Shown piece by piece: positions 1 through 64,000 of a stretch of DNA of 64,000 nt (positions are counted from its first letter, which is position 1; each line of letters begins with the position of its first letter). Origin of the DNA: Methanosarcinaceae archaeon. GTDB taxonomy: Archaea > Halobacteriota > Methanosarcinia > Methanosarcinales > Methanosarcinaceae. The notes beneath the pieces were generated by a model, which did not search any database, was not told where the DNA came from, and saw nothing but the letters and a program-made list of their open reading frames with translations. The stretch is from NCBI GenBank assembly GCA_016932675.1, contig JAFGCK010000053.1, positions 4,748-68,747 of the forward strand. Direction: 5' to 3'. Position numbers and translations under genes: made by a program.

Positions 1-73
1 CAGCTACGAGTATTTCCTTACACTGCGTGGAGAGGCTTTCCTTGAGAACGTTGAGTCAAAGCATGAGCATTGA
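1..73 (+). CDS. 3' end of an unidentified CDS entering from the left (..SYEYFLTLRGEAFLENVESKHEH*)
   Basis: Open frame from nt 2 to TGA at 71-73, convergent on gatB; too short to assign a family. Confidence 0.4.
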   Translation, partial: SYEYFLTLRGEAFLENVESKHEH

Positions 74-155
74 TGAGAATAAGTTCCGGATGAAAGAAAA
101 GAAAGCACATAAATAATAGTGCTGCCGGATATTTAAATGGGGTTTCTGGCCCCGT

Positions 156-1583
156 TCAGCTTTGATCGTTCAGATCTTTGACCAGCCTTTCCCTGACTTC
201 TCTGGCATCGGCCCGTCCTTTTGTCTTCTGCATGACCTTGCCAACAACAAAGTTCAGGGACTTTTCCTTACCTCCAAGGTAATCTGTCACAGCTTCCGGA
301 TTCTCGGCAATGGCCTCTTTCACGGCCTTTGCAACAATGTCATCCTCCACTTTGAGCAGCCCTTTATCTTTGACAATATCCTGAGGCTTTCCGCCGTGGT
401 CAAGGATGGTACGTATGACTTCGACACCGCTCTGCTCGGTGATCCTGTTCTCTGTCACAAGTTCGATTATTGTAACGATGTCCTTCGCAGCGAAGGCATC
501 AATCCCAAGGTCGCGGTAGTTGAGCTCACCCCTGAGTATGTCGGCCACCCAGACCGCCGCATCCTTCGGGTTGACCTTCCCGGCGACATCTTCATAGAAG
601 TCGGCCACCTTTATCTCGTTAGTGAGTGCCCTTGCGTGCATGTTCGACATTTCGTACTGTCGCAGGAAACGTTCACGCCTGGCATCCGGCAGCTCAGGCA
701 ATGCCTTCTGGATCTCCGGTGCCCGTTCGGCAACCCTGAGCGGTACGAGGTCGGGCTCGGGGAAGTATCGGTAATCGTGCTCTGCTTCCTTGGTACGCAT
801 GGAGATGGTAACACCTCTCGCCTCGTCGAAATGCCTGGTCTCCATAACGATCTCCCCTCCTCGGCGGACGTGGTTCTTCTGCCTCATTATCTCATAGAGC
901 AGCGCCCGCTCGGCTCCCTTGAAGGATGAGATGTTCTTGATCTCCACACGCTCCCCCCCAAAGACCGAAACGTTGGCATCCACCCTCATGGCACCTTCCA
1001 GGTCGCCGTTGAATACGTCCAGGTAGTCCAGAATGCTCCTTAGTTTGTCAAGGTAGCGCCTGGCCTCCTTTGGGCTTCTCATGTCCGGCTCGCTGACTAT
1101 CTCGATAAGTGTCATTCCGGAACGGTTATAGTTGATGAGCGTTCCCTTGGATTTCTCGATGGTGCCGATATGCTGGAGCCTGCCTGGGTCCTCTTCCATA
1201 TGTGCACGTGTGATCCTGATGACACGCTCGCCGTCCTCGCCTTCGATAATAACCTTTCCCTTGCTGGCTATCGGGTAATCGTACTGTGTGGTCTGGAAAC
1301 CCTTCGGAAGGTCGGGGTAGTAATAGTTCTTCCTGTGGAACTGGGTCTGTTCCACGATCTCACAACTGAGTGCGAGTCCTATCCTGATGGCGAACTCCAC
1401 CGCCCTTTCGTTGATCACAGGCAGTGAACCCGGAAGTCCCAGGCAGACAGGGCATACGTGGGTATTGGGCTCGTCATTGTGATAGTCTGTGGAGCAGCCG
1501 CAGAACAGTTTTGTTTTGAGTTTGTTCAGCTGGACGTGCACCTCAAGTCCTATCTTTACGCCATCGGGGTTCTCATACACCAT
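156..1583 (-). CDS. gatB: Asp/Glu-tRNA amidotransferase subunit B
   Basis: 475 aa; IGLEVHVQL, KLFCGC, RKNYYYPDLPKG and YRYFPEPDL motifs. Confidence 0.97.
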   Translation of the reverse strand: MVYENPDGVKIGLEVHVQLNKLKTKLFCGCSTDYHNDEPNTHVCPVCLGLPGSLPVINERAVEFAIRIGLALSCEIVEQTQFHRKNYYYPDLPKGFQTTQYDYPIASKGKVIIEGEDGERVIRITRAHMEEDPGRLQHIGTIEKSKGTLINYNRSGMTLIEIVSEPDMRSPKEARRYLDKLRSILDYLDVFNGDLEGAMRVDANVSVFGGERVEIKNISSFKGAERALLYEIMRQKNHVRRGGEIVMETRHFDEARGVTISMRTKEAEHDYRYFPEPDLVPLRVAERAPEIQKALPELPDARRERFLRQYEMSNMHARALTNEIKVADFYEDVAGKVNPKDAAVWVADILRGELNYRDLGIDAFAAKDIVTIIELVTENRITEQSGVEVIRTILDHGGKPQDIVKDKGLLKVEDDIVAKAVKEAIAENPEAVTDYLGGKEKSLNFVVGKVMQKTKGRADAREVRERLVKDLNDQS

Positions 1584-3019
1584 TATACCACCTCCCGGGG
1601 TCTTCTTGTATGATGAGCGGTATTCTGCTCGAAACTGTAGGCAGCCCTGATTATCGTGTTCTCATCAAAGTGCTTGCCTATGATCTGTAATCCCACAGGC
1701 ATGCCTTCTGAGAACCCGCACGGCACGGATATGGATGGCACTCCTGCAAGGTTGACAGGAACGGTGTTGACATCCGCAAGGTATAGTGAGAGCGGGTCGT
1801 CGATCTTCTCACCTATCTTAAAGGCTGGTGTGGGCATTGTCGGTCCCATGAGCACATCCACTTCTGACAGCGCCCTGTCGAAATCCTGTTTCACAAGGGT
1901 CCTGACCTTGAGTGCCTTGAGGTAGTACCTGTCATGGTAGCCTGCAGAAAGTGCATAGGTCCCAAGCAGTATCCTGCGCTTGACCTCGTCGCCGAACCCT
2001 TCAGCCCTGGTATTTGAGGCCATGACATGCCAGTTGTCACCATCTGCACGGAATCCATACCTTGTGCCATCAAAACGTGCAAGGTTGGACGATGCCTCGC
2101 TCATGGCTATGATGTAGTAGGATGCAAGTGCATATTTTGTGTGCGGCATGGATATCTTTTTCCAGGATGCTCCCATGTCTTCGTATTTACCGATTGCATC
2201 CCATACCGCCTTCTCAACACCTTCGTCGATGCCTTCCCCGAAATATTCTTCCGGTACGCCTATCTTCAGGCCGTTGACATCGTCCTTCAGGGCTTCACTG
2301 TAGTTGTTCTCCCTGTTGATGGATGTGCTGTCCCTGTGGTCGTGGCCTGCGATAACGTCCATGAGTGCGGCAATGTCGGCAACACAGGTTGCAAGGGGCC
2401 CTATCTGCTCAAGGGAGTTTGCATAGGATATGAGCCCGTACCTTGAGATGCATCCGTAGGTTGGCTTCAGTCCGACAACACCGCAGAAGGCTGCGGGACA
2501 CCTGACCGATCCTCCTGTGTCTGAACCAAGGGAAACCGGTGCCTCGCCTGCAGCAACCACAGCGGCGCTGCCTCCTGAGGAGCCACCAGGGACCCTGTCA
2601 GTATCCCACGGGTTAAGTGTGGCTCCATAGTAGCTGGATTCTGTGGATGTACCCATGGCGAACTCGTCCATATTGGTCTTGCCGAGTATCACAGCACCGG
2701 CATCCCTGAGTTTCCCGATGACGTGTGCATCGTAGGGTGGAACATATCCCTGCAGTATCTTAGAGGAACAGGTGGTAGAGAGTCCGGTTGTGGAAATGTT
2801 GTCCTTGATGGCAATGGGCACCCCTGCCAGCGGCCCCTCCTGATCCCCGGCATCTATGGCTTTTGCCACTTCCAGGGCCCTGTCCCAGGTTCTGACAAAG
2901 CCGTTTATGCAGCTTTTTCCTATCTTTTCAAGATATGAAGCAGTGACCTCTTCTGCAGAGCTTTCCGCGATCTTCTGTTTTATTCCGGAGATGTCTGTCC
3001 ATGTTACCATACCTCTCAC
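1583..3019 (-). CDS. gatA: Asp/Glu-tRNA amidotransferase subunit A
   Basis: 478 aa amidase signature ([33 protein letters not shown]); stop overlaps gatB start (TAATG). Confidence 0.97.
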
Positions 3020-3020
3020 C

Positions 3021-3302
3021 TCATATTATCTTCGGTGTCTTGAAGTTGCCTTCCTTCCTGTACTCGGTGTTGGAGAGTACTGCATCCTGCGGCATGGATT
3101 CAGTCACTTCGTCTTTTCTGAATACGTTCACGATATCCATTACGTGATAGGTGGGTGGCACATCTTCGGTGTCGACCTTGTCAAGCTGTCCGAAATAGTC
3201 CAGTACTGAGTTCAGCTTTCCGGCATACGCATCGGATTTTGTTTCATCGATCCTGATACGTGCGAGCCAGCCTACATGTTCTACTTCTTCTTTAGTGATC
3301 AT
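3021..3302 (-). CDS. gatC: Asp/Glu-tRNA amidotransferase subunit C
   Basis: 93 aa, [12 protein letters not shown]...NVFRKDEV; first gene of the gatCAB operon. Confidence 0.95.
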
Positions 3303-3416
3303 CGCAAGTTCCTCAAATATGAAATAAGGTATGATATGCAGATATTTAAGCTTAGAAAGCAGACGATCATATTAAAAATGTTGGTTTAGCCATGAAAACA
3401 CATTTATCCCTAAAGG

Positions 3417-4736
3417 GTGACAGTTCAATCCATGTCGTCTCCTGTTACGCACGCAACCCTGGATGAGTGGATATCAGAAGAGTCAATTCCTTTTTCTCCA
3501 GGCCCGTCCGGAATTTTCAATGGTGCCGTCGATAGTATGCTTTCTCTAATTGATAGCTCCGTAATGCTGCTTGGTTTCGGAGAAGCACTTCATGGCGGTG
3601 AGGACATTCTCATACTCCGCAACTGCCTCTTCAGGTGCCTTGCAGAGAAGCATGGCTACAGTGCCATCGCAATCGAGAGCAGTTTTACCCGGGCAGATGT
3701 GGTGAACGAGTACATAGCCGGCCGCGGCACCGGATCATATGATGGGATCAAAGGGACGGGTTTTAGTCATGGTTTCGGAAAACTCGGGGCCAACCGGGAA
3801 CTTGTGGAGTGGATGCGTGAATACAACACTGACCCCTCCCATCGCGTCAAACTCCGTTTCTACGGCTTTGACAGCCCCACTGAAATGATGTATGCTGACA
3901 GCCCGGGGCATCTTCTTCATTTTGTGCTGGATTATCTGTCCCCGTTTGACGGTGCAGGTGCAGATGAGCGCCGGGAACGCATTGACCTGCTTTTGGGGGC
4001 GGATGCCCGGTGGGAGAATCCTGCCGCAGCGATGGATCCGGCCAAATCGGCAGGCCTTTCACCAGATGCCACTGAACTGAGGATCGAGACGGAGGATCTC
4101 ATATCGGAACTAAGTGAACGCCGTCCCGAACTGGTATCCAAAAGCGGTGAAAGCCGTTATCTTGAAGCGGTACAATACGCCACGATGGCCAGGAAGTTGC
4201 TGAACTACCATGCGGTAATGGCCCGGGAGTCGGACAACAGGCTGGTCAGGCTTCTTGGCATCCGCGATGCTATGATGGCGGATAATCTGGAGTACATCGT
4301 ATCAAGGGAGCATGGCAGGGGAAAGGTGCTTGCCTTTGCTCACAACAGTCATCTTCAGCGGGGAAAGGCCAGCATGCAACTGGGCCCTTATGCATTGACA
4401 TGGTATCCTGCGGGCTCGCATCTGGATGCCATGTTCGGCCCGCGCTATGCCGTAATCGGTTCAGCAGTGGGTATCTCTGATGAGAATGGGATCGGCCAGC
4501 CGGAACCAGGCACTCTTGAGGCGTTACTGAACGGTTTGCCGGAGAAGATGCTGTTTATCCCTACTCACAAAGGCCTGGGTCTGCCGGCTGAGGAAATTGC
4601 AGCTCTGCCGTCACGTTCGGGCAGTATGAAGAACCATACCTACTTCGCACTTACCCCCCAAAGTTTCATGGATTTTGACTGGCTGGCCTTTTTGGATTCA
4701 ACGACTTACAGCCACGGTGGCCCAAAGCTGCAATAA
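3417..4736 (+). CDS. Erythromycin esterase (EreA/EreB-like) family protein
   Basis: 439 aa, GTG start; LLGFGEALHGG, IAIES, RFYGFD, RDAMMADN and AHNSH motifs typical of the family. Confidence 0.8.
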   Translation: MTVQSMSSPVTHATLDEWISEESIPFSPGPSGIFNGAVDSMLSLIDSSVMLLGFGEALHGGEDILILRNCLFRCLAEKHGYSAIAIESSFTRADVVNEYIAGRGTGSYDGIKGTGFSHGFGKLGANRELVEWMREYNTDPSHRVKLRFYGFDSPTEMMYADSPGHLLHFVLDYLSPFDGAGADERRERIDLLLGADARWENPAAAMDPAKSAGLSPDATELRIETEDLISELSERRPELVSKSGESRYLEAVQYATMARKLLNYHAVMARESDNRLVRLLGIRDAMMADNLEYIVSREHGRGKVLAFAHNSHLQRGKASMQLGPYALTWYPAGSHLDAMFGPRYAVIGSAVGISDENGIGQPEPGTLEALLNGLPEKMLFIPTHKGLGLPAEEIAALPSRSGSMKNHTYFALTPQSFMDFDWLAFLDSTTYSHGGPKLQ

Positions 4737-5006
4737 TGAAGTGTCAGCCCGGCTGGCATCTCTCTTTTTCACCTGCGATCGGTAATCCCTTTAAACAGGT
4801 CCATATGGTTGCGGTCGTGAAATTATTTCTCCTGTTACGATCAGGGGGCATTTGCCTTCCGGATGCTATGGTCCGATATATCTGAAGATCAAAAACAGGT
4901 GGGTGCCATGGTTTTGCGTATGGGGCCATATGCACCGCCTACGGGTACAATATGTTGTTAATCGCAAACTATATAATTTGTTAGTACTTAATTACTAACA
5001 GGTATC

Positions 5007-7327
5007 ATGGCTGCAAAAACAATCTTTGAAAAATTTGGGGCCTTTATAGAAAAATGGCCCGTGGGAATTATTCTCGTATCAATCCTCCTGATGCTTATGG
5101 CATTTCAGGGTGCAGGCCTGATAGAACATAAGAGTGGAACCGACACTTTTGTCGAAAAGGGTTCGCAGATGTACCAGAACTATGACCATATTTACAAGCG
5201 TAATTTCGGCAGCGAAGTTGTTATAGTGCTGGTGGATTCCGATGATGTGAGGGAACACGAGGTCCTGGAAGCGATCGATGATTTTGACACCATGATGGAG
5301 CAGGACAGGGATGTTGAGAATATCATGAGCATGGCATCGCTGGTCAAAGATGCCTCATATTCCATGACCGGCCGTGCTGAAATTCCCGGAAATGATGAAA
5401 CTATCCTTGCAATTATCGATCAATTGCCTTCTGCTTACGTTGATCATTCATGCCCGACACAATGCATACCATCATCATGGTCCAGATGCCCGGAAGTATC
5501 GATGAGGAAAACAAGCAGAGGGTCCTTTCACAGGTTGAAAGGGCGATCGATGTTGTTGATTTTCCTGCCGGTACCACAGCCATTGCAACCGGAGACCCTG
5601 CATTCATGATAGCAATGTCAGAGGAAATGAGTTCAGGTCTCTCAAGCATGCTGATCCTTGCCTTCATACTGATGATCTTTGCCCTTCTCATAGTGTTCCG
5701 GCATGTGAGGTGGTCCCTTATGCCAATACCCGTAGTCCTGATAGGCCTCATATGGACCTTCGGTGCAATGGGTTTTCTCCGTATTCCGATGACAATGGCC
5801 TCTATGGCGGTATTCCCTATCCTTATAGGGCTTGGGGCAGATTACGCGATCCAGTTCCATAATCGTGTGGAAGAAGAACTTGCAAAAGGTGAGTGTGTCC
5901 GGGAAGCCATAATCGACACGATCAAACACACCGGTCCTGCAGTAGGCAGTGCTGTTGCGGCTACATGCCTGGGTTTTATTGCTCTTCTTATCTCCCCTGT
6001 TCCGATGATACAGGACTTTGGGAAAATGAGTCTCATTGGAGTGCTGCTGTGCTATCTTGTTTCCATGTTCGTTCTCGTTTCTGTATTATATGTACTTGAC
6101 AGGAGGGCTGAAAAAAAGAAGAACAGCTGCCCGGCGGGGCATGCTGCCGCAAAGCGTGCAGAGCCAGCAGAAACAGCAGTTGGGAAAATCCTTTCCAGGA
6201 TTGCAATGTTCTCAACAAAAAGGCCTCTGGCCGTGATTGCCCTGGCTTCCATGCTTGCGGTAGCAGGACTCTATGCTGACGAGCATGTAGGGGTGCAGAC
6301 GGAGACAAAGGATTTTGTACCCCAGGACATGCAGGCATTGCAGGACCTGAACAAACTGACACATATAATGGGCGGCACAGATCAGATCAATATCATTGTC
6401 AAAGCTGATGATGTCCTAGACCCTGATGTGTTGCAATGGATGGTGGATTTCTCTCAGCGGGAAGAAGAGCTCAATAACTGTATTACCGGATCCGCCAGCA
6501 TAGGTTCGCTGGTTTGCTCTGGTTATGGCTCAATACCTTCTGAGAGGGACACGATCAGTTCAATTACTGACAGCATGTCCCCGGTCCTGATCGATCAGTA
6601 TATAGAAGGCGGGAATATTGCTGTGATGAACCTGAAGCTTGAGAGTGATCTCAGTTCGGAGCAGATCTCAGGCACTGTCGGTCAGATCGAAAGTGACCTG
6701 CAATGGTACAGTCCTCCGCCAGGGGTTTCTGTAACTGTCACCGGTACAAAGGTAATGTCCACCTCCATCCTGGGTGCTCTCACATCGGGAAGGACCCAGA
6801 TGGGCTACCTTGGAATGGCTATCATATTCCTTGGCATGCTGGTCATCTACAGGGACTGGCTGAAGGCCCTGTCCACGATATTGCCTATAGTGATGGTGAC
6901 AGGATGGATAGGCGGTGTGATGTATCTGCTTGGCATGTACTATAATCCCCTGACCGCCACCCTTGGTGCCCTTGCAATAGGCATTGGGGCGGAATTCACG
7001 ATACTTATGCTTGAACGTTATTTCGAGGAACGTGAAAAGGGACTGGAACCCTATGCTTCCATGGAAAAAGCAGCATCTTCTGTAGGGCCTGCTATCATGG
7101 CATCAGGTTCTACCGTGATATTCGGTTTCTCGGCCCTTATCATTTCATCATTCCCGATGCTACGTGATTTTGGTATAGTTACAGTGATAGCTGTGGCATT
7201 TTCGCTGTTAAGCACAGCTATGGTCCTGCCACCTGTAATGGTGAACCTTGACAGGTGGAGAACGGGACGCAAAATGTCAGATAAATCTGCAGATAATAAT
7301 AAAGAATATAATAAGGTGAGTATATGA
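5007..7327 (+). pseudogene. Archaeal RND/MMPL (HAE3-type) exporter split by a 1-nt frameshift at about 5447
   Basis: ORF 5007-5609 (TM1 plus extracellular loop) continues as ORF 5450-7327 (remaining TMs with GLGADYAIQF and GIGAEFTI). GAT CAT TC ATG needs one extra T to join them. Real lesion or sequencing error. Confidence 0.8.
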
Positions 7328-8409
7328 TTTCATTTAAAAATGTAAAGCTGCTTGTGATAGCAGTTATACTGCTTTGCTGCATGCAGGTTGCATCTGCAGG
7401 CATAGACGAGGATGTGGTCTCTGAGATCGCAAGTGACTATTACGATGTCTACGGATACCCTCATCTGACTGCTAATCTCGCCTGTGATGAAGCATTCGAG
7501 AGAGGGGAAGAAGCCGTTCTTTATATTAACCTGATGAACGATGGCCAGATCACAGGATACGAAGCTGATTATGAAGAGATAGAGGACGATATTGCGGAAT
7601 ATGGTGACACTCTGACCAGGTCGTTCATGTCTTCCGAACTCGCATCCGACAGGGCCATCACAAAGGCGGAGTCAATAAGAGCAACACTTTCACCTGTTGA
7701 CCCCGATGCTCCTGTAGATGTCAGGCTTGACACTCTGCTGCTGGGTTCTGTCAGTTCGGGCAAATCCCTTGGATCACCTGCAGCTTTCCCCATAAAGATA
7801 TATGACGATGCAGAGGCTGGCACCTATGAGCTGAAGCTTGACGTAAGCTACAGGTACCAGAGGGATTCGGCGGTCGCTCCACCATACGGTGACACTTACT
7901 ACTGGTATGAGGAGATGGACCAGACGATGTATGTAACGATAGTCATTGAGGAAGAACCATATTTCAGGGTGGCCAATACCGGATCAGATCTCCAGGCAGG
8001 GGACCGGGAGACCATCAATGTGACTTACGTCAATAACGGAGACGATACAGCGTACGATTGTGTTGCAAGGATAAGTGTTGTCGACCCCTTTACAAGCACG
8101 GATGACGAATCCTATCTTGGGGACATGGGACCCGGAGAATCAGGGACAGCAACCTTCGAGATCAAAGTGGCAGATGATGCAACAGTGAAGACATATTCAA
8201 TAAACTCTGAGATAAAGTACAAGGACGGGCATGATGAGAGCCATTATTCCGAAGGTCTTAAGGCAACCGTGGATGTTGCTCCTGCCACCCCATTCGGAGA
8301 GAAGATAAAAGACAATGCTTCGGTTGCATTGGGTCTTATCTTCATGGTGGGTGTGGTCGTGGTACCTGCACACGTGCTACTGAACAAGAAAAAGGTAAAA
8401 GATAAATAA
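7324..8409 (+). CDS. COG1361-like S-layer/Ig-domain membrane-anchored protein
   Basis: 361 aa; signal peptide, acidic beta-rich repeats, C-terminal TM plus Lys tail; ATGA overlap with the RND stop. Confidence 0.75.
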   Translation: MISFKNVKLLVIAVILLCCMQVASAGIDEDVVSEIASDYYDVYGYPHLTANLACDEAFERGEEAVLYINLMNDGQITGYEADYEEIEDDIAEYGDTLTRSFMSSELASDRAITKAESIRATLSPVDPDAPVDVRLDTLLLGSVSSGKSLGSPAAFPIKIYDDAEAGTYELKLDVSYRYQRDSAVAPPYGDTYYWYEEMDQTMYVTIVIEEEPYFRVANTGSDLQAGDRETINVTYVNNGDDTAYDCVARISVVDPFTSTDDESYLGDMGPGESGTATFEIKVADDATVKTYSINSEIKYKDGHDESHYSEGLKATVDVAPATPFGEKIKDNASVALGLIFMVGVVVVPAHVLLNKKKVKDK

Positions 8410-8428
8410 ATAGCTGGTTCAAAGTACT

Positions 8429-9229
8429 ATGATGAATGAACTGATAGAGTCTCTTCAGCAACTTGGTCTCACCTCATATGAAGCAAAGGTGCTCATAGCT
8501 CTGACACAGTACGGAAGTGGAACAGCAGCGGATATCCATGCTCTTTCCGGGATACCCCGTTCCGCTGTCTACGGTGTTATCACCAGGCTGGATGATAAAG
8601 GACTGATCGAGACCCAGAATACCAAGCCGATGCGCTACAGGGCGCTCCCTCCTGGCAGGGTGATCGACAGGCTGAAGGAAGATTTCGAAAATGCTGTTAA
8701 GTTCTCCCGGGAAAAACTGGACAGTATCTATAAAGCCCGGCCCGAAGCTGCGTCAGAGGATCAGGTATGGAATATCAATGGTGTGAAGAATGTCAATGAC
8801 AGGATAGTCCAGATGCTGGACTCGGCAGAAGAGGAGATCATATTCGCCTCTTCCTATCCTTCATTGAATGAAGTTACCAAGGTATATCCTATTATGGGCG
8901 ACATAAAACAGACAGTCCGGAAAAAGATCAGTGAGGGTGTGCAGGTAAAGTTTACCGGACGTGATAAAAGTTATGCAGATGAAATTGAAAAGGCATTCCC
9001 CGGGGCCGAGGTCAGGACATACCGTCAACGAAAAAAATCCCATCCTCTTAAAGGCGGGATACTGGTAGTCGACAATAAGGAAGTACTTGTTGTTACAATC
9101 AAGGATGATGTCGTCACTCCTAACCTTAGTGCCACATGGTACAGTGGGAGAGAGCACGTGCGTATCTTCAAGCATTTCATTGAGGCGGAGTGGGAAACCT
9201 CCAGTCCGGTAAATGCCGGTCCATTATAA
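8429..9229 (+). CDS. TrmB family transcriptional regulator
   Basis: 266 aa; LQQLGLTSYEAKV, SGIPRSAVY HTH, C-terminal effector/PLD-like domain. Confidence 0.88.
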   Translation: MMNELIESLQQLGLTSYEAKVLIALTQYGSGTAADIHALSGIPRSAVYGVITRLDDKGLIETQNTKPMRYRALPPGRVIDRLKEDFENAVKFSREKLDSIYKARPEAASEDQVWNINGVKNVNDRIVQMLDSAEEEIIFASSYPSLNEVTKVYPIMGDIKQTVRKKISEGVQVKFTGRDKSYADEIEKAFPGAEVRTYRQRKKSHPLKGGILVVDNKEVLVVTIKDDVVTPNLSATWYSGREHVRIFKHFIEAEWETSSPVNAGPL

Positions 9230-9282
9230 TCCTCTCTATTCATGGTTGAATTATTGGAACTACGTGGAGTTTTGAATAAATT

Positions 9283-9960
9283 ATGGGCGAACATACCAAC
9301 CCATGGGCTAATCTTAAAGGGAAGAATATCCCCTCAAATGTCGAGCTTGACCATGTTATCTATCAGTATGCCAGGCCCGGTTGCCATGTACTGGATATAG
9401 GCTGTGGTACAGGTAAAGTGAGCATTCCCCTGGCATCACAGGGTTTCCTGGTAAAAGGTGTTGATATCAATGCTGAGGCACTGATGATGGCAACATGCTC
9501 TTCAGGATCACAGAAATGCCCTCAAGTTCCGTTATTCGTTCAGGCCGATGCCACCCACTTGCCGTTCTCTGATTCAACCTTCGACCTGGTCATTATGCAG
9601 GCTTTTCTGACAACCGTTACCTCTAAAGATGACCGCACCCGGATCATCCGGGAAGCATGCAGGGTCCTGAAACCACAGGCTCATCTCTACCTTGCGGATT
9701 TCGGGCAGACCTGGCACTCAAAGATCTATCGCGAGCGATACATCAATGACCTGCCCGTAACTAGGGAGGAAGGCTCCATCCTAGCCTATGACAGGGAGAC
9801 CGGTGAGATCGCTTATATCGCCCATCATTTCACAGAAAAGGAGCTGGTGTTCCTGCTGGTTGGGAACGGGTTTGAGATCGAGTTCTTCAAGAGGGATGGG
9901 TTTGTGACGAGGAACGGGAATCTGGTGAACGGGTTTGTTGTGGTGGGGGGTAAAGTCTGA
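9283..9960 (+). CDS. Class I SAM-dependent methyltransferase
   Basis: 225 aa; VLDIGCGTG motif I, ADATHLPFSDSTFD. Confidence 0.88.
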   Translation: MGEHTNPWANLKGKNIPSNVELDHVIYQYARPGCHVLDIGCGTGKVSIPLASQGFLVKGVDINAEALMMATCSSGSQKCPQVPLFVQADATHLPFSDSTFDLVIMQAFLTTVTSKDDRTRIIREACRVLKPQAHLYLADFGQTWHSKIYRERYINDLPVTREEGSILAYDRETGEIAYIAHHFTEKELVFLLVGNGFEIEFFKRDGFVTRNGNLVNGFVVVGGKV

Positions 9961-9978
9961 GAAGATCTTTTCTTCTTT

Positions 9979-11202
9979 TCATTCCTTTCTCATCTGCCGG
10001 TATTTCAGCGGACCTATCTTCCTGACCAAAGGCAGGGCCATTCTCATGGCACTGGCCTTGAGTTTGATTACGGGCCCTTCGAACAGTGCCTCTACGTCCT
10101 TCAGCTTCTCCGGGATGTCGATGTGCTGGGGGCATTTCTCCAGGCACTTCCCGCAGTTTATGCAAAGCGAGGCGGATGACCTTTCCCCGAGAACGTCCAT
10201 CTGGTACAGGAGATACCTGTGCTTTGTGCCGCCATCATTTGCACCCCCGAATATCTTATTGCTGTTATAGAGGTCAAAACATCCCGGAATATCAACTCCT
10301 GCGGGGCAGGGCATGCAATAATTGCAGCCAGTGCATGGAATGGTCATCAGGCCCCTGTACTTTTCCGCGACCTTACGTACCGTGCCCAGCTCTTCTTCTG
10401 TCAGTGAACCCGGATGCGCCCGAGATGCCGTGCGGATGTTCTCATCGACCTGCGAGATATCGTTCATCCCTGAGAGGACCACAGTGACTTCGGGATGGTT
10501 CCAGATCCATCGCAGACCCCACTCTGCAGGCGTGCGTTTCAGATCCGCTTCGTTCCATATATTCCCGACCTCAGGCGGGATGTTCCTTGCAAGGTTCCCG
10601 CCACGGAGGGGTTCCATAATTGCGACGGCGATCCCTTTTTCCGCTGCATATTTCAGGCCTTCCTTTCCTGCCTGGTAATTCTCGTCAAGGTAATTGTACT
10701 GGATAAGGCAGATATCCCAGTCATAGGAATCGATGATCTGCCTGAAGATATCTACACTGTCATGGAAGGAAAAACCGGCATTGTCTATGCGGCCGTCCTC
10801 CTTGGCCCTGTCAAGGAATTCCAGCACCCCGTTCTCTTTTATCCTCTTCCAGCCGTCCGCTGTAAGGGAGTGTATCAGGTAATAGTCCATATGGTCGGTA
10901 CGCAGCCTGTTCAGCTGGGTATTGAGGATCCTGTCCATGTCCTGGCGGTCATTTACAAGCCAGTGCGGCATTTTAGTGGCGAGCCTTACCTTCTCCCGGT
11001 ATCCGCCAGCCAGGACATCGCCAAGAAAGCTCTCGCTCTGTCCGCCGTGATACGTCCAGGCAGTATCTATGTAGTTTACCCCGTTATCGATGGCGTGGTG
11101 GATAAGGGCAGTGGCCTTCTCCCGGTCGATGGCACCATTTTTCTGGGGAAGTCTCATGGCCCCGAATCCGAGTATTGATAGCTTGTCCCCGTTTTTAGGC
11201 AC
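9979..11202 (-). CDS. Aldo/keto reductase with C-terminal Fe-S domain (COG1453-like)
   Basis: 407 aa; LGFGAMRLP, NYIDTAWTY, CTGCNYCMPCP and CINCGKCLEKCP. Confidence 0.9.
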   Translation of the reverse strand: MPKNGDKLSILGFGAMRLPQKNGAIDREKATALIHHAIDNGVNYIDTAWTYHGGQSESFLGDVLAGGYREKVRLATKMPHWLVNDRQDMDRILNTQLNRLRTDHMDYYLIHSLTADGWKRIKENGVLEFLDRAKEDGRIDNAGFSFHDSVDIFRQIIDSYDWDICLIQYNYLDENYQAGKEGLKYAAEKGIAVAIMEPLRGGNLARNIPPEVGNIWNEADLKRTPAEWGLRWIWNHPEVTVVLSGMNDISQVDENIRTASRAHPGSLTEEELGTVRKVAEKYRGLMTIPCTGCNYCMPCPAGVDIPGCFDLYNSNKIFGGANDGGTKHRYLLYQMDVLGERSSASLCINCGKCLEKCPQHIDIPEKLKDVEALFEGPVIKLKASAMRMALPLVRKIGPLKYRQMRKE

Positions 11203-11339
11203 TTCTCTGTAGAGTATTCTGTCTCCCTCCGGTCATACAGTTATCAGACTGATCGGTCAAGTAATATTGTGCTTTGATGCATATAGGATTTACTTTCATC
11301 AAGGCAATACAACAGTCTCTTGTCCGGATTAAGGAAATG

Positions 11340-12146
11340 CTATTTCCTCCCCACTCCCTTGAAGAACGTATAAGCAAATGTCCCTTCCTCCCCCGCTGTT
11401 CTGTGCAGATCCCCAATCCCTCTGTTAAAGGTCTCCGCGTCGATTATTCCCATCCCAATTGCACTCTCCCTGACCCCTTCCACCATGGGGATGATGGTCC
11501 TTCTGACAAAGCCTTCCTCCATGTGAAGGCGGCTGGGATCGCTGTAGACCATGCGGGGTGAGACGGTGATGTCGGAGAAACCGGCTCTTTTGAGAAGCGG
11601 ATAGACCTGCCTGCCGATGAGCGAATTGCCGCCGAGCCTTGCCTGCACTTCTACAAGGCTGTTCCAGGCTTTCACTGCTGCCTCGGTCCCGGGGTGGAAG
11701 AAGCATGAGCCGTGGTCGCCTTCGATGACCGTGATCGTGCCACCTGTCCTGAGCACCCGGCGCAGGCTGGCCAGGGCTTTGACAGGCTCCATGAGGTGTT
11801 CGAGCACGAAGCAGACGAATACATGGTCAAAGCTTTCATTCCCGAAGGGCAGGTAGAATATATTCTCCAAGCGGAACTCCACGTTTGTGATCCCCTCTCC
11901 GGCGGTACGGTCCCTGGCCAGGTTCAGGGAGTCCTCCGATATGTCAATGGACGTGATCTGCGCCTGCGGGCTGTTCTTTGACAGGATCACCGTCTGGGCC
12001 CCGATGCCGCATCCGGCTTCAAGTACTGTGCTGCCGGGAGGATATTTAGTGTCGCTGTGCAGGAGTTCTTCCAGCGTGTTTGCCTAGTCGCCGAGGCGGG
12101 CGGATTCCCTTTCAGAGTAGCCGTGGACGTATTCGTGGGAGGCCAT
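11340..12146 (-). CDS. Class I SAM-dependent methyltransferase with in-frame TAG at codon 21 (Pyl readthrough or nonsense allele)
   Basis: ATG at 12146 gives MASHEYVHGYSERESARLGD*ANTLEELLHSDTKYPPGSTVLEAGCGIGAQT, in frame with track ORF 11340-11990. SAM motif I lies upstream of the track start and downstream of the TAG (12084-12086). Confidence 0.85.
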
Positions 12147-12371
12147 GATGGGATATTGTCGGAATGTATATAAAAATACAGGCCTTTCCACGGATCAGGT
12201 ATTCTGTCCGTGGTTGAGTGAATACATCCGGATCATTTTATCCCGGGAGGGTAAAGGGTTCTTTCCACCTGTGTGAAATACACATTTCAGGGAAACAGTA
12301 AAGTATCCCATTCAAAAATAGCCTATACATACTCATGCCAGAACCCCTGTTCATCTGGTAATGGAGAATCC

Positions 12372-13352
12372 ATGAAAGCAGAAACCAAAGCACAACTCAT
12401 ATCCACAGGTTCCGTAGACATGGAGCCTTCTCTCATACATCATCTGACCATCCCGACAGCAGGTCCGGGGGCAGGGAACATAGCCTTCTTTTTTAGCTCA
12501 GGAGGCCACCGTGTACGTCTGGCCGTTAAAAAAGGATCACCATTGAAGGCAGGGATGGAAGGCGGGGACCTCGTGATAAGAAAAGAGGGCATCGAGGTCG
12601 CAAGGGGCCGCATCGAAGAGGAGCTCATCCACTGTCCTGATCAGGCTTTTATCACCATGTGTGAGCAATGCATCTATGACTGCAAGTTCTGTCCGGTCCC
12701 AAAGCTCGGGGGAAAGGTCAAGACCATGGACGAGATGCTCGGCATGATCGAAAAGGCCAGCAGCACAGGAAAGATGCTGGCCATTTCCATCACATCGGGT
12801 GTTGAGGTTTCCGCCGAAGGGGAGGTTGACAGGGCCGAGGAACTTATCCGCAGGCTCAGGGAGATCTACTCCGTTCCCATCGGCGTTTCCGTATATCCCA
12901 CTGAGAATTCCACCTCCAGACTCAAAAGTGCAGGTGCCGATGAGCTGAAGTATAATGTAGAGACCATGGACAGGCCTCTTCATGAAAAGCTCTGCCCCAA
13001 TCAGGATCTCGAATTCATCCTTGGTGCACTGAAACAGGGAGTTGAGGTATTCGGCAGGAACAAGGTCTGCTCCAATTTCATAATAGGCCTTGGTGAATCC
13101 GACGAATCCGTAAAGAGGGGTATAGAAGAACTGGTCCGGATAGGCGTGGTACCTATCATCAGGGCGGCTGCAAAACATCCCTTAAGAGAAGGCGAGCTTA
13201 GCATCGAACGTCCTTCAGCCGAAAGGCTGCTTATGCTTAACCGTTTCCTTCGTGAAAAACTGGATGAATACGGGCTGCGTGCGGATACTTTCAGGACCAT
13301 GTGCCTCCCATGTACGGGGTGTGACATCAATCCGCATTCCGATCTGGAGTAG
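12372..13352 (+). CDS. Radical SAM protein, biotin-synthase-like (COG2516-like)
   Basis: CIYDCKFC (CxxxCxxC), YNVET, C-terminal CLPCTGC; ATG 12372 preferred over track start 12273. Confidence 0.85.
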   Translation: MKAETKAQLISTGSVDMEPSLIHHLTIPTAGPGAGNIAFFFSSGGHRVRLAVKKGSPLKAGMEGGDLVIRKEGIEVARGRIEEELIHCPDQAFITMCEQCIYDCKFCPVPKLGGKVKTMDEMLGMIEKASSTGKMLAISITSGVEVSAEGEVDRAEELIRRLREIYSVPIGVSVYPTENSTSRLKSAGADELKYNVETMDRPLHEKLCPNQDLEFILGALKQGVEVFGRNKVCSNFIIGLGESDESVKRGIEELVRIGVVPIIRAAAKHPLREGELSIERPSAERLLMLNRFLREKLDEYGLRADTFRTMCLPCTGCDINPHSDLE

Positions 13353-13397
13353 CAGGATCAGGTCCGTGATCTGTTCTGTCCTTGCAGGTTTAAGGAT

Positions 13398-13949
13398 CTA
13401 CGCCTGACACGTTATCTCTTCTCTCAGGATCGCATAGATGCAACTGTCCTGCACAACACCATCCTTGATTATGCTGTTCTTCAGGACTCCTTCCTGCCTG
13501 AACCCTGCCTTTTCAAGTACTCTCCTGGAGGCTGTATTACTGGCAAAAGGTTCTGCATAGATCCTGACTATTCCGAAGTTCTCGAAAATGTATTGTATCA
13601 TGCATTTCACCACGTTTGTCATTATCCCCCTTCCCCAGTACTCCTCTGCAAGGAAATAGCCTATCTCCATATTCTTGCGGTGGACATCATCTTTGGGATA
13701 TGTTCCGACACTCCCGACAAGAACCCCGTCTATATCAATTGCAAACCCTACAAAATTGACTTCTGACTGTCTGGCAAGATAAATGAATCCCTTTGCGTCA
13801 TCGATGGAATAAGGATAGGGAAACCCATCCCTCAGACAATTGGATACCTTCTTATTGTTTGCAATGATGGCGAGTCTTTCAGCGTCCTCGTCCTTCCATG
13901 GCCTTAGTGTGAACTCATCAGTTTCTATGACCATTTCCCTTTTTTCCAT
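13398..13949 (-). CDS. GNAT acetyltransferase, RimJ/RimL type
   Basis: 183 aa; EIGYFLAEEYWGRGIMT, NTASRRVLEKAGF. Confidence 0.9.
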   Translation of the reverse strand: MEKREMVIETDEFTLRPWKDEDAERLAIIANNKKVSNCLRDGFPYPYSIDDAKGFIYLARQSEVNFVGFAIDIDGVLVGSVGTYPKDDVHRKNMEIGYFLAEEYWGRGIMTNVVKCMIQYIFENFGIVRIYAEPFASNTASRRVLEKAGFRQEGVLKNSIIKDGVVQDSCIYAILREEITCQA

Positions 13950-13989
13950 AAGGGTCCTAATTTGAAGGCCTCAAATAAGAAATTAACTA

Positions 13990-14223
13990 TCAATGCAGTC
14001 CTTTTTCAAAAATTCCCGGCCATACGGAAGCAGAGACTATCATGCTGAGCACAAAAACAAAGACCATGCCTGCGACGATATCCACCGGGCTGTACAGGGG
14101 CACTGTTCTAGAACTATTAACAGCCAGGGAAAGGATCACAAAAATGATAGCTATCAGGAGGGACGAAGCCAGGCTTGCTATCAGGGCATACCTGCCTTTT
14201 CTACTTGTGTCCTGTCCATCCAT
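13990..14223 (-). CDS. Small two-TM membrane protein downstream of copA
   Basis: 77 aa with two hydrophobic stretches; co-oriented 25 nt after the copA stop. Confidence 0.65.
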   Translation of the reverse strand: MDGQDTSRKGRYALIASLASSLLIAIIFVILSLAVNSSRTVPLYSPVDIVAGMVFVFVLSMIVSASVWPGIFEKGLH

Positions 14224-14248
14224 AATATCAGAGCCCCTTGATTCTCTT

Positions 14249-17020
14249 TTATTTTATGTTCTTCCTTTTCATCAGCAGTGAATTCGTAGTGACAGACACG
14301 GAACTCATTGCCATGAAGGCTGCGGCAAGTGCAGGTGTGATCAGTATCGTGTGTACGAAGGGATAAAGCATGCCGGCTGCAATCGGGATCCCGATGCTGT
14401 TGTATCCGAAGGCCCAGAAGAGATTCTGCCTGATCTTGTTCATGGTCAGCCTGCTCAGCCTGATGGCAGCGATCACATCCCTCAGGTCGTTCCTGATAAG
14501 TACTATCTGCGCGGATTCCATAGCGATGTCGGTTCCTGCCCCCATGGCGATACCAATATCGGCCTGTGTAAGTGCAGGAGCATCGTTGATCCCGTCTCCC
14601 ACCATGGCAACTACGCGTCCTTCGTCCTGGAGCTTGAGGACCTCTGCAGCCTTATCTTCAGGAAGCACTTCGGCCAGTACCTTTTTGATGCCGATGCTGT
14701 CTGCAATGGCATCTGCTGTCCTGCGGTTGTCACCCGTGATCATCACGACCTCGATACCCATGTCGCGTATCCTCTCCACAGCTTCTTTGGAGTTTTCCTT
14801 GAGGGTATCCGCAACTGCAACAATCCCGATGACACTGTCATCCTTAGTAATTATCATTGCTGTCTTGCCAAGTGCCTCGAGTTTCTCCATTGTCTTCTCT
14901 GCGGAGGATATGTCAATATTGCTATCTACCGCAAGCCTTCTTGTCCCAAGCAGTATCCTGCTGCCTTCTACATTTGCTTCAACACCTTTTCCGGCAATTG
15001 ACCTGAACCCTTCAGAATCGACCATTGCAAGTTTTCGTTCTTCTGCGCCTTTGACAATGGCTTCTCCAAGCGGATGCTCGGAACCTTTCTCGGCACTTGC
15101 AGCAATTGCAAGCACTTCTTCTTCCCTGAGTCCTGCAAACGGGATTACATCGGTAAGCTCAGGTTCACCTTTTGTCAGGGTTCCTGTCTTATCGAAGACT
15201 ATAGTGTCTATTTTCAGTGTCCTCTCAAGTGCTTCCCCGCCCTTGATGAGTATACCGTTCTCAGCACCCTTGCCGGTACCTACCATGATGGCTGCTGGGG
15301 TGGCAAGGCCAACGGCACATGGACAGGATATGACAAGCACGGTAATGGATATCAGCAGTGCGAACAGGAACGGGCTGAATATCCCTGAATTAACTGGAAC
15401 ATCATATCTCTCGAATCCTATGAAGTACCAGAAGAAGAAAGCAAGCAGTGCCAGTACGTGTACTACAAGGATGAAGTGGCCTGCAACTACATCAGCGATC
15501 CTCTGTATGGGTGCCCTGGAGTTCTGGGCGTTCTCCACAAGTTCGATGATCCTTGCAAGGGCGGTATCTGCACCCACGTTGGTAGCCCTGAATTTCAGTG
15601 CTCCGCTCCTGTTCAGCGTTGAACCTATCACTTCATCACCTTTTGATTTCTCCACAGGTATGCTCTCTCCGGTGATCGTGGATTCATCGACTGCAGAGGC
15701 GCCTTCAACAACTATCCCGTCCACGGCTATCTTCTCGCCGGGCCTGACAAATACAATATCCCCAACTTCCACATCCTCCACAGGTACTTCCTTTTCCTGT
15801 CCGTTCTCGATGATACGTGCGGTCTTTGCCTGCAGGCCGATAAGTTTCTTTATGGATTCGGAAGTCCTGCCCTTTGCACGGGCTTCCAGGTATCGTCCCA
15901 GTATTATGAAAGTGATGAGCATTACCGCAGTATCGTAGTAGAGGTGCTCGTAGCCAGGCCCCAGGTCAAGGTAGCTGGATGCAACGCTTATGACATAGGC
16001 AGCCCCGGTACCCGTGGCTATGAGCAGGTTCATGTCTGTCACACCATGCCGAAGCCCGCGATATGTTCCGATGAAGAATTGCCTTCCAGGGAAAGCTATG
16101 GCCATTGTTGCCAGCAGGAAAAGAAGGTTCTTATCTGTAAGAAAATCCGGTACGATCCAGAGAAGTTCCGGTAATCCGCCCTTCATACTCCCGAGCATTA
16201 CAGGTATCGCAATGGCAGCTGAAATTAGGAGATTGTTCCTCTGGCGGCGTACCTCTTCTTCTCTCTCCCTTTTTTCCCTGTCCTCTGTTATCTGTCTGTT
16301 AGCAGGCAGCGAGGCTGAATATCCAATACTTTCAATGGCAGCTATCATCTGCTCTACGCAGACCAGCGAAGAGTTATACTCTATACGTGCCTTGCCGGCC
16401 GGAAAATTCACGCTGACGGAGCTTACGCCGTCCAGTCTTTTCAGCACCTTCTCCACATTCATCGCACATGATGCACAGCTCATTCCACCCACGTCAAGGG
16501 TGATCCAGTCCCTGACAATATGGTACCCGATGGACTCGATAGCCTCTTCAAGCTTCTCACGGCCGACCACAGCAGGTTCATATCTGACAGCTGCCTTTTC
16601 TGTGGCCAGGTTCACATTGGCTGATACTACACCTGCCTGCTTTTTCAGTATCTTTTCCACGTTCTGTGCGCAGGAAGCACATGTCATCCCGGATACCCTG
16701 AAAACGATGTCCTCCGCTTGACCAGGTTCTGGCTTTGAGGTCTCTGCGAGATTTTCGTAATGGACAACCGGGCATGCCTGCTGTTCATCGGTATCGGCAG
16801 GCAGAACACATTCTTCTTCACCTGCCTCATATCCTGCATTGACAACAGCCTGCTTTATCTCTTCAGGTCCTGTTGTTTCAGGATCGAACTCAACAGTCGC
16901 ACTTTCATCCTCCAGGTCGACCTCCACAGAGGACACCCCGTCCAGAGCTGATATTGCATCTGTCACACGCCTGTGACAGTGCATGCATGTCATGCCGTAT
17001 ACTTTGATCGTGGTCTGCAT
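14249..17020 (-). CDS. copA: Cu(I)-translocating P1B-type ATPase with three N-terminal HMA domains
   Basis: 923 aa; GMTCMHC, GMTCASC, GMSCASC, TGES, CPC, DKTGT, GDGIND, YN and MxxSS. Confidence 0.95.
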
Positions 17021-17052
17021 GTTCTGTATTCAGGAGCTTTGTATCGTACTGA

Positions 17053-17268
17053 TCATGCCTGATCAATGACCTTATAGCCTGCTTCTGCAACTGCCGATAT
17101 GATCGTGTCCAGGTCGGTCGATCCAGGATCATATACCACCCGGGCCTGTTCTTCCTGCAGATCTACACTAACTTCCTGAACACCTTTTACAGATCTTATC
17201 GCTTTATCTACCGTTGCCCGGCAGTGTTCACACATCATCCCTTCGATTTTTAGAGATACTTCGGCCAT
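17053..17268 (-). CDS. copZ: Copper chaperone (HMA domain)
   Basis: MAEVSLKIEGMMCEHC; directly upstream of copA; ATG 17268 preferred over track start 17322. Confidence 0.88.
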   Translation of the reverse strand: MAEVSLKIEGMMCEHCRATVDKAIRSVKGVQEVSVDLQEEQARVVYDPGSTDLDTIISAVAEAGYKVIDQA

Positions 17269-17374
17269 ATTGAAACTCTCCTTTGCATGATCCTTTTTTT
17301 GTAGTGTTTGTGTGAAGTACATGTTTACATATATGATGTCTGTTAACGCTGTTAATTGGGTGCCGGGAATATAT

Positions 17375-18397
17375 CTAGCTTACCCTTACCTGCTGCTCTA
17401 TCACTTCCTTCCATTTTGGGATATCATCTACTTCAATACGGTGCTTGCTGATCCCGTTGGAGGACTCTGTGATCACGAGTCTGTCCTTTTTAAGGAAACC
17501 CCCTTCAAGCCCGATCTCTACGATCTTCGAAAGGATGACCTCTTTCATGTCTCCGTTCCCAATATCGATCTGTGCCAGTCTCTTGTTTGTCAGGATGGTC
17601 ATGGAAGAGTTCTTTCTGGACGACAGGATAAGATGTTCCCCGCGGATATATGCAGGCCTGAGGCTTTCGACCATCCCGGCAATCCTGTCTTTACCTTTAG
17701 CTGAGAAGGGATATACTGTCAGTTTCTTCTGGCCTGCTATCAGGAAAAGGTACCGTCTTTCAACATGCATGCCGACCAGGTCCCTGAACCCGATGCGCAG
17801 CCAGAAATCCTCTTTCCCTGAGAGAAAGCCATTGCTCTTTTTTTTGAAAAAGAGGTTCTTGTTCGTTATCACCAGTGTAAGCCTTTCTTTCCCAAGGTTC
17901 ACAGGCTCTTTTGCAAGGACCTCTTCACCTTTCCTGAGAATGGTAGATGCCCCGGGATCCCTGATATCCTCATCTGAGCTTTCTGTGTGCAGGGTGCCTT
18001 TGGTCTCTACGGGCAGGTAATGGTTCAGCATTTCAGCAAGCATGTTCCCGTCTATGAGCTTAACGTTATGTCCGGCAGCTTCCTCGTGTGCCTCCCTGGT
18101 AAAATCTGATGTAGTGGCAATGATCACGCCATCAACCCCGTCCCGGTATCTCAGGCTGCTGTACTCGCGGACGGCTTTGACTCCCACGGGTTCAGTGTAC
18201 CTTTTAGCCTGTACTATCCATCTGTGCGAGAGCCCGAAATGTTCTATTCTGACAATGAGGTCTATGCCCCGGTCATGGGAGAGTTGCGTTTCCTCGACGA
18301 TATACCCCATCTTCCTGAAAAGTTGTGCCAGGAGTTTTTCAAAATCATATGGCTCAATTTCCTGGAGATGCCCGGGCGACCATCCATCCATTATCAT
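17375..18397 (-). CDS. Mrr-like restriction endonuclease domain fused to a repeated C-terminal beta-rich (PH-like) region
   Basis: 340 aa; EPYDFEKLLAQLFRKMGY, DRGIDL, IVQAKRY (Mrr_cat pattern). C-terminal half has two similar segments (GEEVL..LVITNKNL / GEHLI..TILTNKRL). Confidence 0.8.
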   Translation of the reverse strand: MIMDGWSPGHLQEIEPYDFEKLLAQLFRKMGYIVEETQLSHDRGIDLIVRIEHFGLSHRWIVQAKRYTEPVGVKAVREYSSLRYRDGVDGVIIATTSDFTREAHEEAAGHNVKLIDGNMLAEMLNHYLPVETKGTLHTESSDEDIRDPGASTILRKGEEVLAKEPVNLGKERLTLVITNKNLFFKKKSNGFLSGKEDFWLRIGFRDLVGMHVERRYLFLIAGQKKLTVYPFSAKGKDRIAGMVESLRPAYIRGEHLILSSRKNSSMTILTNKRLAQIDIGNGDMKEVILSKIVEIGLEGGFLKKDRLVITESSNGISKHRIEVDDIPKWKEVIEQQVRVS

Positions 18398-18582
18398 TCA
18401 TCCACTGTGTAGGAAAGCCCGCATTCAGGGCAGGAATAGGTAGATGTCCTGATGCCGTTTTTGCTTAAGTTGACTGTCCGTTGCATCCATGCGCCACAGG
18501 TGATGCATTTCTGGTCGAAGATGGTCCTGTCCGTATTGGAATCCGGTTTTTCGTTCATGTCTGACATTCTACCACTCATCAA
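18394..18582 (-). CDS. Small zinc-ribbon protein
   Basis: 62 aa; CITC...CPECG; ATGA overlap with the Mrr-like gene. Confidence 0.7.
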   Translation of the reverse strand: MMSGRMSDMNEKPDSNTDRTIFDQKCITCGAWMQRTVNLSKNGIRTSTYSCPECGLSYTVDE

Positions 18583-18849
18583 AGCACTCTGATATTCTTC
18601 TGTATTATTGATTATCTTACTAATTATTATTGTTCAGCTATTTATCCATGGATGTCCCTTCTGTCATTACCCTGATATCAAATGCAGTTATCTCATATGG
18701 TTGTGCATGATTAGTGAACAACCATGCAAAAGGTTAAATGTATTGAAGGGTAAACAGATTCAAGAATATTGCAAATATTTATCAGACCAATGTCACATAA
18801 CAAAATATCTGTTGATGCAGTTAATATTGTTTTCAGACGGGTGAACATT

Positions 18850-19242
18850 ATGGATGAACTGGAATCTATCAGACAGAGAAAAATGGAAGAATTGAAAAGG
18901 ACCATCAGGGAGCGCCAGTTTCCTGCAGCTCCTATTGTCCTGACAGACGCTGATCTTGATCAGTCGGTCTCTAAATATCCACTGGTCGTTGTGGATTGCT
19001 GGGCGCAGTGGTGTGGTCCCTGCAGGATGCTTTCCCCGCTGATCGATGAACTTGCCGCTGAATTTCAGGGCAGGATCGTCTTTGGCAAACTCAACGTTGA
19101 TGATAATAAAATGACAGCTATCACTTTTGGCATAACCAGCATACCTGCAATGCTCGTGTTCAGGGACGGCAAGCTGGTTGACCGTATAATAGGTGCAGTT
19201 CCCAAACAGAGGATAATCGAGAGACTTCAACCCTTTATGTGA
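18850..19242 (+). CDS. trxA: Thioredoxin
   Basis: WCGPC active site; ATG 18850 gives MDELESIRQRKMEEL. Confidence 0.92.
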   Translation: MDELESIRQRKMEELKRTIRERQFPAAPIVLTDADLDQSVSKYPLVVVDCWAQWCGPCRMLSPLIDELAAEFQGRIVFGKLNVDDNKMTAITFGITSIPAMLVFRDGKLVDRIIGAVPKQRIIERLQPFM

Positions 19243-19251
19243 GGCTTATAT

Positions 19252-20676
19252 ATGAAACCCAGGATCACAAAAAGCCCTTCAGTCCGTTTGCTGGACCTTA
19301 AGTCCAAGCCTTATTTCATCGTTGCTTCAGTGGAAGTGGGCAATTCAACCACCAAATGTATTCTGACCGCAACAAACCTTGAGGACGGCAAAACGAGGCT
19401 TGTAACAAAGACTGTTGGCATGACAAGAGATGTAAGACCACCAAGGGAAGGTGAAGAGGTATTCGGCAGAACACTTACAGGGGTGGAACTTACACGGCAG
19501 TCAGTAGCTGAACTTGTGCGGGACACTCTGATAGGTGCTGTGAAAAAAGCAAATCTCGATATCAAGGAGGATATACACTTTGTCGTAAGGTCCACCGGAG
19601 TAGTTGCAGGTTTCGATTCGCCCGATGAGGTGGGGGAGTTCGTGAAAGCCCTGGCAGACGGCTGTCTCATGGCCGGCGTGCCGCCAAAGCGTATGACGGC
19701 CCCGATGTCGATATACAATATCCCCGAGAAGTTCCGCAAGTACAGCAAGATCGAACAGGTGGTATTCGACGGTGCAGTTGCAAGCGTAACGCCACCAACA
19801 GGTGCAAGCGGAGTGGAGATCGTTGCCAATGAGATGGAAGGCGAGCTGGCAACTGCAGGTATCAAGGAAGGTTCCAAATGGGTTGATGTGGATTTCCGTA
19901 ATCCGTGTATCTCCATGGACTTTGGTACGACCCTTGATGGCAGGATAATCAGCCCGGACCTTCCCTATGCAAAGACCATCGGCAACTTCTGCGGTTTCGC
20001 CGGAGCGATCCCTGATGCTATTATCCAGGGGACCAGACTGGTGGATCCAAAAAAAGGTACAGCTCTTGATGTGGCGGGGAATATCTCGCTCGGCATGATC
20101 GCTTACAAGCTCAAGGAGAAGGCCATAAAGGAATATGCCGGCCGGCTAAACGAATACATCCTTGTAGAGAAGGTTCCGGCGGGTCGCAAAAGATACGGCA
20201 GTGTGCCGGTAAACACCGAAGCAGCAGATGAGATAGGAGTTGTCCTTATAGGCTGTGATGTAGGAAACAATGGTACTGACCTGGGTAAACTTTCTGAGAT
20301 CGGGGCTGAGGTATATGAGAAGCATGGTCTAAAAGTGCTCTTTGCAGTGATAGATGAGGTCATGGCAAGGGTGGTGCAGCGCCTTGTGAAGGTAGCCCGG
20401 GATGAAGGTCTTGTATTCGAGGACACTGCCATCGGTGTTACCGGCAGGGCCGGGATCACCGGGAACAAGCCAAAGCTGATCTTGAAATACCTGCATGAAC
20501 TTGGCATCAATAATAAGATCGAAGAGAATGTCGTTTTCGTGGATGACGGCCTGGCACGCGGCGCTGCTGTTATGGCAAGGTGCATGAATTCCCTTGGTAA
20601 CACATTCAATCCTCTGGGTGGCCACAGGGGTGGGAAATGCATATTAGGGCAACGTATGAAACTGCAAAAAAGGTAA
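19252..20676 (+). CDS. Methanogenesis marker 14 protein
   Basis: 474 aa; IVASVEVGNSTTKC, VRSTGVVAGF, MDFGTTLDG, DDGLARGAAVMARCMNSLG. Confidence 0.88.
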   Translation: MKPRITKSPSVRLLDLKSKPYFIVASVEVGNSTTKCILTATNLEDGKTRLVTKTVGMTRDVRPPREGEEVFGRTLTGVELTRQSVAELVRDTLIGAVKKANLDIKEDIHFVVRSTGVVAGFDSPDEVGEFVKALADGCLMAGVPPKRMTAPMSIYNIPEKFRKYSKIEQVVFDGAVASVTPPTGASGVEIVANEMEGELATAGIKEGSKWVDVDFRNPCISMDFGTTLDGRIISPDLPYAKTIGNFCGFAGAIPDAIIQGTRLVDPKKGTALDVAGNISLGMIAYKLKEKAIKEYAGRLNEYILVEKVPAGRKRYGSVPVNTEAADEIGVVLIGCDVGNNGTDLGKLSEIGAEVYEKHGLKVLFAVIDEVMARVVQRLVKVARDEGLVFEDTAIGVTGRAGITGNKPKLILKYLHELGINNKIEENVVFVDDGLARGAAVMARCMNSLGNTFNPLGGHRGGKCILGQRMKLQKR

Positions 20677-20730
20677 AACCTGAAAGATGAGTAAAGGCGG
20701 GGAATTTCCTGCCGCAAGATCCCATAAACT

Positions 20731-20749
20731 AAAAAAGACCCGTTCTTTT
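20731..20749. terminator. Short hairpin with A/T tracts between convergent genes (possibly bidirectional)
   Basis: AAAAAAGACCCGTTCTTTT: AAAAGA/TCTTTT inverted repeat, U-tract on each strand. Confidence 0.5.
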
Positions 20750-20754
20750 GTATT

Positions 20755-20856
20755 TCAGAACCTGTTCCTCTTTTCTCTTCTTTTCATTTCTTTCTGGAAC
20801 TCTATCTCGTGCTTTCTCATTACTCTCTTATGTCTGTCAGCTTTCGGATCTTTCAC
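20755..20856 (-). CDS. Putative 33-aa basic small protein MKDPKADRHKRVMRKHEIEFQKEMKRREKRNRF
   Basis: GTG start 5 nt after GAGGTG (SD-like), TGA at 20755-20757, downstream U-tract, upstream BRE/TATA-like element; absent from ORF track. Confidence 0.55.
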   Translation of the reverse strand: MKDPKADRHKRVMRKHEIEFQKEMKRREKRNRF

Positions 20857-20992
20857 AATTGCACCTCTTATGGGCCACGAAAGGAACAAGTGTTCAACTA
20901 CTTACAGATAAAACATTCAAAACACACAATACTGACTTTTTTCCAGTCTCAACCTCAACGATTTTCACTAAATCCATCTTAGTAGAATAGTC

Positions 20993-21008
20993 TTTTAAAC
21001 TTTTTGTT
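20993..21008 (-). promoter_or_regulatory. BRE/TATA-like element upstream of the small basic ORF
   Basis: Minus strand AACAAAAAGTTTAAAA. Confidence 0.4.
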
Positions 21009-21158
21009 CTAATTACACTTAAGAACTATGACCCTATAAAGAAACAAACAATTCCAGGGATCTTCGTTCTGAGACCATTGAATAAGATTTATAATGTAAG
21101 GATACACCTGTTTTTTCAGCCAGAGCTTATGAAGGCGTTTGAAGCCAATCCAATGACC

Positions 21159-22883
21159 TCATTCTATCCTGAAAAGAGAAACAAAATCCTTTATATGCCT
21201 GGTGTTCACCACATCCTGTGGTTCTATCCATGCACGCCGGGCCACATCAATACCATATCTGATGTTATTGAAATTGTCAAGTCGGTGCGTATCAGTGTTT
21301 ATTGCCAGCCAGACCCCCATCTTCCTTGCCATCCCTGCATTTATATCATTGAGGTCCAGGCGCGAGGGGGACGAGTTGATTTCAATTGCCTTATCGTTAT
21401 CAAGGGCAGCCTGGAGCACTTTTTCCATATCGACATCATAAGCTTCCCTTTTTCCGAACTTCCTTCCGGTGGGGTGGGCGAGGATATCCACGTGTTCGTT
21501 CTCAAGTGCTGATACAATACGTTTTGTCATTGTCTTCCTGTCCTGGTCAAGGCCGGCATGTACGGCAGCTATTACTATATCCAGCTCTTGCAGGACCCTG
21601 TCACTGTAGTCAAGTTTTCCACCGGGTCTGATGTCACACTCGGTGCCTGATAGAAGTCTGATCCCCTCAAATTTCTCATCTATACTGCTGACAGCTTTTG
21701 TATGTTCAAGTAACCTTTTTTCCGAAAGGCCGCCGGCTATGGCTGTGGAATGGGAATGGTCCGTGATGGCAATGTACTCGTATCCTCTTTCAAGGGCACT
21801 CAGGGCAAGATCTTCAATACTGTCCTCTCCGTCACTCCAGTTTGAGTGGACGTGAAGGTCGCCTTTTATGTCCTCTACTTCAATAAGTTTTGGCAGCCTC
21901 TTCTGCATACCGGCTTCTATCTCTCCCCGGTCCTCTCTGAGTTCGGGCACAGGGAACTCAAGTCCGAGATGATCATAGACCTGTTTTTCCTCTGCACATC
22001 TTTTGATAACATTGGTGGCAATGTCCGTAAAGCCATATTCATTAAGCTTGTAGCCCTTTTCAAGTGCCAGTTTGCGCAGGTGTATGTTGTGCTCCTTCGA
22101 GCCGGTGAAGTGCTGCAACAATGTGCCAAAAGATTCTTCAGGAACAATACGAAGATCGACCCTTATCTTATTATCATAGAGAACAGAGCTTAATGTATTC
22201 CCTTCTTCAATGACCTCTGTCACTTTCTGAAGGTGCAGGAACCCATCCATTGCTTTTGCCGGCACATCTGAGAGTGCAATAAGGTCAATATCCTTTACAG
22301 TTTCCTTTCTCCTCCTGATGCTCCCGGCAGCAATGACCTTCTTTATAAAAGGGAATGCTCTCAGCTGCTCCTTGATCTCTTCTGTGATGGGGTCTGCAGT
22401 TGCCAGCGGTGTCCTGCCAGGCTCGCCGCTGCTCTGATAACGCTGTACAGACCGTAATATCTTCTCTTCCTGTTTTGGTCCCATACGTGAAAGCCTTCGG
22501 ATACGATGCTCTATCGCGGCTTTCAAAAGTCCATCCACGGACCTGATATCCAGCTTTTCGTAAAGCAATTTTGCAGTCTTAGGACCTATGCCGGGGATAT
22601 CCAGGATCCCGAATATTCCGGGAGGGACTTCCGCTGCCGTTCTTTCATACGCCTTGAAAGTGCCTGTATCCAGTATCTCCCTGACCTTCTCCCGAATGGC
22701 TCCTCCGACACCGGGTATTTCAGACAGACGGTCCCGGCGGTACATTTCCCCAATGTCTTCTCCGAGTCCCCTGATGTTCCTCGCAGCCCTTTCATATGCC
22801 TTGGCCTTGAAAGGGTTCTCTCCTTTGAATTCAAGTAATAAGGCCATTTTGCTGAGTATTGCCGCAACCCCGGAATTATCCAT
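21159..22883 (-). CDS. polX: DNA polymerase X / PHP 3'-5' exonuclease
   Basis: 574 aa; GSIRRRKETVKDID, QHFTGSKEHN, DLHVHSNWSDG, TDHS, NTDTH. Confidence 0.93.
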   Translation of the reverse strand: MDNSGVAAILSKMALLLEFKGENPFKAKAYERAARNIRGLGEDIGEMYRRDRLSEIPGVGGAIREKVREILDTGTFKAYERTAAEVPPGIFGILDIPGIGPKTAKLLYEKLDIRSVDGLLKAAIEHRIRRLSRMGPKQEEKILRSVQRYQSSGEPGRTPLATADPITEEIKEQLRAFPFIKKVIAAGSIRRRKETVKDIDLIALSDVPAKAMDGFLHLQKVTEVIEEGNTLSSVLYDNKIRVDLRIVPEESFGTLLQHFTGSKEHNIHLRKLALEKGYKLNEYGFTDIATNVIKRCAEEKQVYDHLGLEFPVPELREDRGEIEAGMQKRLPKLIEVEDIKGDLHVHSNWSDGEDSIEDLALSALERGYEYIAITDHSHSTAIAGGLSEKRLLEHTKAVSSIDEKFEGIRLLSGTECDIRPGGKLDYSDRVLQELDIVIAAVHAGLDQDRKTMTKRIVSALENEHVDILAHPTGRKFGKREAYDVDMEKVLQAALDNDKAIEINSSPSRLDLNDINAGMARKMGVWLAINTDTHRLDNFNNIRYGIDVARRAWIEPQDVVNTRHIKDFVSLFRIE

Positions 22884-22922
22884 TGTAAGCGCTCCCTGTA
22901 AAGGACCATCTTTTCAGGGTCT

Positions 22923-23588
22923 TCAATCTTTTTGTTCTCTGATGGCTTTTTCAACTGTCTTTTTGTGTATCTCGGCGGATTTGTGGATGCCTCCAAGAGT
23001 TCCCCTTACAGCCCGGCAGGGGTACTGCTGTATAAGCAGGCCTGCCCTGGCAGGTGCATCTTCTACCTTTGTTCCGATCAGTTTCTCTGCCATGTGCCAC
23101 GTACTTCCGCATGGTGCTCCGCGGAGGACATGAACTGCGGATATCCGGCCTTCCCGGGTCTCGACCTCAATTTCCGGCCATGCAAGCTTTGAAGTAAAAT
23201 CTGATATTGCAGGATTGTCAGAAAGTGTGCAGCATATCTCTTCTATTTCTATGTACATGCCATATTGCCCTGCGATCTGTTCCAGTTCAAATACCGGGGC
23301 CTTTGCAGCACCTCCCGGTACGATCATTGCCTTTACTCCCTCCTTTCCTGCCCTGTGTGCGATGGCTACGGTAAGGTCCGGATGCAGGGAGTAGGTGACG
23401 AGTATATCAGACCTGAAAACAGCGTCATCAAGTTGTATTTTTTCAAGGAATGCATCCGGTTCGTCGATAAATCCGGGAAGTTTCTCTGGCAAGGATGCAG
23501 AAACAACATCAAGCCCGGTCTTCGAAATAATGGTGTCAATAAGCCTTTTACCATACTTGCCTCTGGTTATAACTCCGATTGTGCTCAT
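22923..23588 (-). CDS. DUF166-like archaeal protein
   Basis: GKYGKRLIDTI, YSLHPDL, APCGSTW, QQYPCRA, GGIH; ATG 23588 preferred. Confidence 0.75.
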   Translation of the reverse strand: MSTIGVITRGKYGKRLIDTIISKTGLDVVSASLPEKLPGFIDEPDAFLEKIQLDDAVFRSDILVTYSLHPDLTVAIAHRAGKEGVKAMIVPGGAAKAPVFELEQIAGQYGMYIEIEEICCTLSDNPAISDFTSKLAWPEIEVETREGRISAVHVLRGAPCGSTWHMAEKLIGTKVEDAPARAGLLIQQYPCRAVRGTLGGIHKSAEIHKKTVEKAIREQKD

Positions 23589-23685
23589 GCTTGATCTTTC
23601 CAAGGGGGAAGATTGTTCCATTTACTTAATATGTCTTGGCATTGGTTTTTATATTAATACTGTATATTTTATGTGAGGAGAAAAC

Positions 23686-23814
23686 ATGGACGAATACGAC
23701 TCTTCGAAGGTATATTTCAGGTGTAATGTTTGCGACCACATGTTCCAGGAAAACCCCGAGCGTTTCCCTGTAAGATGTGCCCAGTGCAGTTCTGAGGACG
23801 TTTCTCGTCTCTAG
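23686..23814 (+). CDS. 42-aa zinc-finger protein MDEYDSSKVYFRCNVCDHMFQENPERFPVRCAQCSSEDVSRL
   Basis: GAGGAG SD 5 nt upstream, two CxxC pairs; absent from ORF track. Confidence 0.75.
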   Translation: MDEYDSSKVYFRCNVCDHMFQENPERFPVRCAQCSSEDVSRL

Positions 23815-23868
23815 GCAGGCATGCCTGTACAAATAGGCTAAATATCATATACCCTCTTTCATTATTGC

Positions 23869-24474
23869 ATGTCTGCAAAGGGAAAGCTCATTACTCTGGA
23901 AGGAATTGACGGTTCAGGTAAATCCACTGTGGCAAAGCGTCTGGCTGAAAATCCACTATTTTCGGACTTTGTTTTCACCCGTGAACCCACCGGTAGCTGG
24001 ATAGGCGAGGCTGTGAATCGTGCCATCCACTCGGATACGGACCATCTGGCAGAGCTTTTGCTCTTTGCCGCAGATCACGCTGAGCACATATCAAAGCTGA
24101 TCCGCCCCTCGCTCGAGAGTGGAAAGAACGTTGTATCAGACCGCTACTCTGCAAGCCGTTATGCGTATCAGGGCATGACACTTGCAGGCAGGTTCGATGA
24201 TCCCTTGAAATGGATCCAGGATATTCACAGGGGATGGACAATAAAGCCTGATCTTATAATATTTTTCGATATTGACCCCGGGATCGCAGTCTCAAGATGT
24301 GGCAAGCGTGGCGACAGGACCAAATTCGAGAAGATCGTTTTTCTGGAGGGTGTCCGGGAGAACTATCTCCGCCTCGTGGAGGAGGATCCGGATTCATTTG
24401 TATTGATCGATGCCAGGAGAAGCATAGACGATAATGAAAAGGAAGTTGTTGACATTATACAATCTTTTCTCTGA
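23869..24474 (+). CDS. tmk: Thymidylate kinase
   Basis: 201 aa; LEGIDGSGKST, TREP, DRYSASRYAYQG. Confidence 0.95.
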   Translation: MSAKGKLITLEGIDGSGKSTVAKRLAENPLFSDFVFTREPTGSWIGEAVNRAIHSDTDHLAELLLFAADHAEHISKLIRPSLESGKNVVSDRYSASRYAYQGMTLAGRFDDPLKWIQDIHRGWTIKPDLIIFFDIDPGIAVSRCGKRGDRTKFEKIVFLEGVRENYLRLVEEDPDSFVLIDARRSIDDNEKEVVDIIQSFL

Positions 24475-24698
24475 AAATATCATATGGTAAAAACACTCTT
24501 ATATGGTAAAAAACATCCCTACTTATGTTATTTTTTATTACTGTTGTTTCTTAGTTTATATGTATAAAAAAACTCTTAATCTATGATCTATATATTATCT
24601 TTAATTATAGTTATGTCGACACTATGGAGTTATGCCGACTCAATGATCTATATAACCTGTTCCAACTGCGGCCGGAACATAATGGGTGTGGGTAAAAG

Positions 24699-26915
24699 AT
24701 GACGGTTCAGGATGTTGTACAGAATGCACCTGCAGGGATATTCATTGCAGATAAGAATGATGATCTGACCGCTTTCAACAGATCGATGGAGTCGATAACA
24801 GGTCTTCTGGCAGATGAGGTTATGGGAAGGGATATGCTGCCTGTCCTTCGAGATATGGTCCAGGAAGGTGATCCCGGTCTGGATGAATTGTTCCGGGAAA
24901 CAAAAAGATCGCTTTCCCGGGTATCCAGGCAGGACGTGCCGTTGATCACAGCTGACGGGGAGCTGGAATACCATTCAATATCGTTAGTACCGTTAGTTGA
25001 TAAAAGAGGTAATTACGATGGTATGATAGGTTATGTTCAAAAAACCTGTGATCATGGTTTCAGCGAAAAAGGCCTTCTTGACAAGATCGCCAATGCAAGG
25101 AAAAAAGCATCCATCCTCATGTACATTCCTGTGATCGTTTTCAGATTGTCATCTGAAAGCGGCTGGCCTGTCCTGTTCGTATCTGAAAATATATCCCAGC
25201 TGGGTTACTCAAAAGAGGAGTTCGGGTCGGGAGCTTTCAGGTATATAGACATCGTCCATCCTGACGACAGGGGAAAATTAGTCTCAGATGTCAGCAGATT
25301 TGAAAGAACTGACGAGGTCTATTTCTCAGGGGACTACCGGCTTTTAAGCAGATCAGGAGATACCATCTGGGTCAATGAATTCTCCCTGCTCAAAAAAGAA
25401 GGGGATATGACATATAGACATGAAGGAATAATTATCGATATCACAGAACGGAAAAGGGCAGAAACTTTCCTGAAAGCTGAACATGAGGGTCTTGATAAAA
25501 TAGCTTCAGGCATGGGAGTTGGCCTGGCCGTGATCTCCCGGGATTTTCGTACCGTTTGGGCCAATGATGTTCTCAAAGAGATCTTTGGTGATGTTGAGAA
25601 CAGACTTTGCTATGAGGTTTACAACAAGCGTCAGGCTATTTGTGAGAAATGTGCAGTTAAGGCGGTTTTTGAAGATCGGCTTGACAGGTCTGTCACTGAA
25701 CAGCATGGCATTGACAGGGAAGGAAAGCCCATCTGGTCACAGATAGTTGCAACTCCCTTAAAGGATAATGATGGGAACATAACGGCTGCAATGGAGGCAG
25801 TAGTGCCCATTACAGAAAGAAAACAGAGGGAGATCGATCTCAAAGAGAGCAAGGCAAGGATCGAAAGCATATTGAGGTCTGCTCCTGTGGGTATAGGCGT
25901 CATTAGGAATAGCATACTTGAGGAGGTTAACGACAGGTGTTGCGAGATACTCGGTTATTCAAGGGAAGAACTGATCGGCCAGAGCACACGGATGTTCTTT
26001 GAAATGGAGACTGAACATAATGATGTGGGATCTATTCTCAGGTCCGGGATAAAAAAACATTCTGTCGGCACAGTAGAAACCCGGGCAAAGCGCAAGGACG
26101 GGTGCATCATTGATCTTTTGATAAGTGCTACACCGATCTATCCCGGTGAAACTTCTAAAGGTATCAGTTTTACAATAATGGACATAACTGAAACTAAAAG
26201 GAATGAGAAGGAGATCCAAAAGCATACCCTTGAACTGGAACAGCTCGATCATCTGAAAGACCTGTTCTCAGATATCATCCGTCACGATCTTTTGAACCCC
26301 GCCGGCACAATCAAGGGTTATGCGGAAATATTGGAAGATCTTGAGGAAGATGCTGAAAAGCTTCATCTTTTACATATGATACAGGATAGTAATAAGAGAC
26401 TCATCGATCTTATTGAGAATGCTTCGAAGTATGAAAAGCTGAACTCTTTAGATGAGCTTGACTACCTGGAAAGCGATCTTGTCGGAATTTTCGAGAATGT
26501 GATCATGGAATTCGAACAGCCTTTGAAAGAAAAGAACATACGCGTGGTTCTTTCTTCTGATGGTCCATGTGTCTATGCGGTGAACCCTCTTGTAAGTGAG
26601 GTGTTTGCAAACCTGCTTTCCAATGCTATAAAATACGGTCCTGAAGGTGAAAAGATAAGCATTGCTTTCCATGAACATGAAAACACCTGCAAGGTAACGG
26701 TCGCAGACCAGGGGGATGGCATCCCGGACGATGATAAGTCCTTTGTTTTCGATCGTTTCAAACGTCTTGATAAGAAAGGTGTCAAGGGCACAGGCCTAGG
26801 ACTTGCCATCGTAAAGCGTATAATGGAATTACATGGCGGAAATTATGGAGTGGAGAACAATCCGGAAGGAAAAGGTAGTGTTTTCTGGGTCACATTCAGA
26901 AAGGTTCCTGTGTGA
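24699..26915 (+). CDS. Cytoplasmic multi-PAS sensor histidine kinase
   Basis: 738 aa; several PAS/PAC repeats, H-box RHDLLNP, NLLSNAIKY, DQGDGI, GTGLGL; no TM seen. Confidence 0.92.
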   Translation: MTVQDVVQNAPAGIFIADKNDDLTAFNRSMESITGLLADEVMGRDMLPVLRDMVQEGDPGLDELFRETKRSLSRVSRQDVPLITADGELEYHSISLVPLVDKRGNYDGMIGYVQKTCDHGFSEKGLLDKIANARKKASILMYIPVIVFRLSSESGWPVLFVSENISQLGYSKEEFGSGAFRYIDIVHPDDRGKLVSDVSRFERTDEVYFSGDYRLLSRSGDTIWVNEFSLLKKEGDMTYRHEGIIIDITERKRAETFLKAEHEGLDKIASGMGVGLAVISRDFRTVWANDVLKEIFGDVENRLCYEVYNKRQAICEKCAVKAVFEDRLDRSVTEQHGIDREGKPIWSQIVATPLKDNDGNITAAMEAVVPITERKQREIDLKESKARIESILRSAPVGIGVIRNSILEEVNDRCCEILGYSREELIGQSTRMFFEMETEHNDVGSILRSGIKKHSVGTVETRAKRKDGCIIDLLISATPIYPGETSKGISFTIMDITETKRNEKEIQKHTLELEQLDHLKDLFSDIIRHDLLNPAGTIKGYAEILEDLEEDAEKLHLLHMIQDSNKRLIDLIENASKYEKLNSLDELDYLESDLVGIFENVIMEFEQPLKEKNIRVVLSSDGPCVYAVNPLVSEVFANLLSNAIKYGPEGEKISIAFHEHENTCKVTVADQGDGIPDDDKSFVFDRFKRLDKKGVKGTGLGLAIVKRIMELHGGNYGVENNPEGKGSVFWVTFRKVPV

Positions 26916-26926
26916 CACGGATCAGT

Positions 26927-27160
26927 TCAAATCCCGTTCTGGTCGGCGAATTTGATGAGAGCTTCGCCAAGTATGCGTGTATATTTAGGGTTCAGGTTAA
27001 AACGCCCCTTCTTCTGCCCGCCTCTCTCCTTTGCGATCTCTATGTATTCATTATCGTATCGTTCACTTGAGGCAAGGCTTATTGTCAGGAACCAGCCGCC
27101 TCCCATCTTTATTTCTGCGTATCCTTCGCCTACTTCAATGATATCGTCGTTCTCTGCCAT
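26927..27160 (-). CDS. Small hypothetical protein (possible PC4/PUR-like fold)
   Basis: 77 aa, natural composition, co-oriented after the HisA-like gene. Confidence 0.65.
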   Translation of the reverse strand: MAENDDIIEVGEGYAEIKMGGGWFLTISLASSERYDNEYIEIAKERGGQKKGRFNLNPKYTRILGEALIKFADQNGI

Positions 27161-27185
27161 GCTTACACCATAATTCTATGTATTT

Positions 27186-27893
27186 TTACCTCACCATTTC
27201 CAGGGGTATCGATCCGTTGTGCAGTGCTGTTGCCACAATGGCTCCTTTGAGACCCGTTTTCTCAAGGGTCTCGATGTCCTCTACATTGCGGACTCCCCCG
27301 CCAAGGAGTACACTGTGCTTTGAGATGGAAACTATTTTACTTAATAATTGTGAATCTACGCCGCTTGATGTGCCAACCCTGTCAAGGTCGAGTATTATGA
27401 TGTCCTGAAGCTCCAGTTCGTTAAGTATGCTTACTATCTCGAAGGGGTCGTCTGGCATCTGCGGATCACGGGTGAGTATCCTGCCGTGTTTTTTATCAAT
27501 GCTCACCACCACGCGCCCGGGGTGTGCGGCAGCCACTTCCCGGATGGTATCCAGAGAGGCGGTTTCAGTTCCAAGGACAACGGTCTGGGCGATCTCCAGT
27601 ATGTCGTATGTTTCTGAAAGTGAACTTATTCCGGGGTCTATCATTGTCTTTGCCCTGCGGGCTATCTGTTCGATAAGCTCAAAGTTCTTTTCACGTTTGC
27701 CGATATCCTCCAGGATGTTCAGGTCGGCAATGTACACTTCCCGGGGTCTTATAGTTTCAACTACCTTTATGGGATCTGAACTGTTGCATATGCGGCTGGA
27801 AAAGTGGATGGGTTTGTACTCATGCCTGTTCCCGCCCTGTGCGTGCACAACCGTCCGGTTAAATATATCAAGAACTAAAAGGATACGAAACAT
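27186..27893 (-). CDS. HisA/HisF-related TIM-barrel protein
   Basis: VLDIFNRTVVHA, YIADLN, VLGTET, LDLDRVGT, LLGGGVR, IVATALH; ATG 27893 preferred. Confidence 0.85.
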   Translation of the reverse strand: MFRILLVLDIFNRTVVHAQGGNRHEYKPIHFSSRICNSSDPIKVVETIRPREVYIADLNILEDIGKREKNFELIEQIARRAKTMIDPGISSLSETYDILEIAQTVVLGTETASLDTIREVAAAHPGRVVVSIDKKHGRILTRDPQMPDDPFEIVSILNELELQDIIILDLDRVGTSSGVDSQLLSKIVSISKHSVLLGGGVRNVEDIETLEKTGLKGAIVATALHNGSIPLEMVR

Positions 27894-27936
27894 ATTTAAT
27901 CCATACATATGTCATGCTATAAAAAGAGGTTATACA

Positions 27937-28635
27937 ATGAAATTGCTCGTCAGTCCTATTAACCCCGAAGAGGCGATCGCAGCACACCACGGTGGCGCTG
28001 ACATTATTGATGTAAAGAACCCTAAAGAAGGTTCCTTGGGTGCCAATTTCCCATGGATCATAAGGTCTGTGAAAGAGGCCATAGGCACCAAGAAACCTAT
28101 CAGCGCGGCTATCGGGGACTTCGACTATAAGCCAGGTACCGCATCACTTGCAGCCCTGGGTGCTGCCGTTGCAGGCGCACAGTACATCAAGGTAGGGCTC
28201 TATAATGTACAGACCGAGGAGCAGGCTTTTGATATGCTCAGCAATATAACAAAGTCTGTCAAGGAGCTGGACCCTGAAAAGAAAGTTGTTGCGTGTGGTT
28301 ATTCCGACTACAAGAGGATAAACTCCATCTCACCGCTGCTGCTTCCGGCAATTGGTAAGCAGGCAGGTGTCGATGTAGTGATGGTCGACACAGGTATCAA
28401 GGACGGCCGTTCCACCTTTGAGTTCATGACCGAGGAAGAGCTGACCCTGTTCATAAGCGCTATCCGCGACCTGGGTCTTATGTCCGCGATTGCCGGTTCC
28501 CTGAAGTTCGAGGACCTTCCTATGCTCAAAAGTATCAACCCTGATATAATTGGCATACGCGGCATGGTCTGTGGAGGCGACCGGAATTCCTGCATACAGG
28601 AAGAACTGGTTGTCAAATTAAAGAATGCGATGTGA
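27937..28635 (+). CDS. mfnB: (5-formylfuran-3-yl)methyl phosphate synthase (methanofuran biosynthesis)
   Basis: MKLLVSP, DIIDVKNPKEGSLGA, YIKVGL, MVDTGIKDG; true start ATG 27937, track ORF over-extended to 27427. Confidence 0.92.
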   Translation: MKLLVSPINPEEAIAAHHGGADIIDVKNPKEGSLGANFPWIIRSVKEAIGTKKPISAAIGDFDYKPGTASLAALGAAVAGAQYIKVGLYNVQTEEQAFDMLSNITKSVKELDPEKKVVACGYSDYKRINSISPLLLPAIGKQAGVDVVMVDTGIKDGRSTFEFMTEEELTLFISAIRDLGLMSAIAGSLKFEDLPMLKSINPDIIGIRGMVCGGDRNSCIQEELVVKLKNAM

Positions 28636-28738
28636 GTATTCCTCCTCCTCCTTTCTGATATTTTTCCGCCATGTTCTTTACCCACCTGACCATTAATAAT
28701 TTAGCAGATGCTTTATACTTCTGCTGTGGTGATCCAGG

Positions 28739-30979
28739 TTGACAGAAGAGATAACCGTCAGTGTGGTGCAGGCGTATCCCCGTGATGTTGGAAGGGGCAT
28801 CGCAAGACTTGATAAGGACCTTATGCAAAGCATAGGGGTTATCAGCGGTGACATCGTTGAGATAGGTAACAGGGATAAATGCTATGCTATTGTCTGGCCT
28901 GGATTCCTTGACGATGCAGGTAAGGACATCATCAGGATAGACGGCAATCTCAGGAGTAATGCCAGGGTAGGAATAGACGACAGGGTCACTGTCCGCAAGG
29001 TCGCCGTCACAGAAGCCGAAAGGGTTGTCCTTGCCCCTGCCAGGGAAACACACCTTGTGGGTGGCGCCCGTTTCATACTCCGGATACTGGAAGGCCGTCC
29101 GATCGCAAAGGGGCACAGGATCCGGGTCGAGACCGTCAACAACCCTATCTCTTTTGTCGTGATGTCAACAAAACCAGCCGGCCCTGTGATAGTCAGCAGG
29201 AACACGCAGATCCAGCTTCGGGAAAGCACGGTGCTGCAGGAAGGTATGGAAGGCCAGATCACCTATGAGGATATAGGCGGGCTCAGGCGGGAGCTGGGAC
29301 TTGTGAGGGAGATGATCGAGCTGCCTCTGAAGCACCCGGAACTCTTCCAGAAACTTGCAATCGATCCGCCCAAGGGAGTTCTGCTCTTCGGTCCTCCCGG
29401 AACAGGCAAGACCATGATAGCAAGGGCAGTTGCAAGTGAGACCGACGCCAATTTCACCTCCGTGAGCGGTCCGGAGATCGTCTCAAAGTACTACGGTGAG
29501 AGTGAACAGAAACTACGGGAAATATTTGAGGAAGCTGAAAAGAACGCTCCATCCATAATCTTTATCGATGAGATCGATTCCATAGCCCCCAAGCGTGATG
29601 AGGTTGTGGGGGAAATGGAGCGCAGGGTAGTTGCACAACTGCTGTCCCTGATGGACGGCCTTGCCTCCAGGGGTAAGGTCATCGTGATCGCCGCAACCAA
29701 CCGCCCGAATTCCATTGATGAGGCCCTGCGCCGTGGCGGACGCTTCGACAGGGAGATCGAGGTGGGTATCCCAGATGCTGAAGGCAGGTTGCAGATACTC
29801 TTTGTCCACACCCGGGGCATGCCGCTTGAAGATGACCCGGGTCTTGAGGAAATTGCGGGTATGACTCATGGTTTTGTGGGTGCTGACATATCCTACCTGT
29901 GCAAGGAGGCTGCAATGCATGCCCTCAGGCGTATGCTTCCTGAACTTAAGATGGATGATGAGGAGGATGAGATCCCTCCTGAATTCATGGAAAAGCTCAT
30001 TGTTACAAGGAAGGACTTCGATGATGCCCTGAAGAACATCGAGCCATCTGCCATGCGCGAGGTCTTTGTGGAAGTCCCTTCAGTTAAATGGGATGATATC
30101 GGCGGGCTGGAATATGCCAAACAGGAGCTGTCCGAAGCTGTGGAATGGCCTCTGAGGTTCCCTGAGATTTTCGATGCCGTGGGTACAAGACCGCCAAGGG
30201 GCATCATGCTATTTGGTCCCCCGGGTACTGGCAAGACAATGCTTGCAAAGGCCGTGGCCACCGAAAGTGAGGCGAATTTCATATGTATAAAGGGTCCTGA
30301 ACTGCTAAGCAAGTATATCGGGGAATCCGAACGCGCTGTCCGTGAGACCTTCCGAAAGGCTAAACAGGCATCTCCTGCCGTGATCTTCTTTGATGAGATA
30401 GATGCAATGGCCTATGAACGCGGTTCAAGCATAGATTCCCATGTAAGCGAGCGTGTGGTAAGCCAGATACTCACAGAGATCGATGGTGTGGAAGAGCTGA
30501 AGGATGTTGTCATAGTAGCAGCCACCAATCGGCCGGATATAGTGGATCCTGCCCTGCTGCGCCCGGGTCGCTTCGACAGGCTCATCTATGTGCGCCCTCC
30601 TGACAAAAAGAGCAGGGAAAAGATCTTCAGGATACACCTGAACAGTAAGCCTCTTGCAGATGATGTGGATGCCCGTGAGCTTTCAGAGATGACCGAAGGC
30701 TATGTAGGCGCAGATATCGAAGCGATCTGCCGTGAAGCCTCCATGCTGGCCCTGCGTGAGCTTGTCACACCTGGCATAGGCCGTGAAGAGGTAAAGGCAA
30801 GGATCAAAGGCATAAAGATAACATCCGATCACTTCCGCAAGGCGGCAAAGCGCGTAAAGCCCACCACATCACGCACCACAATGGGCTTCTATGAGCAGGC
30901 ATCCGAGGCTTTCGCGAGGTATGCGGCCAACGAGCAGGAACGGGCTATGGACCTGGATGGCGGGAAGGGGTATCAGTGA
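28739..30979 (+). CDS. cdc48: CDC48/VAT family AAA ATPase
   Basis: 746 aa; N-domain [12 protein letters not shown], two AAA modules (GPPGTGKT twice, RFDR twice). Confidence 0.95.
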
Positions 30980-31120
30980 TCCTGATGACGTGTTTTGCGT
31001 CGGAGCCCGCAATATCCTCCTGAACTAGCAAAAATACTTAACTCCTGCATACACATTATAAATGGCATGTAATGGCGGAATATCTTTCGTAATAGCCTGT
31101 TACCGTATAAGGGGAATTGT

Positions 31121-31831
31121 ATGTTAAGACAGCGTTTTGTTCTGGATACCACTGCACTGACCGACCTGAATGCCAGGGAGAAGATGGGCGTAGAAAGCAT
31201 GTGCGACGGAATGCGTACGATCCTGGAGCTAATAGCTTCTGCAAGGCTGCAGCTGGGCATCAGTTGCTATGTACCTTTTCCTTCAGTGTACAATGAGCTG
31301 AGGGAGTTTGCGCAGAACAACGTATGTGATCAGGATGTTATAGCAAAGATCGACACATGGCTTGTGAAGAAGGCTCCTGACAGATATAACGTGCAGATCC
31401 CTTCCAAGGTATTCCACGAGTATGTCTCCTATATGCGGGAGCGCATCAATAAAGGGATGAGCATTGCAGAAGAGACCATCTGGGATTCTTCCACCGACTG
31501 CCTGTTAATTACCACCAAGGCAGATGATAAGAAGGATATAGATGCTGATATCGAAAGGAAGGTCATTGGAGGGTATATCGGCAAGTTCAGGAACAAGTAC
31601 CGTTCAGCCCTGCGTTACGGCATACTTGACAGTGCTCCTGATATTGATGTGCTCATACTTGCAAAGGAGCTGGACGCTGCAGTCGTTGCGAGCGATTTCG
31701 GGATACAGAAATGGGCCGAGGAACTGGGGGTCCGCTTTGTTCCGGCGAGTACTTTCCCGATGATCCTGCAGGAGTATCTGGAACATTCATCGTTAGCAAC
31801 CATCCTTTCTGTGGGAGACTCGGAAGTTTAA
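31121..31831 (+). CDS. PIN-like RNA-free RNase P homolog (HARP / UPF0278)
   Basis: 236 aa; [44 protein letters not shown]. Confidence 0.85.
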
Positions 31832-31900
31832 ATTCTCAGGCCGTCATATTGTATTATTGTAGCTATCAGAACATATGAATTTGTTTATGGGGGTACATCT

Positions 31901-33115
31901 TTGAGAAACATTACAGTAGAAGATTTCAGGGCGCCATGTGTGGCAGCACAGCATCTTGAGATAGTTGAAAGAAAGGGGCTTGGGCATCCTGACAGTATCT
32001 GTGATGCAATAATGGACAGTATATCTGTAAGGCTCTCAGAAGAATATCTTCAGGAGTTCGGGCAGATCCTGCATCATAACATAGATAAATGCCTGCTCGT
32101 GGCCGGGGAGGTGACAGGTATTTTCGGAGGAGGAATGGTCGTGGACCCCATGCTTATGGTAATAGGTGACCGTGCTACTTTCTCTGCAGAAGGGAAAGAG
32201 ATCGATGTTGATAATATTGCCATGGACACTTCCAGGCGCTGGTTCGATGAGAACCTGCGATTCGTTGAACCCGGATCAGTGGAGTATCAGGTGGAACTGA
32301 AGCCAGGTTCTGCGGAACTGACAGATATCTTCAGAAGGGGGGATGGGATCCTGGGTGCCAATGATACCTCTGCTGCAGTGGGATATGCCCCTCTTTCCTT
32401 TACAGAGAGGATGGTGCTGGACACTGAGAGATACCTTAATTCAGCTGACTTCAAGGACGAACATCCGGAGTCCGGAGAGGATGTCAAGGTAATGGGTGTA
32501 AGGAAGGGAACTGATCTTGACCTGACGTTTGCCATGCCTATAGTTGACCGTTTCCTTGAATCCGAAGACCATTACTTCAGCATGAAGAACGAGCTTATGG
32601 ATGCTATCGGGAATTTCATGTCCTCTTACGTGGAGGAGAAAGGAGTTTCAATGGACGCCACATTCTCGCTGAACAATCTTGATATGCCGGGCAGGGGAAT
32701 GAAGGGGATATATACCACTGTCACAGGTACGTCCGCCGAGGGTGCGGATTGCGGGCAGGTGGGCCGTGGTAACAGGGTCAACGGCATCATCCCGCTGAAC
32801 CGGCCTGTGAGCAGCGAGGCTGCAGCCGGGAAGAATCCGGTCAGTCATGTGGGGAAGATATACAACGCTCTTTCGCACCGCATAGCTGATCGTATCTACA
32901 GCAATGTGCCTGATGTGGAGGAAGCATATGTCTGGCTCCTGAGCGACATAGGTGCTCCGATCGACCAGCCGAAGGTGGCTGCAGCACAGATAATCATGAA
33001 TAAAGGTACCATAGATTCGGTAAAGGACGAGGTTACTGAAGTGATGGAAAACGAACTGGGAAATATAAGGGAATTCACCATGGAACTTGCCAGAGGCATG
33101 GTCCCACTGTACTGA
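31901..33115 (+). CDS. mat: Archaeal S-adenosylmethionine synthetase
   Basis: 404 aa; VERKGLGHPDSICD, ANDTS, GEDVKVMG, GKNPVSHVGKIYN. Confidence 0.95.
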   Translation: MRNITVEDFRAPCVAAQHLEIVERKGLGHPDSICDAIMDSISVRLSEEYLQEFGQILHHNIDKCLLVAGEVTGIFGGGMVVDPMLMVIGDRATFSAEGKEIDVDNIAMDTSRRWFDENLRFVEPGSVEYQVELKPGSAELTDIFRRGDGILGANDTSAAVGYAPLSFTERMVLDTERYLNSADFKDEHPESGEDVKVMGVRKGTDLDLTFAMPIVDRFLESEDHYFSMKNELMDAIGNFMSSYVEEKGVSMDATFSLNNLDMPGRGMKGIYTTVTGTSAEGADCGQVGRGNRVNGIIPLNRPVSSEAAAGKNPVSHVGKIYNALSHRIADRIYSNVPDVEEAYVWLLSDIGAPIDQPKVAAAQIIMNKGTIDSVKDEVTEVMENELGNIREFTMELARGMVPLY

Positions 33116-33967
33116 TCAGGCGCCTGCAATGAATGATAGCAGTGCAAAGGCCATTGCCATCTTGAACATCCGGGAAGACTTTCCCGGATCTCCTTTTCCC
33201 AGGATCTCGCAGACCGCTATCACAAACAACAGGTCCGCAACGGCCACAAGCAAAAGGTACCTTATACTCATAAAGGACTGCAAATAGGGCAGCGGGCTTG
33301 CCAGCACGGCAATAAGACCTATGATAGCTGCAAGGTAAGCGGATCTTTTCTGTCCTATGACAATGGGCAGTGTACGCGCGCCATCCATTTTGTCTCCCTC
33401 GGTATCCTCAATGTCCTTTACGATCTCCCTGGCAACCGTTGCAAGGGTTGCAAGCAGGAAAAGCACGAATACACTTTCAAGTCCTCCGTTTTCAAAGAAC
33501 ACAGCTCCCCCGAAGAGGAATGTGGAACCTGTAAGATATCCTACTGCCAGGTTTCCCACAAATGCCGTACGCTTGAGCACCTTTGCATAGTATATCAACA
33601 GCAGGGAATTGGCAAGTGCTATGATACCACAGACCGGATTGATCAGGAATGCAAAAAGCGTTCCGATGGAAAAAAGTGCAAGTGAGAAGTAAAGGGCAAC
33701 TGTCAGGCCGATCCTGCCGGAGGGTATTGGCCTTTCAGGTTTGTTGACGCGGTCGATCTCAATGTCAAAGTAGTCATTTATGGCGTTTCCCGCACCGGTA
33801 ACCATAAACACTGTCATGAAAACGAGCAATGACCCGTACAAGGGAACAGGAACACTTCCGTAACTGTTCGATATGAGAATATTGTAGGCAATGAACACAC
33901 CAATGGTTGCGGCTATTGCAGCCATGGCGCAGTTCCCGGCCCGTATCAGCTCAAGATATGCATTCAT
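33116..33967 (-). CDS. Digeranylgeranylglyceryl phosphate synthase (UbiA family)
   Basis: 283 aa; [37 protein letters not shown]. Confidence 0.9.
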
Positions 33968-33971
33968 GATC

Positions 33972-34898
33972 TTACAGGACCTGCCTGCTTCTTTTTACCG
34001 CAAGCATCCTGTCAAGTGCAAGCTTTGCTTTCACTCTCACATCTTCAGGAACTGTAATGACATGTTGCATCCTCTCAAGGGACAGGAGCAGGGCATCAAG
34101 GTCAATGGCCTTCATATCAGGGCATACCGCAAATTCCGATGTACAATAGAATCTCTTTTCGGGATTGTCTTTCTTCAGCTTGTGCAGGATGCCATTTTCC
34201 GTGGCTATGATGAATTCCCCTGATGCAGACCTTCTGGCATATTCCAGCATTCCGGTGGTGCTGAACACCCTGTCAGACATCTCAAGTACATCCCTGCGGC
34301 ATTCGGGATGTGCAAGTACTTCCGCCCCGGGGTGTGCCTTCTTCACGCGTGCCAGGTCGCTGACCAGTATATGGTTGTGGGTAGGGCAGTAGCCTTTCCA
34401 CGGAATTATCCTTTTAGTGCTGTTCTGGGCCACGTAGTCAGCGAGATTCTTATCAGGCACAAAGAGTATCTCTTCATCATCAAGGGAATTGACAACTTCA
34501 ACTGCGTTTGCTGAGGTGCAGCAGATATCGCTCTCTGCCTTCACCTCTGCGGTGGAGTTCACGTAACAGACAACCGCAGCATTCGGGTATTTCTTCTTCT
34601 CAGCCCTTAATGCCTCTGCCGTCACCATGGAGGCCATGGGACAGCCTGCATTTATCTCTGGTAATAGTACTGTCTTGTCGGGGCTCAGTATGGCTGCGCT
34701 TTCTGCCATGAAATGAACTCCACAGAACACTATGAAATCCGCGTCCTGCTGAACAGCCTGCTGGCTGAGTCCCAGGGAATCACCGGTAAAATCAGCGATG
34801 TCCTGGATCTCGCCCCTTTCATAGTTATGAGCCAGTATAACGGCGTTTTTCCTGGCCTTAAGTTCTTTTATCTTGTTAATGATGTGTGTATTCTGCAT
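33972..34898 (-). CDS. nadA: Quinolinate synthase
   Basis: 308 aa; [32 protein letters not shown]. Confidence 0.96.
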
Positions 34899-34982
34899 CT
34901 GATCACCAATGAACGATCTGTTCCTGAAAGCAGTTGCAATTTTCCGGTATGCCTGCCATGTGATCAGGACGGTCCTTTACCT

Positions 34983-35798
34983 TTAAGTTCCTATCTGGAA
35001 AGGATCCGATATCTTCCTGAGTGTGGCAATTGCAGATAGCAGTGCAAGGTAACTGCTTCTGGGATTTGCCGGGGAAGGTATGTTCTCGACCCTTGTGGTA
35101 AACTCCCCAAAGGCACCTTCCACCGTTATCTCATGGATGTTGCGTGTCAGTGCCGGGTTGGCAACTATCCTTACCTTCGTCTTCTCAAAGCCAAGGCCTG
35201 CAAGGCTTAAAGTCGCTGCTACGTTCACATTTGCAGGAAAAGCCCTCACTGCCTCACTTGCGGGTCCTTCGAACAGAACGGTCTTGCCTGTGATCTTATC
35301 AAGTTCTATCTTGTTCCTGATCACGAAGGGTGCACCTGCAAGCCCTCCCGGGGGTTTTTGCGTGGTCAGGGTAACGGAATATACCTCCTCTGCAGAAGCA
35401 GACTTGAGCCCGTCAAGACCCACTATGGCACCGGATGGCAAATATACTTTGCAGTTATTGTCCCTGGCAAGGCTCTCTATGGTCCTGCGCAATTTTTCGT
35501 CTGCCAGGGCTCCAACGCTCATGATCATTACATCACAATGTGCGAGAAGGGCCACTGGTATCACTTTATAGACAGCTTCCTGTGAGGCGCACTCTACAAG
35601 CAGGTCTATTTGCTTGACCATGTCAATTATTTCCAGTATGTCGGGTCTGCAACTTTTCAGTGAACTCTTCAGCTTATCAGCATCTGCTGCATTCCTGTCA
35701 TAGATGGCAACCAGTTCTGCTTTGATGCTTCCCCCATCAATGGCCCTGCATATGCCCGTACCGATGGTCCCACAGCCTATCACTCCAATTCTAAGCAT
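34983..35798 (-). CDS. nadX: L-aspartate dehydrogenase
   Basis: IGCGTIG, ECAS, PSGAIVGLD, FPANVNVAA; located between nadA and nadC. Confidence 0.92.
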   Translation of the reverse strand: MLRIGVIGCGTIGTGICRAIDGGSIKAELVAIYDRNAADADKLKSSLKSCRPDILEIIDMVKQIDLLVECASQEAVYKVIPVALLAHCDVMIMSVGALADEKLRRTIESLARDNNCKVYLPSGAIVGLDGLKSASAEEVYSVTLTTQKPPGGLAGAPFVIRNKIELDKITGKTVLFEGPASEAVRAFPANVNVAATLSLAGLGFEKTKVRIVANPALTRNIHEITVEGAFGEFTTRVENIPSPANPRSSYLALLSAIATLRKISDPFQIGT

Positions 35799-35925
35799 TC
35801 TGTTCTCCTGGAATTGCACAGTTGATTGTTATTTTCATACTGCTTATATTAATCGCTTAAGTAGATTTTCCTTATACACTGAAAGCATATAAATCTCTTG
35901 AAGGTAATTACTGCGGGGTGAAAGG

Positions 35926-36747
35926 ATGCTGACATCTGAAATCGAACATTATCTCAGGGAGGACATTGGCTATAACGATGTCTCCTGTACTCTGGTCCCT
36001 GACAGAGAGGTGAATGCTGTTATTTTCACTAAAGAGGATTGCATCCTTGCAGGGCTTGATGTTGCAATGTCCTTTTTCGATCATCTCGGGATAGATGCTC
36101 AAACCCAGCACCTGCAAGGTGATTCTTTAAGAAAGGGCGATGTTATCTTTTCCCTTCAGGGCAGTTCCATATCCATACTCCGGGCTGAGCGTGTGGTGCT
36201 CAATTTCCTGGGTCATCTGTGCGGTATTGCTACACTTACCCGCAGATGTGTCGATACGGTCAGGAAGTTCTCGGATGCAAGGGTAGCATGTACGAGAAAG
36301 ACCACACCGGGCCTGCGTGAGTATGAGAAGATGGCCGTGATCGCAGGAGGTGGCGACCCTCATCGCTTCAACCTGTCGGATGCTGTGATGATAAAGGACA
36401 ATCATATCAAAATGATGGGTATCGAGCCTGCTATTCTTTCCGCGCGGAAAAAGGCGAGCTTTACCCAGAAGATAGAGGTGGAAGTGGAATCCACCGGGGA
36501 TGCACTGCTGGCTGCAGGACTTGGAGCGGATATCATTATGCTTGATAATATGGACCCAGATGCTGTAAAAGATACAATGGCGTCCCTGAGGAAGGCAGGT
36601 ATCCCGGAACACGTGATCATAGAGGTTTCAGGAGGCATTACCCCTGAGAACCTGGAAGAATATGCAAGGACTGGTGTTCATGTGATCTCAATGGGCTCTC
36701 TCATACACCGGTCCCGCTGGGTTGACATAAGTCTTGAATTTATGTGA
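35926..36747 (+). CDS. nadC: Quinolinate phosphoribosyltransferase
   Basis: 273 aa; CTRKTTPG, HRFNLSD, IKDNH, EVEV, MLDN, SGGI. Confidence 0.96.
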   Translation: MLTSEIEHYLREDIGYNDVSCTLVPDREVNAVIFTKEDCILAGLDVAMSFFDHLGIDAQTQHLQGDSLRKGDVIFSLQGSSISILRAERVVLNFLGHLCGIATLTRRCVDTVRKFSDARVACTRKTTPGLREYEKMAVIAGGGDPHRFNLSDAVMIKDNHIKMMGIEPAILSARKKASFTQKIEVEVESTGDALLAAGLGADIIMLDNMDPDAVKDTMASLRKAGIPEHVIIEVSGGITPENLEEYARTGVHVISMGSLIHRSRWVDISLEFM

Positions 36748-36870
36748 CAGGGGGCAGAGGCAACATAGTAAAAGTATTGCTGAGCGCCTAATCATAAGGT
36801 TTATATTAAACACCATATATTTATCACACAATGCAAATTATAGTTCGAATATCCGATTAACTGAGGGAAT

Positions 36871-38139
36871 ATGCTTCATTTTAGGAAAACATTAACAATC
36901 GCATCTCTGCTCATGTTTTTCATATTGGTTTCTGCAGGTGGTGCCTCCGGTAAAGTACTGTACAACGACACAATAGATGAGGGCGACGGCTACCAGATCA
37001 ATGATTATGTCATCGATGTGGCTGAAGTGGTCCCTCAACATGAGACTGTGTTCATCAACATATATGAAGGTGACAGTGATGACCCCAGGTATGAAAAGCT
37101 GATCTCGGTTGGCAGTTCTTTCGAGTTCGGACTGGAAGGGGAGAATGTGGATATAACTGTTATATCTGTATATTCAAGTGAGATACCCAGGGCTAAATTA
37201 GCAATAACGATCACAGATGATGATATCATAAACAGCAGAACTCTGGGTGTTGTTGAAGGAGGTCACAGTGAAGCAGAACTATCCACCACTCCTGTATTAG
37301 CAATAAACAAGGTTGTTGATAAGAGCAATATGAATGTTGGGGATGTTGTCCGTGTAACTGTCACGGTGGAAAACACAGGTGATGGTGATGCGTTTGATGT
37401 TATTTTCTCAGATCCCCCTCAGGAAAAATTCATACTGGTCGATGATATTCTTGGTTCACCTGGCAAGGTTGATATCTCTATAGATGACCCGGTTAAGAAA
37501 ATATATGTATATGACATGAAAGCCACAGAGGCAGGAACATTTTCCCTGAACCCCACGACTGCCATTTTTACTAATTCCATAGGAGAGTCTTTCCCGATGG
37601 CATCTTCGAATCAGCCCACTGTGATCGTAGAGGGCTCGGCTGATCAGGTAAGTGCCTCCCTTGAAGTTGAAATGGAGCTTGATAGTTATACAGTTGACAG
37701 GAACGAAGACCTGCACGGTACTATCAGTATCAGGAATGTCGGCGATGCTCCTGCAAGTGCTGTTAATATCAATATGATCATTCCGGAGGGTCTTGAGTAT
37801 AAGGGGGATGATCCTTCCATAGAGATCATCTCTGGTGTCCCGACCGTATACCTTGATTCCTTTGGCATACAGCAGGAGAAAGAGTTTTCGTTCAAGGTGA
37901 AAGCAAAAGAGGTGGGGACCTATACACTTTCACTTGAGAACTCGTATCTTTACAATGATGGGATCAATTCCCGGATGCAGTCTGCAAGTTCTGACCTTAT
38001 GACAAACAGGATATATGTGACAAAAGGGAAATATGACTATCTTTTTGAGCAGCCGGTCTATGTCTACCTGGTCCCCCTGCTTATAATAGGAGCAATCGCA
38101 GGCTGGATATACCACAGGCATAAACAATACAAGTTCTGA
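36871..38139 (+). CDS. Membrane-anchored surface protein with DUF11/BatD-like Ig repeats
   Basis: 422 aa; signal peptide, VTVENTGDGDA and IRNVGDAPA repeats, C-terminal TM plus basic tail. Confidence 0.75.
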   Translation: MLHFRKTLTIASLLMFFILVSAGGASGKVLYNDTIDEGDGYQINDYVIDVAEVVPQHETVFINIYEGDSDDPRYEKLISVGSSFEFGLEGENVDITVISVYSSEIPRAKLAITITDDDIINSRTLGVVEGGHSEAELSTTPVLAINKVVDKSNMNVGDVVRVTVTVENTGDGDAFDVIFSDPPQEKFILVDDILGSPGKVDISIDDPVKKIYVYDMKATEAGTFSLNPTTAIFTNSIGESFPMASSNQPTVIVEGSADQVSASLEVEMELDSYTVDRNEDLHGTISIRNVGDAPASAVNINMIIPEGLEYKGDDPSIEIISGVPTVYLDSFGIQQEKEFSFKVKAKEVGTYTLSLENSYLYNDGINSRMQSASSDLMTNRIYVTKGKYDYLFEQPVYVYLVPLLIIGAIAGWIYHRHKQYKF

Positions 38140-38214
38140 CAGGTTCGATCTGTAAAAGCTTAAGTTTATAATGTATAATATTCATAATATTTAATTCAGA
38201 TAAGGAGGACTTAG

Positions 38215-39321
38215 TTGCTCAACGTACTTATCATCGGAAACGGTCAGTGTGGAAACCGTATACTTGATGCTATCAACAGGGAGGCTTTTGGCAAAAAGAG
38301 CCGGTTTGCCAAGTTCTACTCCCAGCAAAAATATAAAAGCAATGTTCAGACCATTGCTATCAACACTGCGATAAACGACCTCAGGGAGATGAAATTCACA
38401 AAGGCCAGGGACAGGATCCATATACCTCACCTGCATGGTGTCGGCGCTAACAGGAACGTTGGAAAACACGTCTTTGAGGATAACAAGGCCCATATCATGA
38501 AACATGTAGAGGAGCGGGGTAACTTCGATGTTGCATTCATCCTCACTTCTGCATCCGGGGGTACTGGTTCATCGTTCACGCCTCTGCTGATCAAAGAGTT
38601 CAAACAGAGGTTCGATTTCCCTGTCTATGCCCTTGTAGTCCTGCCTTTCAGGGAAGAAGGCACCCTTTACCTGCAGAACGCCGCTTTCTGTCTCAGGGAT
38701 ATACGTGAGAGCGGTGTGGACGGCATTATCCTTGCTGATAACCAGTTCCTCAAGCAAATGGGAGGAAATGTTGAATCCGCCTACAATGGCATCAATGACA
38801 AGATCGCAAGGCGCCTTCTGTTCCTGCTGGATGCCCTGGATAGTGAAATGATGATGGTCACTGACCTTGGTGATTTCAAGACGGTGATGAATGGCGGCGC
38901 GGGGCTGGCTACTATCGGCTTCTATGAGGCCGATTCCGAAATACCTATCAAGAGCGCTATAAGAAAGGCCCTGTCCCCCACAGGCCTGCTGTTCTCAACG
39001 GACGTGTACGAGGAAGCAAGCAGGTCAATGGTTATCATCAAAGGTGACAGGAAATACCTGGGCATTGACGATATCTCATCCGAGGTGGAAAAGCTTTCGG
39101 GTTCTGTAGGTCATGTTTTCAAGGGTATCATCGTGCGAAATGACGAACTCCCCCAGGTGCTTACCGTGCTTACCCTTGAGTCAGCGTCAGAACTCGAGAA
39201 TCTGTACTCCATTGCAGTTGATGCCATAAACTATGAGAAGCAGAAAAAAGAACGTGTCATCAATGAGAAGGAAGTTGATCGTGCCTTTTCGCAGATCGAC
39301 GGCATGGATCCATCTTATTGA
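38215..39321 (+). CDS. Tubulin/FtsZ superfamily GTPase (non-canonical, CetZ-like)
   Basis: 368 aa; TTG start after AGGAGG; GNGQCGN, AINT, SGGTGSS, LPFREEG, TDLGDFKTVM. Confidence 0.85.
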   Translation: MLNVLIIGNGQCGNRILDAINREAFGKKSRFAKFYSQQKYKSNVQTIAINTAINDLREMKFTKARDRIHIPHLHGVGANRNVGKHVFEDNKAHIMKHVEERGNFDVAFILTSASGGTGSSFTPLLIKEFKQRFDFPVYALVVLPFREEGTLYLQNAAFCLRDIRESGVDGIILADNQFLKQMGGNVESAYNGINDKIARRLLFLLDALDSEMMMVTDLGDFKTVMNGGAGLATIGFYEADSEIPIKSAIRKALSPTGLLFSTDVYEEASRSMVIIKGDRKYLGIDDISSEVEKLSGSVGHVFKGIIVRNDELPQVLTVLTLESASELENLYSIAVDAINYEKQKKERVINEKEVDRAFSQIDGMDPSY

Positions 39322-39672
39322 TCCCTCTCTTTCAGATGTTTTTTCAGTACTTTGATGGGATGTCATTTTACGGATCGGATGTACAGAGGTCTATGACCAT
39401 AAGATCCTGCAGATCCAGGAACAACTCCCTTCCGGCATCGCAGTTGTGGATGCACAGAGCCATGTATGCAATATGATGATCGGGGACCCATCAAACTTTC
39501 CTTTAGTTCCTCCTTCTGTTGCAATGGTGCCTCTTGCTCCCCTATATCATATTGAATTGTTCTTTTTGGTGTCCCGGGACTCCTGTAAGAAGATATCCAA
39601 TCAGCTCAGAAAATTCCTTTTTCTGATCAGACAGCATACAATCTTATTCAATATCGATGCTGGTACGCATTC

Positions 39673-39955
39673 ATCTGTGTTTGTCGGTGCAGATCCGTGT
39701 CTTATATAAATCAATCCCAAAATTATTCAAGACACGGATTAACGCAGGATTAACACGGATTTTCCCTTTTACCGGTTTTAGCTTCCGATCTTACCGTGGA
39801 TCTGTGTTGATCGGTGTAAATCTGTGTCTTATGTAAATCAATCCCACAAATATTTCAGACACGGATTAACGCAGGATCTACGCGGATTTTGCCGTTTGCC
39901 GGTTTCAGATCCCGGTATTACCATGAATCCGTGTTAATCGGTGTAAATCTGTGTC
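39673..39955. repeat. 127-bp-period tandem array of alternating inverted arms, each with three ~10-bp ACACNGATTW repeats
   Basis: Arms AGACACGGATTAACGCAGGAT.. start at 39730 and 39857. Near-complementary arms ATC(C/T)GTGTT..TCGGTG..ATC(C/T)GTGTC start at 39673, 39800 and 39927. Confidence 0.9.
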
Positions 39956-40117
39956 CTGAAAGAGATCTGGAAGATCACCGGCTTTAATGAAAAATGACAG
40001 GCCTTTATGCTGAAATCCTGATCAGATCAGCTCTGCCAATGTTGCCACGTCTAAAAAAATAACATACATTGAAATAGTGTAAATTCAAATCTAGCCATAC
40101 TGGAGCCTGTGTTTATC

Positions 40118-40819
40118 ATGAACGGTGAATCAAACATCATTGAGATACGGAACCTTTCAAAGATCTATTCGAATGGTGTGGAGGTGCGTGCTCTGGATGG
40201 TATCGATCTGGATATCAAAAGAGGTGAGTTCCTGTCGGTCATAGGGCCTTCAGGTTCCGGAAAAAGCACCCTGCTGCATATGATAGGTATTCTTGACACG
40301 CCTACAACAGGCACGATCACAATAGATGGTCGTGTCATTACTGAAATGACGGAAAGTGACCGCTCACAGGCACGCAATGAGATACTTGGTTTTGTTTTCC
40401 AGTATCATCATCTGTTACCTGACTTTTCTGCGCTGGAAAATGTAATGATGCCTCTTCTGATCGCCGGGAAAAGCAGGTCTGATGCAAGGAAAATAGCAGA
40501 AGGTCTTCTTAATGATGTAGATCTTGGTGACAGGATGGATCACCGGCCTACCCAGTTGTCCGGAGGGCAGGCCCAGAGGGTTGCAGTTGCCAGGGCACTT
40601 GCAAACGATCCGAGCATTGTTATTGGTGACGAACCCACAGGCAACCTTGATACAAAATCAAGTGATATGATATACGAGCTGCTCAGAAAACTCAACCGTG
40701 AAAAAGGCCAGACCTTCATACTTGTGACACATGACGAAAAAATGGCCAGAAAAACAGACCGCATAATCAGGCTTGTGGATGGCAGGATATTCGAAGACAA
40801 TGATTTTGATCGGGAGTGA
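40118..40819 (+). CDS. LolD/MacB-type ABC ATPase
   Basis: GPSGSGKST, LSGGQAQR, GDEPTGNLD, VTHD. Confidence 0.92.
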   Translation: MNGESNIIEIRNLSKIYSNGVEVRALDGIDLDIKRGEFLSVIGPSGSGKSTLLHMIGILDTPTTGTITIDGRVITEMTESDRSQARNEILGFVFQYHHLLPDFSALENVMMPLLIAGKSRSDARKIAEGLLNDVDLGDRMDHRPTQLSGGQAQRVAVARALANDPSIVIGDEPTGNLDTKSSDMIYELLRKLNREKGQTFILVTHDEKMARKTDRIIRLVDGRIFEDNDFDRE

Positions 40820-40823
40820 ACCT

Positions 40824-41270
40824 ATGGAATATGCAAAAGGATCAATAGGAAGGGTCTTTACCGTACGGTTAGACCACGGGGATGACGTGCTTCACGAACT
40901 GGAGGATCTTGCACTGAAGGAAGATATAAGGTCTGCAATGTTCGTGCTACTTGGAGCTGTCAGAGAGGCAGGTCTGGTTGCAGGGCCAAAGGAGAACAAA
41001 GTTCCTCCGCAGGCTCAGTGGGTAAAAATAAGTGATGTGCACGAGATTTTAGGTGTCGGTAATATATTTTTTGAGCAGGACAGGCCAAGGATACACCTCC
41101 ACTGTGCAGCAGGCAGGGGCATAGCTCCCGTGGTAGGCTGTATGCGGGGTGAAAGCGAGATATTCATGGTCGTCGAGGTCTTCATCCTGGAACTTGCCGG
41201 GATCTTTGCCAGCAGGTCCTTCGATGAAGGCCGGGGATTTGCACCAATAGGCTTTAGTTCAACCGCTTGA
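40824..41270 (+). CDS. PPC/DUF296 domain protein
   Basis: GRVFTVRLDHGDD, LLGAV, EILGVGNI, HLHCAAG; ATG 40824 preferred. Confidence 0.85.
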   Translation: MEYAKGSIGRVFTVRLDHGDDVLHELEDLALKEDIRSAMFVLLGAVREAGLVAGPKENKVPPQAQWVKISDVHEILGVGNIFFEQDRPRIHLHCAAGRGIAPVVGCMRGESEIFMVVEVFILELAGIFASRSFDEGRGFAPIGFSSTA

Positions 41271-41642
41271 GCTTAACTCTTTCAGTTGTTCCAGGGCTTC
41301 TTCGATCTCCCTGTTCTTTCTGAGCACTTCGTTCTCAAAGGTCGAGACAATATGATCAAAAGGCACTATCAGCTTGTAATATTTTAAAGGCCTGCCTTTA
41401 TAACTGTTCTTTTTCTCATTCCTTTCATCGATCCATCCCATGTCCCTGAGCGGACGCATGGCAATACTGACTTCAGGCTGCCTGAGCCCGGATGCTTTTT
41501 CGATGTCCTGTGAAGTCAATTCCTCTCCACAGACCAGACAGGCTATACATATGGATTCTGTTCGGGGTACATTCAATCCTTGCAGTAATTTGATGATCTC
41601 GTATCCTTTGCCGTCTAAAAGATCAATTCCCACAGTTTTCAT
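41259..41642 (-). CDS. Winged-HTH transcriptional regulator
   Basis: 127 aa; TSQDIEKASGLRQPEVSIAMRPL, KGRPLKYYKL. Confidence 0.85.
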   Translation of the reverse strand: MKTVGIDLLDGKGYEIIKLLQGLNVPRTESICIACLVCGEELTSQDIEKASGLRQPEVSIAMRPLRDMGWIDERNEKKNSYKGRPLKYYKLIVPFDHIVSTFENEVLRKNREIEEALEQLKELSSSG

Positions 41643-41785
41643 TTAATCAGTATAATACTTTTAAGTTTATATAATTTGTGTGAATATAAATGTCATTCGT
41701 TATCCCTGCTCAATATTGCATGTGAACGGTAACAATATATACGGTAATTGCAAAGTAGGTGTATAAATTAGTAAGGTGGACCAGG

Positions 41786-43060
41786 ATGGCGTATACCAGC
41801 GAAGATACAAAATACCAGATCAAGAAGATCCGTGCAAGGGAGATTCTGGATTCAAGAGGTAATCCAACAGTAGAAGTGGATGTTCACACACCGGGTGGTT
41901 TTGGCAGGGCAAGTGTTCCTTCGGGTGCATCCACCGGAAGCAATGAAGCACTTGAGTTGCGTGACAAGGAAGGCCGCTACGGTGGAAAGGGCGTACTTGA
42001 CGCAGTCGATAATGTAACAACGACCATTGAGAGCGAATTGTTAGGCATGGATGTGAGGAACCAGCGGGAGATCGATGGTCTGATGCTTGCCCTTGACGGC
42101 ACCGATAACAAGATGGAGCTTGGTGCCAATGCAATACTCGGAGTCTCCATGGCTGTTGCAAAAGCTGCAGCTGATTCCCTGGATATGCCATTGTACAGGT
42201 ACCTTGGCGGTGTGAACTCATATACGCTTCCTGTCCCCACAATGAACGTGCTCAATGGCGGTAAGCATGCAGGTAACGAGCTGTCCATCCAGGAATTCAT
42301 GATACAGCCAAAGGGTGCCGATTCATTTGCCGAGGCCCTGCGTATGGGTACTGAGACCTATCATGCACTTGGCAAGGTACTGGAATCAAAGTACGGTGCC
42401 TCAGCCACAAATGTAGGCTACGAAGGCGGCTATGCACCCCCTCTCGAAATGACACATGATGCCCTTGATTCCCTTATCACTGCGATCGAAGAGGCAGGGT
42501 ATTCCGAGACCGAGATATCGTTAGGTCTTGACGCCGCAGCATCCGAGTTCTTTGACGGCCGGAATTATTCCATAGATGGGAAGATCCTTCAGCCGTCTGA
42601 GCTTTTAGATTACTACCTTGAACTCATTGAAACATATCCTATAGTCCTCATCGAGGACCCCTTCCACGAGGAATCCTTCGAGGACTTCGCAGCTCTCACC
42701 GTGGAGGCGTGGGAAACCATCATCGTAGGTGATGACATCTTTGTGACCAATGTTGCACGCCTTGCAAAGGGTATAGAGATGTGTGCAGGCAATGCCCTGC
42801 TTCTCAAGGTCAACCAGATCGGCTCCATATCCGAAGCCCTGGATGCAGCACACATGGCAACGCGCAATGGTTACAGTGTGGTTGTCAGCCATCGCTCTGC
42901 AGAAACCGAAGATACGACCATTGCCGATCTGTCTGTAGCCATCGCCGCCGACCTGATAAAGACCGGAGCACCGGCAAGAAGTGAAAGGACTGCAAAGTAC
43001 AACCAGCTTCTCAGGATCGAGGAAGACCTGGGCGAAGTTGCACGCTACATGCAGCTCTGA
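41786..43060 (+). CDS. eno: Enolase
   Basis: EILDSRGNPTVE, PSGASTG, KVNQIG, SHRS, RSERTAKYNQL; ATG 41786 preferred. Confidence 0.96.
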   Translation: MAYTSEDTKYQIKKIRAREILDSRGNPTVEVDVHTPGGFGRASVPSGASTGSNEALELRDKEGRYGGKGVLDAVDNVTTTIESELLGMDVRNQREIDGLMLALDGTDNKMELGANAILGVSMAVAKAAADSLDMPLYRYLGGVNSYTLPVPTMNVLNGGKHAGNELSIQEFMIQPKGADSFAEALRMGTETYHALGKVLESKYGASATNVGYEGGYAPPLEMTHDALDSLITAIEEAGYSETEISLGLDAAASEFFDGRNYSIDGKILQPSELLDYYLELIETYPIVLIEDPFHEESFEDFAALTVEAWETIIVGDDIFVTNVARLAKGIEMCAGNALLLKVNQIGSISEALDAAHMATRNGYSVVVSHRSAETEDTTIADLSVAIAADLIKTGAPARSERTAKYNQLLRIEEDLGEVARYMQL

Positions 43061-43075
43061 TCATTTTTTCAATCT

Positions 43076-44344
43076 TTATTGCCTTTTCTCAATAAGCGGG
43101 ACGGTCAGGCTTCCCTGCGGAAGGATTATCGCATAGGGGTCCTTTCCCTGGCCTTTTATTTTTTCAATTGCTCTGTCGAATGTACCCTGCACATCCATGC
43201 CGGGCAGAAGTTTTGCCATTCTCAGGATGTCGTCGTTCAGTTCCGAGACCGCCCACATCTCTGCATAAACGCCTATCTCTGCCATCCTGGAAGCCTTGTG
43301 GTAGCCGAGTTTGTAGCCCTCTTCTATCCTGCTCATCACATCTTCACACGTATCTGCAGAGCAGAGCAGGTCCAGGAAGGCTTCATCACCGACCCCTTCC
43401 CTGCATTTTGATACCAGGATGATCACTCCGTCCTCTTCCAGTGCAAGCCTGCCATTCTCAAGTGCCTTCTGGGACTGGTACAGGTCGATATCCATTGGGT
43501 AGGGGGCGGCTGTCAGGACTATGTTACCTTTTCTGCTGCATTTTGCAGCAAAGACCTCGTTCGCTTTTTCGATTGCAATATCGAATGACCTGAAGATATC
43601 CCCTGCAACCATGGCATACAATCCGTGCTCTGCTGTCAGGATGGTCTGTATGGAGAAGATGTTCAGGTCCTTAAGTAAGTTCATCGCATCATCCATATCC
43701 TCTGCAACCGGGTTCCCCCTGATCGCCAGGGGCTGTGCAGCATCCGAGAGTGCATGCCTGTGATTCATTTCGATCGTTCTGTAGGATGCCACACCAGGGA
43801 GGAATGCCTTTCTTCCTCCGGTATAGCCCGCAAAATAGTGAGGTTCCACGCTCCCGATGACTATGATGTTCTTAATCTGTTTCACCATTCTGTTGAGATA
43901 TATTTCGGTGCCTTTGCAGGAGATGCCCAGGTATTCCATGTCCTCGTCCCTGCGTGCGTCGTGGACGAATACCCTGTCTTTGAACTCATCGTATACCTCC
44001 CCGAAGATGTACCTGAATTCATCTTCCGTGGGCCCCCTGTGGGCGCCCGTGGCTACCAGGAATCTCAGATCGTTGTGTTCCCTGAGAATGTCCCGGATCC
44101 CCAGGAGTACCTTTGCGGTAGGTGTAGGCCTTGTTGCATCATTCACCAGTATAAGGAGCCTGTCACTACCAAGCACGAAATCCTTCAGGGGTCCCATTCC
44201 CACCGGCTCTTCAAGTGCCCGGGCGATGATCTCTGATTCGGGCGCGGTCTGTACCTCGTTCGGTCTGATGACCTCATGGGGTATTCTGACATCCAGGTCA
44301 ATGTATTCTTTTCCGTAAGGTATCTTTACTGTAATAGGGATCAC
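43076..44344 (-). CDS. larA: LarA family nickel-pincer racemase/epimerase
   Basis: 422 aa; VNDATRPTPT, ATGAHR, VEPHYFAGYTGGRK, YQSQKAL, GYHKA. Confidence 0.85.
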   Translation of the reverse strand: MIPITVKIPYGKEYIDLDVRIPHEVIRPNEVQTAPESEIIARALEEPVGMGPLKDFVLGSDRLLILVNDATRPTPTAKVLLGIRDILREHNDLRFLVATGAHRGPTEDEFRYIFGEVYDEFKDRVFVHDARRDEDMEYLGISCKGTEIYLNRMVKQIKNIIVIGSVEPHYFAGYTGGRKAFLPGVASYRTIEMNHRHALSDAAQPLAIRGNPVAEDMDDAMNLLKDLNIFSIQTILTAEHGLYAMVAGDIFRSFDIAIEKANEVFAAKCSRKGNIVLTAAPYPMDIDLYQSQKALENGRLALEEDGVIILVSKCREGVGDEAFLDLLCSADTCEDVMSRIEEGYKLGYHKASRMAEIGVYAEMWAVSELNDDILRMAKLLPGMDVQGTFDRAIEKIKGQGKDPYAIILPQGSLTVPLIEKRQ

Positions 44345-44620
44345 TCCAGATCTAAGAGGAATAAATATTGTGAAATCACTTGATCCTTCACGTCAGTTAT
44401 ATGTATAATGTATATTTTGCCGGTCATGGTCAGGTTCTATCATGGTGTAACTGTCTCGGTGTCAATTCCCTAAAGGGAAGGTTTATTTATATCATTTTTG
44501 TCCTGTATGTCAGACAGACTCCGGGATCTGGCACTGGCAGTATTATTTTTTAACACAACAACTCTTATCTGGTATAGATCTCATTCAGTATTGACCTTAT
44601 TCAGGGACTATGGTGAGCTC

Positions 44621-45247
44621 TTGATAGAACTGACACAACTGGCATATTTTGTTGCCGCATCCGTTGCCCTTACACTATTGCCTGGTCCGGATATTATCTT
44701 CGTACTTACCCAGAGCATTTCCCGGGGCAGGATGGCCGGCATGGCAACGGCATCAGGTCTTTGCACAGGGCTGATGTTCCACACAACAGCTGCAGCGCTG
44801 GGGGTCTCAGCGATCCTTTACAGATCTGCCCTGGCTTTCAGTGTACTGAAATATGCAGGTGCTGTCTATCTGCTCTACCTTGCCTTCAGGGCAATGAAGG
44901 AAGGTGAGGATCTCATCCCATCAAAAATTTCAGAGGAACGCGATCTATCTCTTCTTTACAGGCGGGGCATATTAATGAACCTGCTGAATCCTAAAGTTTC
45001 CCTTTTCTTCCTGGCATTCCTGCCGCAGTTCGTTGACCTGGCTGCGGGAAACGTTCCTTCGCAGATGATCTTTCTGGGGGTTGTTTTTCTCATACAGGCA
45101 CTGGTGGTTTTCTTCCTGGTCTCCGTATTTGCAGGATATATCGGGATCAGGATAATGGAAAGACCTGGGATTGGCAGGCATGTCAACCGTGCAAAGGCCG
45201 GAATTTTTTCATTTATAGGCCTGGAACTTGCACTTTCAACGCGGTGA
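44621..45247 (+). CDS. LysE/RhtB family translocator
   Basis: LLPGPD, GAVYLLYLA, MNLLNPKVSLFF; start uncertain (TTG 44621 preferred over 44498). Confidence 0.88.
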   Translation: MIELTQLAYFVAASVALTLLPGPDIIFVLTQSISRGRMAGMATASGLCTGLMFHTTAAALGVSAILYRSALAFSVLKYAGAVYLLYLAFRAMKEGEDLIPSKISEERDLSLLYRRGILMNLLNPKVSLFFLAFLPQFVDLAAGNVPSQMIFLGVVFLIQALVVFFLVSVFAGYIGIRIMERPGIGRHVNRAKAGIFSFIGLELALSTR

Positions 45248-45395
45248 TGTCCTCAAGTATCGATCTGTTTTCAGTCTGTGTGGACCCGTGTCTCAACAGG
45301 CCGATTGCCGGAAATGGTTTTTTTAGCCAGTGCACGTACAAAACATATTATAACTGGACATCCCAACTAACACTAACAAACGCCGGGACCCATGG

Positions 45396-46565
45396 ATGTA
45401 CGAACTGCAGATCGCCCTGAGGCACGTCAGTGCACGTAAAAGACTTACGTTCTTTGCTGTTTTTGCGGTAGCTCTGGCCATAGGTGTGATCGTTGTCATG
45501 ATGTCCCTGATGTCCGGATTCACGGATGAACTGATAGATACTACGGTGGAAAGCGCGCCTCATATTGTTATAACTCCTCAGGGAGATGACCGGGAATTCA
45601 TTCACTTCACGGATCATTATTCCGACAGGATCCAAAACACGGAAGGTGTTATAGCGGTATCTGCCGTTTTTTCAGGACAGGCTGCATTGCAGTATAGGGA
45701 CAGTGCGGAAGGTGTGGATCTTATGGGGATAGAACCTGCGGCTGAGAATGTCGTTGTCAACATTGAGGATGACATTGTTTCAGGTGACCTGTCCGAAATC
45801 TCACGGACAAACAACGGGATCGTGATAGGGGACGATCTTGCGGAAGATCTCGATATTGCTGTAGGGGACAGCGTGGATGCAGTTATACCTGCGAAAGAGC
45901 CCAGGTCTTTCCGGGTGGTGGGAATATTTGACAGCGGTACACCTGCCGATGAGAGCACTACCTATGCACGTTTTGATACCGTGCAGGCTTTCTTTGGCGA
46001 GAGCGGGGTTGCGAGCAGTATGAATGTAAGGGTCCGGGACCCGTACCAGGCAGACATTATCGCACGATACATAGAATCCGATACTGGCCTCGATGCTGTT
46101 AGCTGGATCGAGGCCAACAGTGATATACTTGAACTGCTCGATACCCAGGTGGCGTTAGTATGGCTGTTCTACGCACTCATCTATGCCATCGCAGGGTTCG
46201 GGGTTGCGAACACCCTCATTACCGTTGTGATGGACAAGAAAAGTGAGATCGGGATGTTAATGGCCATGGGCGCTTCCAGAAGGCAGGTCACGATGACCTT
46301 CCTGCTGGAGTCTTTGATCCTGGGGTGCATGGGTGTTTTACTGGGATGCATTTTCGGATATGTGTGCATCGTTCTGCTCTCATCTTACCCTGTAGACATA
46401 CCAAGCGAAACATATTACGGACTTAGCACACTTCCCCTGAAGCTGGATCCGCTTAATTTTGTCTATGCAATTGTCTTTTCTTTCCTGATCAATATGGTTG
46501 CAGCCGTATATCCTGCGAGGCGCGCTGCCAGGCTGGACCCGGTGGAGGCTATCGAGAGCGAATGA
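45396..46565 (+). CDS. LolC/E-like (FtsX/MacB) ABC permease
   Basis: 389 aa; TM1, large extracellular domain, EIGMLMAMGA, YPARRAARLDPVEAI. Confidence 0.9.
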   Translation: MYELQIALRHVSARKRLTFFAVFAVALAIGVIVVMMSLMSGFTDELIDTTVESAPHIVITPQGDDREFIHFTDHYSDRIQNTEGVIAVSAVFSGQAALQYRDSAEGVDLMGIEPAAENVVVNIEDDIVSGDLSEISRTNNGIVIGDDLAEDLDIAVGDSVDAVIPAKEPRSFRVVGIFDSGTPADESTTYARFDTVQAFFGESGVASSMNVRVRDPYQADIIARYIESDTGLDAVSWIEANSDILELLDTQVALVWLFYALIYAIAGFGVANTLITVVMDKKSEIGMLMAMGASRRQVTMTFLLESLILGCMGVLLGCIFGYVCIVLLSSYPVDIPSETYYGLSTLPLKLDPLNFVYAIVFSFLINMVAAVYPARRAARLDPVEAIESE

Positions 46566-46977
46566 ATACCCGTATTATCGCATAGCTTTAACTTCATGGC
46601 ATTTTGTTCGCATAAAGGCGAAAGATATATATCCTATAATGTAGTTTGTATACATGCGAACGGGTTTTCTAGTACCTCTCCAACAAACAAATGTCACCAA
46701 GCTGTGCATTCAACCCTTCTTTCCCGTTCGCACTCCTATGCTATCTTTTTAGTATTAGCTTTAGCAAGATTGCTGCATGTGAATTGTGATAGGGGTAAAG
46801 GGTACGGTTTCCTGGAATATCGTAATGAAGAATCACAATCCAGGCCAGGTTTCTTCTCTCCCGTACCAATCATGGCTGTTTCTAAAGGAGAACGTATCAA
46901 AGTGCAGGTTCGGGGAATTGTTACTCCTGCATCAGACTCAGTGACCGATACTGAACGGTTTTCAGTCGTACATGGTT

Positions 46978-48150
46978 TCACTTCGCGGATATGGCCGTCA
47001 CCGGATCAAAACTGGCTGCGCGCTGGGCGGGGTAGATCCCTGCGATCAGGTTCAGCAGGAAGACGCCAGCTATTATGATGAGCACGTCAAAAGGTCTTAT
47101 CACCATAGGTATGGAAGAAATGCCCTCAAGCGGTCCCTCATATACTCCTTCCGGAACCACATAGTTGCCGATGGCAAGTGCGATGACGATGCCTGCAAGA
47201 GCGCCCAGTATGGCACCGGCAAGGCCCAGTATGCCGCTTTCCATCAGGAATATCATTCTTATATTGGACCTTCTGGCGCCCATTGCCATGAGGATGCCAA
47301 TCTCCCTTATCTTTCCCATCACCACCATGTTGAGCGTGCTTACAACTCCGAACGATGCTATGAGCAGTATAAAGCCAAGTGTAACGTTATTGGATGTGCT
47401 TTCTATGGACAGGGTTCTCAGGATCTCGGGATTGTTCTCGGTCCAGCCGCTTGCCTCGTAACCTTCAGCCTGTATGATGGATGCCACTTCCTGGTCTTTG
47501 TTGAAGTCTTCCAGCCGCAGGGATATGCCGTTGATGACATTGTCCGTGTCGAAGAACCGCTGGGCTGTTTCAAGGGATGTGTATGTCAGGCTCTCATCCA
47601 GCTGCGTTCCGCTGTCATAGATCGCTATGACTTCCAGTGAAAGCGGATTTGCATTGGGGAAGGACACATCTACCATATCCCCCGGTTCAAGTTCAAGGTC
47701 ACCGGCCAGGTCGTCTCCGATCATGATGGTGCTCTTGGAGTAGGCGAGTTCTTCAAAACTGCCCGTGACCACATCCTCCCGGACGTGGGCAACAGCATCT
47801 TCCTCAGAGGGAATGACCCCTTTGAGAGCAGCATTCATGGTATTGCCCCTGAACCTGAAGGACGCCTGCCCGACAAGGTAGGGGGATGATGCCACGACTC
47901 CTTCGATGCTATTGATCTTCGTGACAATGTTCTGGTACAGATGTATGTAGTCATCGTCTTCCCGGGGAGATACCACCACATGCGGCAGGCTGGAGACTGT
48001 CTTGTCATACAGCTCCTGGGTGAAACCTACCATGACTGCCTGTGAGATCAGTAGCATCATGACCGCTATGCCTATCGCTGCAACAGAGAGTATCGTCTGG
48101 CGTTTTCTTGCTATTATGTGGCGGGTCGCGATGAACAGCTCGTAACGCAT
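46978..48150 (-). CDS. LolC/E-like (FtsX/MacB) ABC permease
   Basis: MRYELFIATRHIIARKRQT, EIGILMAMGA, YPAQRAASFDPV; paralog of 45396-46565. Confidence 0.9.
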   Translation of the reverse strand: MRYELFIATRHIIARKRQTILSVAAIGIAVMMLLISQAVMVGFTQELYDKTVSSLPHVVVSPREDDDYIHLYQNIVTKINSIEGVVASSPYLVGQASFRFRGNTMNAALKGVIPSEEDAVAHVREDVVTGSFEELAYSKSTIMIGDDLAGDLELEPGDMVDVSFPNANPLSLEVIAIYDSGTQLDESLTYTSLETAQRFFDTDNVINGISLRLEDFNKDQEVASIIQAEGYEASGWTENNPEILRTLSIESTSNNVTLGFILLIASFGVVSTLNMVVMGKIREIGILMAMGARRSNIRMIFLMESGILGLAGAILGALAGIVIALAIGNYVVPEGVYEGPLEGISSIPMVIRPFDVLIIIAGVFLLNLIAGIYPAQRAASFDPVTAISAK

Positions 48151-48159
48151 CCGGCACAC

Positions 48160-49263
48160 CTACCACCTTTTCTTCATCCGGAGGATGAGAACGGCTGCAA
48201 AAAGGGTGATAATGGAATAAAAACCGGGGAATCCGGGACTCTGGCCTGCCGAACTTTCAGTATCATTGTCATTTGATACTTTGCGGGGAGCCTCGGCCTC
48301 AATGATGGTCTCCCTGACATCAAGCAGGTCTCCATCATTGCCCATGACTTCGATATTCAGCCTGTAGATGCCTTCATGAAGCCTTTCTTCCCATATTGCT
48401 TCCACTGTTTCATCATCACCGCTGAGAAGTACAGGGGAATCACGGGTGACTGTCTCTACGATATTTTCATTGCCATCATTTTTAAAGACCGTGAATCTCA
48501 CAGTACCCCTGAAAGGTACCTGTGACCTGCCTTCAATGGTTGCACTAGCGCCTATCTCGTCCTTGTAGGTGTCGCTGATAAAAACGTCATCCTTTGCTGT
48601 GAATTCCTGCATAGTTGCCATGGTCTCAGAGGGCGTATACATCCTTATCTTTACACGGCCCCTGTACTCTCTGCCATTTTCCAGTAATGTATTCCACTGT
48701 TCACTTAACTCCATGGGCAAGGTGTTCAGGGCAACCCTTTCCAGTTTGTTCATGTAGATCACATTGGAGCCGTCCACAAGCATGTAGGTAACATCCACCA
48801 GAACGGGCTGTACCGGGGTTATCATCAGGCTAAAGCCCTCGGAGTTGGCTATGAGGTCATCGATTATTATCCGGGGGATGACCTGCCTGCCATTCACAAA
48901 AGAGTAACTGCTGGTATAAAGCAGGCAGCCGTCCTTCAATATGCGGACATCTACGGTATATTTCCCATCATCTTTGGTATCCGTATCCCACTCGAAGACC
49001 CTGACAACATTTAAGCCGGGAGCAACTCTCCTGATACCGAGTGTCTTTTCATCAAGCACCTTTCCTTCATGTTCCAGTGACAGTCCAAGATCTATATCCT
49101 CTAATCCGGTAGGGGAGTATACAGTAATGTCTCCGCTCTGGATGTCTGAATAGAGATACGCCACACCTACACCTGCATCTTCAGGACATTCATGTGCCAG
49201 TGAGTTGAAGGGGAAAGCAAGGATCAATAAGAAACAGATAAGGGATACAGGGGTGTAACGCAT
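48160..49263 (-). CDS. Secreted surface protein with PGF-CTERM-like anchor
   Basis: Signal peptide; C-terminus SPGFPGFYSIITLFAAVLILRMKKRW (PGF, TM, basic tail). Confidence 0.75.
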   Translation of the reverse strand: MRYTPVSLICFLLILAFPFNSLAHECPEDAGVGVAYLYSDIQSGDITVYSPTGLEDIDLGLSLEHEGKVLDEKTLGIRRVAPGLNVVRVFEWDTDTKDDGKYTVDVRILKDGCLLYTSSYSFVNGRQVIPRIIIDDLIANSEGFSLMITPVQPVLVDVTYMLVDGSNVIYMNKLERVALNTLPMELSEQWNTLLENGREYRGRVKIRMYTPSETMATMQEFTAKDDVFISDTYKDEIGASATIEGRSQVPFRGTVRFTVFKNDGNENIVETVTRDSPVLLSGDDETVEAIWEERLHEGIYRLNIEVMGNDGDLLDVRETIIEAEAPRKVSNDNDTESSAGQSPGFPGFYSIITLFAAVLILRMKKRW

Positions 49264-49464
49264 TTTCAGCACTGAAGGCATTTTGAGGCTCCCGTGATTT
49301 AAATCAATTTTATTCAGTGATAGTATTTATAGCAATGCATTTTTACGGGGTTTGCTTCGTACAATTCCGGTAAGGTCACTGGCACTGAATGTTGCTTTCC
49401 GGCTCTTTGAAGTTCCAGGCGGCCTGCAGGCTCTTTGGGCTATGTGGAAGTATTGTACTGTCCC

Positions 49465-50628
49465 TCACTCATACCTGAGTGCGTCCAGCGGTCTCATCCG
49501 GGAAGCCTTCCACGCAGGATACATACCGCCAAGCAGGCTTGTACCGATCCCGAAGAGCACGCCTTCAAGAATGTAGAGAATGTTGGAGGGCTTCAGGAGG
49601 TAGGCAGCATCATCCATTATGAAGGAGATGACCATATAGCTGCCTCCAAGGGTCAGCAGGCCTCCTATAAGGCTTGCAGCAACTCCCAGAAAAAGCGCTT
49701 CAAGAAGGAACATCCGGAGAATATCCCGCCTTGATGCTCCCACTGCTTTCATAACACCTATCTCTTTGGTGCGTTCCATGGTGGACATGAGCATGACGTT
49801 GAGGATGCTTACACCTGCTACCAGGAGGGATATCGAGCCGATGCCCATAAGGAAGAGGGAGATCGCATCAAAGACGCCACCGATGCTTTCGGTGATCATA
49901 TTGGTGGCAAAGACCATAATGAGCTCGTCCTTCTTATTGATCCGGTCTTCAATATCTTCCTGAACCCTGTCCAGCTCATCGATATCATCCACTGTAATTA
50001 TTACTGAACTGTATCCTTCTTCCTCATCCGGGTAGAGTTTCTCATACATATCAGATGACGTGAAGATCCCGCTATCAGTATCGATGTCAAAACCGAGTCC
50101 TCTTTCTGTCAGGATCCCGACCACCCTCAGCCTGGAATCGTCTATTATTACCTTGCTGCCCACTGTGGCGCCAAGGTTCTCAGCTACTCCTGAGCCGAGA
50201 ACACAATCTGTGGAACCGGATTTGAAAAAGCGACCCTTTTCCAGTTCCACAAGGGTCACAAGCCCTTCCTCATCTATGTCGTAGACCGAGGCAAAGGTCT
50301 CCTCGTTCCTATATTCGACCCTTTCGGCATTGGACCTGAGAGGTATTATCCTGTCAATACCTCCCACCTTCCTGATCTGGCCGATCTGCCTTTGGCTTAT
50401 GGTCTCCTCGCCCGGCGCGGGGTACACCATGAGCTTGTCACCGATATCTGCAAAGGATTCCGTAACAGACATCTTCATTGTATTGCCCAGTATACCCATG
50501 GAGGATATGGCGATAACGCCTATGATTATGCCAATGGCTGCCAGTATCGTCCGGATGGATTGCCTTCTGAGGTTCCTTCTGGCAAGCTCTGCATACATAT
50601 TATCCTTCAGGGGATCAGCAATTCTCAT
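49465..50628 (-). CDS. MacB/SalY-type ABC permease
   Basis: ERTKEIGVMKAVGA, YPAWKASRMRPLDALRYE; start ambiguous (50643, 50628 or 50598). Confidence 0.9.
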   Translation of the reverse strand: MRIADPLKDNMYAELARRNLRRQSIRTILAAIGIIIGVIAISSMGILGNTMKMSVTESFADIGDKLMVYPAPGEETISQRQIGQIRKVGGIDRIIPLRSNAERVEYRNEETFASVYDIDEEGLVTLVELEKGRFFKSGSTDCVLGSGVAENLGATVGSKVIIDDSRLRVVGILTERGLGFDIDTDSGIFTSSDMYEKLYPDEEEGYSSVIITVDDIDELDRVQEDIEDRINKKDELIMVFATNMITESIGGVFDAISLFLMGIGSISLLVAGVSILNVMLMSTMERTKEIGVMKAVGASRRDILRMFLLEALFLGVAASLIGGLLTLGGSYMVISFIMDDAAYLLKPSNILYILEGVLFGIGTSLLGGMYPAWKASRMRPLDALRYE

Positions 50629-51301
50629 GGCATATCGCCCCATCCTGCAGTCTTATGGTTGTATTCGAGAACTCTTCCAGCCTGGGATCATGCGTGACCA
50701 CGACAACTGTCGTGCCTGCCGTGTTCAGCTCCTGCAGGAGTTCCATTACACTATGCCCTGTCTTTGAGTCCAGATTGCCTGTGGGCTCATCTGCAAGGAG
50801 TATTGGAGGATCGTTTGCCAGTGCCCTTGCAATGGCAACCCTCTGCTGCTGGCCACCTGAGAGCTCGTTGGGCTTATGCTGCTCATACTCTGCCGGCAGC
50901 TGTGCCTTTCTAAAAAGTTCCAGTGCCTTCTTCCTGCGTTTATCCGGTGATGTGCCAGTGAATATCATGGGCATCTCCACGTTCTCAAGGGCGCTGAGGG
51001 TCTGTATGAGATTGAATTGCTGGAATATGAAACCGATATTGTTCCTTCTTATGGATGTCAGTCCGTCATCATCAAGTCCGGATATGCCCTTTCCATTGAT
51101 CAGCACCTTTCCGCTTGTTGGAAGGTCAAGACACCCCACCATATTCAGGAGTGTGCTCTTCCCGGAGCCGGAGGATCCCATTATAGTTACAAAGTCCCCT
51201 TTATCGATGGATATGCTGACCCTGTTCAGGGCATATATCCTGTTCTTTCCGAGGGTGTAGATCTTTGTCACGTCCCTGAGTTCTACGATGGGTCTTGGCA
51301 T
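50615..51301 (-). CDS. MacB/SalX-type ABC ATPase
   Basis: 228 aa; GSSGSGKST, LSGGQQQR, ADEPTGNLD. Confidence 0.93.
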   Translation of the reverse strand: MPRPIVELRDVTKIYTLGKNRIYALNRVSISIDKGDFVTIMGSSGSGKSTLLNMVGCLDLPTSGKVLINGKGISGLDDDGLTSIRRNNIGFIFQQFNLIQTLSALENVEMPMIFTGTSPDKRRKKALELFRKAQLPAEYEQHKPNELSGGQQQRVAIARALANDPPILLADEPTGNLDSKTGHSVMELLQELNTAGTTVVVVTHDPRLEEFSNTTIRLQDGAICHENC

Positions 51302-51316
51302 GTCAGCACCGACGTC

Positions 51317-52591
51317 TCATTCTTCGGAAAACTCTATATCTTCTTCTTCTTCTTCTTGAACTGCTTTCTCTTCGTCCCTGCGCTTCTTCCATGAATATCC
51401 TATCGCAGCAACGACTGCAATTGCAAATATTCCTGCAACGGCCCAGAGGGCAACAGGACTTCCGCTTTCCTCGTCATAGCTTGCGCTTAAAAGTCCCGGT
51501 CCTTCAATATCGATGTTCTCCTCCACGGAGATATATGCATTATTCTGGTCACGGAACTCTATCAATACCGGGATTCCGGGAACATCGCCGGACAGTACCT
51601 GCGCTGAAAGCTCAAAACTGCTGAAATCATCAGCTTCGAGCGTTCCGATGAAATACCTGGCGTATGGCTGGACCGGCACTATATATTCTGATTCCGGGAT
51701 GGATATGATGACATTCTTTGCATCGGTTGTCCCGAAGTTGTTCAGGTCTCCTGAGAACGTATATCTGTTTCCGCTCTTCTTCATCTCTATTGATGTGAAT
51801 ATAAGGGAATGCCGGTCTATTATATTCACTTCCCTGGTCACCTTTTTACCATCGTGGAAATTGTCGCCGTTGAAATAGGATACAGTGAAGGACACATCGC
51901 CTGCCTGCGCACCGGAATTCATTGTGTTCAGGGTAAAGGTTGCTGTTGACCTGTTCCCCGCAGGGATGGCTCCTATGAAAAATTCGGAAGGGCTGAAGAT
52001 CATCCCTTCTCCTTCAGGGGTCACGATGACACTGTTCACTTCGTTCGGACGCCTGTTCACCACTTCCACACTTACGGAAGATACCTCGTTCATCAGGGTC
52101 GGAGGCAGGTCGGATATGATAAGTTTCAGGTCCCTGTCATCGATCTTCACCGGGATCCTGGAGTTGAGGTCATACATGTTGCTGCCGCCAACAATTTCAA
52201 GGTCCAGGAAATGGACCCCATTGGGTGCATCATCCCTGGCTTTGATGTTGAACGTAAGTCCAAGCGTATCTCCGGGTCCCAGAAGGCCGATATCCGTATA
52301 ACTCTCATCAGGGATCTCAATGACATCATTCCCGTCAATGGCTGCATTGGCGATATATGCGTTCATATCCAGGGTCTCATCATCCTCTTCGACGTATATC
52401 TCTCCTGTTGCCATGTTCTGCATCGTCACTGTGATCGTTCCGGTATCTCCTGGCATAAGTACTTCCGGTTCCATTGAATAGCTCACTGTGACCGTTGGCC
52501 TGACCTGCGTATCTGCAAGGGCAAAAGAGGAACAGGCAGCCAGGATAATGCAGGCTGCCATGATTGTTTTCAGGATATTCTTCAAATTCAT
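51317..52591 (-). CDS. COG1361-like S-layer/Ig-domain membrane-anchored protein
   Basis: Signal peptide MNLKNILKT.., PEVLMPGDTG, C-terminal TM plus acidic tail; ATG 52591 overlaps the Yip1 stop (ATGA). Confidence 0.8.
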   Translation of the reverse strand: MNLKNILKTIMAACIILAACSSFALADTQVRPTVTVSYSMEPEVLMPGDTGTITVTMQNMATGEIYVEEDDETLDMNAYIANAAIDGNDVIEIPDESYTDIGLLGPGDTLGLTFNIKARDDAPNGVHFLDLEIVGGSNMYDLNSRIPVKIDDRDLKLIISDLPPTLMNEVSSVSVEVVNRRPNEVNSVIVTPEGEGMIFSPSEFFIGAIPAGNRSTATFTLNTMNSGAQAGDVSFTVSYFNGDNFHDGKKVTREVNIIDRHSLIFTSIEMKKSGNRYTFSGDLNNFGTTDAKNVIISIPESEYIVPVQPYARYFIGTLEADDFSSFELSAQVLSGDVPGIPVLIEFRDQNNAYISVEENIDIEGPGLLSASYDEESGSPVALWAVAGIFAIAVVAAIGYSWKKRRDEEKAVQEEEEEDIEFSEE

Positions 52592-53235
52592 GCACCGAAT
52601 ATTCTCAATTGATATAATGTAAAAAGTATGTATAACAGCACAGGCACTCCTACCGTAATGGCCGCCTCCTTTACAGGCAGGTTCCTTGAATGCACCATCG
52701 CGAATACCCAGATGTTTGCACTCCACAGTAAGAACAGTATCCCAATTATGCCGGATATCTGCAGGGACTGGTCGGATAAGAGGGCTTCCTGGAGAAGTTC
52801 CGGGTCCATCGACCAGTCAATGCCGGAGTAGACCCTGCTTGTAAAGTATGTACCGATCAGGGAGCTTATGATGGATGGTATGAATCCGTAGGATACGAAC
52901 TCAAGAACCCTTTTAAAGTCACCTTCTCCGTGAAATATCATGGATATGAGGTAGAATATGGCACTGTAGATTATCCACATTACAAACGTTCCTATAAAAG
53001 CAGCGATGGCTCCAAAAGCTGCCCCGATTCCCGCAACGGCGGCAGCTTCTTCAGGCAATGCTTCGATAACTCCCTGCGCTACAATGAATGCACTGACAGC
53101 TCCTATAACAGCCAGGATGGCCACTATTGCAAGCGGCGTTTTGAATTCGTTCTCTTCACTGCTCTTTCTTTTGAAAAAGCCATTCGGGTCTGTGAGTACT
53201 TCCAGCATGCTCAACACTTCCAATTGTTCAGCCAC
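52588..53235 (-). CDS. Yip1 family membrane protein
   Basis: 215 aa, about 5 TM; VLTDPNGFFK, FKRVLEFVSYGFIP. Confidence 0.85.
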   Translation of the reverse strand: MAEQLEVLSMLEVLTDPNGFFKRKSSEENEFKTPLAIVAILAVIGAVSAFIVAQGVIEALPEEAAAVAGIGAAFGAIAAFIGTFVMWIIYSAIFYLISMIFHGEGDFKRVLEFVSYGFIPSIISSLIGTYFTSRVYSGIDWSMDPELLQEALLSDQSLQISGIIGILFLLWSANIWVFAMVHSRNLPVKEAAITVGVPVLLYILFTLYQLRIFGA

Positions 53236-53432
53236 AACACTATATGTTCACATTCGTCTATTAATAGTCAAATCTTTCTATGCTCAATATATTTATACTT
53301 TTGTACAAGGTTCTTTTTTATCTGGCAGTCGGGCCAAATAAAGTATTTATAATTTCAGACAATTCTTCACTTACCGGAAATTGAGTAAATCCAAAAGGGT
53401 TTTTGTCGTCATCCTCTGGAGAGTGGATCATT

Positions 53433-54137
53433 ATGGTTGAATGGGTCAATGGTTCTGGAAGAGATGGGCCTGTAATAGAGCTTGTCAATCTGTGCAAGAG
53501 TTATCAGGTAGGTGAAATGGAAGTCCCTATACTGAAAAGCGTAGACCTCTCTGTTAAGAAAGGGGAATTTGTTGCCATAATGGGCCCATCGGGTTCCGGG
53601 AAGAGCACTCTTATGAACATGATAGGCTGCCTGGACCGACCTAACTGCGGCCAGGTCATGGTTATGGGGAAGAATATCAGCAGGCTCTCAGATGCCGAGC
53701 TTGCACGCCTGCGGGGTTTTGAGATCGGTTTTGTGTTCCAGACCTTTAATCTGGTGCCCAGGTTAACCGCCCTCCAGAATGTTGAACTGCCAACATATGC
53801 AAATAAAAAAGAAGGCATTGATAGCAATCGAAGGGCAAAGGAACTGATGGATCTGGTAGGGCTGCAGCATCGTATCAACTATAAGCCTGCCGAACTGTCG
53901 GGTGGCCAGCAGCAGAGGGTTGCAATTGCCAGGGCTTTGATAAACGACCCCTCTCTGATCCTTGCCGATGAACCCACAGGCAATCTGGACTCAAAGACCG
54001 GTAATGAAATTATGAACATTTTTACTGATCTCCATAAAAAAGGAAGGACGCTAATCATGATCACCCATGATCCCGACCTGACAGGATATGCGGACAGGGT
54101 CGTCCACCTCAAGGATGGTGTGATCGGTGCAACCTGA
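53433..54137 (+). CDS. MacB/SalX-type ABC ATPase
   Basis: GPSGSGKST, LSGGQQQR, ADEPTGNLD, ITHD. Confidence 0.93.
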   Translation: MVEWVNGSGRDGPVIELVNLCKSYQVGEMEVPILKSVDLSVKKGEFVAIMGPSGSGKSTLMNMIGCLDRPNCGQVMVMGKNISRLSDAELARLRGFEIGFVFQTFNLVPRLTALQNVELPTYANKKEGIDSNRRAKELMDLVGLQHRINYKPAELSGGQQQRVAIARALINDPSLILADEPTGNLDSKTGNEIMNIFTDLHKKGRTLIMITHDPDLTGYADRVVHLKDGVIGAT

Positions 54138-54147
54138 AGGAGGAAAC

Positions 54148-55401
54148 ATGCTGAATTTATCAGATCCCGGAAAAATGCGGAGAAAAATGTGGAAATACGC
54201 CATTTACACTATGTTTATTCTCTTTGTGCTGTGCATGCCGGCAAATGCTGCGGATGGAGCTGATCTGCAGGCGACGATACTGCGTTATGAACCCATACCT
54301 GCTGAGATAGGGGAATATGTGACCATGTGGGTAAAGGTAGAGAACCTGGGCTATGCAAAGGCTGAGAATGTGCAGGTGAGGATCGTCCCCGAGTATCCTT
54401 TTTCCCCGGACTCGCCGGGTAATGCTATTAAATATATAGGTATACTGAGTCCTGATAATGCAGCTGTTGAGGAATTTCGCCTTTTTGTGGACAGCAATGC
54501 CAAAGAGGGAATTGAGTCGATAGAGATATGGTACCAGGAAGATACGGACAATACCTGGTACAAAAAAGAGTTTGACATCAGGGTTGGATCCACAACGTTC
54601 GATAGCAGGGGTAATGTACAACTTCAGGGAAGCCCTATATTTGAGCCAGAGGTGTTCATGCCCGGGGACCATGGGACCGTAATGGTCACACTGGCAAATA
54701 CGGCTACCACTGATTCCGTAACTGTGGACGGTGAGGTATATGATACCAATGCCAGGGTGCAGGCTGCATCCCTTGAGGGCGATGCCGGAATTGATGTGAC
54801 CACCGATACCTATTACGGCAACGGCGTCATAGGGCCGGGCGAATCCATTAGCCTGACCTATAACATCATGGTAGCTGATGATGTCGAAGATGGGACATAC
54901 TATCTGGAACTATCTACTGTTGGTAATTCCCATGCATATAACAATAACTGGCGGATCCCTGTGAGGGTGGATTCCTCATGTGTCAGGGTGATCCCTTCAA
55001 CAGCAATGAAGATAGAGAACGGTGAAGGCACTCTTGAGTTTGACATTGCCAATATCCACCCGAATGTGCTTTCATCGGTAAGCATAACGCTTGAAGCAGA
55101 GGGTTTTGATTTCACGCCTGCTGAATACTTCATCGGTACAATGGAATCCGACGAGCTCTTTACAATAGAGTTTGATGCAAGCGCTATTGACGGGGCGGAT
55201 GAATTCTCCTCCGGGCTTTCAATAAGCGCGGATTACAGAAATGGCCAGAACGAGCACGTAAGCATTGTGAATGAACGTATGCTCCAGAATCATGTTGTCA
55301 GGGAGGACAGCGGATCGGGTATTGCCATCGCAGCTATTGTACTGCTGGCAATTGCTGCTGGCGGGTACATGATGTACCGCCGCAGGAAGAATAAAGAATA
55401 A
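54148..55401 (+). CDS. COG1361-like S-layer/Ig-domain membrane-anchored protein
   Basis: GGAGG SD before ATG 54148; YEPIPAEIGEY, PEVFMPGDHG, C-terminal TM plus RRRK. Confidence 0.8.
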   Translation: MLNLSDPGKMRRKMWKYAIYTMFILFVLCMPANAADGADLQATILRYEPIPAEIGEYVTMWVKVENLGYAKAENVQVRIVPEYPFSPDSPGNAIKYIGILSPDNAAVEEFRLFVDSNAKEGIESIEIWYQEDTDNTWYKKEFDIRVGSTTFDSRGNVQLQGSPIFEPEVFMPGDHGTVMVTLANTATTDSVTVDGEVYDTNARVQAASLEGDAGIDVTTDTYYGNGVIGPGESISLTYNIMVADDVEDGTYYLELSTVGNSHAYNNNWRIPVRVDSSCVRVIPSTAMKIENGEGTLEFDIANIHPNVLSSVSITLEAEGFDFTPAEYFIGTMESDELFTIEFDASAIDGADEFSSGLSISADYRNGQNEHVSIVNERMLQNHVVREDSGSGIAIAAIVLLAIAAGGYMMYRRRKNKE

Positions 55402-55413
55402 GGTGCTGGCTTA

Positions 55414-56628
55414 ATGCTGAGTCTTAAGGATTCTCTTGGTATATCACTGGGAAGCATCGGCAGCTCTAAGTTGAGATCGGGCCTTACAACCCTCGGGATC
55501 ATCATAGGGGTTGCTGCGGTGATCGCCAATGTATCCCTGGGTGCCAGTTTCAACCAGTTCTTCAACGATGAGATAGGAGCTGTAGGCTCCAATTTCATTG
55601 TCATATACAGCCAGAACACCAATGTTTTCTATGAGAGGCAGCTGGATCTCATAGGGAATACCCCGGGTGTTGCCGGTGTGTCTCCCATTAACCAGCAAAT
55701 GGCCCGGGTTACATATCTTTCCGCATCCAGGCAGATAGATATCCAGGGAGTGAATTCCGATTATGCTGAGGTCGCCAACTTCAGGATGGATTCCGGTGCC
55801 TTTCTTGATGAGAATGACCAATATGTAGCAGTACTGGGTGCGGATGTGGCCAACGAGAAATTCGACAGGAAGATATCCATAAAGAACCCCATTGAGATCA
55901 CTTTCAGGCGAGAGGATGGCGGTGTAGTGACCCGGAAGTTTATAGTCAAAGGTGTGGTGCAGGACCCGGAAACAACCTTTGCCCAGACAGGTGTTGAACC
56001 GGAGATACGCATATTCATCCCGATCGAAACAATGAACGAGATACTCGGGATAGACTACTATGGCGGTTTTTTCATAAAAGCTGAAAGTCTTGAAGCCGTT
56101 GGTCCTACCGGGGACAGGATCGATGAACGGCTGGCACGCAGTCTGGGGGTGTCTGTCAGGGACCTTGACAATCCCGATGCCAAGCCCTATGTACTCTTTG
56201 ACCAGCTTGAGATCCTTGAACAGACGAATCAGCTATCATCCGCGCTTACGGCTCTGCTGACATCGGTCGCACTCATCTCTCTGATAGTCGGCTCCATCGG
56301 TATCATGAACATCATGCTTGTAACGGTTGCAGAAAGGACCAATGAGATAGGACTGCTCAAGGCCCTGGGTTACACAAAGAACGATATTCTGGCATTGTTC
56401 ATAATAGAATCGATGGCAGTAAGCGTAATTGGTGGAATACTAGGGGCAATGATGGGTATCGGAGCAGCGCTTATTGTCAACGATTATCTGGAACTGCCTG
56501 ACATTTTCCCGGTGGGCCAAATTATTCTTGGATTTGTGATCGCTGTTGCTGTCGGTCTGATAGCAGGTGTCTATCCTGCGAACAAGGCTGCTAACATGGA
56601 TCCGGTAGAAGCATTGAGAAAGGAATAG
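55414..56628 (+). CDS. MacB/SalY-type ABC permease
   Basis: 404 aa; LRSGLTTLGIIIG, ERTNEIGLLKALG, YPANKAANMDPVEALR. Confidence 0.92.
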   Translation: MLSLKDSLGISLGSIGSSKLRSGLTTLGIIIGVAAVIANVSLGASFNQFFNDEIGAVGSNFIVIYSQNTNVFYERQLDLIGNTPGVAGVSPINQQMARVTYLSASRQIDIQGVNSDYAEVANFRMDSGAFLDENDQYVAVLGADVANEKFDRKISIKNPIEITFRREDGGVVTRKFIVKGVVQDPETTFAQTGVEPEIRIFIPIETMNEILGIDYYGGFFIKAESLEAVGPTGDRIDERLARSLGVSVRDLDNPDAKPYVLFDQLEILEQTNQLSSALTALLTSVALISLIVGSIGIMNIMLVTVAERTNEIGLLKALGYTKNDILALFIIESMAVSVIGGILGAMMGIGAALIVNDYLELPDIFPVGQIILGFVIAVAVGLIAGVYPANKAANMDPVEALRKE

Positions 56629-56635
56629 GTATTGT

Positions 56636-57850
56636 ATGATAGGCACCAGGCAGGCATTGCTGATAGCAATCGGAAGCATAAGGAGTGCAAAAATGCGCTC
56701 GACCCTGACCACGCTGGGGATTATTATAGGCGTGGCTGCAGTTGTTGCAAATGTATCCCTTGGTACCAGTTTCAATCAGTACTTCACCGATGAACTTGGT
56801 TCCCTTGGTTCAAATTTCATTATCATTTACAGTCAGGATGTCAACATATTCTACGATGAGCAGCTGGAGGTCATAAGGAACACGCCGGGTGTGGTGGGAG
56901 CATCTGCATTCAACCAGCAGACGGCAGCAGTTACTTATCTTTCGTCGACGAGGCAGATAGATGTCCAGGGGGTGGGGGAGGATACCCGGGACATATCCAA
57001 CCTTGTACTGGAGGAAGGGAATTTCCTTACAGATAAGGACAGGTATGTAGCTGTTCTTGGAAAGGAAGTTGCAGAGGAGAAGTTCGACCAGGATGTATCC
57101 ATAAAGAACTACATAGACATAACATTCCGCAGGAACGATGGCACTACAGTTACCCGCAAGTTCAGGGTCAAGGGGATACTGGAAGGTGAGGACAATACCT
57201 TCGTACAGGGTGGTCCGGACAGGGACGTCAGCATCTATATCCCCATAGATACCATGAACGGGCTTCTTGAGGTAGAGGATTACAGCGGTTTTTCAGCCAG
57301 GACAGCAACAGCCGAATCCGTAAGGGAGGTATCCGAAAAAGTGGACAAAAGGCTTGCCAGGAATCTCGGGGTATCGGCACGTGAAATCGATAATGAGGAT
57401 GCGAAACCATACCGCATCTTCGACCAGGCGGAAATCCTGGAGCAGCTTGATTCCCTTGCCGACTCATTGACAATACTCATCACGATAATAGCGATAGTAG
57501 CTCTCATAGTCGGCTCTATCGGTATTATGAACATCATGCTTGTCACGGTGACCGAAAGGACAAAAGAGATAGGTGTCTTCAAAGCACTGGGTTTTACCAG
57601 GTCCGATATCCTTACTCTCTTTATGCTGGAATCCGCAGTTGTCGGTATGATCGGTGGTATCCTTGGTACTCTTCTGGGGATGCTCGGCTCTTTTGTGGTT
57701 GAGACCTACCTTGATATTCCCCGGGTGTTTCCTGCATACCTGATCCTTCTGGGCTTTGTCATATCATTTGTTGTGGGACTTGTAGCAGGCGCATATCCTG
57801 CCAGCCGGGCTGCCAGTCTGGATCCGGTGGAAGCTTTGAGGCATGAATGA
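56636..57850 (+). CDS. MacB/SalY-type ABC permease (tandem paralog)
   Basis: 404 aa; MRSTLTTLGIIIG, ERTKEIGVFKALG, YPASRAASLDPVEALR. Confidence 0.92.
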   Translation: MIGTRQALLIAIGSIRSAKMRSTLTTLGIIIGVAAVVANVSLGTSFNQYFTDELGSLGSNFIIIYSQDVNIFYDEQLEVIRNTPGVVGASAFNQQTAAVTYLSSTRQIDVQGVGEDTRDISNLVLEEGNFLTDKDRYVAVLGKEVAEEKFDQDVSIKNYIDITFRRNDGTTVTRKFRVKGILEGEDNTFVQGGPDRDVSIYIPIDTMNGLLEVEDYSGFSARTATAESVREVSEKVDKRLARNLGVSAREIDNEDAKPYRIFDQAEILEQLDSLADSLTILITIIAIVALIVGSIGIMNIMLVTVTERTKEIGVFKALGFTRSDILTLFMLESAVVGMIGGILGTLLGMLGSFVVETYLDIPRVFPAYLILLGFVISFVVGLVAGAYPASRAASLDPVEALRHE

Positions 57851-58177
57851 TATGTATTTCGGTCGCTTATTTTATTTAGCCTAATCTGTCGATTTATAGG
57901 AACGTTTATGTATCCTCAACACATAGTCTGATCTGTCGATAGATAGTTAGATTTTTGATAATATGTTAGACGGAAGTACCAGAGGTATATCAATGGTTGG
58001 CAGTAGTTCGAACAGTTCAGCACCAGGATCTCCACAGGATCTTATTTCCACCGGGGTACTCGTATCGGTCAACATAGGATCGCCCGCAGGAGCGTATCCT
58101 GGAAACCGGGATCCGAAGACGAAACCTGTGGGTGCATTGGGGCATGAATATAAATTACGGATAAATAAAGAGGTTAC

Positions 58178-58414
58178 ATGTTAGATACGTTATCTGCAGG
58201 AATTCCCTTTCTGAATATCTTCCTGCTGGCCGGGATCGGCCTGCTGGGGACTATATTCTGGATATGGATGCTTCTGGATTGTGCAATGAAAGAGCCCTCA
58301 GAGGGTAACGACAAGCTGATATGGGTGATCATCATACTCTTCGCCCATCTTCCCGGGGCTTTGCTCTATTTGCTTTTCAGAAGGCCAAAAAGGATCAGGG
58401 AGCATGGGAGATAA
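58178..58414 (+). CDS. PLDc_N-like small membrane protein
   Basis: 78 aa; FWIWMLLDC..KLIWVIIILFAHLPGALLYLLF; GAGGT SD. Confidence 0.85.
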   Translation: MLDTLSAGIPFLNIFLLAGIGLLGTIFWIWMLLDCAMKEPSEGNDKLIWVIIILFAHLPGALLYLLFRRPKRIREHGR

Positions 58415-58507
58415 AGGGTTTTTCAGCATAGATGATACGCATGGGGTAAGCGATCCTCTTATTTTGTTCATTGAACACGGTCATATCTGTGAATAAAGGG
58501 AAGAAGC

Positions 58508-59167
58508 ATGGTTGAAGAAAAAAATGCATTGGTGGATCTTGTGGCCGTTGCTTTCAGGAAGCAGACCTATAAGAACATACTTTATCTGCTTTTCACATTT
58601 CCCCTTGGGACGGCTTACTTTGTATTTCTCGTTAGCGGCCTGTCACTTGGTTTCGGCCTCATGGCCGTCTGGGTGGGGATCCCTATACTGATACTGATCT
58701 TTATTGCCTGGTGGGAGATCGCATCTTTTGAGCGCCAGCTTGCAATATGGCTTCTGGGTGTGGACATAGCTCCCATGTCACGCGTGCAGGACACAAATCC
58801 CGATCTTCTTGGCAAAGGACTGAAGAGACTTCAGAATCCTGTAACATGGAAGTCGCTGCTTTACCTGTTCCTTAAGTTCCCAATGGGGATCCTGTCACTT
58901 ATCATCATTGCGGTTCTGATATCAGTGACAATGGTCCTGCTCCTGGCCCCTGTACTCTATTGTTTCCACACGGTGTCATTCGGTCTGTTCCAGGCAAGTT
59001 CCCTGAGCAGATCTCTGGTGATTGCTTTTTTGGGTGTGCTTGTGGGGCTCTTCTCGTTGCACCTTATGAACCTTCTCGCAAAACTGGCAGGTAACCTTGC
59101 AGTACTGATGCTTGGAAGTTCAAAGACCATGGACGATGGGGTTTCAGAAAAAAAGGCCCATCCCTGA
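58508..59167 (+). CDS. Putative sensor-domain membrane protein (stand-alone 'Sensor' domain)
   Basis: 219 aa; LYLLFTFPLG, VWVGIP, TWKSLLYLFLKFPMG; no kinase domain. Confidence 0.75.
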   Translation: MVEEKNALVDLVAVAFRKQTYKNILYLLFTFPLGTAYFVFLVSGLSLGFGLMAVWVGIPILILIFIAWWEIASFERQLAIWLLGVDIAPMSRVQDTNPDLLGKGLKRLQNPVTWKSLLYLFLKFPMGILSLIIIAVLISVTMVLLLAPVLYCFHTVSFGLFQASSLSRSLVIAFLGVLVGLFSLHLMNLLAKLAGNLAVLMLGSSKTMDDGVSEKKAHP

Positions 59168-59204
59168 GATCCCGAATTTCATGGCTTTAAATATCATTTA
59201 AATA

Positions 59205-59498
59205 TCATGGACCATTAGAGTTTTCAGTACCATTGAGCCGGCTATAGAAATCAAGTATCAGTTTGGTCTTTTCACTTTCAAGGTTCAGCCTGAATGTGCG
59301 TATCTGTTTACCAAGAGGTTTTTCAATAACTATCCCGCTTTTTATAAGTGGGGAGATCACCCTTGCAACACTGGAATGTGAAAGGCCGGTCTCCTCTGCG
59401 ATCCCCGAAAGATATGTTGACTCGTTCCGGTGAAGTATAAGGTTTTTCAGAACGGTCATCTGGGCGGTCTTTCCAAAAATCTCTTCCAGTGTATCCAT
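59205..59498 (-). CDS. Winged-HTH protein
   Basis: LSGIAEETGLSHSSVARVISPLIKSGIV. Confidence 0.8.
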   Translation of the reverse strand: MDTLEEIFGKTAQMTVLKNLILHRNESTYLSGIAEETGLSHSSVARVISPLIKSGIVIEKPLGKQIRTFRLNLESEKTKLILDFYSRLNGTENSNGP

Positions 59499-59651
59499 TT
59501 TAATCCTATACAAGATATTAGGTTATGGATTATAAGGTTTTCTTTTATTCAGACAGCCCGTCTAATCAAAATTCAAGTTCCTTGATATTTGGAAAGGTTT
59601 TAATAGCATCATCAGGGTATTTATTATTGATAGTTCCAGGTAGTATGAAAC

Positions 59652-60164
59652 ATGGATGCGGAAAAGATTGACCCCAGGATCCTTGCACTAATGGATGAGA
59701 ATCCCGGTATAAGCACTGCTGAAATTGCCAGCTCTCTGGCTCTTGATGAAGACCTTGTCCGGCAAAGGATAGATTTCCTTGCAGATACCCGTGAGAAGCT
59801 GCTTATAGTCGATGAGGAGATAGATGCTCTGACCGCTCTGAAGGTAGCGCTTGAAGCGGAAGGCTATAATGTAATAGTTGCACGGGACGGTTTTGAGGGG
59901 ATCGAAAAGGCACGGACTGAGAACCCCGACGCCATACTTCTTGATATCATGATGCCGGGAATGGATGGGTTTGAAGTCTGCAAACGCTTAAAATCCGATC
60001 CTTCCAGCGAGCATATACCGGTCATCATGCTGACTGCAAAAGGAGAGACAGATGACAAGGTGGAGGGACTTGATATTGGTGCGGATGACTATGTGACAAA
60101 ACCCTTCAACCTGATGGAACTGAAAGCCCGTATAAGGACGGTGCTCAGAAGGAGCAATATCTAG
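59652..60164 (+). CDS. Response regulator with N-terminal AsnC/Lrp-like HTH and C-terminal receiver domain
   Basis: 170 aa; RILALMDENPGISTAEIASSL, then LLDIMMPGMDG, LTAK, KPF. Confidence 0.88.
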   Translation: MDAEKIDPRILALMDENPGISTAEIASSLALDEDLVRQRIDFLADTREKLLIVDEEIDALTALKVALEAEGYNVIVARDGFEGIEKARTENPDAILLDIMMPGMDGFEVCKRLKSDPSSEHIPVIMLTAKGETDDKVEGLDIGADDYVTKPFNLMELKARIRTVLRRSNI

Positions 60165-60199
60165 GCACTTTTTGACGATACATTTTCATTTCAGGTCCT

Positions 60200-61963
60200 A
60201 TGTGGGATAAAAAGAACAGATGGAGCCTTGTAATCTTTGCAGTGATAGTACTGCTTCTGGTCGGGTCTATAGTCTTCTTCTGGATGAAGGCAAACAATGA
60301 GGTAAGATCTATCATGGAGGACCAGTATCAGAACCAGCAACTGATACTCACGCAATATATCTCTTCTTCGCTTGAGGAATTGCTCAATGAGAGGGTGCTG
60401 CTACTTGAGGTGACGGCCAAAAACGAGCAGGGGATTCCTGATGATAATTTTGTTTCGGATTTTGAGACGATATACCGGGCGGCCGAGATATACTATGTGC
60501 TTGAGTTCATCGATGCCAATGGTACTGTGATATCAGGCTATCCGTCAGCGAATGTGCCTTATGGTTACAATCTTTATGAGAATGATAATGAGTGGGCCTT
60601 CGAGCATGTAAGGAAGAGCGGCGAAGTACACATCTCTGAACCTGCTATGACAATGGAGGGAATTTTCGGGTCCTTTGTCTGGGTTCCTGTCTTTGAAAAT
60701 GGTACGTTCAGGGGTACTATCTTTGGTATCGTTTCGGATGAGAATATCATCCGCCAGTTCGATACAGCTTCCAACAGCTCCAATACTGTCTATCTTCTTA
60801 ACAGTAAAGGCGAGGTGATCTATGACCAGTCAGGTATGTACGGGAAAGGCACAAGTTATTTTGACCACATAAGCGGCGATGAGCCTGAACGCCTGGATAT
60901 GGTCAGGGCCCAGATAAACGGTATGGAGGGAAATGGCAAGTATCCCGATACGGTTTCAAACGGCCATGGGCAGGACATACTGGTCTCATACTCCCCGGTC
61001 ACGTGGTATAATAAGAACTGGTCCCTGGGTATTCTAAGTCCCGGTAACGAGGTTGATAAGATCATTGTCTCTGTCTACGTAAAACTGTTCACAGTGACCG
61101 GTCTTTCCGTGCTTTTCATACTGTTCCTGAGCTCCCAGGTATACTTCATACTGCTTAACTGGAACAGGAGCCTTGAACAGGAAGTTGAGAAAAAGACCCA
61201 TGAACTTCAGAGGTCCAATGAATCACTGGTTTCTGCAAATCTCAAGCTCCAGGAACTCGATAGGCTTAAGACCGAGTTCCTTTCCATGGTTTCCCATGAG
61301 CTGAAAACTCCCCTTACTGCAATGAAGACCTCCAGTGAGTTCCTCCTTGAAGAAAAATGTGATTATGATACCCGCAAACAGTTGCTTGCCCTTATAAACA
61401 GGAATGTTGACAGGCAGGCCAGGATGGTGGATGATCTTCTGGATGTATCCCGGATCGAGTCAAACAGGATGAGGTTCGAGATGGAAAGCGTTGACCTGCA
61501 TGAAGTTCTGGACCATTCCCTTGAGAACATCCGCAGGCTTTCAGAGGACAAGGATATAGAGATCAGGGCCGATATTGCGGAATCCCTCGCACATGTAAGG
61601 GCAGACAGGGACAAGCTGGTCCAGGTATTCGTCAATCTCCTGAACAATGCCATAAAGTTCACTCCGGGAGGCGGGGAGATCACTGTTTCGGCACAGGAGG
61701 TATCACAGGATGAGGAGGTATCACAGGATGTAGAGATAAGTGTCAGGGATAACGGGATAGGTATCGATGCTGAGAACCTGGAGCGTGTATTCGACAAGTT
61801 CTACCAGATCGACAGCACCTCCACGCGCAAGGCAGGTGGATGCGGACTCGGGCTATCTATTACTAAAGGCCTGGTCGAGGGTATGGGCGGTTCTATCCGG
61901 GTGGAAAGTGAACCCGGCAAAGGAAGCACATTTATCTTCACCCTGGCAAAGGATAGGTTATGA
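60200..61963 (+). CDS. Membrane-bound sensor histidine kinase with extracellular Cache-like domain
   Basis: 587 aa; two TMs, SHELKTPL, NLLNNAIKF, DNGIGI, GCGLGL. Confidence 0.92.
   Translation: MWDKKNRWSLVIFAVIVLLLVGSIVFFWMKANNEVRSIMEDQYQNQQLILTQYISSSLEELLNERVLLLEVTAKNEQGIPDDNFVSDFETIYRAAEIYYVLEFIDANGTVISGYPSANVPYGYNLYENDNEWAFEHVRKSGEVHISEPAMTMEGIFGSFVWVPVFENGTFRGTIFGIVSDENIIRQFDTASNSSNTVYLLNSKGEVIYDQSGMYGKGTSYFDHISGDEPERLDMVRAQINGMEGNGKYPDTVSNGHGQDILVSYSPVTWYNKNWSLGILSPGNEVDKIIVSVYVKLFTVTGLSVLFILFLSSQVYFILLNWNRSLEQEVEKKTHELQRSNESLVSANLKLQELDRLKTEFLSMVSHELKTPLTAMKTSSEFLLEEKCDYDTRKQLLALINRNVDRQARMVDDLLDVSRIESNRMRFEMESVDLHEVLDHSLENIRRLSEDKDIEIRADIAESLAHVRADRDKLVQVFVNLLNNAIKFTPGGGEITVSAQEVSQDEEVSQDVEISVRDNGIGIDAENLERVFDKFYQIDSTSTRKAGGCGLGLSITKGLVEGMGGSIRVESEPGKGSTFIFTLAKDRL
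61695..61730 (+). repeat. Exact 18-bp tandem duplication within the kinase ATPase domain
   Basis: AGGAGGTATCACAGGATG twice, encoding (Q/E)EVSQD twice. Confidence 0.9.
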
Positions 61964-62012
61964 TCGATAGATCACGTTCTGTCTATATATAAAAGAGCAG
62001 GAAGGTATTACA

Positions 62013-62324
62013 ATGTTGGTAACGACAACAAATGGTTTAGAGGGCAAGGAACTGGAGATCCTTGGTGTGGTATTCGGAAATACTGTGCGTGCAAAGCATA
62101 TCGGCAGTGACATTGCTGCAGGTCTGAAGAACATTGTAGGCGGTGAGCTCAAAGGCTATTCTGATATGCTTACGCAGGCAAGGAAAGAGGCTCTTTCCAG
62201 GATGATCGAGGAAGCAAAGCGGATGGATGCCGATGCAGTGGTCAATGTGAGGTTCACGACCTCCCAGACAATGGCAGGTGCTGCGGAATTACTTGCATAC
62301 GGCACTGCTGTGAAGATCCGGTGA
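62013..62324 (+). CDS. YbjQ/UPF0145 family protein
   Basis: 103 aa; GNTVRAKHIGSDI, GGELKGY, ELLAYGTAV. Confidence 0.92.
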   Translation: MLVTTTNGLEGKELEILGVVFGNTVRAKHIGSDIAAGLKNIVGGELKGYSDMLTQARKEALSRMIEEAKRMDADAVVNVRFTTSQTMAGAAELLAYGTAVKIR

Positions 62325-62942
62325 AAAGCGCCTGCAGCATCTCCGAACAGAATTCACACATAAAAAGTATTTTTATGCTTTTTGTTGTATGATACTTAAT
62401 TTACCCGGTCACAATATTTGTTCCGGAAGCCAGGTCGCGATCTCTTTAAAATGCCTCTGAGCATAAGATGTTCTTGTTCATCCTGTTAAGATGGGTTCGG
62501 GTTAAATAAAAAAGACCTGTTATTGATTGCAGGCCGAGGATACAAGCTACGGGACAGGAAGTGGAGCTACAGGGATGTTTGATATGCCGGTCCGCAGGGA
62601 GCGGTACTATGAGCGTGGAACTCTATCAGGTGTCGTATCCTTCCTTCTTTTGTTGTGAGCACTGACAGGGCCGTGTTCCTGTTGCCCGGGACCAGGCTCT
62701 GAATGGGTTGGTACTAAACTGAAGGAGGATTGCATTTTGATCTCTTCTCCCTGTCCGCTTTTAGGTCCCTCAGGTTCATAACCTCCATAGGGTAAAGATA
62801 TGTACGATTCTTTACAAATTGCAAGAAGTATCGTTATAAGTGCACGATTGCGGTTTTTTAGCAGTTTCACAGCAAGCTTATATATATTCACTTGAACAAT
62901 CTACACTATTAAGGTTGGTTAATCATTCTAAAAGGTGTAAAA

Positions 62943-64000
62943 ATGAAACACAATTCCTATATAGGATTTTGCTGTTTGCTGGCCTGCCTGATAGCTTTGT
63001 CTTCATCCTCCTCTGCCTCTCTCCTGAACCATTCATTCCTTGAGGGTCCATATGAGACAGGACCGGATGTGACTGCCGAGTGCATATCATGTCACTCCCA
63101 GCAGGCAGCAGACATGCTGAACTCCTCTCACTGGCTCTGGACAACATGTGCACATTGTGGGTGTGAGGAAGAAAAGTTCTCAGGATTGGGCAAAAGAACA
63201 GTTATCAATAACTTCTGTGTTGCTGTTGCTTCCAATGAACCGCGCTGTACTTCCTGCCATACGGGATATGGCTGGGAAGATAATACCTTTAACTTCAGCA
63301 ATGCATCTAACATCGACTGTGTGGTCTGCCATGAGACCACAGGAACCTACATAAAAATACCGACAGGTGCAGGGGCCGTTGATCCTTCTGTAGATCTTGT
63401 GGCTGTGGCTCAGAGTGTCTCAAGCCCCACACGCGATACATGCGGAGGCTACTGTCACTTCTACGGCGGCGGCGGTGATAACGTAAAGCATGGTGACATG
63501 TCATCTGCATTAGCTGATCCCCCAAGGGAACTTGATGTGCACATGGGAGGCATGGATTTCCAGTGCCAGAACTGTCACAAGACCACTGCGCACAACGTAG
63601 CAGGCCGCTTTGCCGGCATCCCCGGCTCAGAATGCAGGATCATGTGCTCGGATTGTCACAGCGAGACACCTCACCATGGCGAGTATAAGGTTCGCCTTGA
63701 CGACCATGCGGAATCAATTGCCTGCCAGAGCTGCCACATTCCGGGATTTGCCCGTGCGGTCCCCACAAAGATGTACTGGGACTGGTCCGAGGCCGGGAAG
63801 GATGTTGATTCTGTTCCTGTGGATGAATATGGACAGGCCACTTACAATATGATGAAGGGCGAATTCATCTGGGATATGAATGTCACACCTACGTATGCCT
63901 GGTTCAATGGCAGTTTTGACAAATACTATCTGGGCGACAAGCTCGATCCGGATAATGTAACTCCTCTGGTAACTCCACTGGGTGACCGCTATGATCCGAA
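62943..64000 (+). CDS. Octaheme tetrathionate reductase (OTR)-like multiheme cytochrome c, truncated at the window end
   Basis: Manually translated open frame from ATG 62943: signal peptide, CISCH, CTSCH, CVVCH, CGGYCH, CQNCH, CSDCH, CQSCH, plus HWLW, GK..VINNFC, HFYGGGGDNVKHGD and TKMYWDWSEAG. Missed by the track because there is no stop in the window. Confidence 0.88.
   Translation, partial: MKHNSYIGFCCLLACLIALSSSSSASLLNHSFLEGPYETGPDVTAECISCHSQQAADMLNSSHWLWTTCAHCGCEEEKFSGLGKRTVINNFCVAVASNEPRCTSCHTGYGWEDNTFNFSNASNIDCVVCHETTGTYIKIPTGAGAVDPSVDLVAVAQSVSSPTRDTCGGYCHFYGGGGDNVKHGDMSSALADPPRELDVHMGGMDFQCQNCHKTTAHNVAGRFAGIPGSECRIMCSDCHSETPHHGEYKVRLDDHAESIACQSCHIPGFARAVPTKMYWDWSEAGKDVDSVPVDEYGQATYNMMKGEFIWDMNVTPTYAWFNGSFDKYYLGDKLDPDNVTPLVTPLGDRYDP

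Follow-up and report, generated by a model that had tools for sequence, protein, structure and literature searches.

MITEs, the REP/BIME clusters of Proteobacteria with their RAYT genes (REPtrons) and the ORF-bearing IVS of 23S rRNA genes are the closest described systems to the repeat array that we report here in a Methanolobus genome. As with MITEs, the element that contains this array is non-coding, measures 159-522 bp, ends in terminal inverted repeats and makes a target-site duplication of fixed length (5 bp), and its dozens of dispersed, intergenic copies show a patchy distribution among the species of one genus. It departs from them in an interior composed of a variable number of 127-bp palindromic modules that belong to another repeat system, and in that the search here, in a MAG that may lack IS copies, revealed no parent IS sharing its ends. 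With the REP/BIME clusters it shares the alternating palindromic units, the two alternating kinds of linker, the clustering between genes and, elsewhere, the tie of the repeats to a small dedicated gene of nuclease type. However, the arms are three direct boxes phased at 10 bp, whereas a REP consists of one short palindrome, the associated gene codes for a PD-(D/E)XK protein (GxxExxY), and the repeats travel inside a MITE that duplicates its target site. Moreover, no Y1 gene of the RAYT/IS200 kind (PF01797) was detected in this genome, while control genomes gave matches, and this absence rules out an identity with REP/RAYT.

The nearest published analogue of an insert bounded by a stem and carrying a small ORF is the 23S rRNA IVS of Coxiella burnetii (PMC4990558). 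Both are small selfish inserts with a long bounding stem and an optional ORF, acquired horizontally and with an ORF prone to decay (PMC4990558), but the element described here lies between protein-coding genes and not in an rRNA gene. Neither does this genome contain an S23p/four-helix-bundle gene: the search for PF05635 gave no match, which rules out the four-helix-bundle protein of the IVS type. The last system to be compared, the cassettes in which CACGGAT-type arms enclose a GxxExxY gene (PF13366/TIGR04256), has no name or description in the literature that we searched. The likeness comprises the box itself (ACACNGAT), its 10-bp phasing with two to three boxes per arm, the inverted arms with their CAGACAC ends facing outward, and the existence of empty and gene-bearing versions side by side (L062 and G009, see below). 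What sets this genome apart is that it has only empty units, embedded in a MITE at about 40 loci, and that the middle box of its R arms has drifted to an 11-nt ACRCRGGAT form. The element is thus not categorically new; what is new is a set of archaeal arms riding inside a MITE, together with tandem arrays of empty cassettes.

The window analysed is a stretch of 64,000 nucleotides from a Methanosarcinaceae archaeon (contig JAFGCK010000053.1), and the array lies there between a CetZ gene and an ABC transporter gene. We consider it likely that positions 39589-40033 are a non-autonomous Methanolobus MITE, whose interior consists of ORF-less cassette palindromes that were amplified passively and are now inert and decaying. 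The features of the locus are as follows.

38215..39321, plus strand: CetZ/tubulin-FtsZ family gene, upstream (Pfam PF00091, PF21011)
39322..39588, no strand: lineage-specific unique segment outside the repeat family, from the cetZ stop to the element, 267 bp
39589..40033, plus strand: complete MITE-like element, 445 bp, with L end, two internal 127-bp units and R end
39589..39604, plus strand: left terminal inverted repeat, GAAGATATCCAATCAG (family consensus GAGGAYRTCTAATTAG)
39605..39672, plus strand: remainder of the L end, containing a second palindromic core, TCTGATCAGAC, at 39622-39632
39673..39702, plus strand: F arm 1, three ATCYGTGT-type boxes, the most degenerate copy
39703..39729, no strand: linker 1, 27 nt, AT-rich
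39730..39760, plus strand: R arm 1, ACACRGAT-type boxes AGACACGGAT, TAACGCAGGAT and TAACACGGAT
39761..39799, no strand: spacer 1, 39 nt, weak 3-bp apical stem (family consensus CCGG..CCGG)
39800..39829, plus strand: F arm 2, ATCYGTGT-type boxes
39830..39856, no strand: linker 2, 27 nt
39857..39887, plus strand: R arm 2, ACACRGAT-type boxes
39888..39926, no strand: spacer 2, 39 nt, CCGG..CCGG apical stem
39927..39956, plus strand: F arm 3, ATCYGTGT-type boxes
39957..40033, plus strand: R end, with the right terminal inverted repeat CTGATCAGATCAGCTC at 40018-40033
40109..40819, plus strand: ABC transporter ATPase, downstream (Pfam PF00005)

The array consists of five arms in alternating inverted orientation, and each arm holds three direct boxes (general form ACACNGAT) phased about one helical turn apart, a single arm being not self-complementary. 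A preliminary description, made from the letters of the window, had proposed five arms with an exact 127-bp period and three boxes of about 10 bp per arm. Measurement agrees with it in both respects: the tandem direct repeat 39673-39799/39800-39926 shows 82-83% identity and no indels, Tandem Repeats Finder returns a period of 127 with 2.2 copies and a score of 391, and the boxes are spaced by 10-11 bp. The 27-nt linkers and 39-nt spacers fall by their coordinates where that description placed them, and the perfect pairing ATCCGTGTCT..AGACACGGAT flanking linker 1 is also present. Each R-39 nt-F unit is preceded by a 27-nt linker, which gives the plan F-27 nt-R-39 nt-F, repeated. The extent first assigned to the feature, 39673-39955, describes the array well but falls short of the full feature, since it is the core of 39589-40033. 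No transposase, cas gene or nuclease adjoins the array, as had been noted, according to the family assignment of the neighbouring genes.

With at most two mismatches allowed, the 12-mer ACACGGATTAAC has 10 matches in the window against 3.07 expected, and eight of the 10 lie inside the array; over the whole genome, arms with at least two phased boxes number 143, against 21 in a reversed-sequence control. A CRISPR array is ruled out by the alternating orientation of the arms, the mutual homology of the spacers and the lack of a cas gene nearby. The frequent polymorphisms of the arms (columns 9/108, 17/100, 28/87 and 30/85 of alignment A1) are mostly of CpG versus TpG/CpA type, with alternatives such as ATCCGTGT/ATCTGTGT, ACGC/ACAC and CGGAT/CAGAT, a pattern that hints at a possible CpG hypermutability or methylation at the boxes.

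When the array was compared by BLAST with its own assembly (1.99 Mb in 165 contigs, 94% complete), about 41 loci were found, several of them at contig ends, and the comparison of these copies showed that the flanks on both sides of the array are conserved as well. The bounds of the element were set by nhmmer with L-end and R-end profiles, extrapolating the ends and aligning them with the other copies. This search gave 42 L ends and 45 R ends, which could be paired into 29 complete elements of 159-522 bp. All 29 are intergenic and non-coding, their ORFs being shorter than 60 aa and without a family match. A coding reading of the L end was rejected, its ATG-led frame on the minus strand being broken in most copies, which differ from one another by 1-nt indels. 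The termini of the 29 copies are inverted repeats of about 16 nt, GAGGAYRTCTAATTAG at one end and CTAATTAGATATCCTC at the other, and between them the plan is L end, F arm, N times the module of 27-nt linker, R arm, 39-nt spacer and F arm, and R end. Most copies have N=1; three lack modules altogether (N=0), about six, the one in the window among them, have two, and one possibly has three. Copies diverge by 10-25%, and some are truncated.

The 5-bp target-site duplication was examined in the 12 copies with the best-defined ends, taking as control the same flanks paired at random: matches were found at 46 of the 60 flank positions, whereas permutation yields 22.8 (p<5e-5), with three perfect pairs and eight with at least 4/5 matches. 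The copy of the window has no recognisable duplication in its own flanks (CTGTAA/TGCCAA). The search in the own genome advised by the preliminary description thus led to a dispersed family with conserved ends at about 41 loci, and not to the single-copy locus, empty of variation among relatives, that would have spoken for a neutral duplication. Of the options then offered, the REP/MITE-like one is the best supported: the array core is the interior of a MITE, as indicated by the number of loci, the terminal inverted repeats, the 5-bp duplication and the empty gaps of relatives. The cooperative protein-binding site named among these options may apply to the arms. The element is the dominant interspersed repeat of this MAG and, because copies sit at several contig ends, part of the fragmentation into 165 contigs is probably due to it. 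On six contigs (C12, C42, C95, C130, C144 and C161) two elements lie 1-7 kb apart or abut each other, as in the pair formed by C12:13571-13888 and a next copy running from 13894 to the contig end. Such pairs exceed the expectation for about 40 copies in 2 Mb, which points to local hopping or to a regional preference.

The window copy is surrounded by genes for nadC, a DUF11 protein, CetZ, the ABC ATPase, a PCC-domain protein, a TrmB-like regulator, enolase and LarA. The cetZ-ABC order is kept in five genomes of the same genus, where the gap, called cetZ-lolD in the preliminary description, measures 75-110 bp and has no boxes, versus about 730 bp here, the excess being the 445-bp element and the 267-bp unique stretch. 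The element is therefore absent from this gap in the five relatives; even in the nearest ones (93% CetZ identity) the intergenic DNA is not alignable, so that the empty site is judged by the gap and is not base-precise. The unique stretch, 39322-39588, is single-copy in the genome and likewise absent from the same gap in the five relatives, and its only reading frames are short, broken ones on the minus strand (31, 53 and 31 aa); an 18-nt palindrome lies at 39560-39591. On the other side, a motif at 40063-40095, ACATACATTGAAATAGTGTAA(A/C)T(T/C)CAAA, is conserved ahead of the ABC ATPase gene both here and in genomes of the same genus, the rest of the gap being unalignable, and it is probably a promoter or operator of the ABC operon.

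Outside this genome, the ends of the element and its arms behave as separable modules. Of 36 genomes of the genus, only 7 contain the L-end motif. One of these (G024) carries mini-MITEs of 130-150 bp that keep the same ends but lack box arms, and in which the first ~50 nt of the L end recur, terminal inverted repeat included, and Methanolobus sp. Soudan_28 (G019) has a version of the element with one hairpin; it is from these two cases that we infer the modularity. The assignment to Methanolobus comes from G019, a genome labelled as congeneric, which is 100% identical over 901 bp to a contig of Methanolobus sp. Soudan_28. In most of the mini-MITEs (L128-L134), the strand co-directional with the usual orientation of the neighbours gives a more stable RNA fold than its complement.

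Terminal inverted repeats combined with a regular 5-bp target-site duplication usually indicate that a DDE transposase is at work. No transposase was found among the ORFs around orphan ends in the own assembly, none adjoins the related ends in six other Methanolobus genomes (G024, G017, G041, G001, G042 and G045), and a BLAST of the assembly against itself revealed no other repeat of at least 350 bp. IS copies are often missing from MAG assemblies, and for this reason the lack of a transposase partner is weak evidence. A Tn3-derived MITE (TIME), considered because of the 5-bp duplication and the GAGG-type ends, was rejected, as PF01526 is absent from 26 genomes. Phage and plasmid collections gave no match to the element, and the literature that we searched describes neither these repeats nor any MITE in Methanolobus.

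The origin of the arms themselves can be approached through their occurrence in other genomes. When one genome per species was scanned for TTYCAGACACGGATYAAC, it was found in many Methanosarcinales MAGs and in several Planctomycetota and Rhodanobacteraceae, some with multiple matches; about 280 matches are expected by chance, and hence single ones carry little weight. All nine bacterial loci inspected have additional phased boxes outside the search pattern. In two loci of Planctomycetota (L014, L022) and one of Candidatus Argoarchaeum ethanivorans (L069), a minus-strand gene of about 400 bp lies between an R arm and an F arm; in L022 and L069 it is a GxxExxY gene (PF13366 PDDEXK_3 and TIGR04256, E about 1e-40) and in L014 a shorter one of 88 aa (PF13366, E 7e-24, Pfam only). 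The frame of L069 (3922-4335) is open and has ACG at the position of the ATG start of its relatives, and the inverted repeat of this cassette reaches about 45 nt outward beyond the arms, with no mismatch seen on reading. In a Methanosarcinaceae MAG (L062), two empty units are followed by a loaded one.

A same-genus genome, G009, has a 3.4-kb tandem array (L147, G009:C49, 9567-12982) of 16 empty units of R arm, 76 nt and F arm with a period of 183-197 bp, in the middle of which lies one intact GxxExxY gene of 126 aa. At least two further long arrays of the same genome, C82:23739-25480 and C6:44877-45402, have periods of ~170 bp and ~86 bp, and no gene was detected within them. Empty R-10 nt-F hairpins with the same boxes occur in a Rhodanobacteraceae MAG, a gammaproteobacterium (L010, 1634-1700 and 5616-5690), and thus empty forms exist in bacteria too. 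In the Methanosarcinales MAG SMBSF02, two loci (L011, L033) show an "inside-out" arrangement of F arm, ~110 nt and R arm, whose GTGTCT/AGACAC ends face each other; the ~110-nt interior is conserved between both loci, and the polarity is unlike that of the cassettes.

Arms and gene tend to occur together. The phased double box ACACNGATNNACACNGAT is present in 16 of 41 Methanosarcinales genomes, with 39 occurrences in the genome analysed here (none in the reversed control) and 53 in G009, and GxxExxY genes were found in 10 of the 41. Nine of the 10 gene-bearing genomes have arms and 24 of the 31 gene-less ones have none (Fisher p=2.6e-4), one genome (G030) combining many arms with no GxxExxY gene. 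The genome of the window has no PF13366 (GxxExxY) match, in an assembly 94% complete that could lack the part with the gene, and none of its arm pairs encloses a gene, the arm-to-arm distances being 30-49 nt from R to F and ~30-39 nt from F to R. The resemblance of the boxes to the CACGGAT repeats around GxxExxY cassettes, pointed out in the preliminary description, is therefore real: the gene between such arms elsewhere is GxxExxY (PF13366) in L014, L022, L069, L062 and G009. Its wording of empty copies in an archaeon is fair, since the same arms are loaded elsewhere and neither the gene nor any enclosed gene is seen here. In the window, the unit R arm-39 nt-F arm is an empty cassette, and the 27-nt linker joins adjacent ones.

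A unit has its closest relative in another element and not in the neighbouring unit of its own. In the five two-unit elements examined, all five had siblings 80-84% identical, while the closest unit elsewhere reached 82-92%, and there is no consistent pairing of first units with first units; unit 2 of the window shares 92% identity with the unit in the C38 copy, versus 82% with the unit beside it. The array is thus not a recent local duplication, since siblings resemble each other less than they resemble units in other elements. As judged from these identities, unit ancestry would fit an exchange between copies through the repeated arms, active insertion of cassettes being less likely. In G009, on the other hand, neighbouring units are near-identical, as would result from ordinary unequal crossing-over.

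The sequence of events that we propose starts with an ORF-less cassette palindrome that would have become lodged in the master copy of a MITE. A transposase acting in trans, and recognising the ends of this MITE, could then have amplified the element passively, while the number of modules would shift by recombination between repeated arms, in part between different copies. The phased boxes probably serve, in their native setting, as binding sites of the cassette nuclease; here, without this nuclease, they would be inert and decaying.

A first alternative is that the elements or their hairpins have been co-opted as cis-acting elements of transcripts, either as REP-like hairpins that stabilise or terminate transcripts or as a portable terminator-plus-promoter module between genes, and are under selection, which we regard as quite unlikely. 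The orientation of the copies is strongly biased. Of 26 genes adjoining an L end, 22 are directed away from the element (p=5e-4), and between co-directional genes the element is antisense in 13 and sense in 3 (p=0.02), with insertions located 1-50 nt past the upstream stop codon and 36-130 nt ahead of the next start codon. In addition, the R end read in the direction of the neighbouring genes shows a T5 run (TTCTTTTTC) resembling an archaeal terminator. This bias suggests that one orientation is selected against or that the element acts in cis on transcription (as terminator or promoter), but the copy of the window is itself among the three sense ones, in the minority orientation, and the divergence of the copies by 10-25%, truncated ones included, does not favour a selected role.

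The hairpins can be weighed in the same way. The R-spacer-F unit forms a stem of ~30 bp that is interrupted by small bulges and topped by an apical CCGG/CCGG stem, with a mean of -36 kcal/mol, a stability that would suit a transcript element. For the pairing analysis, 35 units were aligned and the minimum-free-energy hairpin was imposed and its pairs counted, because RNAalifold on the 35 hairpins chose a shifted register owing to the repetition of the boxes. Paired cells amount to 86.6%, against 87.0% when partners are shuffled among copies and 22-45% when they are slid, and none of five covariation measures exceeds the shuffles in this alignment. The RNA folding and covariation analysis advised beforehand thus gave hairpins that fold well and pair no better than shuffles. 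A scan of 38500-41000 against Rfam at E<=1 returned only a sub-threshold CRISPR-DR16 match inside cetZ, which we took as chance. With neither covariation nor an Rfam match, the structured ncRNA that had been put forward as one of the options finds no support.

In 35 of 43 hairpins the RNA fold of the L-to-R strand is more stable than that of the opposite strand, an asymmetry that would also fit an ancestral function as a single strand. At the 23 pairs where Watson-Crick states clearly predominate, derived G.U pairs are no more frequent than derived A.C mismatches (25 vs 31, p=0.50); the asymmetry is not a G.U signature, because the effect vanishes when only derived minority states are counted. 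It probably reflects a handful of high-frequency polymorphisms, mostly CpG/TpG/CpA, inherited from founder copies. The more stable strand is, besides, antisense to most neighbouring genes, which also tells against the co-option of the hairpins. We conclude, as far as the comparison of sequences can tell, that the hairpins are inherited and not maintained, and that they look like decaying passengers of a MITE and not like a selected RNA.

A second alternative, which we hold to be very unlikely, would have the element and its ends moved by a nuclease of the GxxExxY type, or by another hairpin/cruciform enzyme, with no DDE transposase and with modules that insert site-specifically. The mixed ancestry of the units of one element agrees with this mechanism, as do the co-occurrence of arms and gene genome by genome, the long arrays of empty units around the GxxExxY gene of G009, with more on C82 and C6, and the failure to find a transposase partner in the assembly or beside the ends in six other Methanolobus genomes. 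However, it is at odds with some 40 copies in a genome without a GxxExxY gene and with the MITE ends of G024, which have no arms at all; the near-identical neighbours in G009 are expected from unequal crossing-over, and a 5-bp duplication with terminal inverted repeats is what a DDE transposase usually leaves. A neutral local tandem duplication, or an array of binding sites for a host regulator specific to the cetZ-ABC gap, would account for boxes phased at 10 bp in units with an exact 127-bp period, but it is extremely improbable for a sequence repeated at about 41 loci with conserved ends, missing from the same gap in five same-genus relatives and built of sibling units whose closest matches lie in other elements.

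In comparison with the non-autonomous MITE that we favour, a wider and more tentative reading, which we think unlikely, takes the phased ACACNGAT arms and GxxExxY as an undescribed system of mobile cassettes spanning Bacteria and Archaea, in which palindromic cassettes, with or without the gene, are added beside existing arms and the MITE is a second-order vehicle. If this were true, insertion next to arms would have built both the 16-unit array of G009 and the two-unit array of the window, the mixed ancestry of neighbouring units would record the insertion or exchange of cassettes and not slippage, and the MITE would have captured a cassette landing site.

The reach of the phased-CACGGAT/GxxExxY repeat system, undescribed in the literature searched, is extended by these data from bacteria to methanogenic archaea. 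Riding inside a MITE is a documented route by which its palindromes multiply without their nuclease, and the G009 locus, with empty units and an intact GxxExxY gene in one array, offers a tractable entry to the action of the nuclease on the arms.
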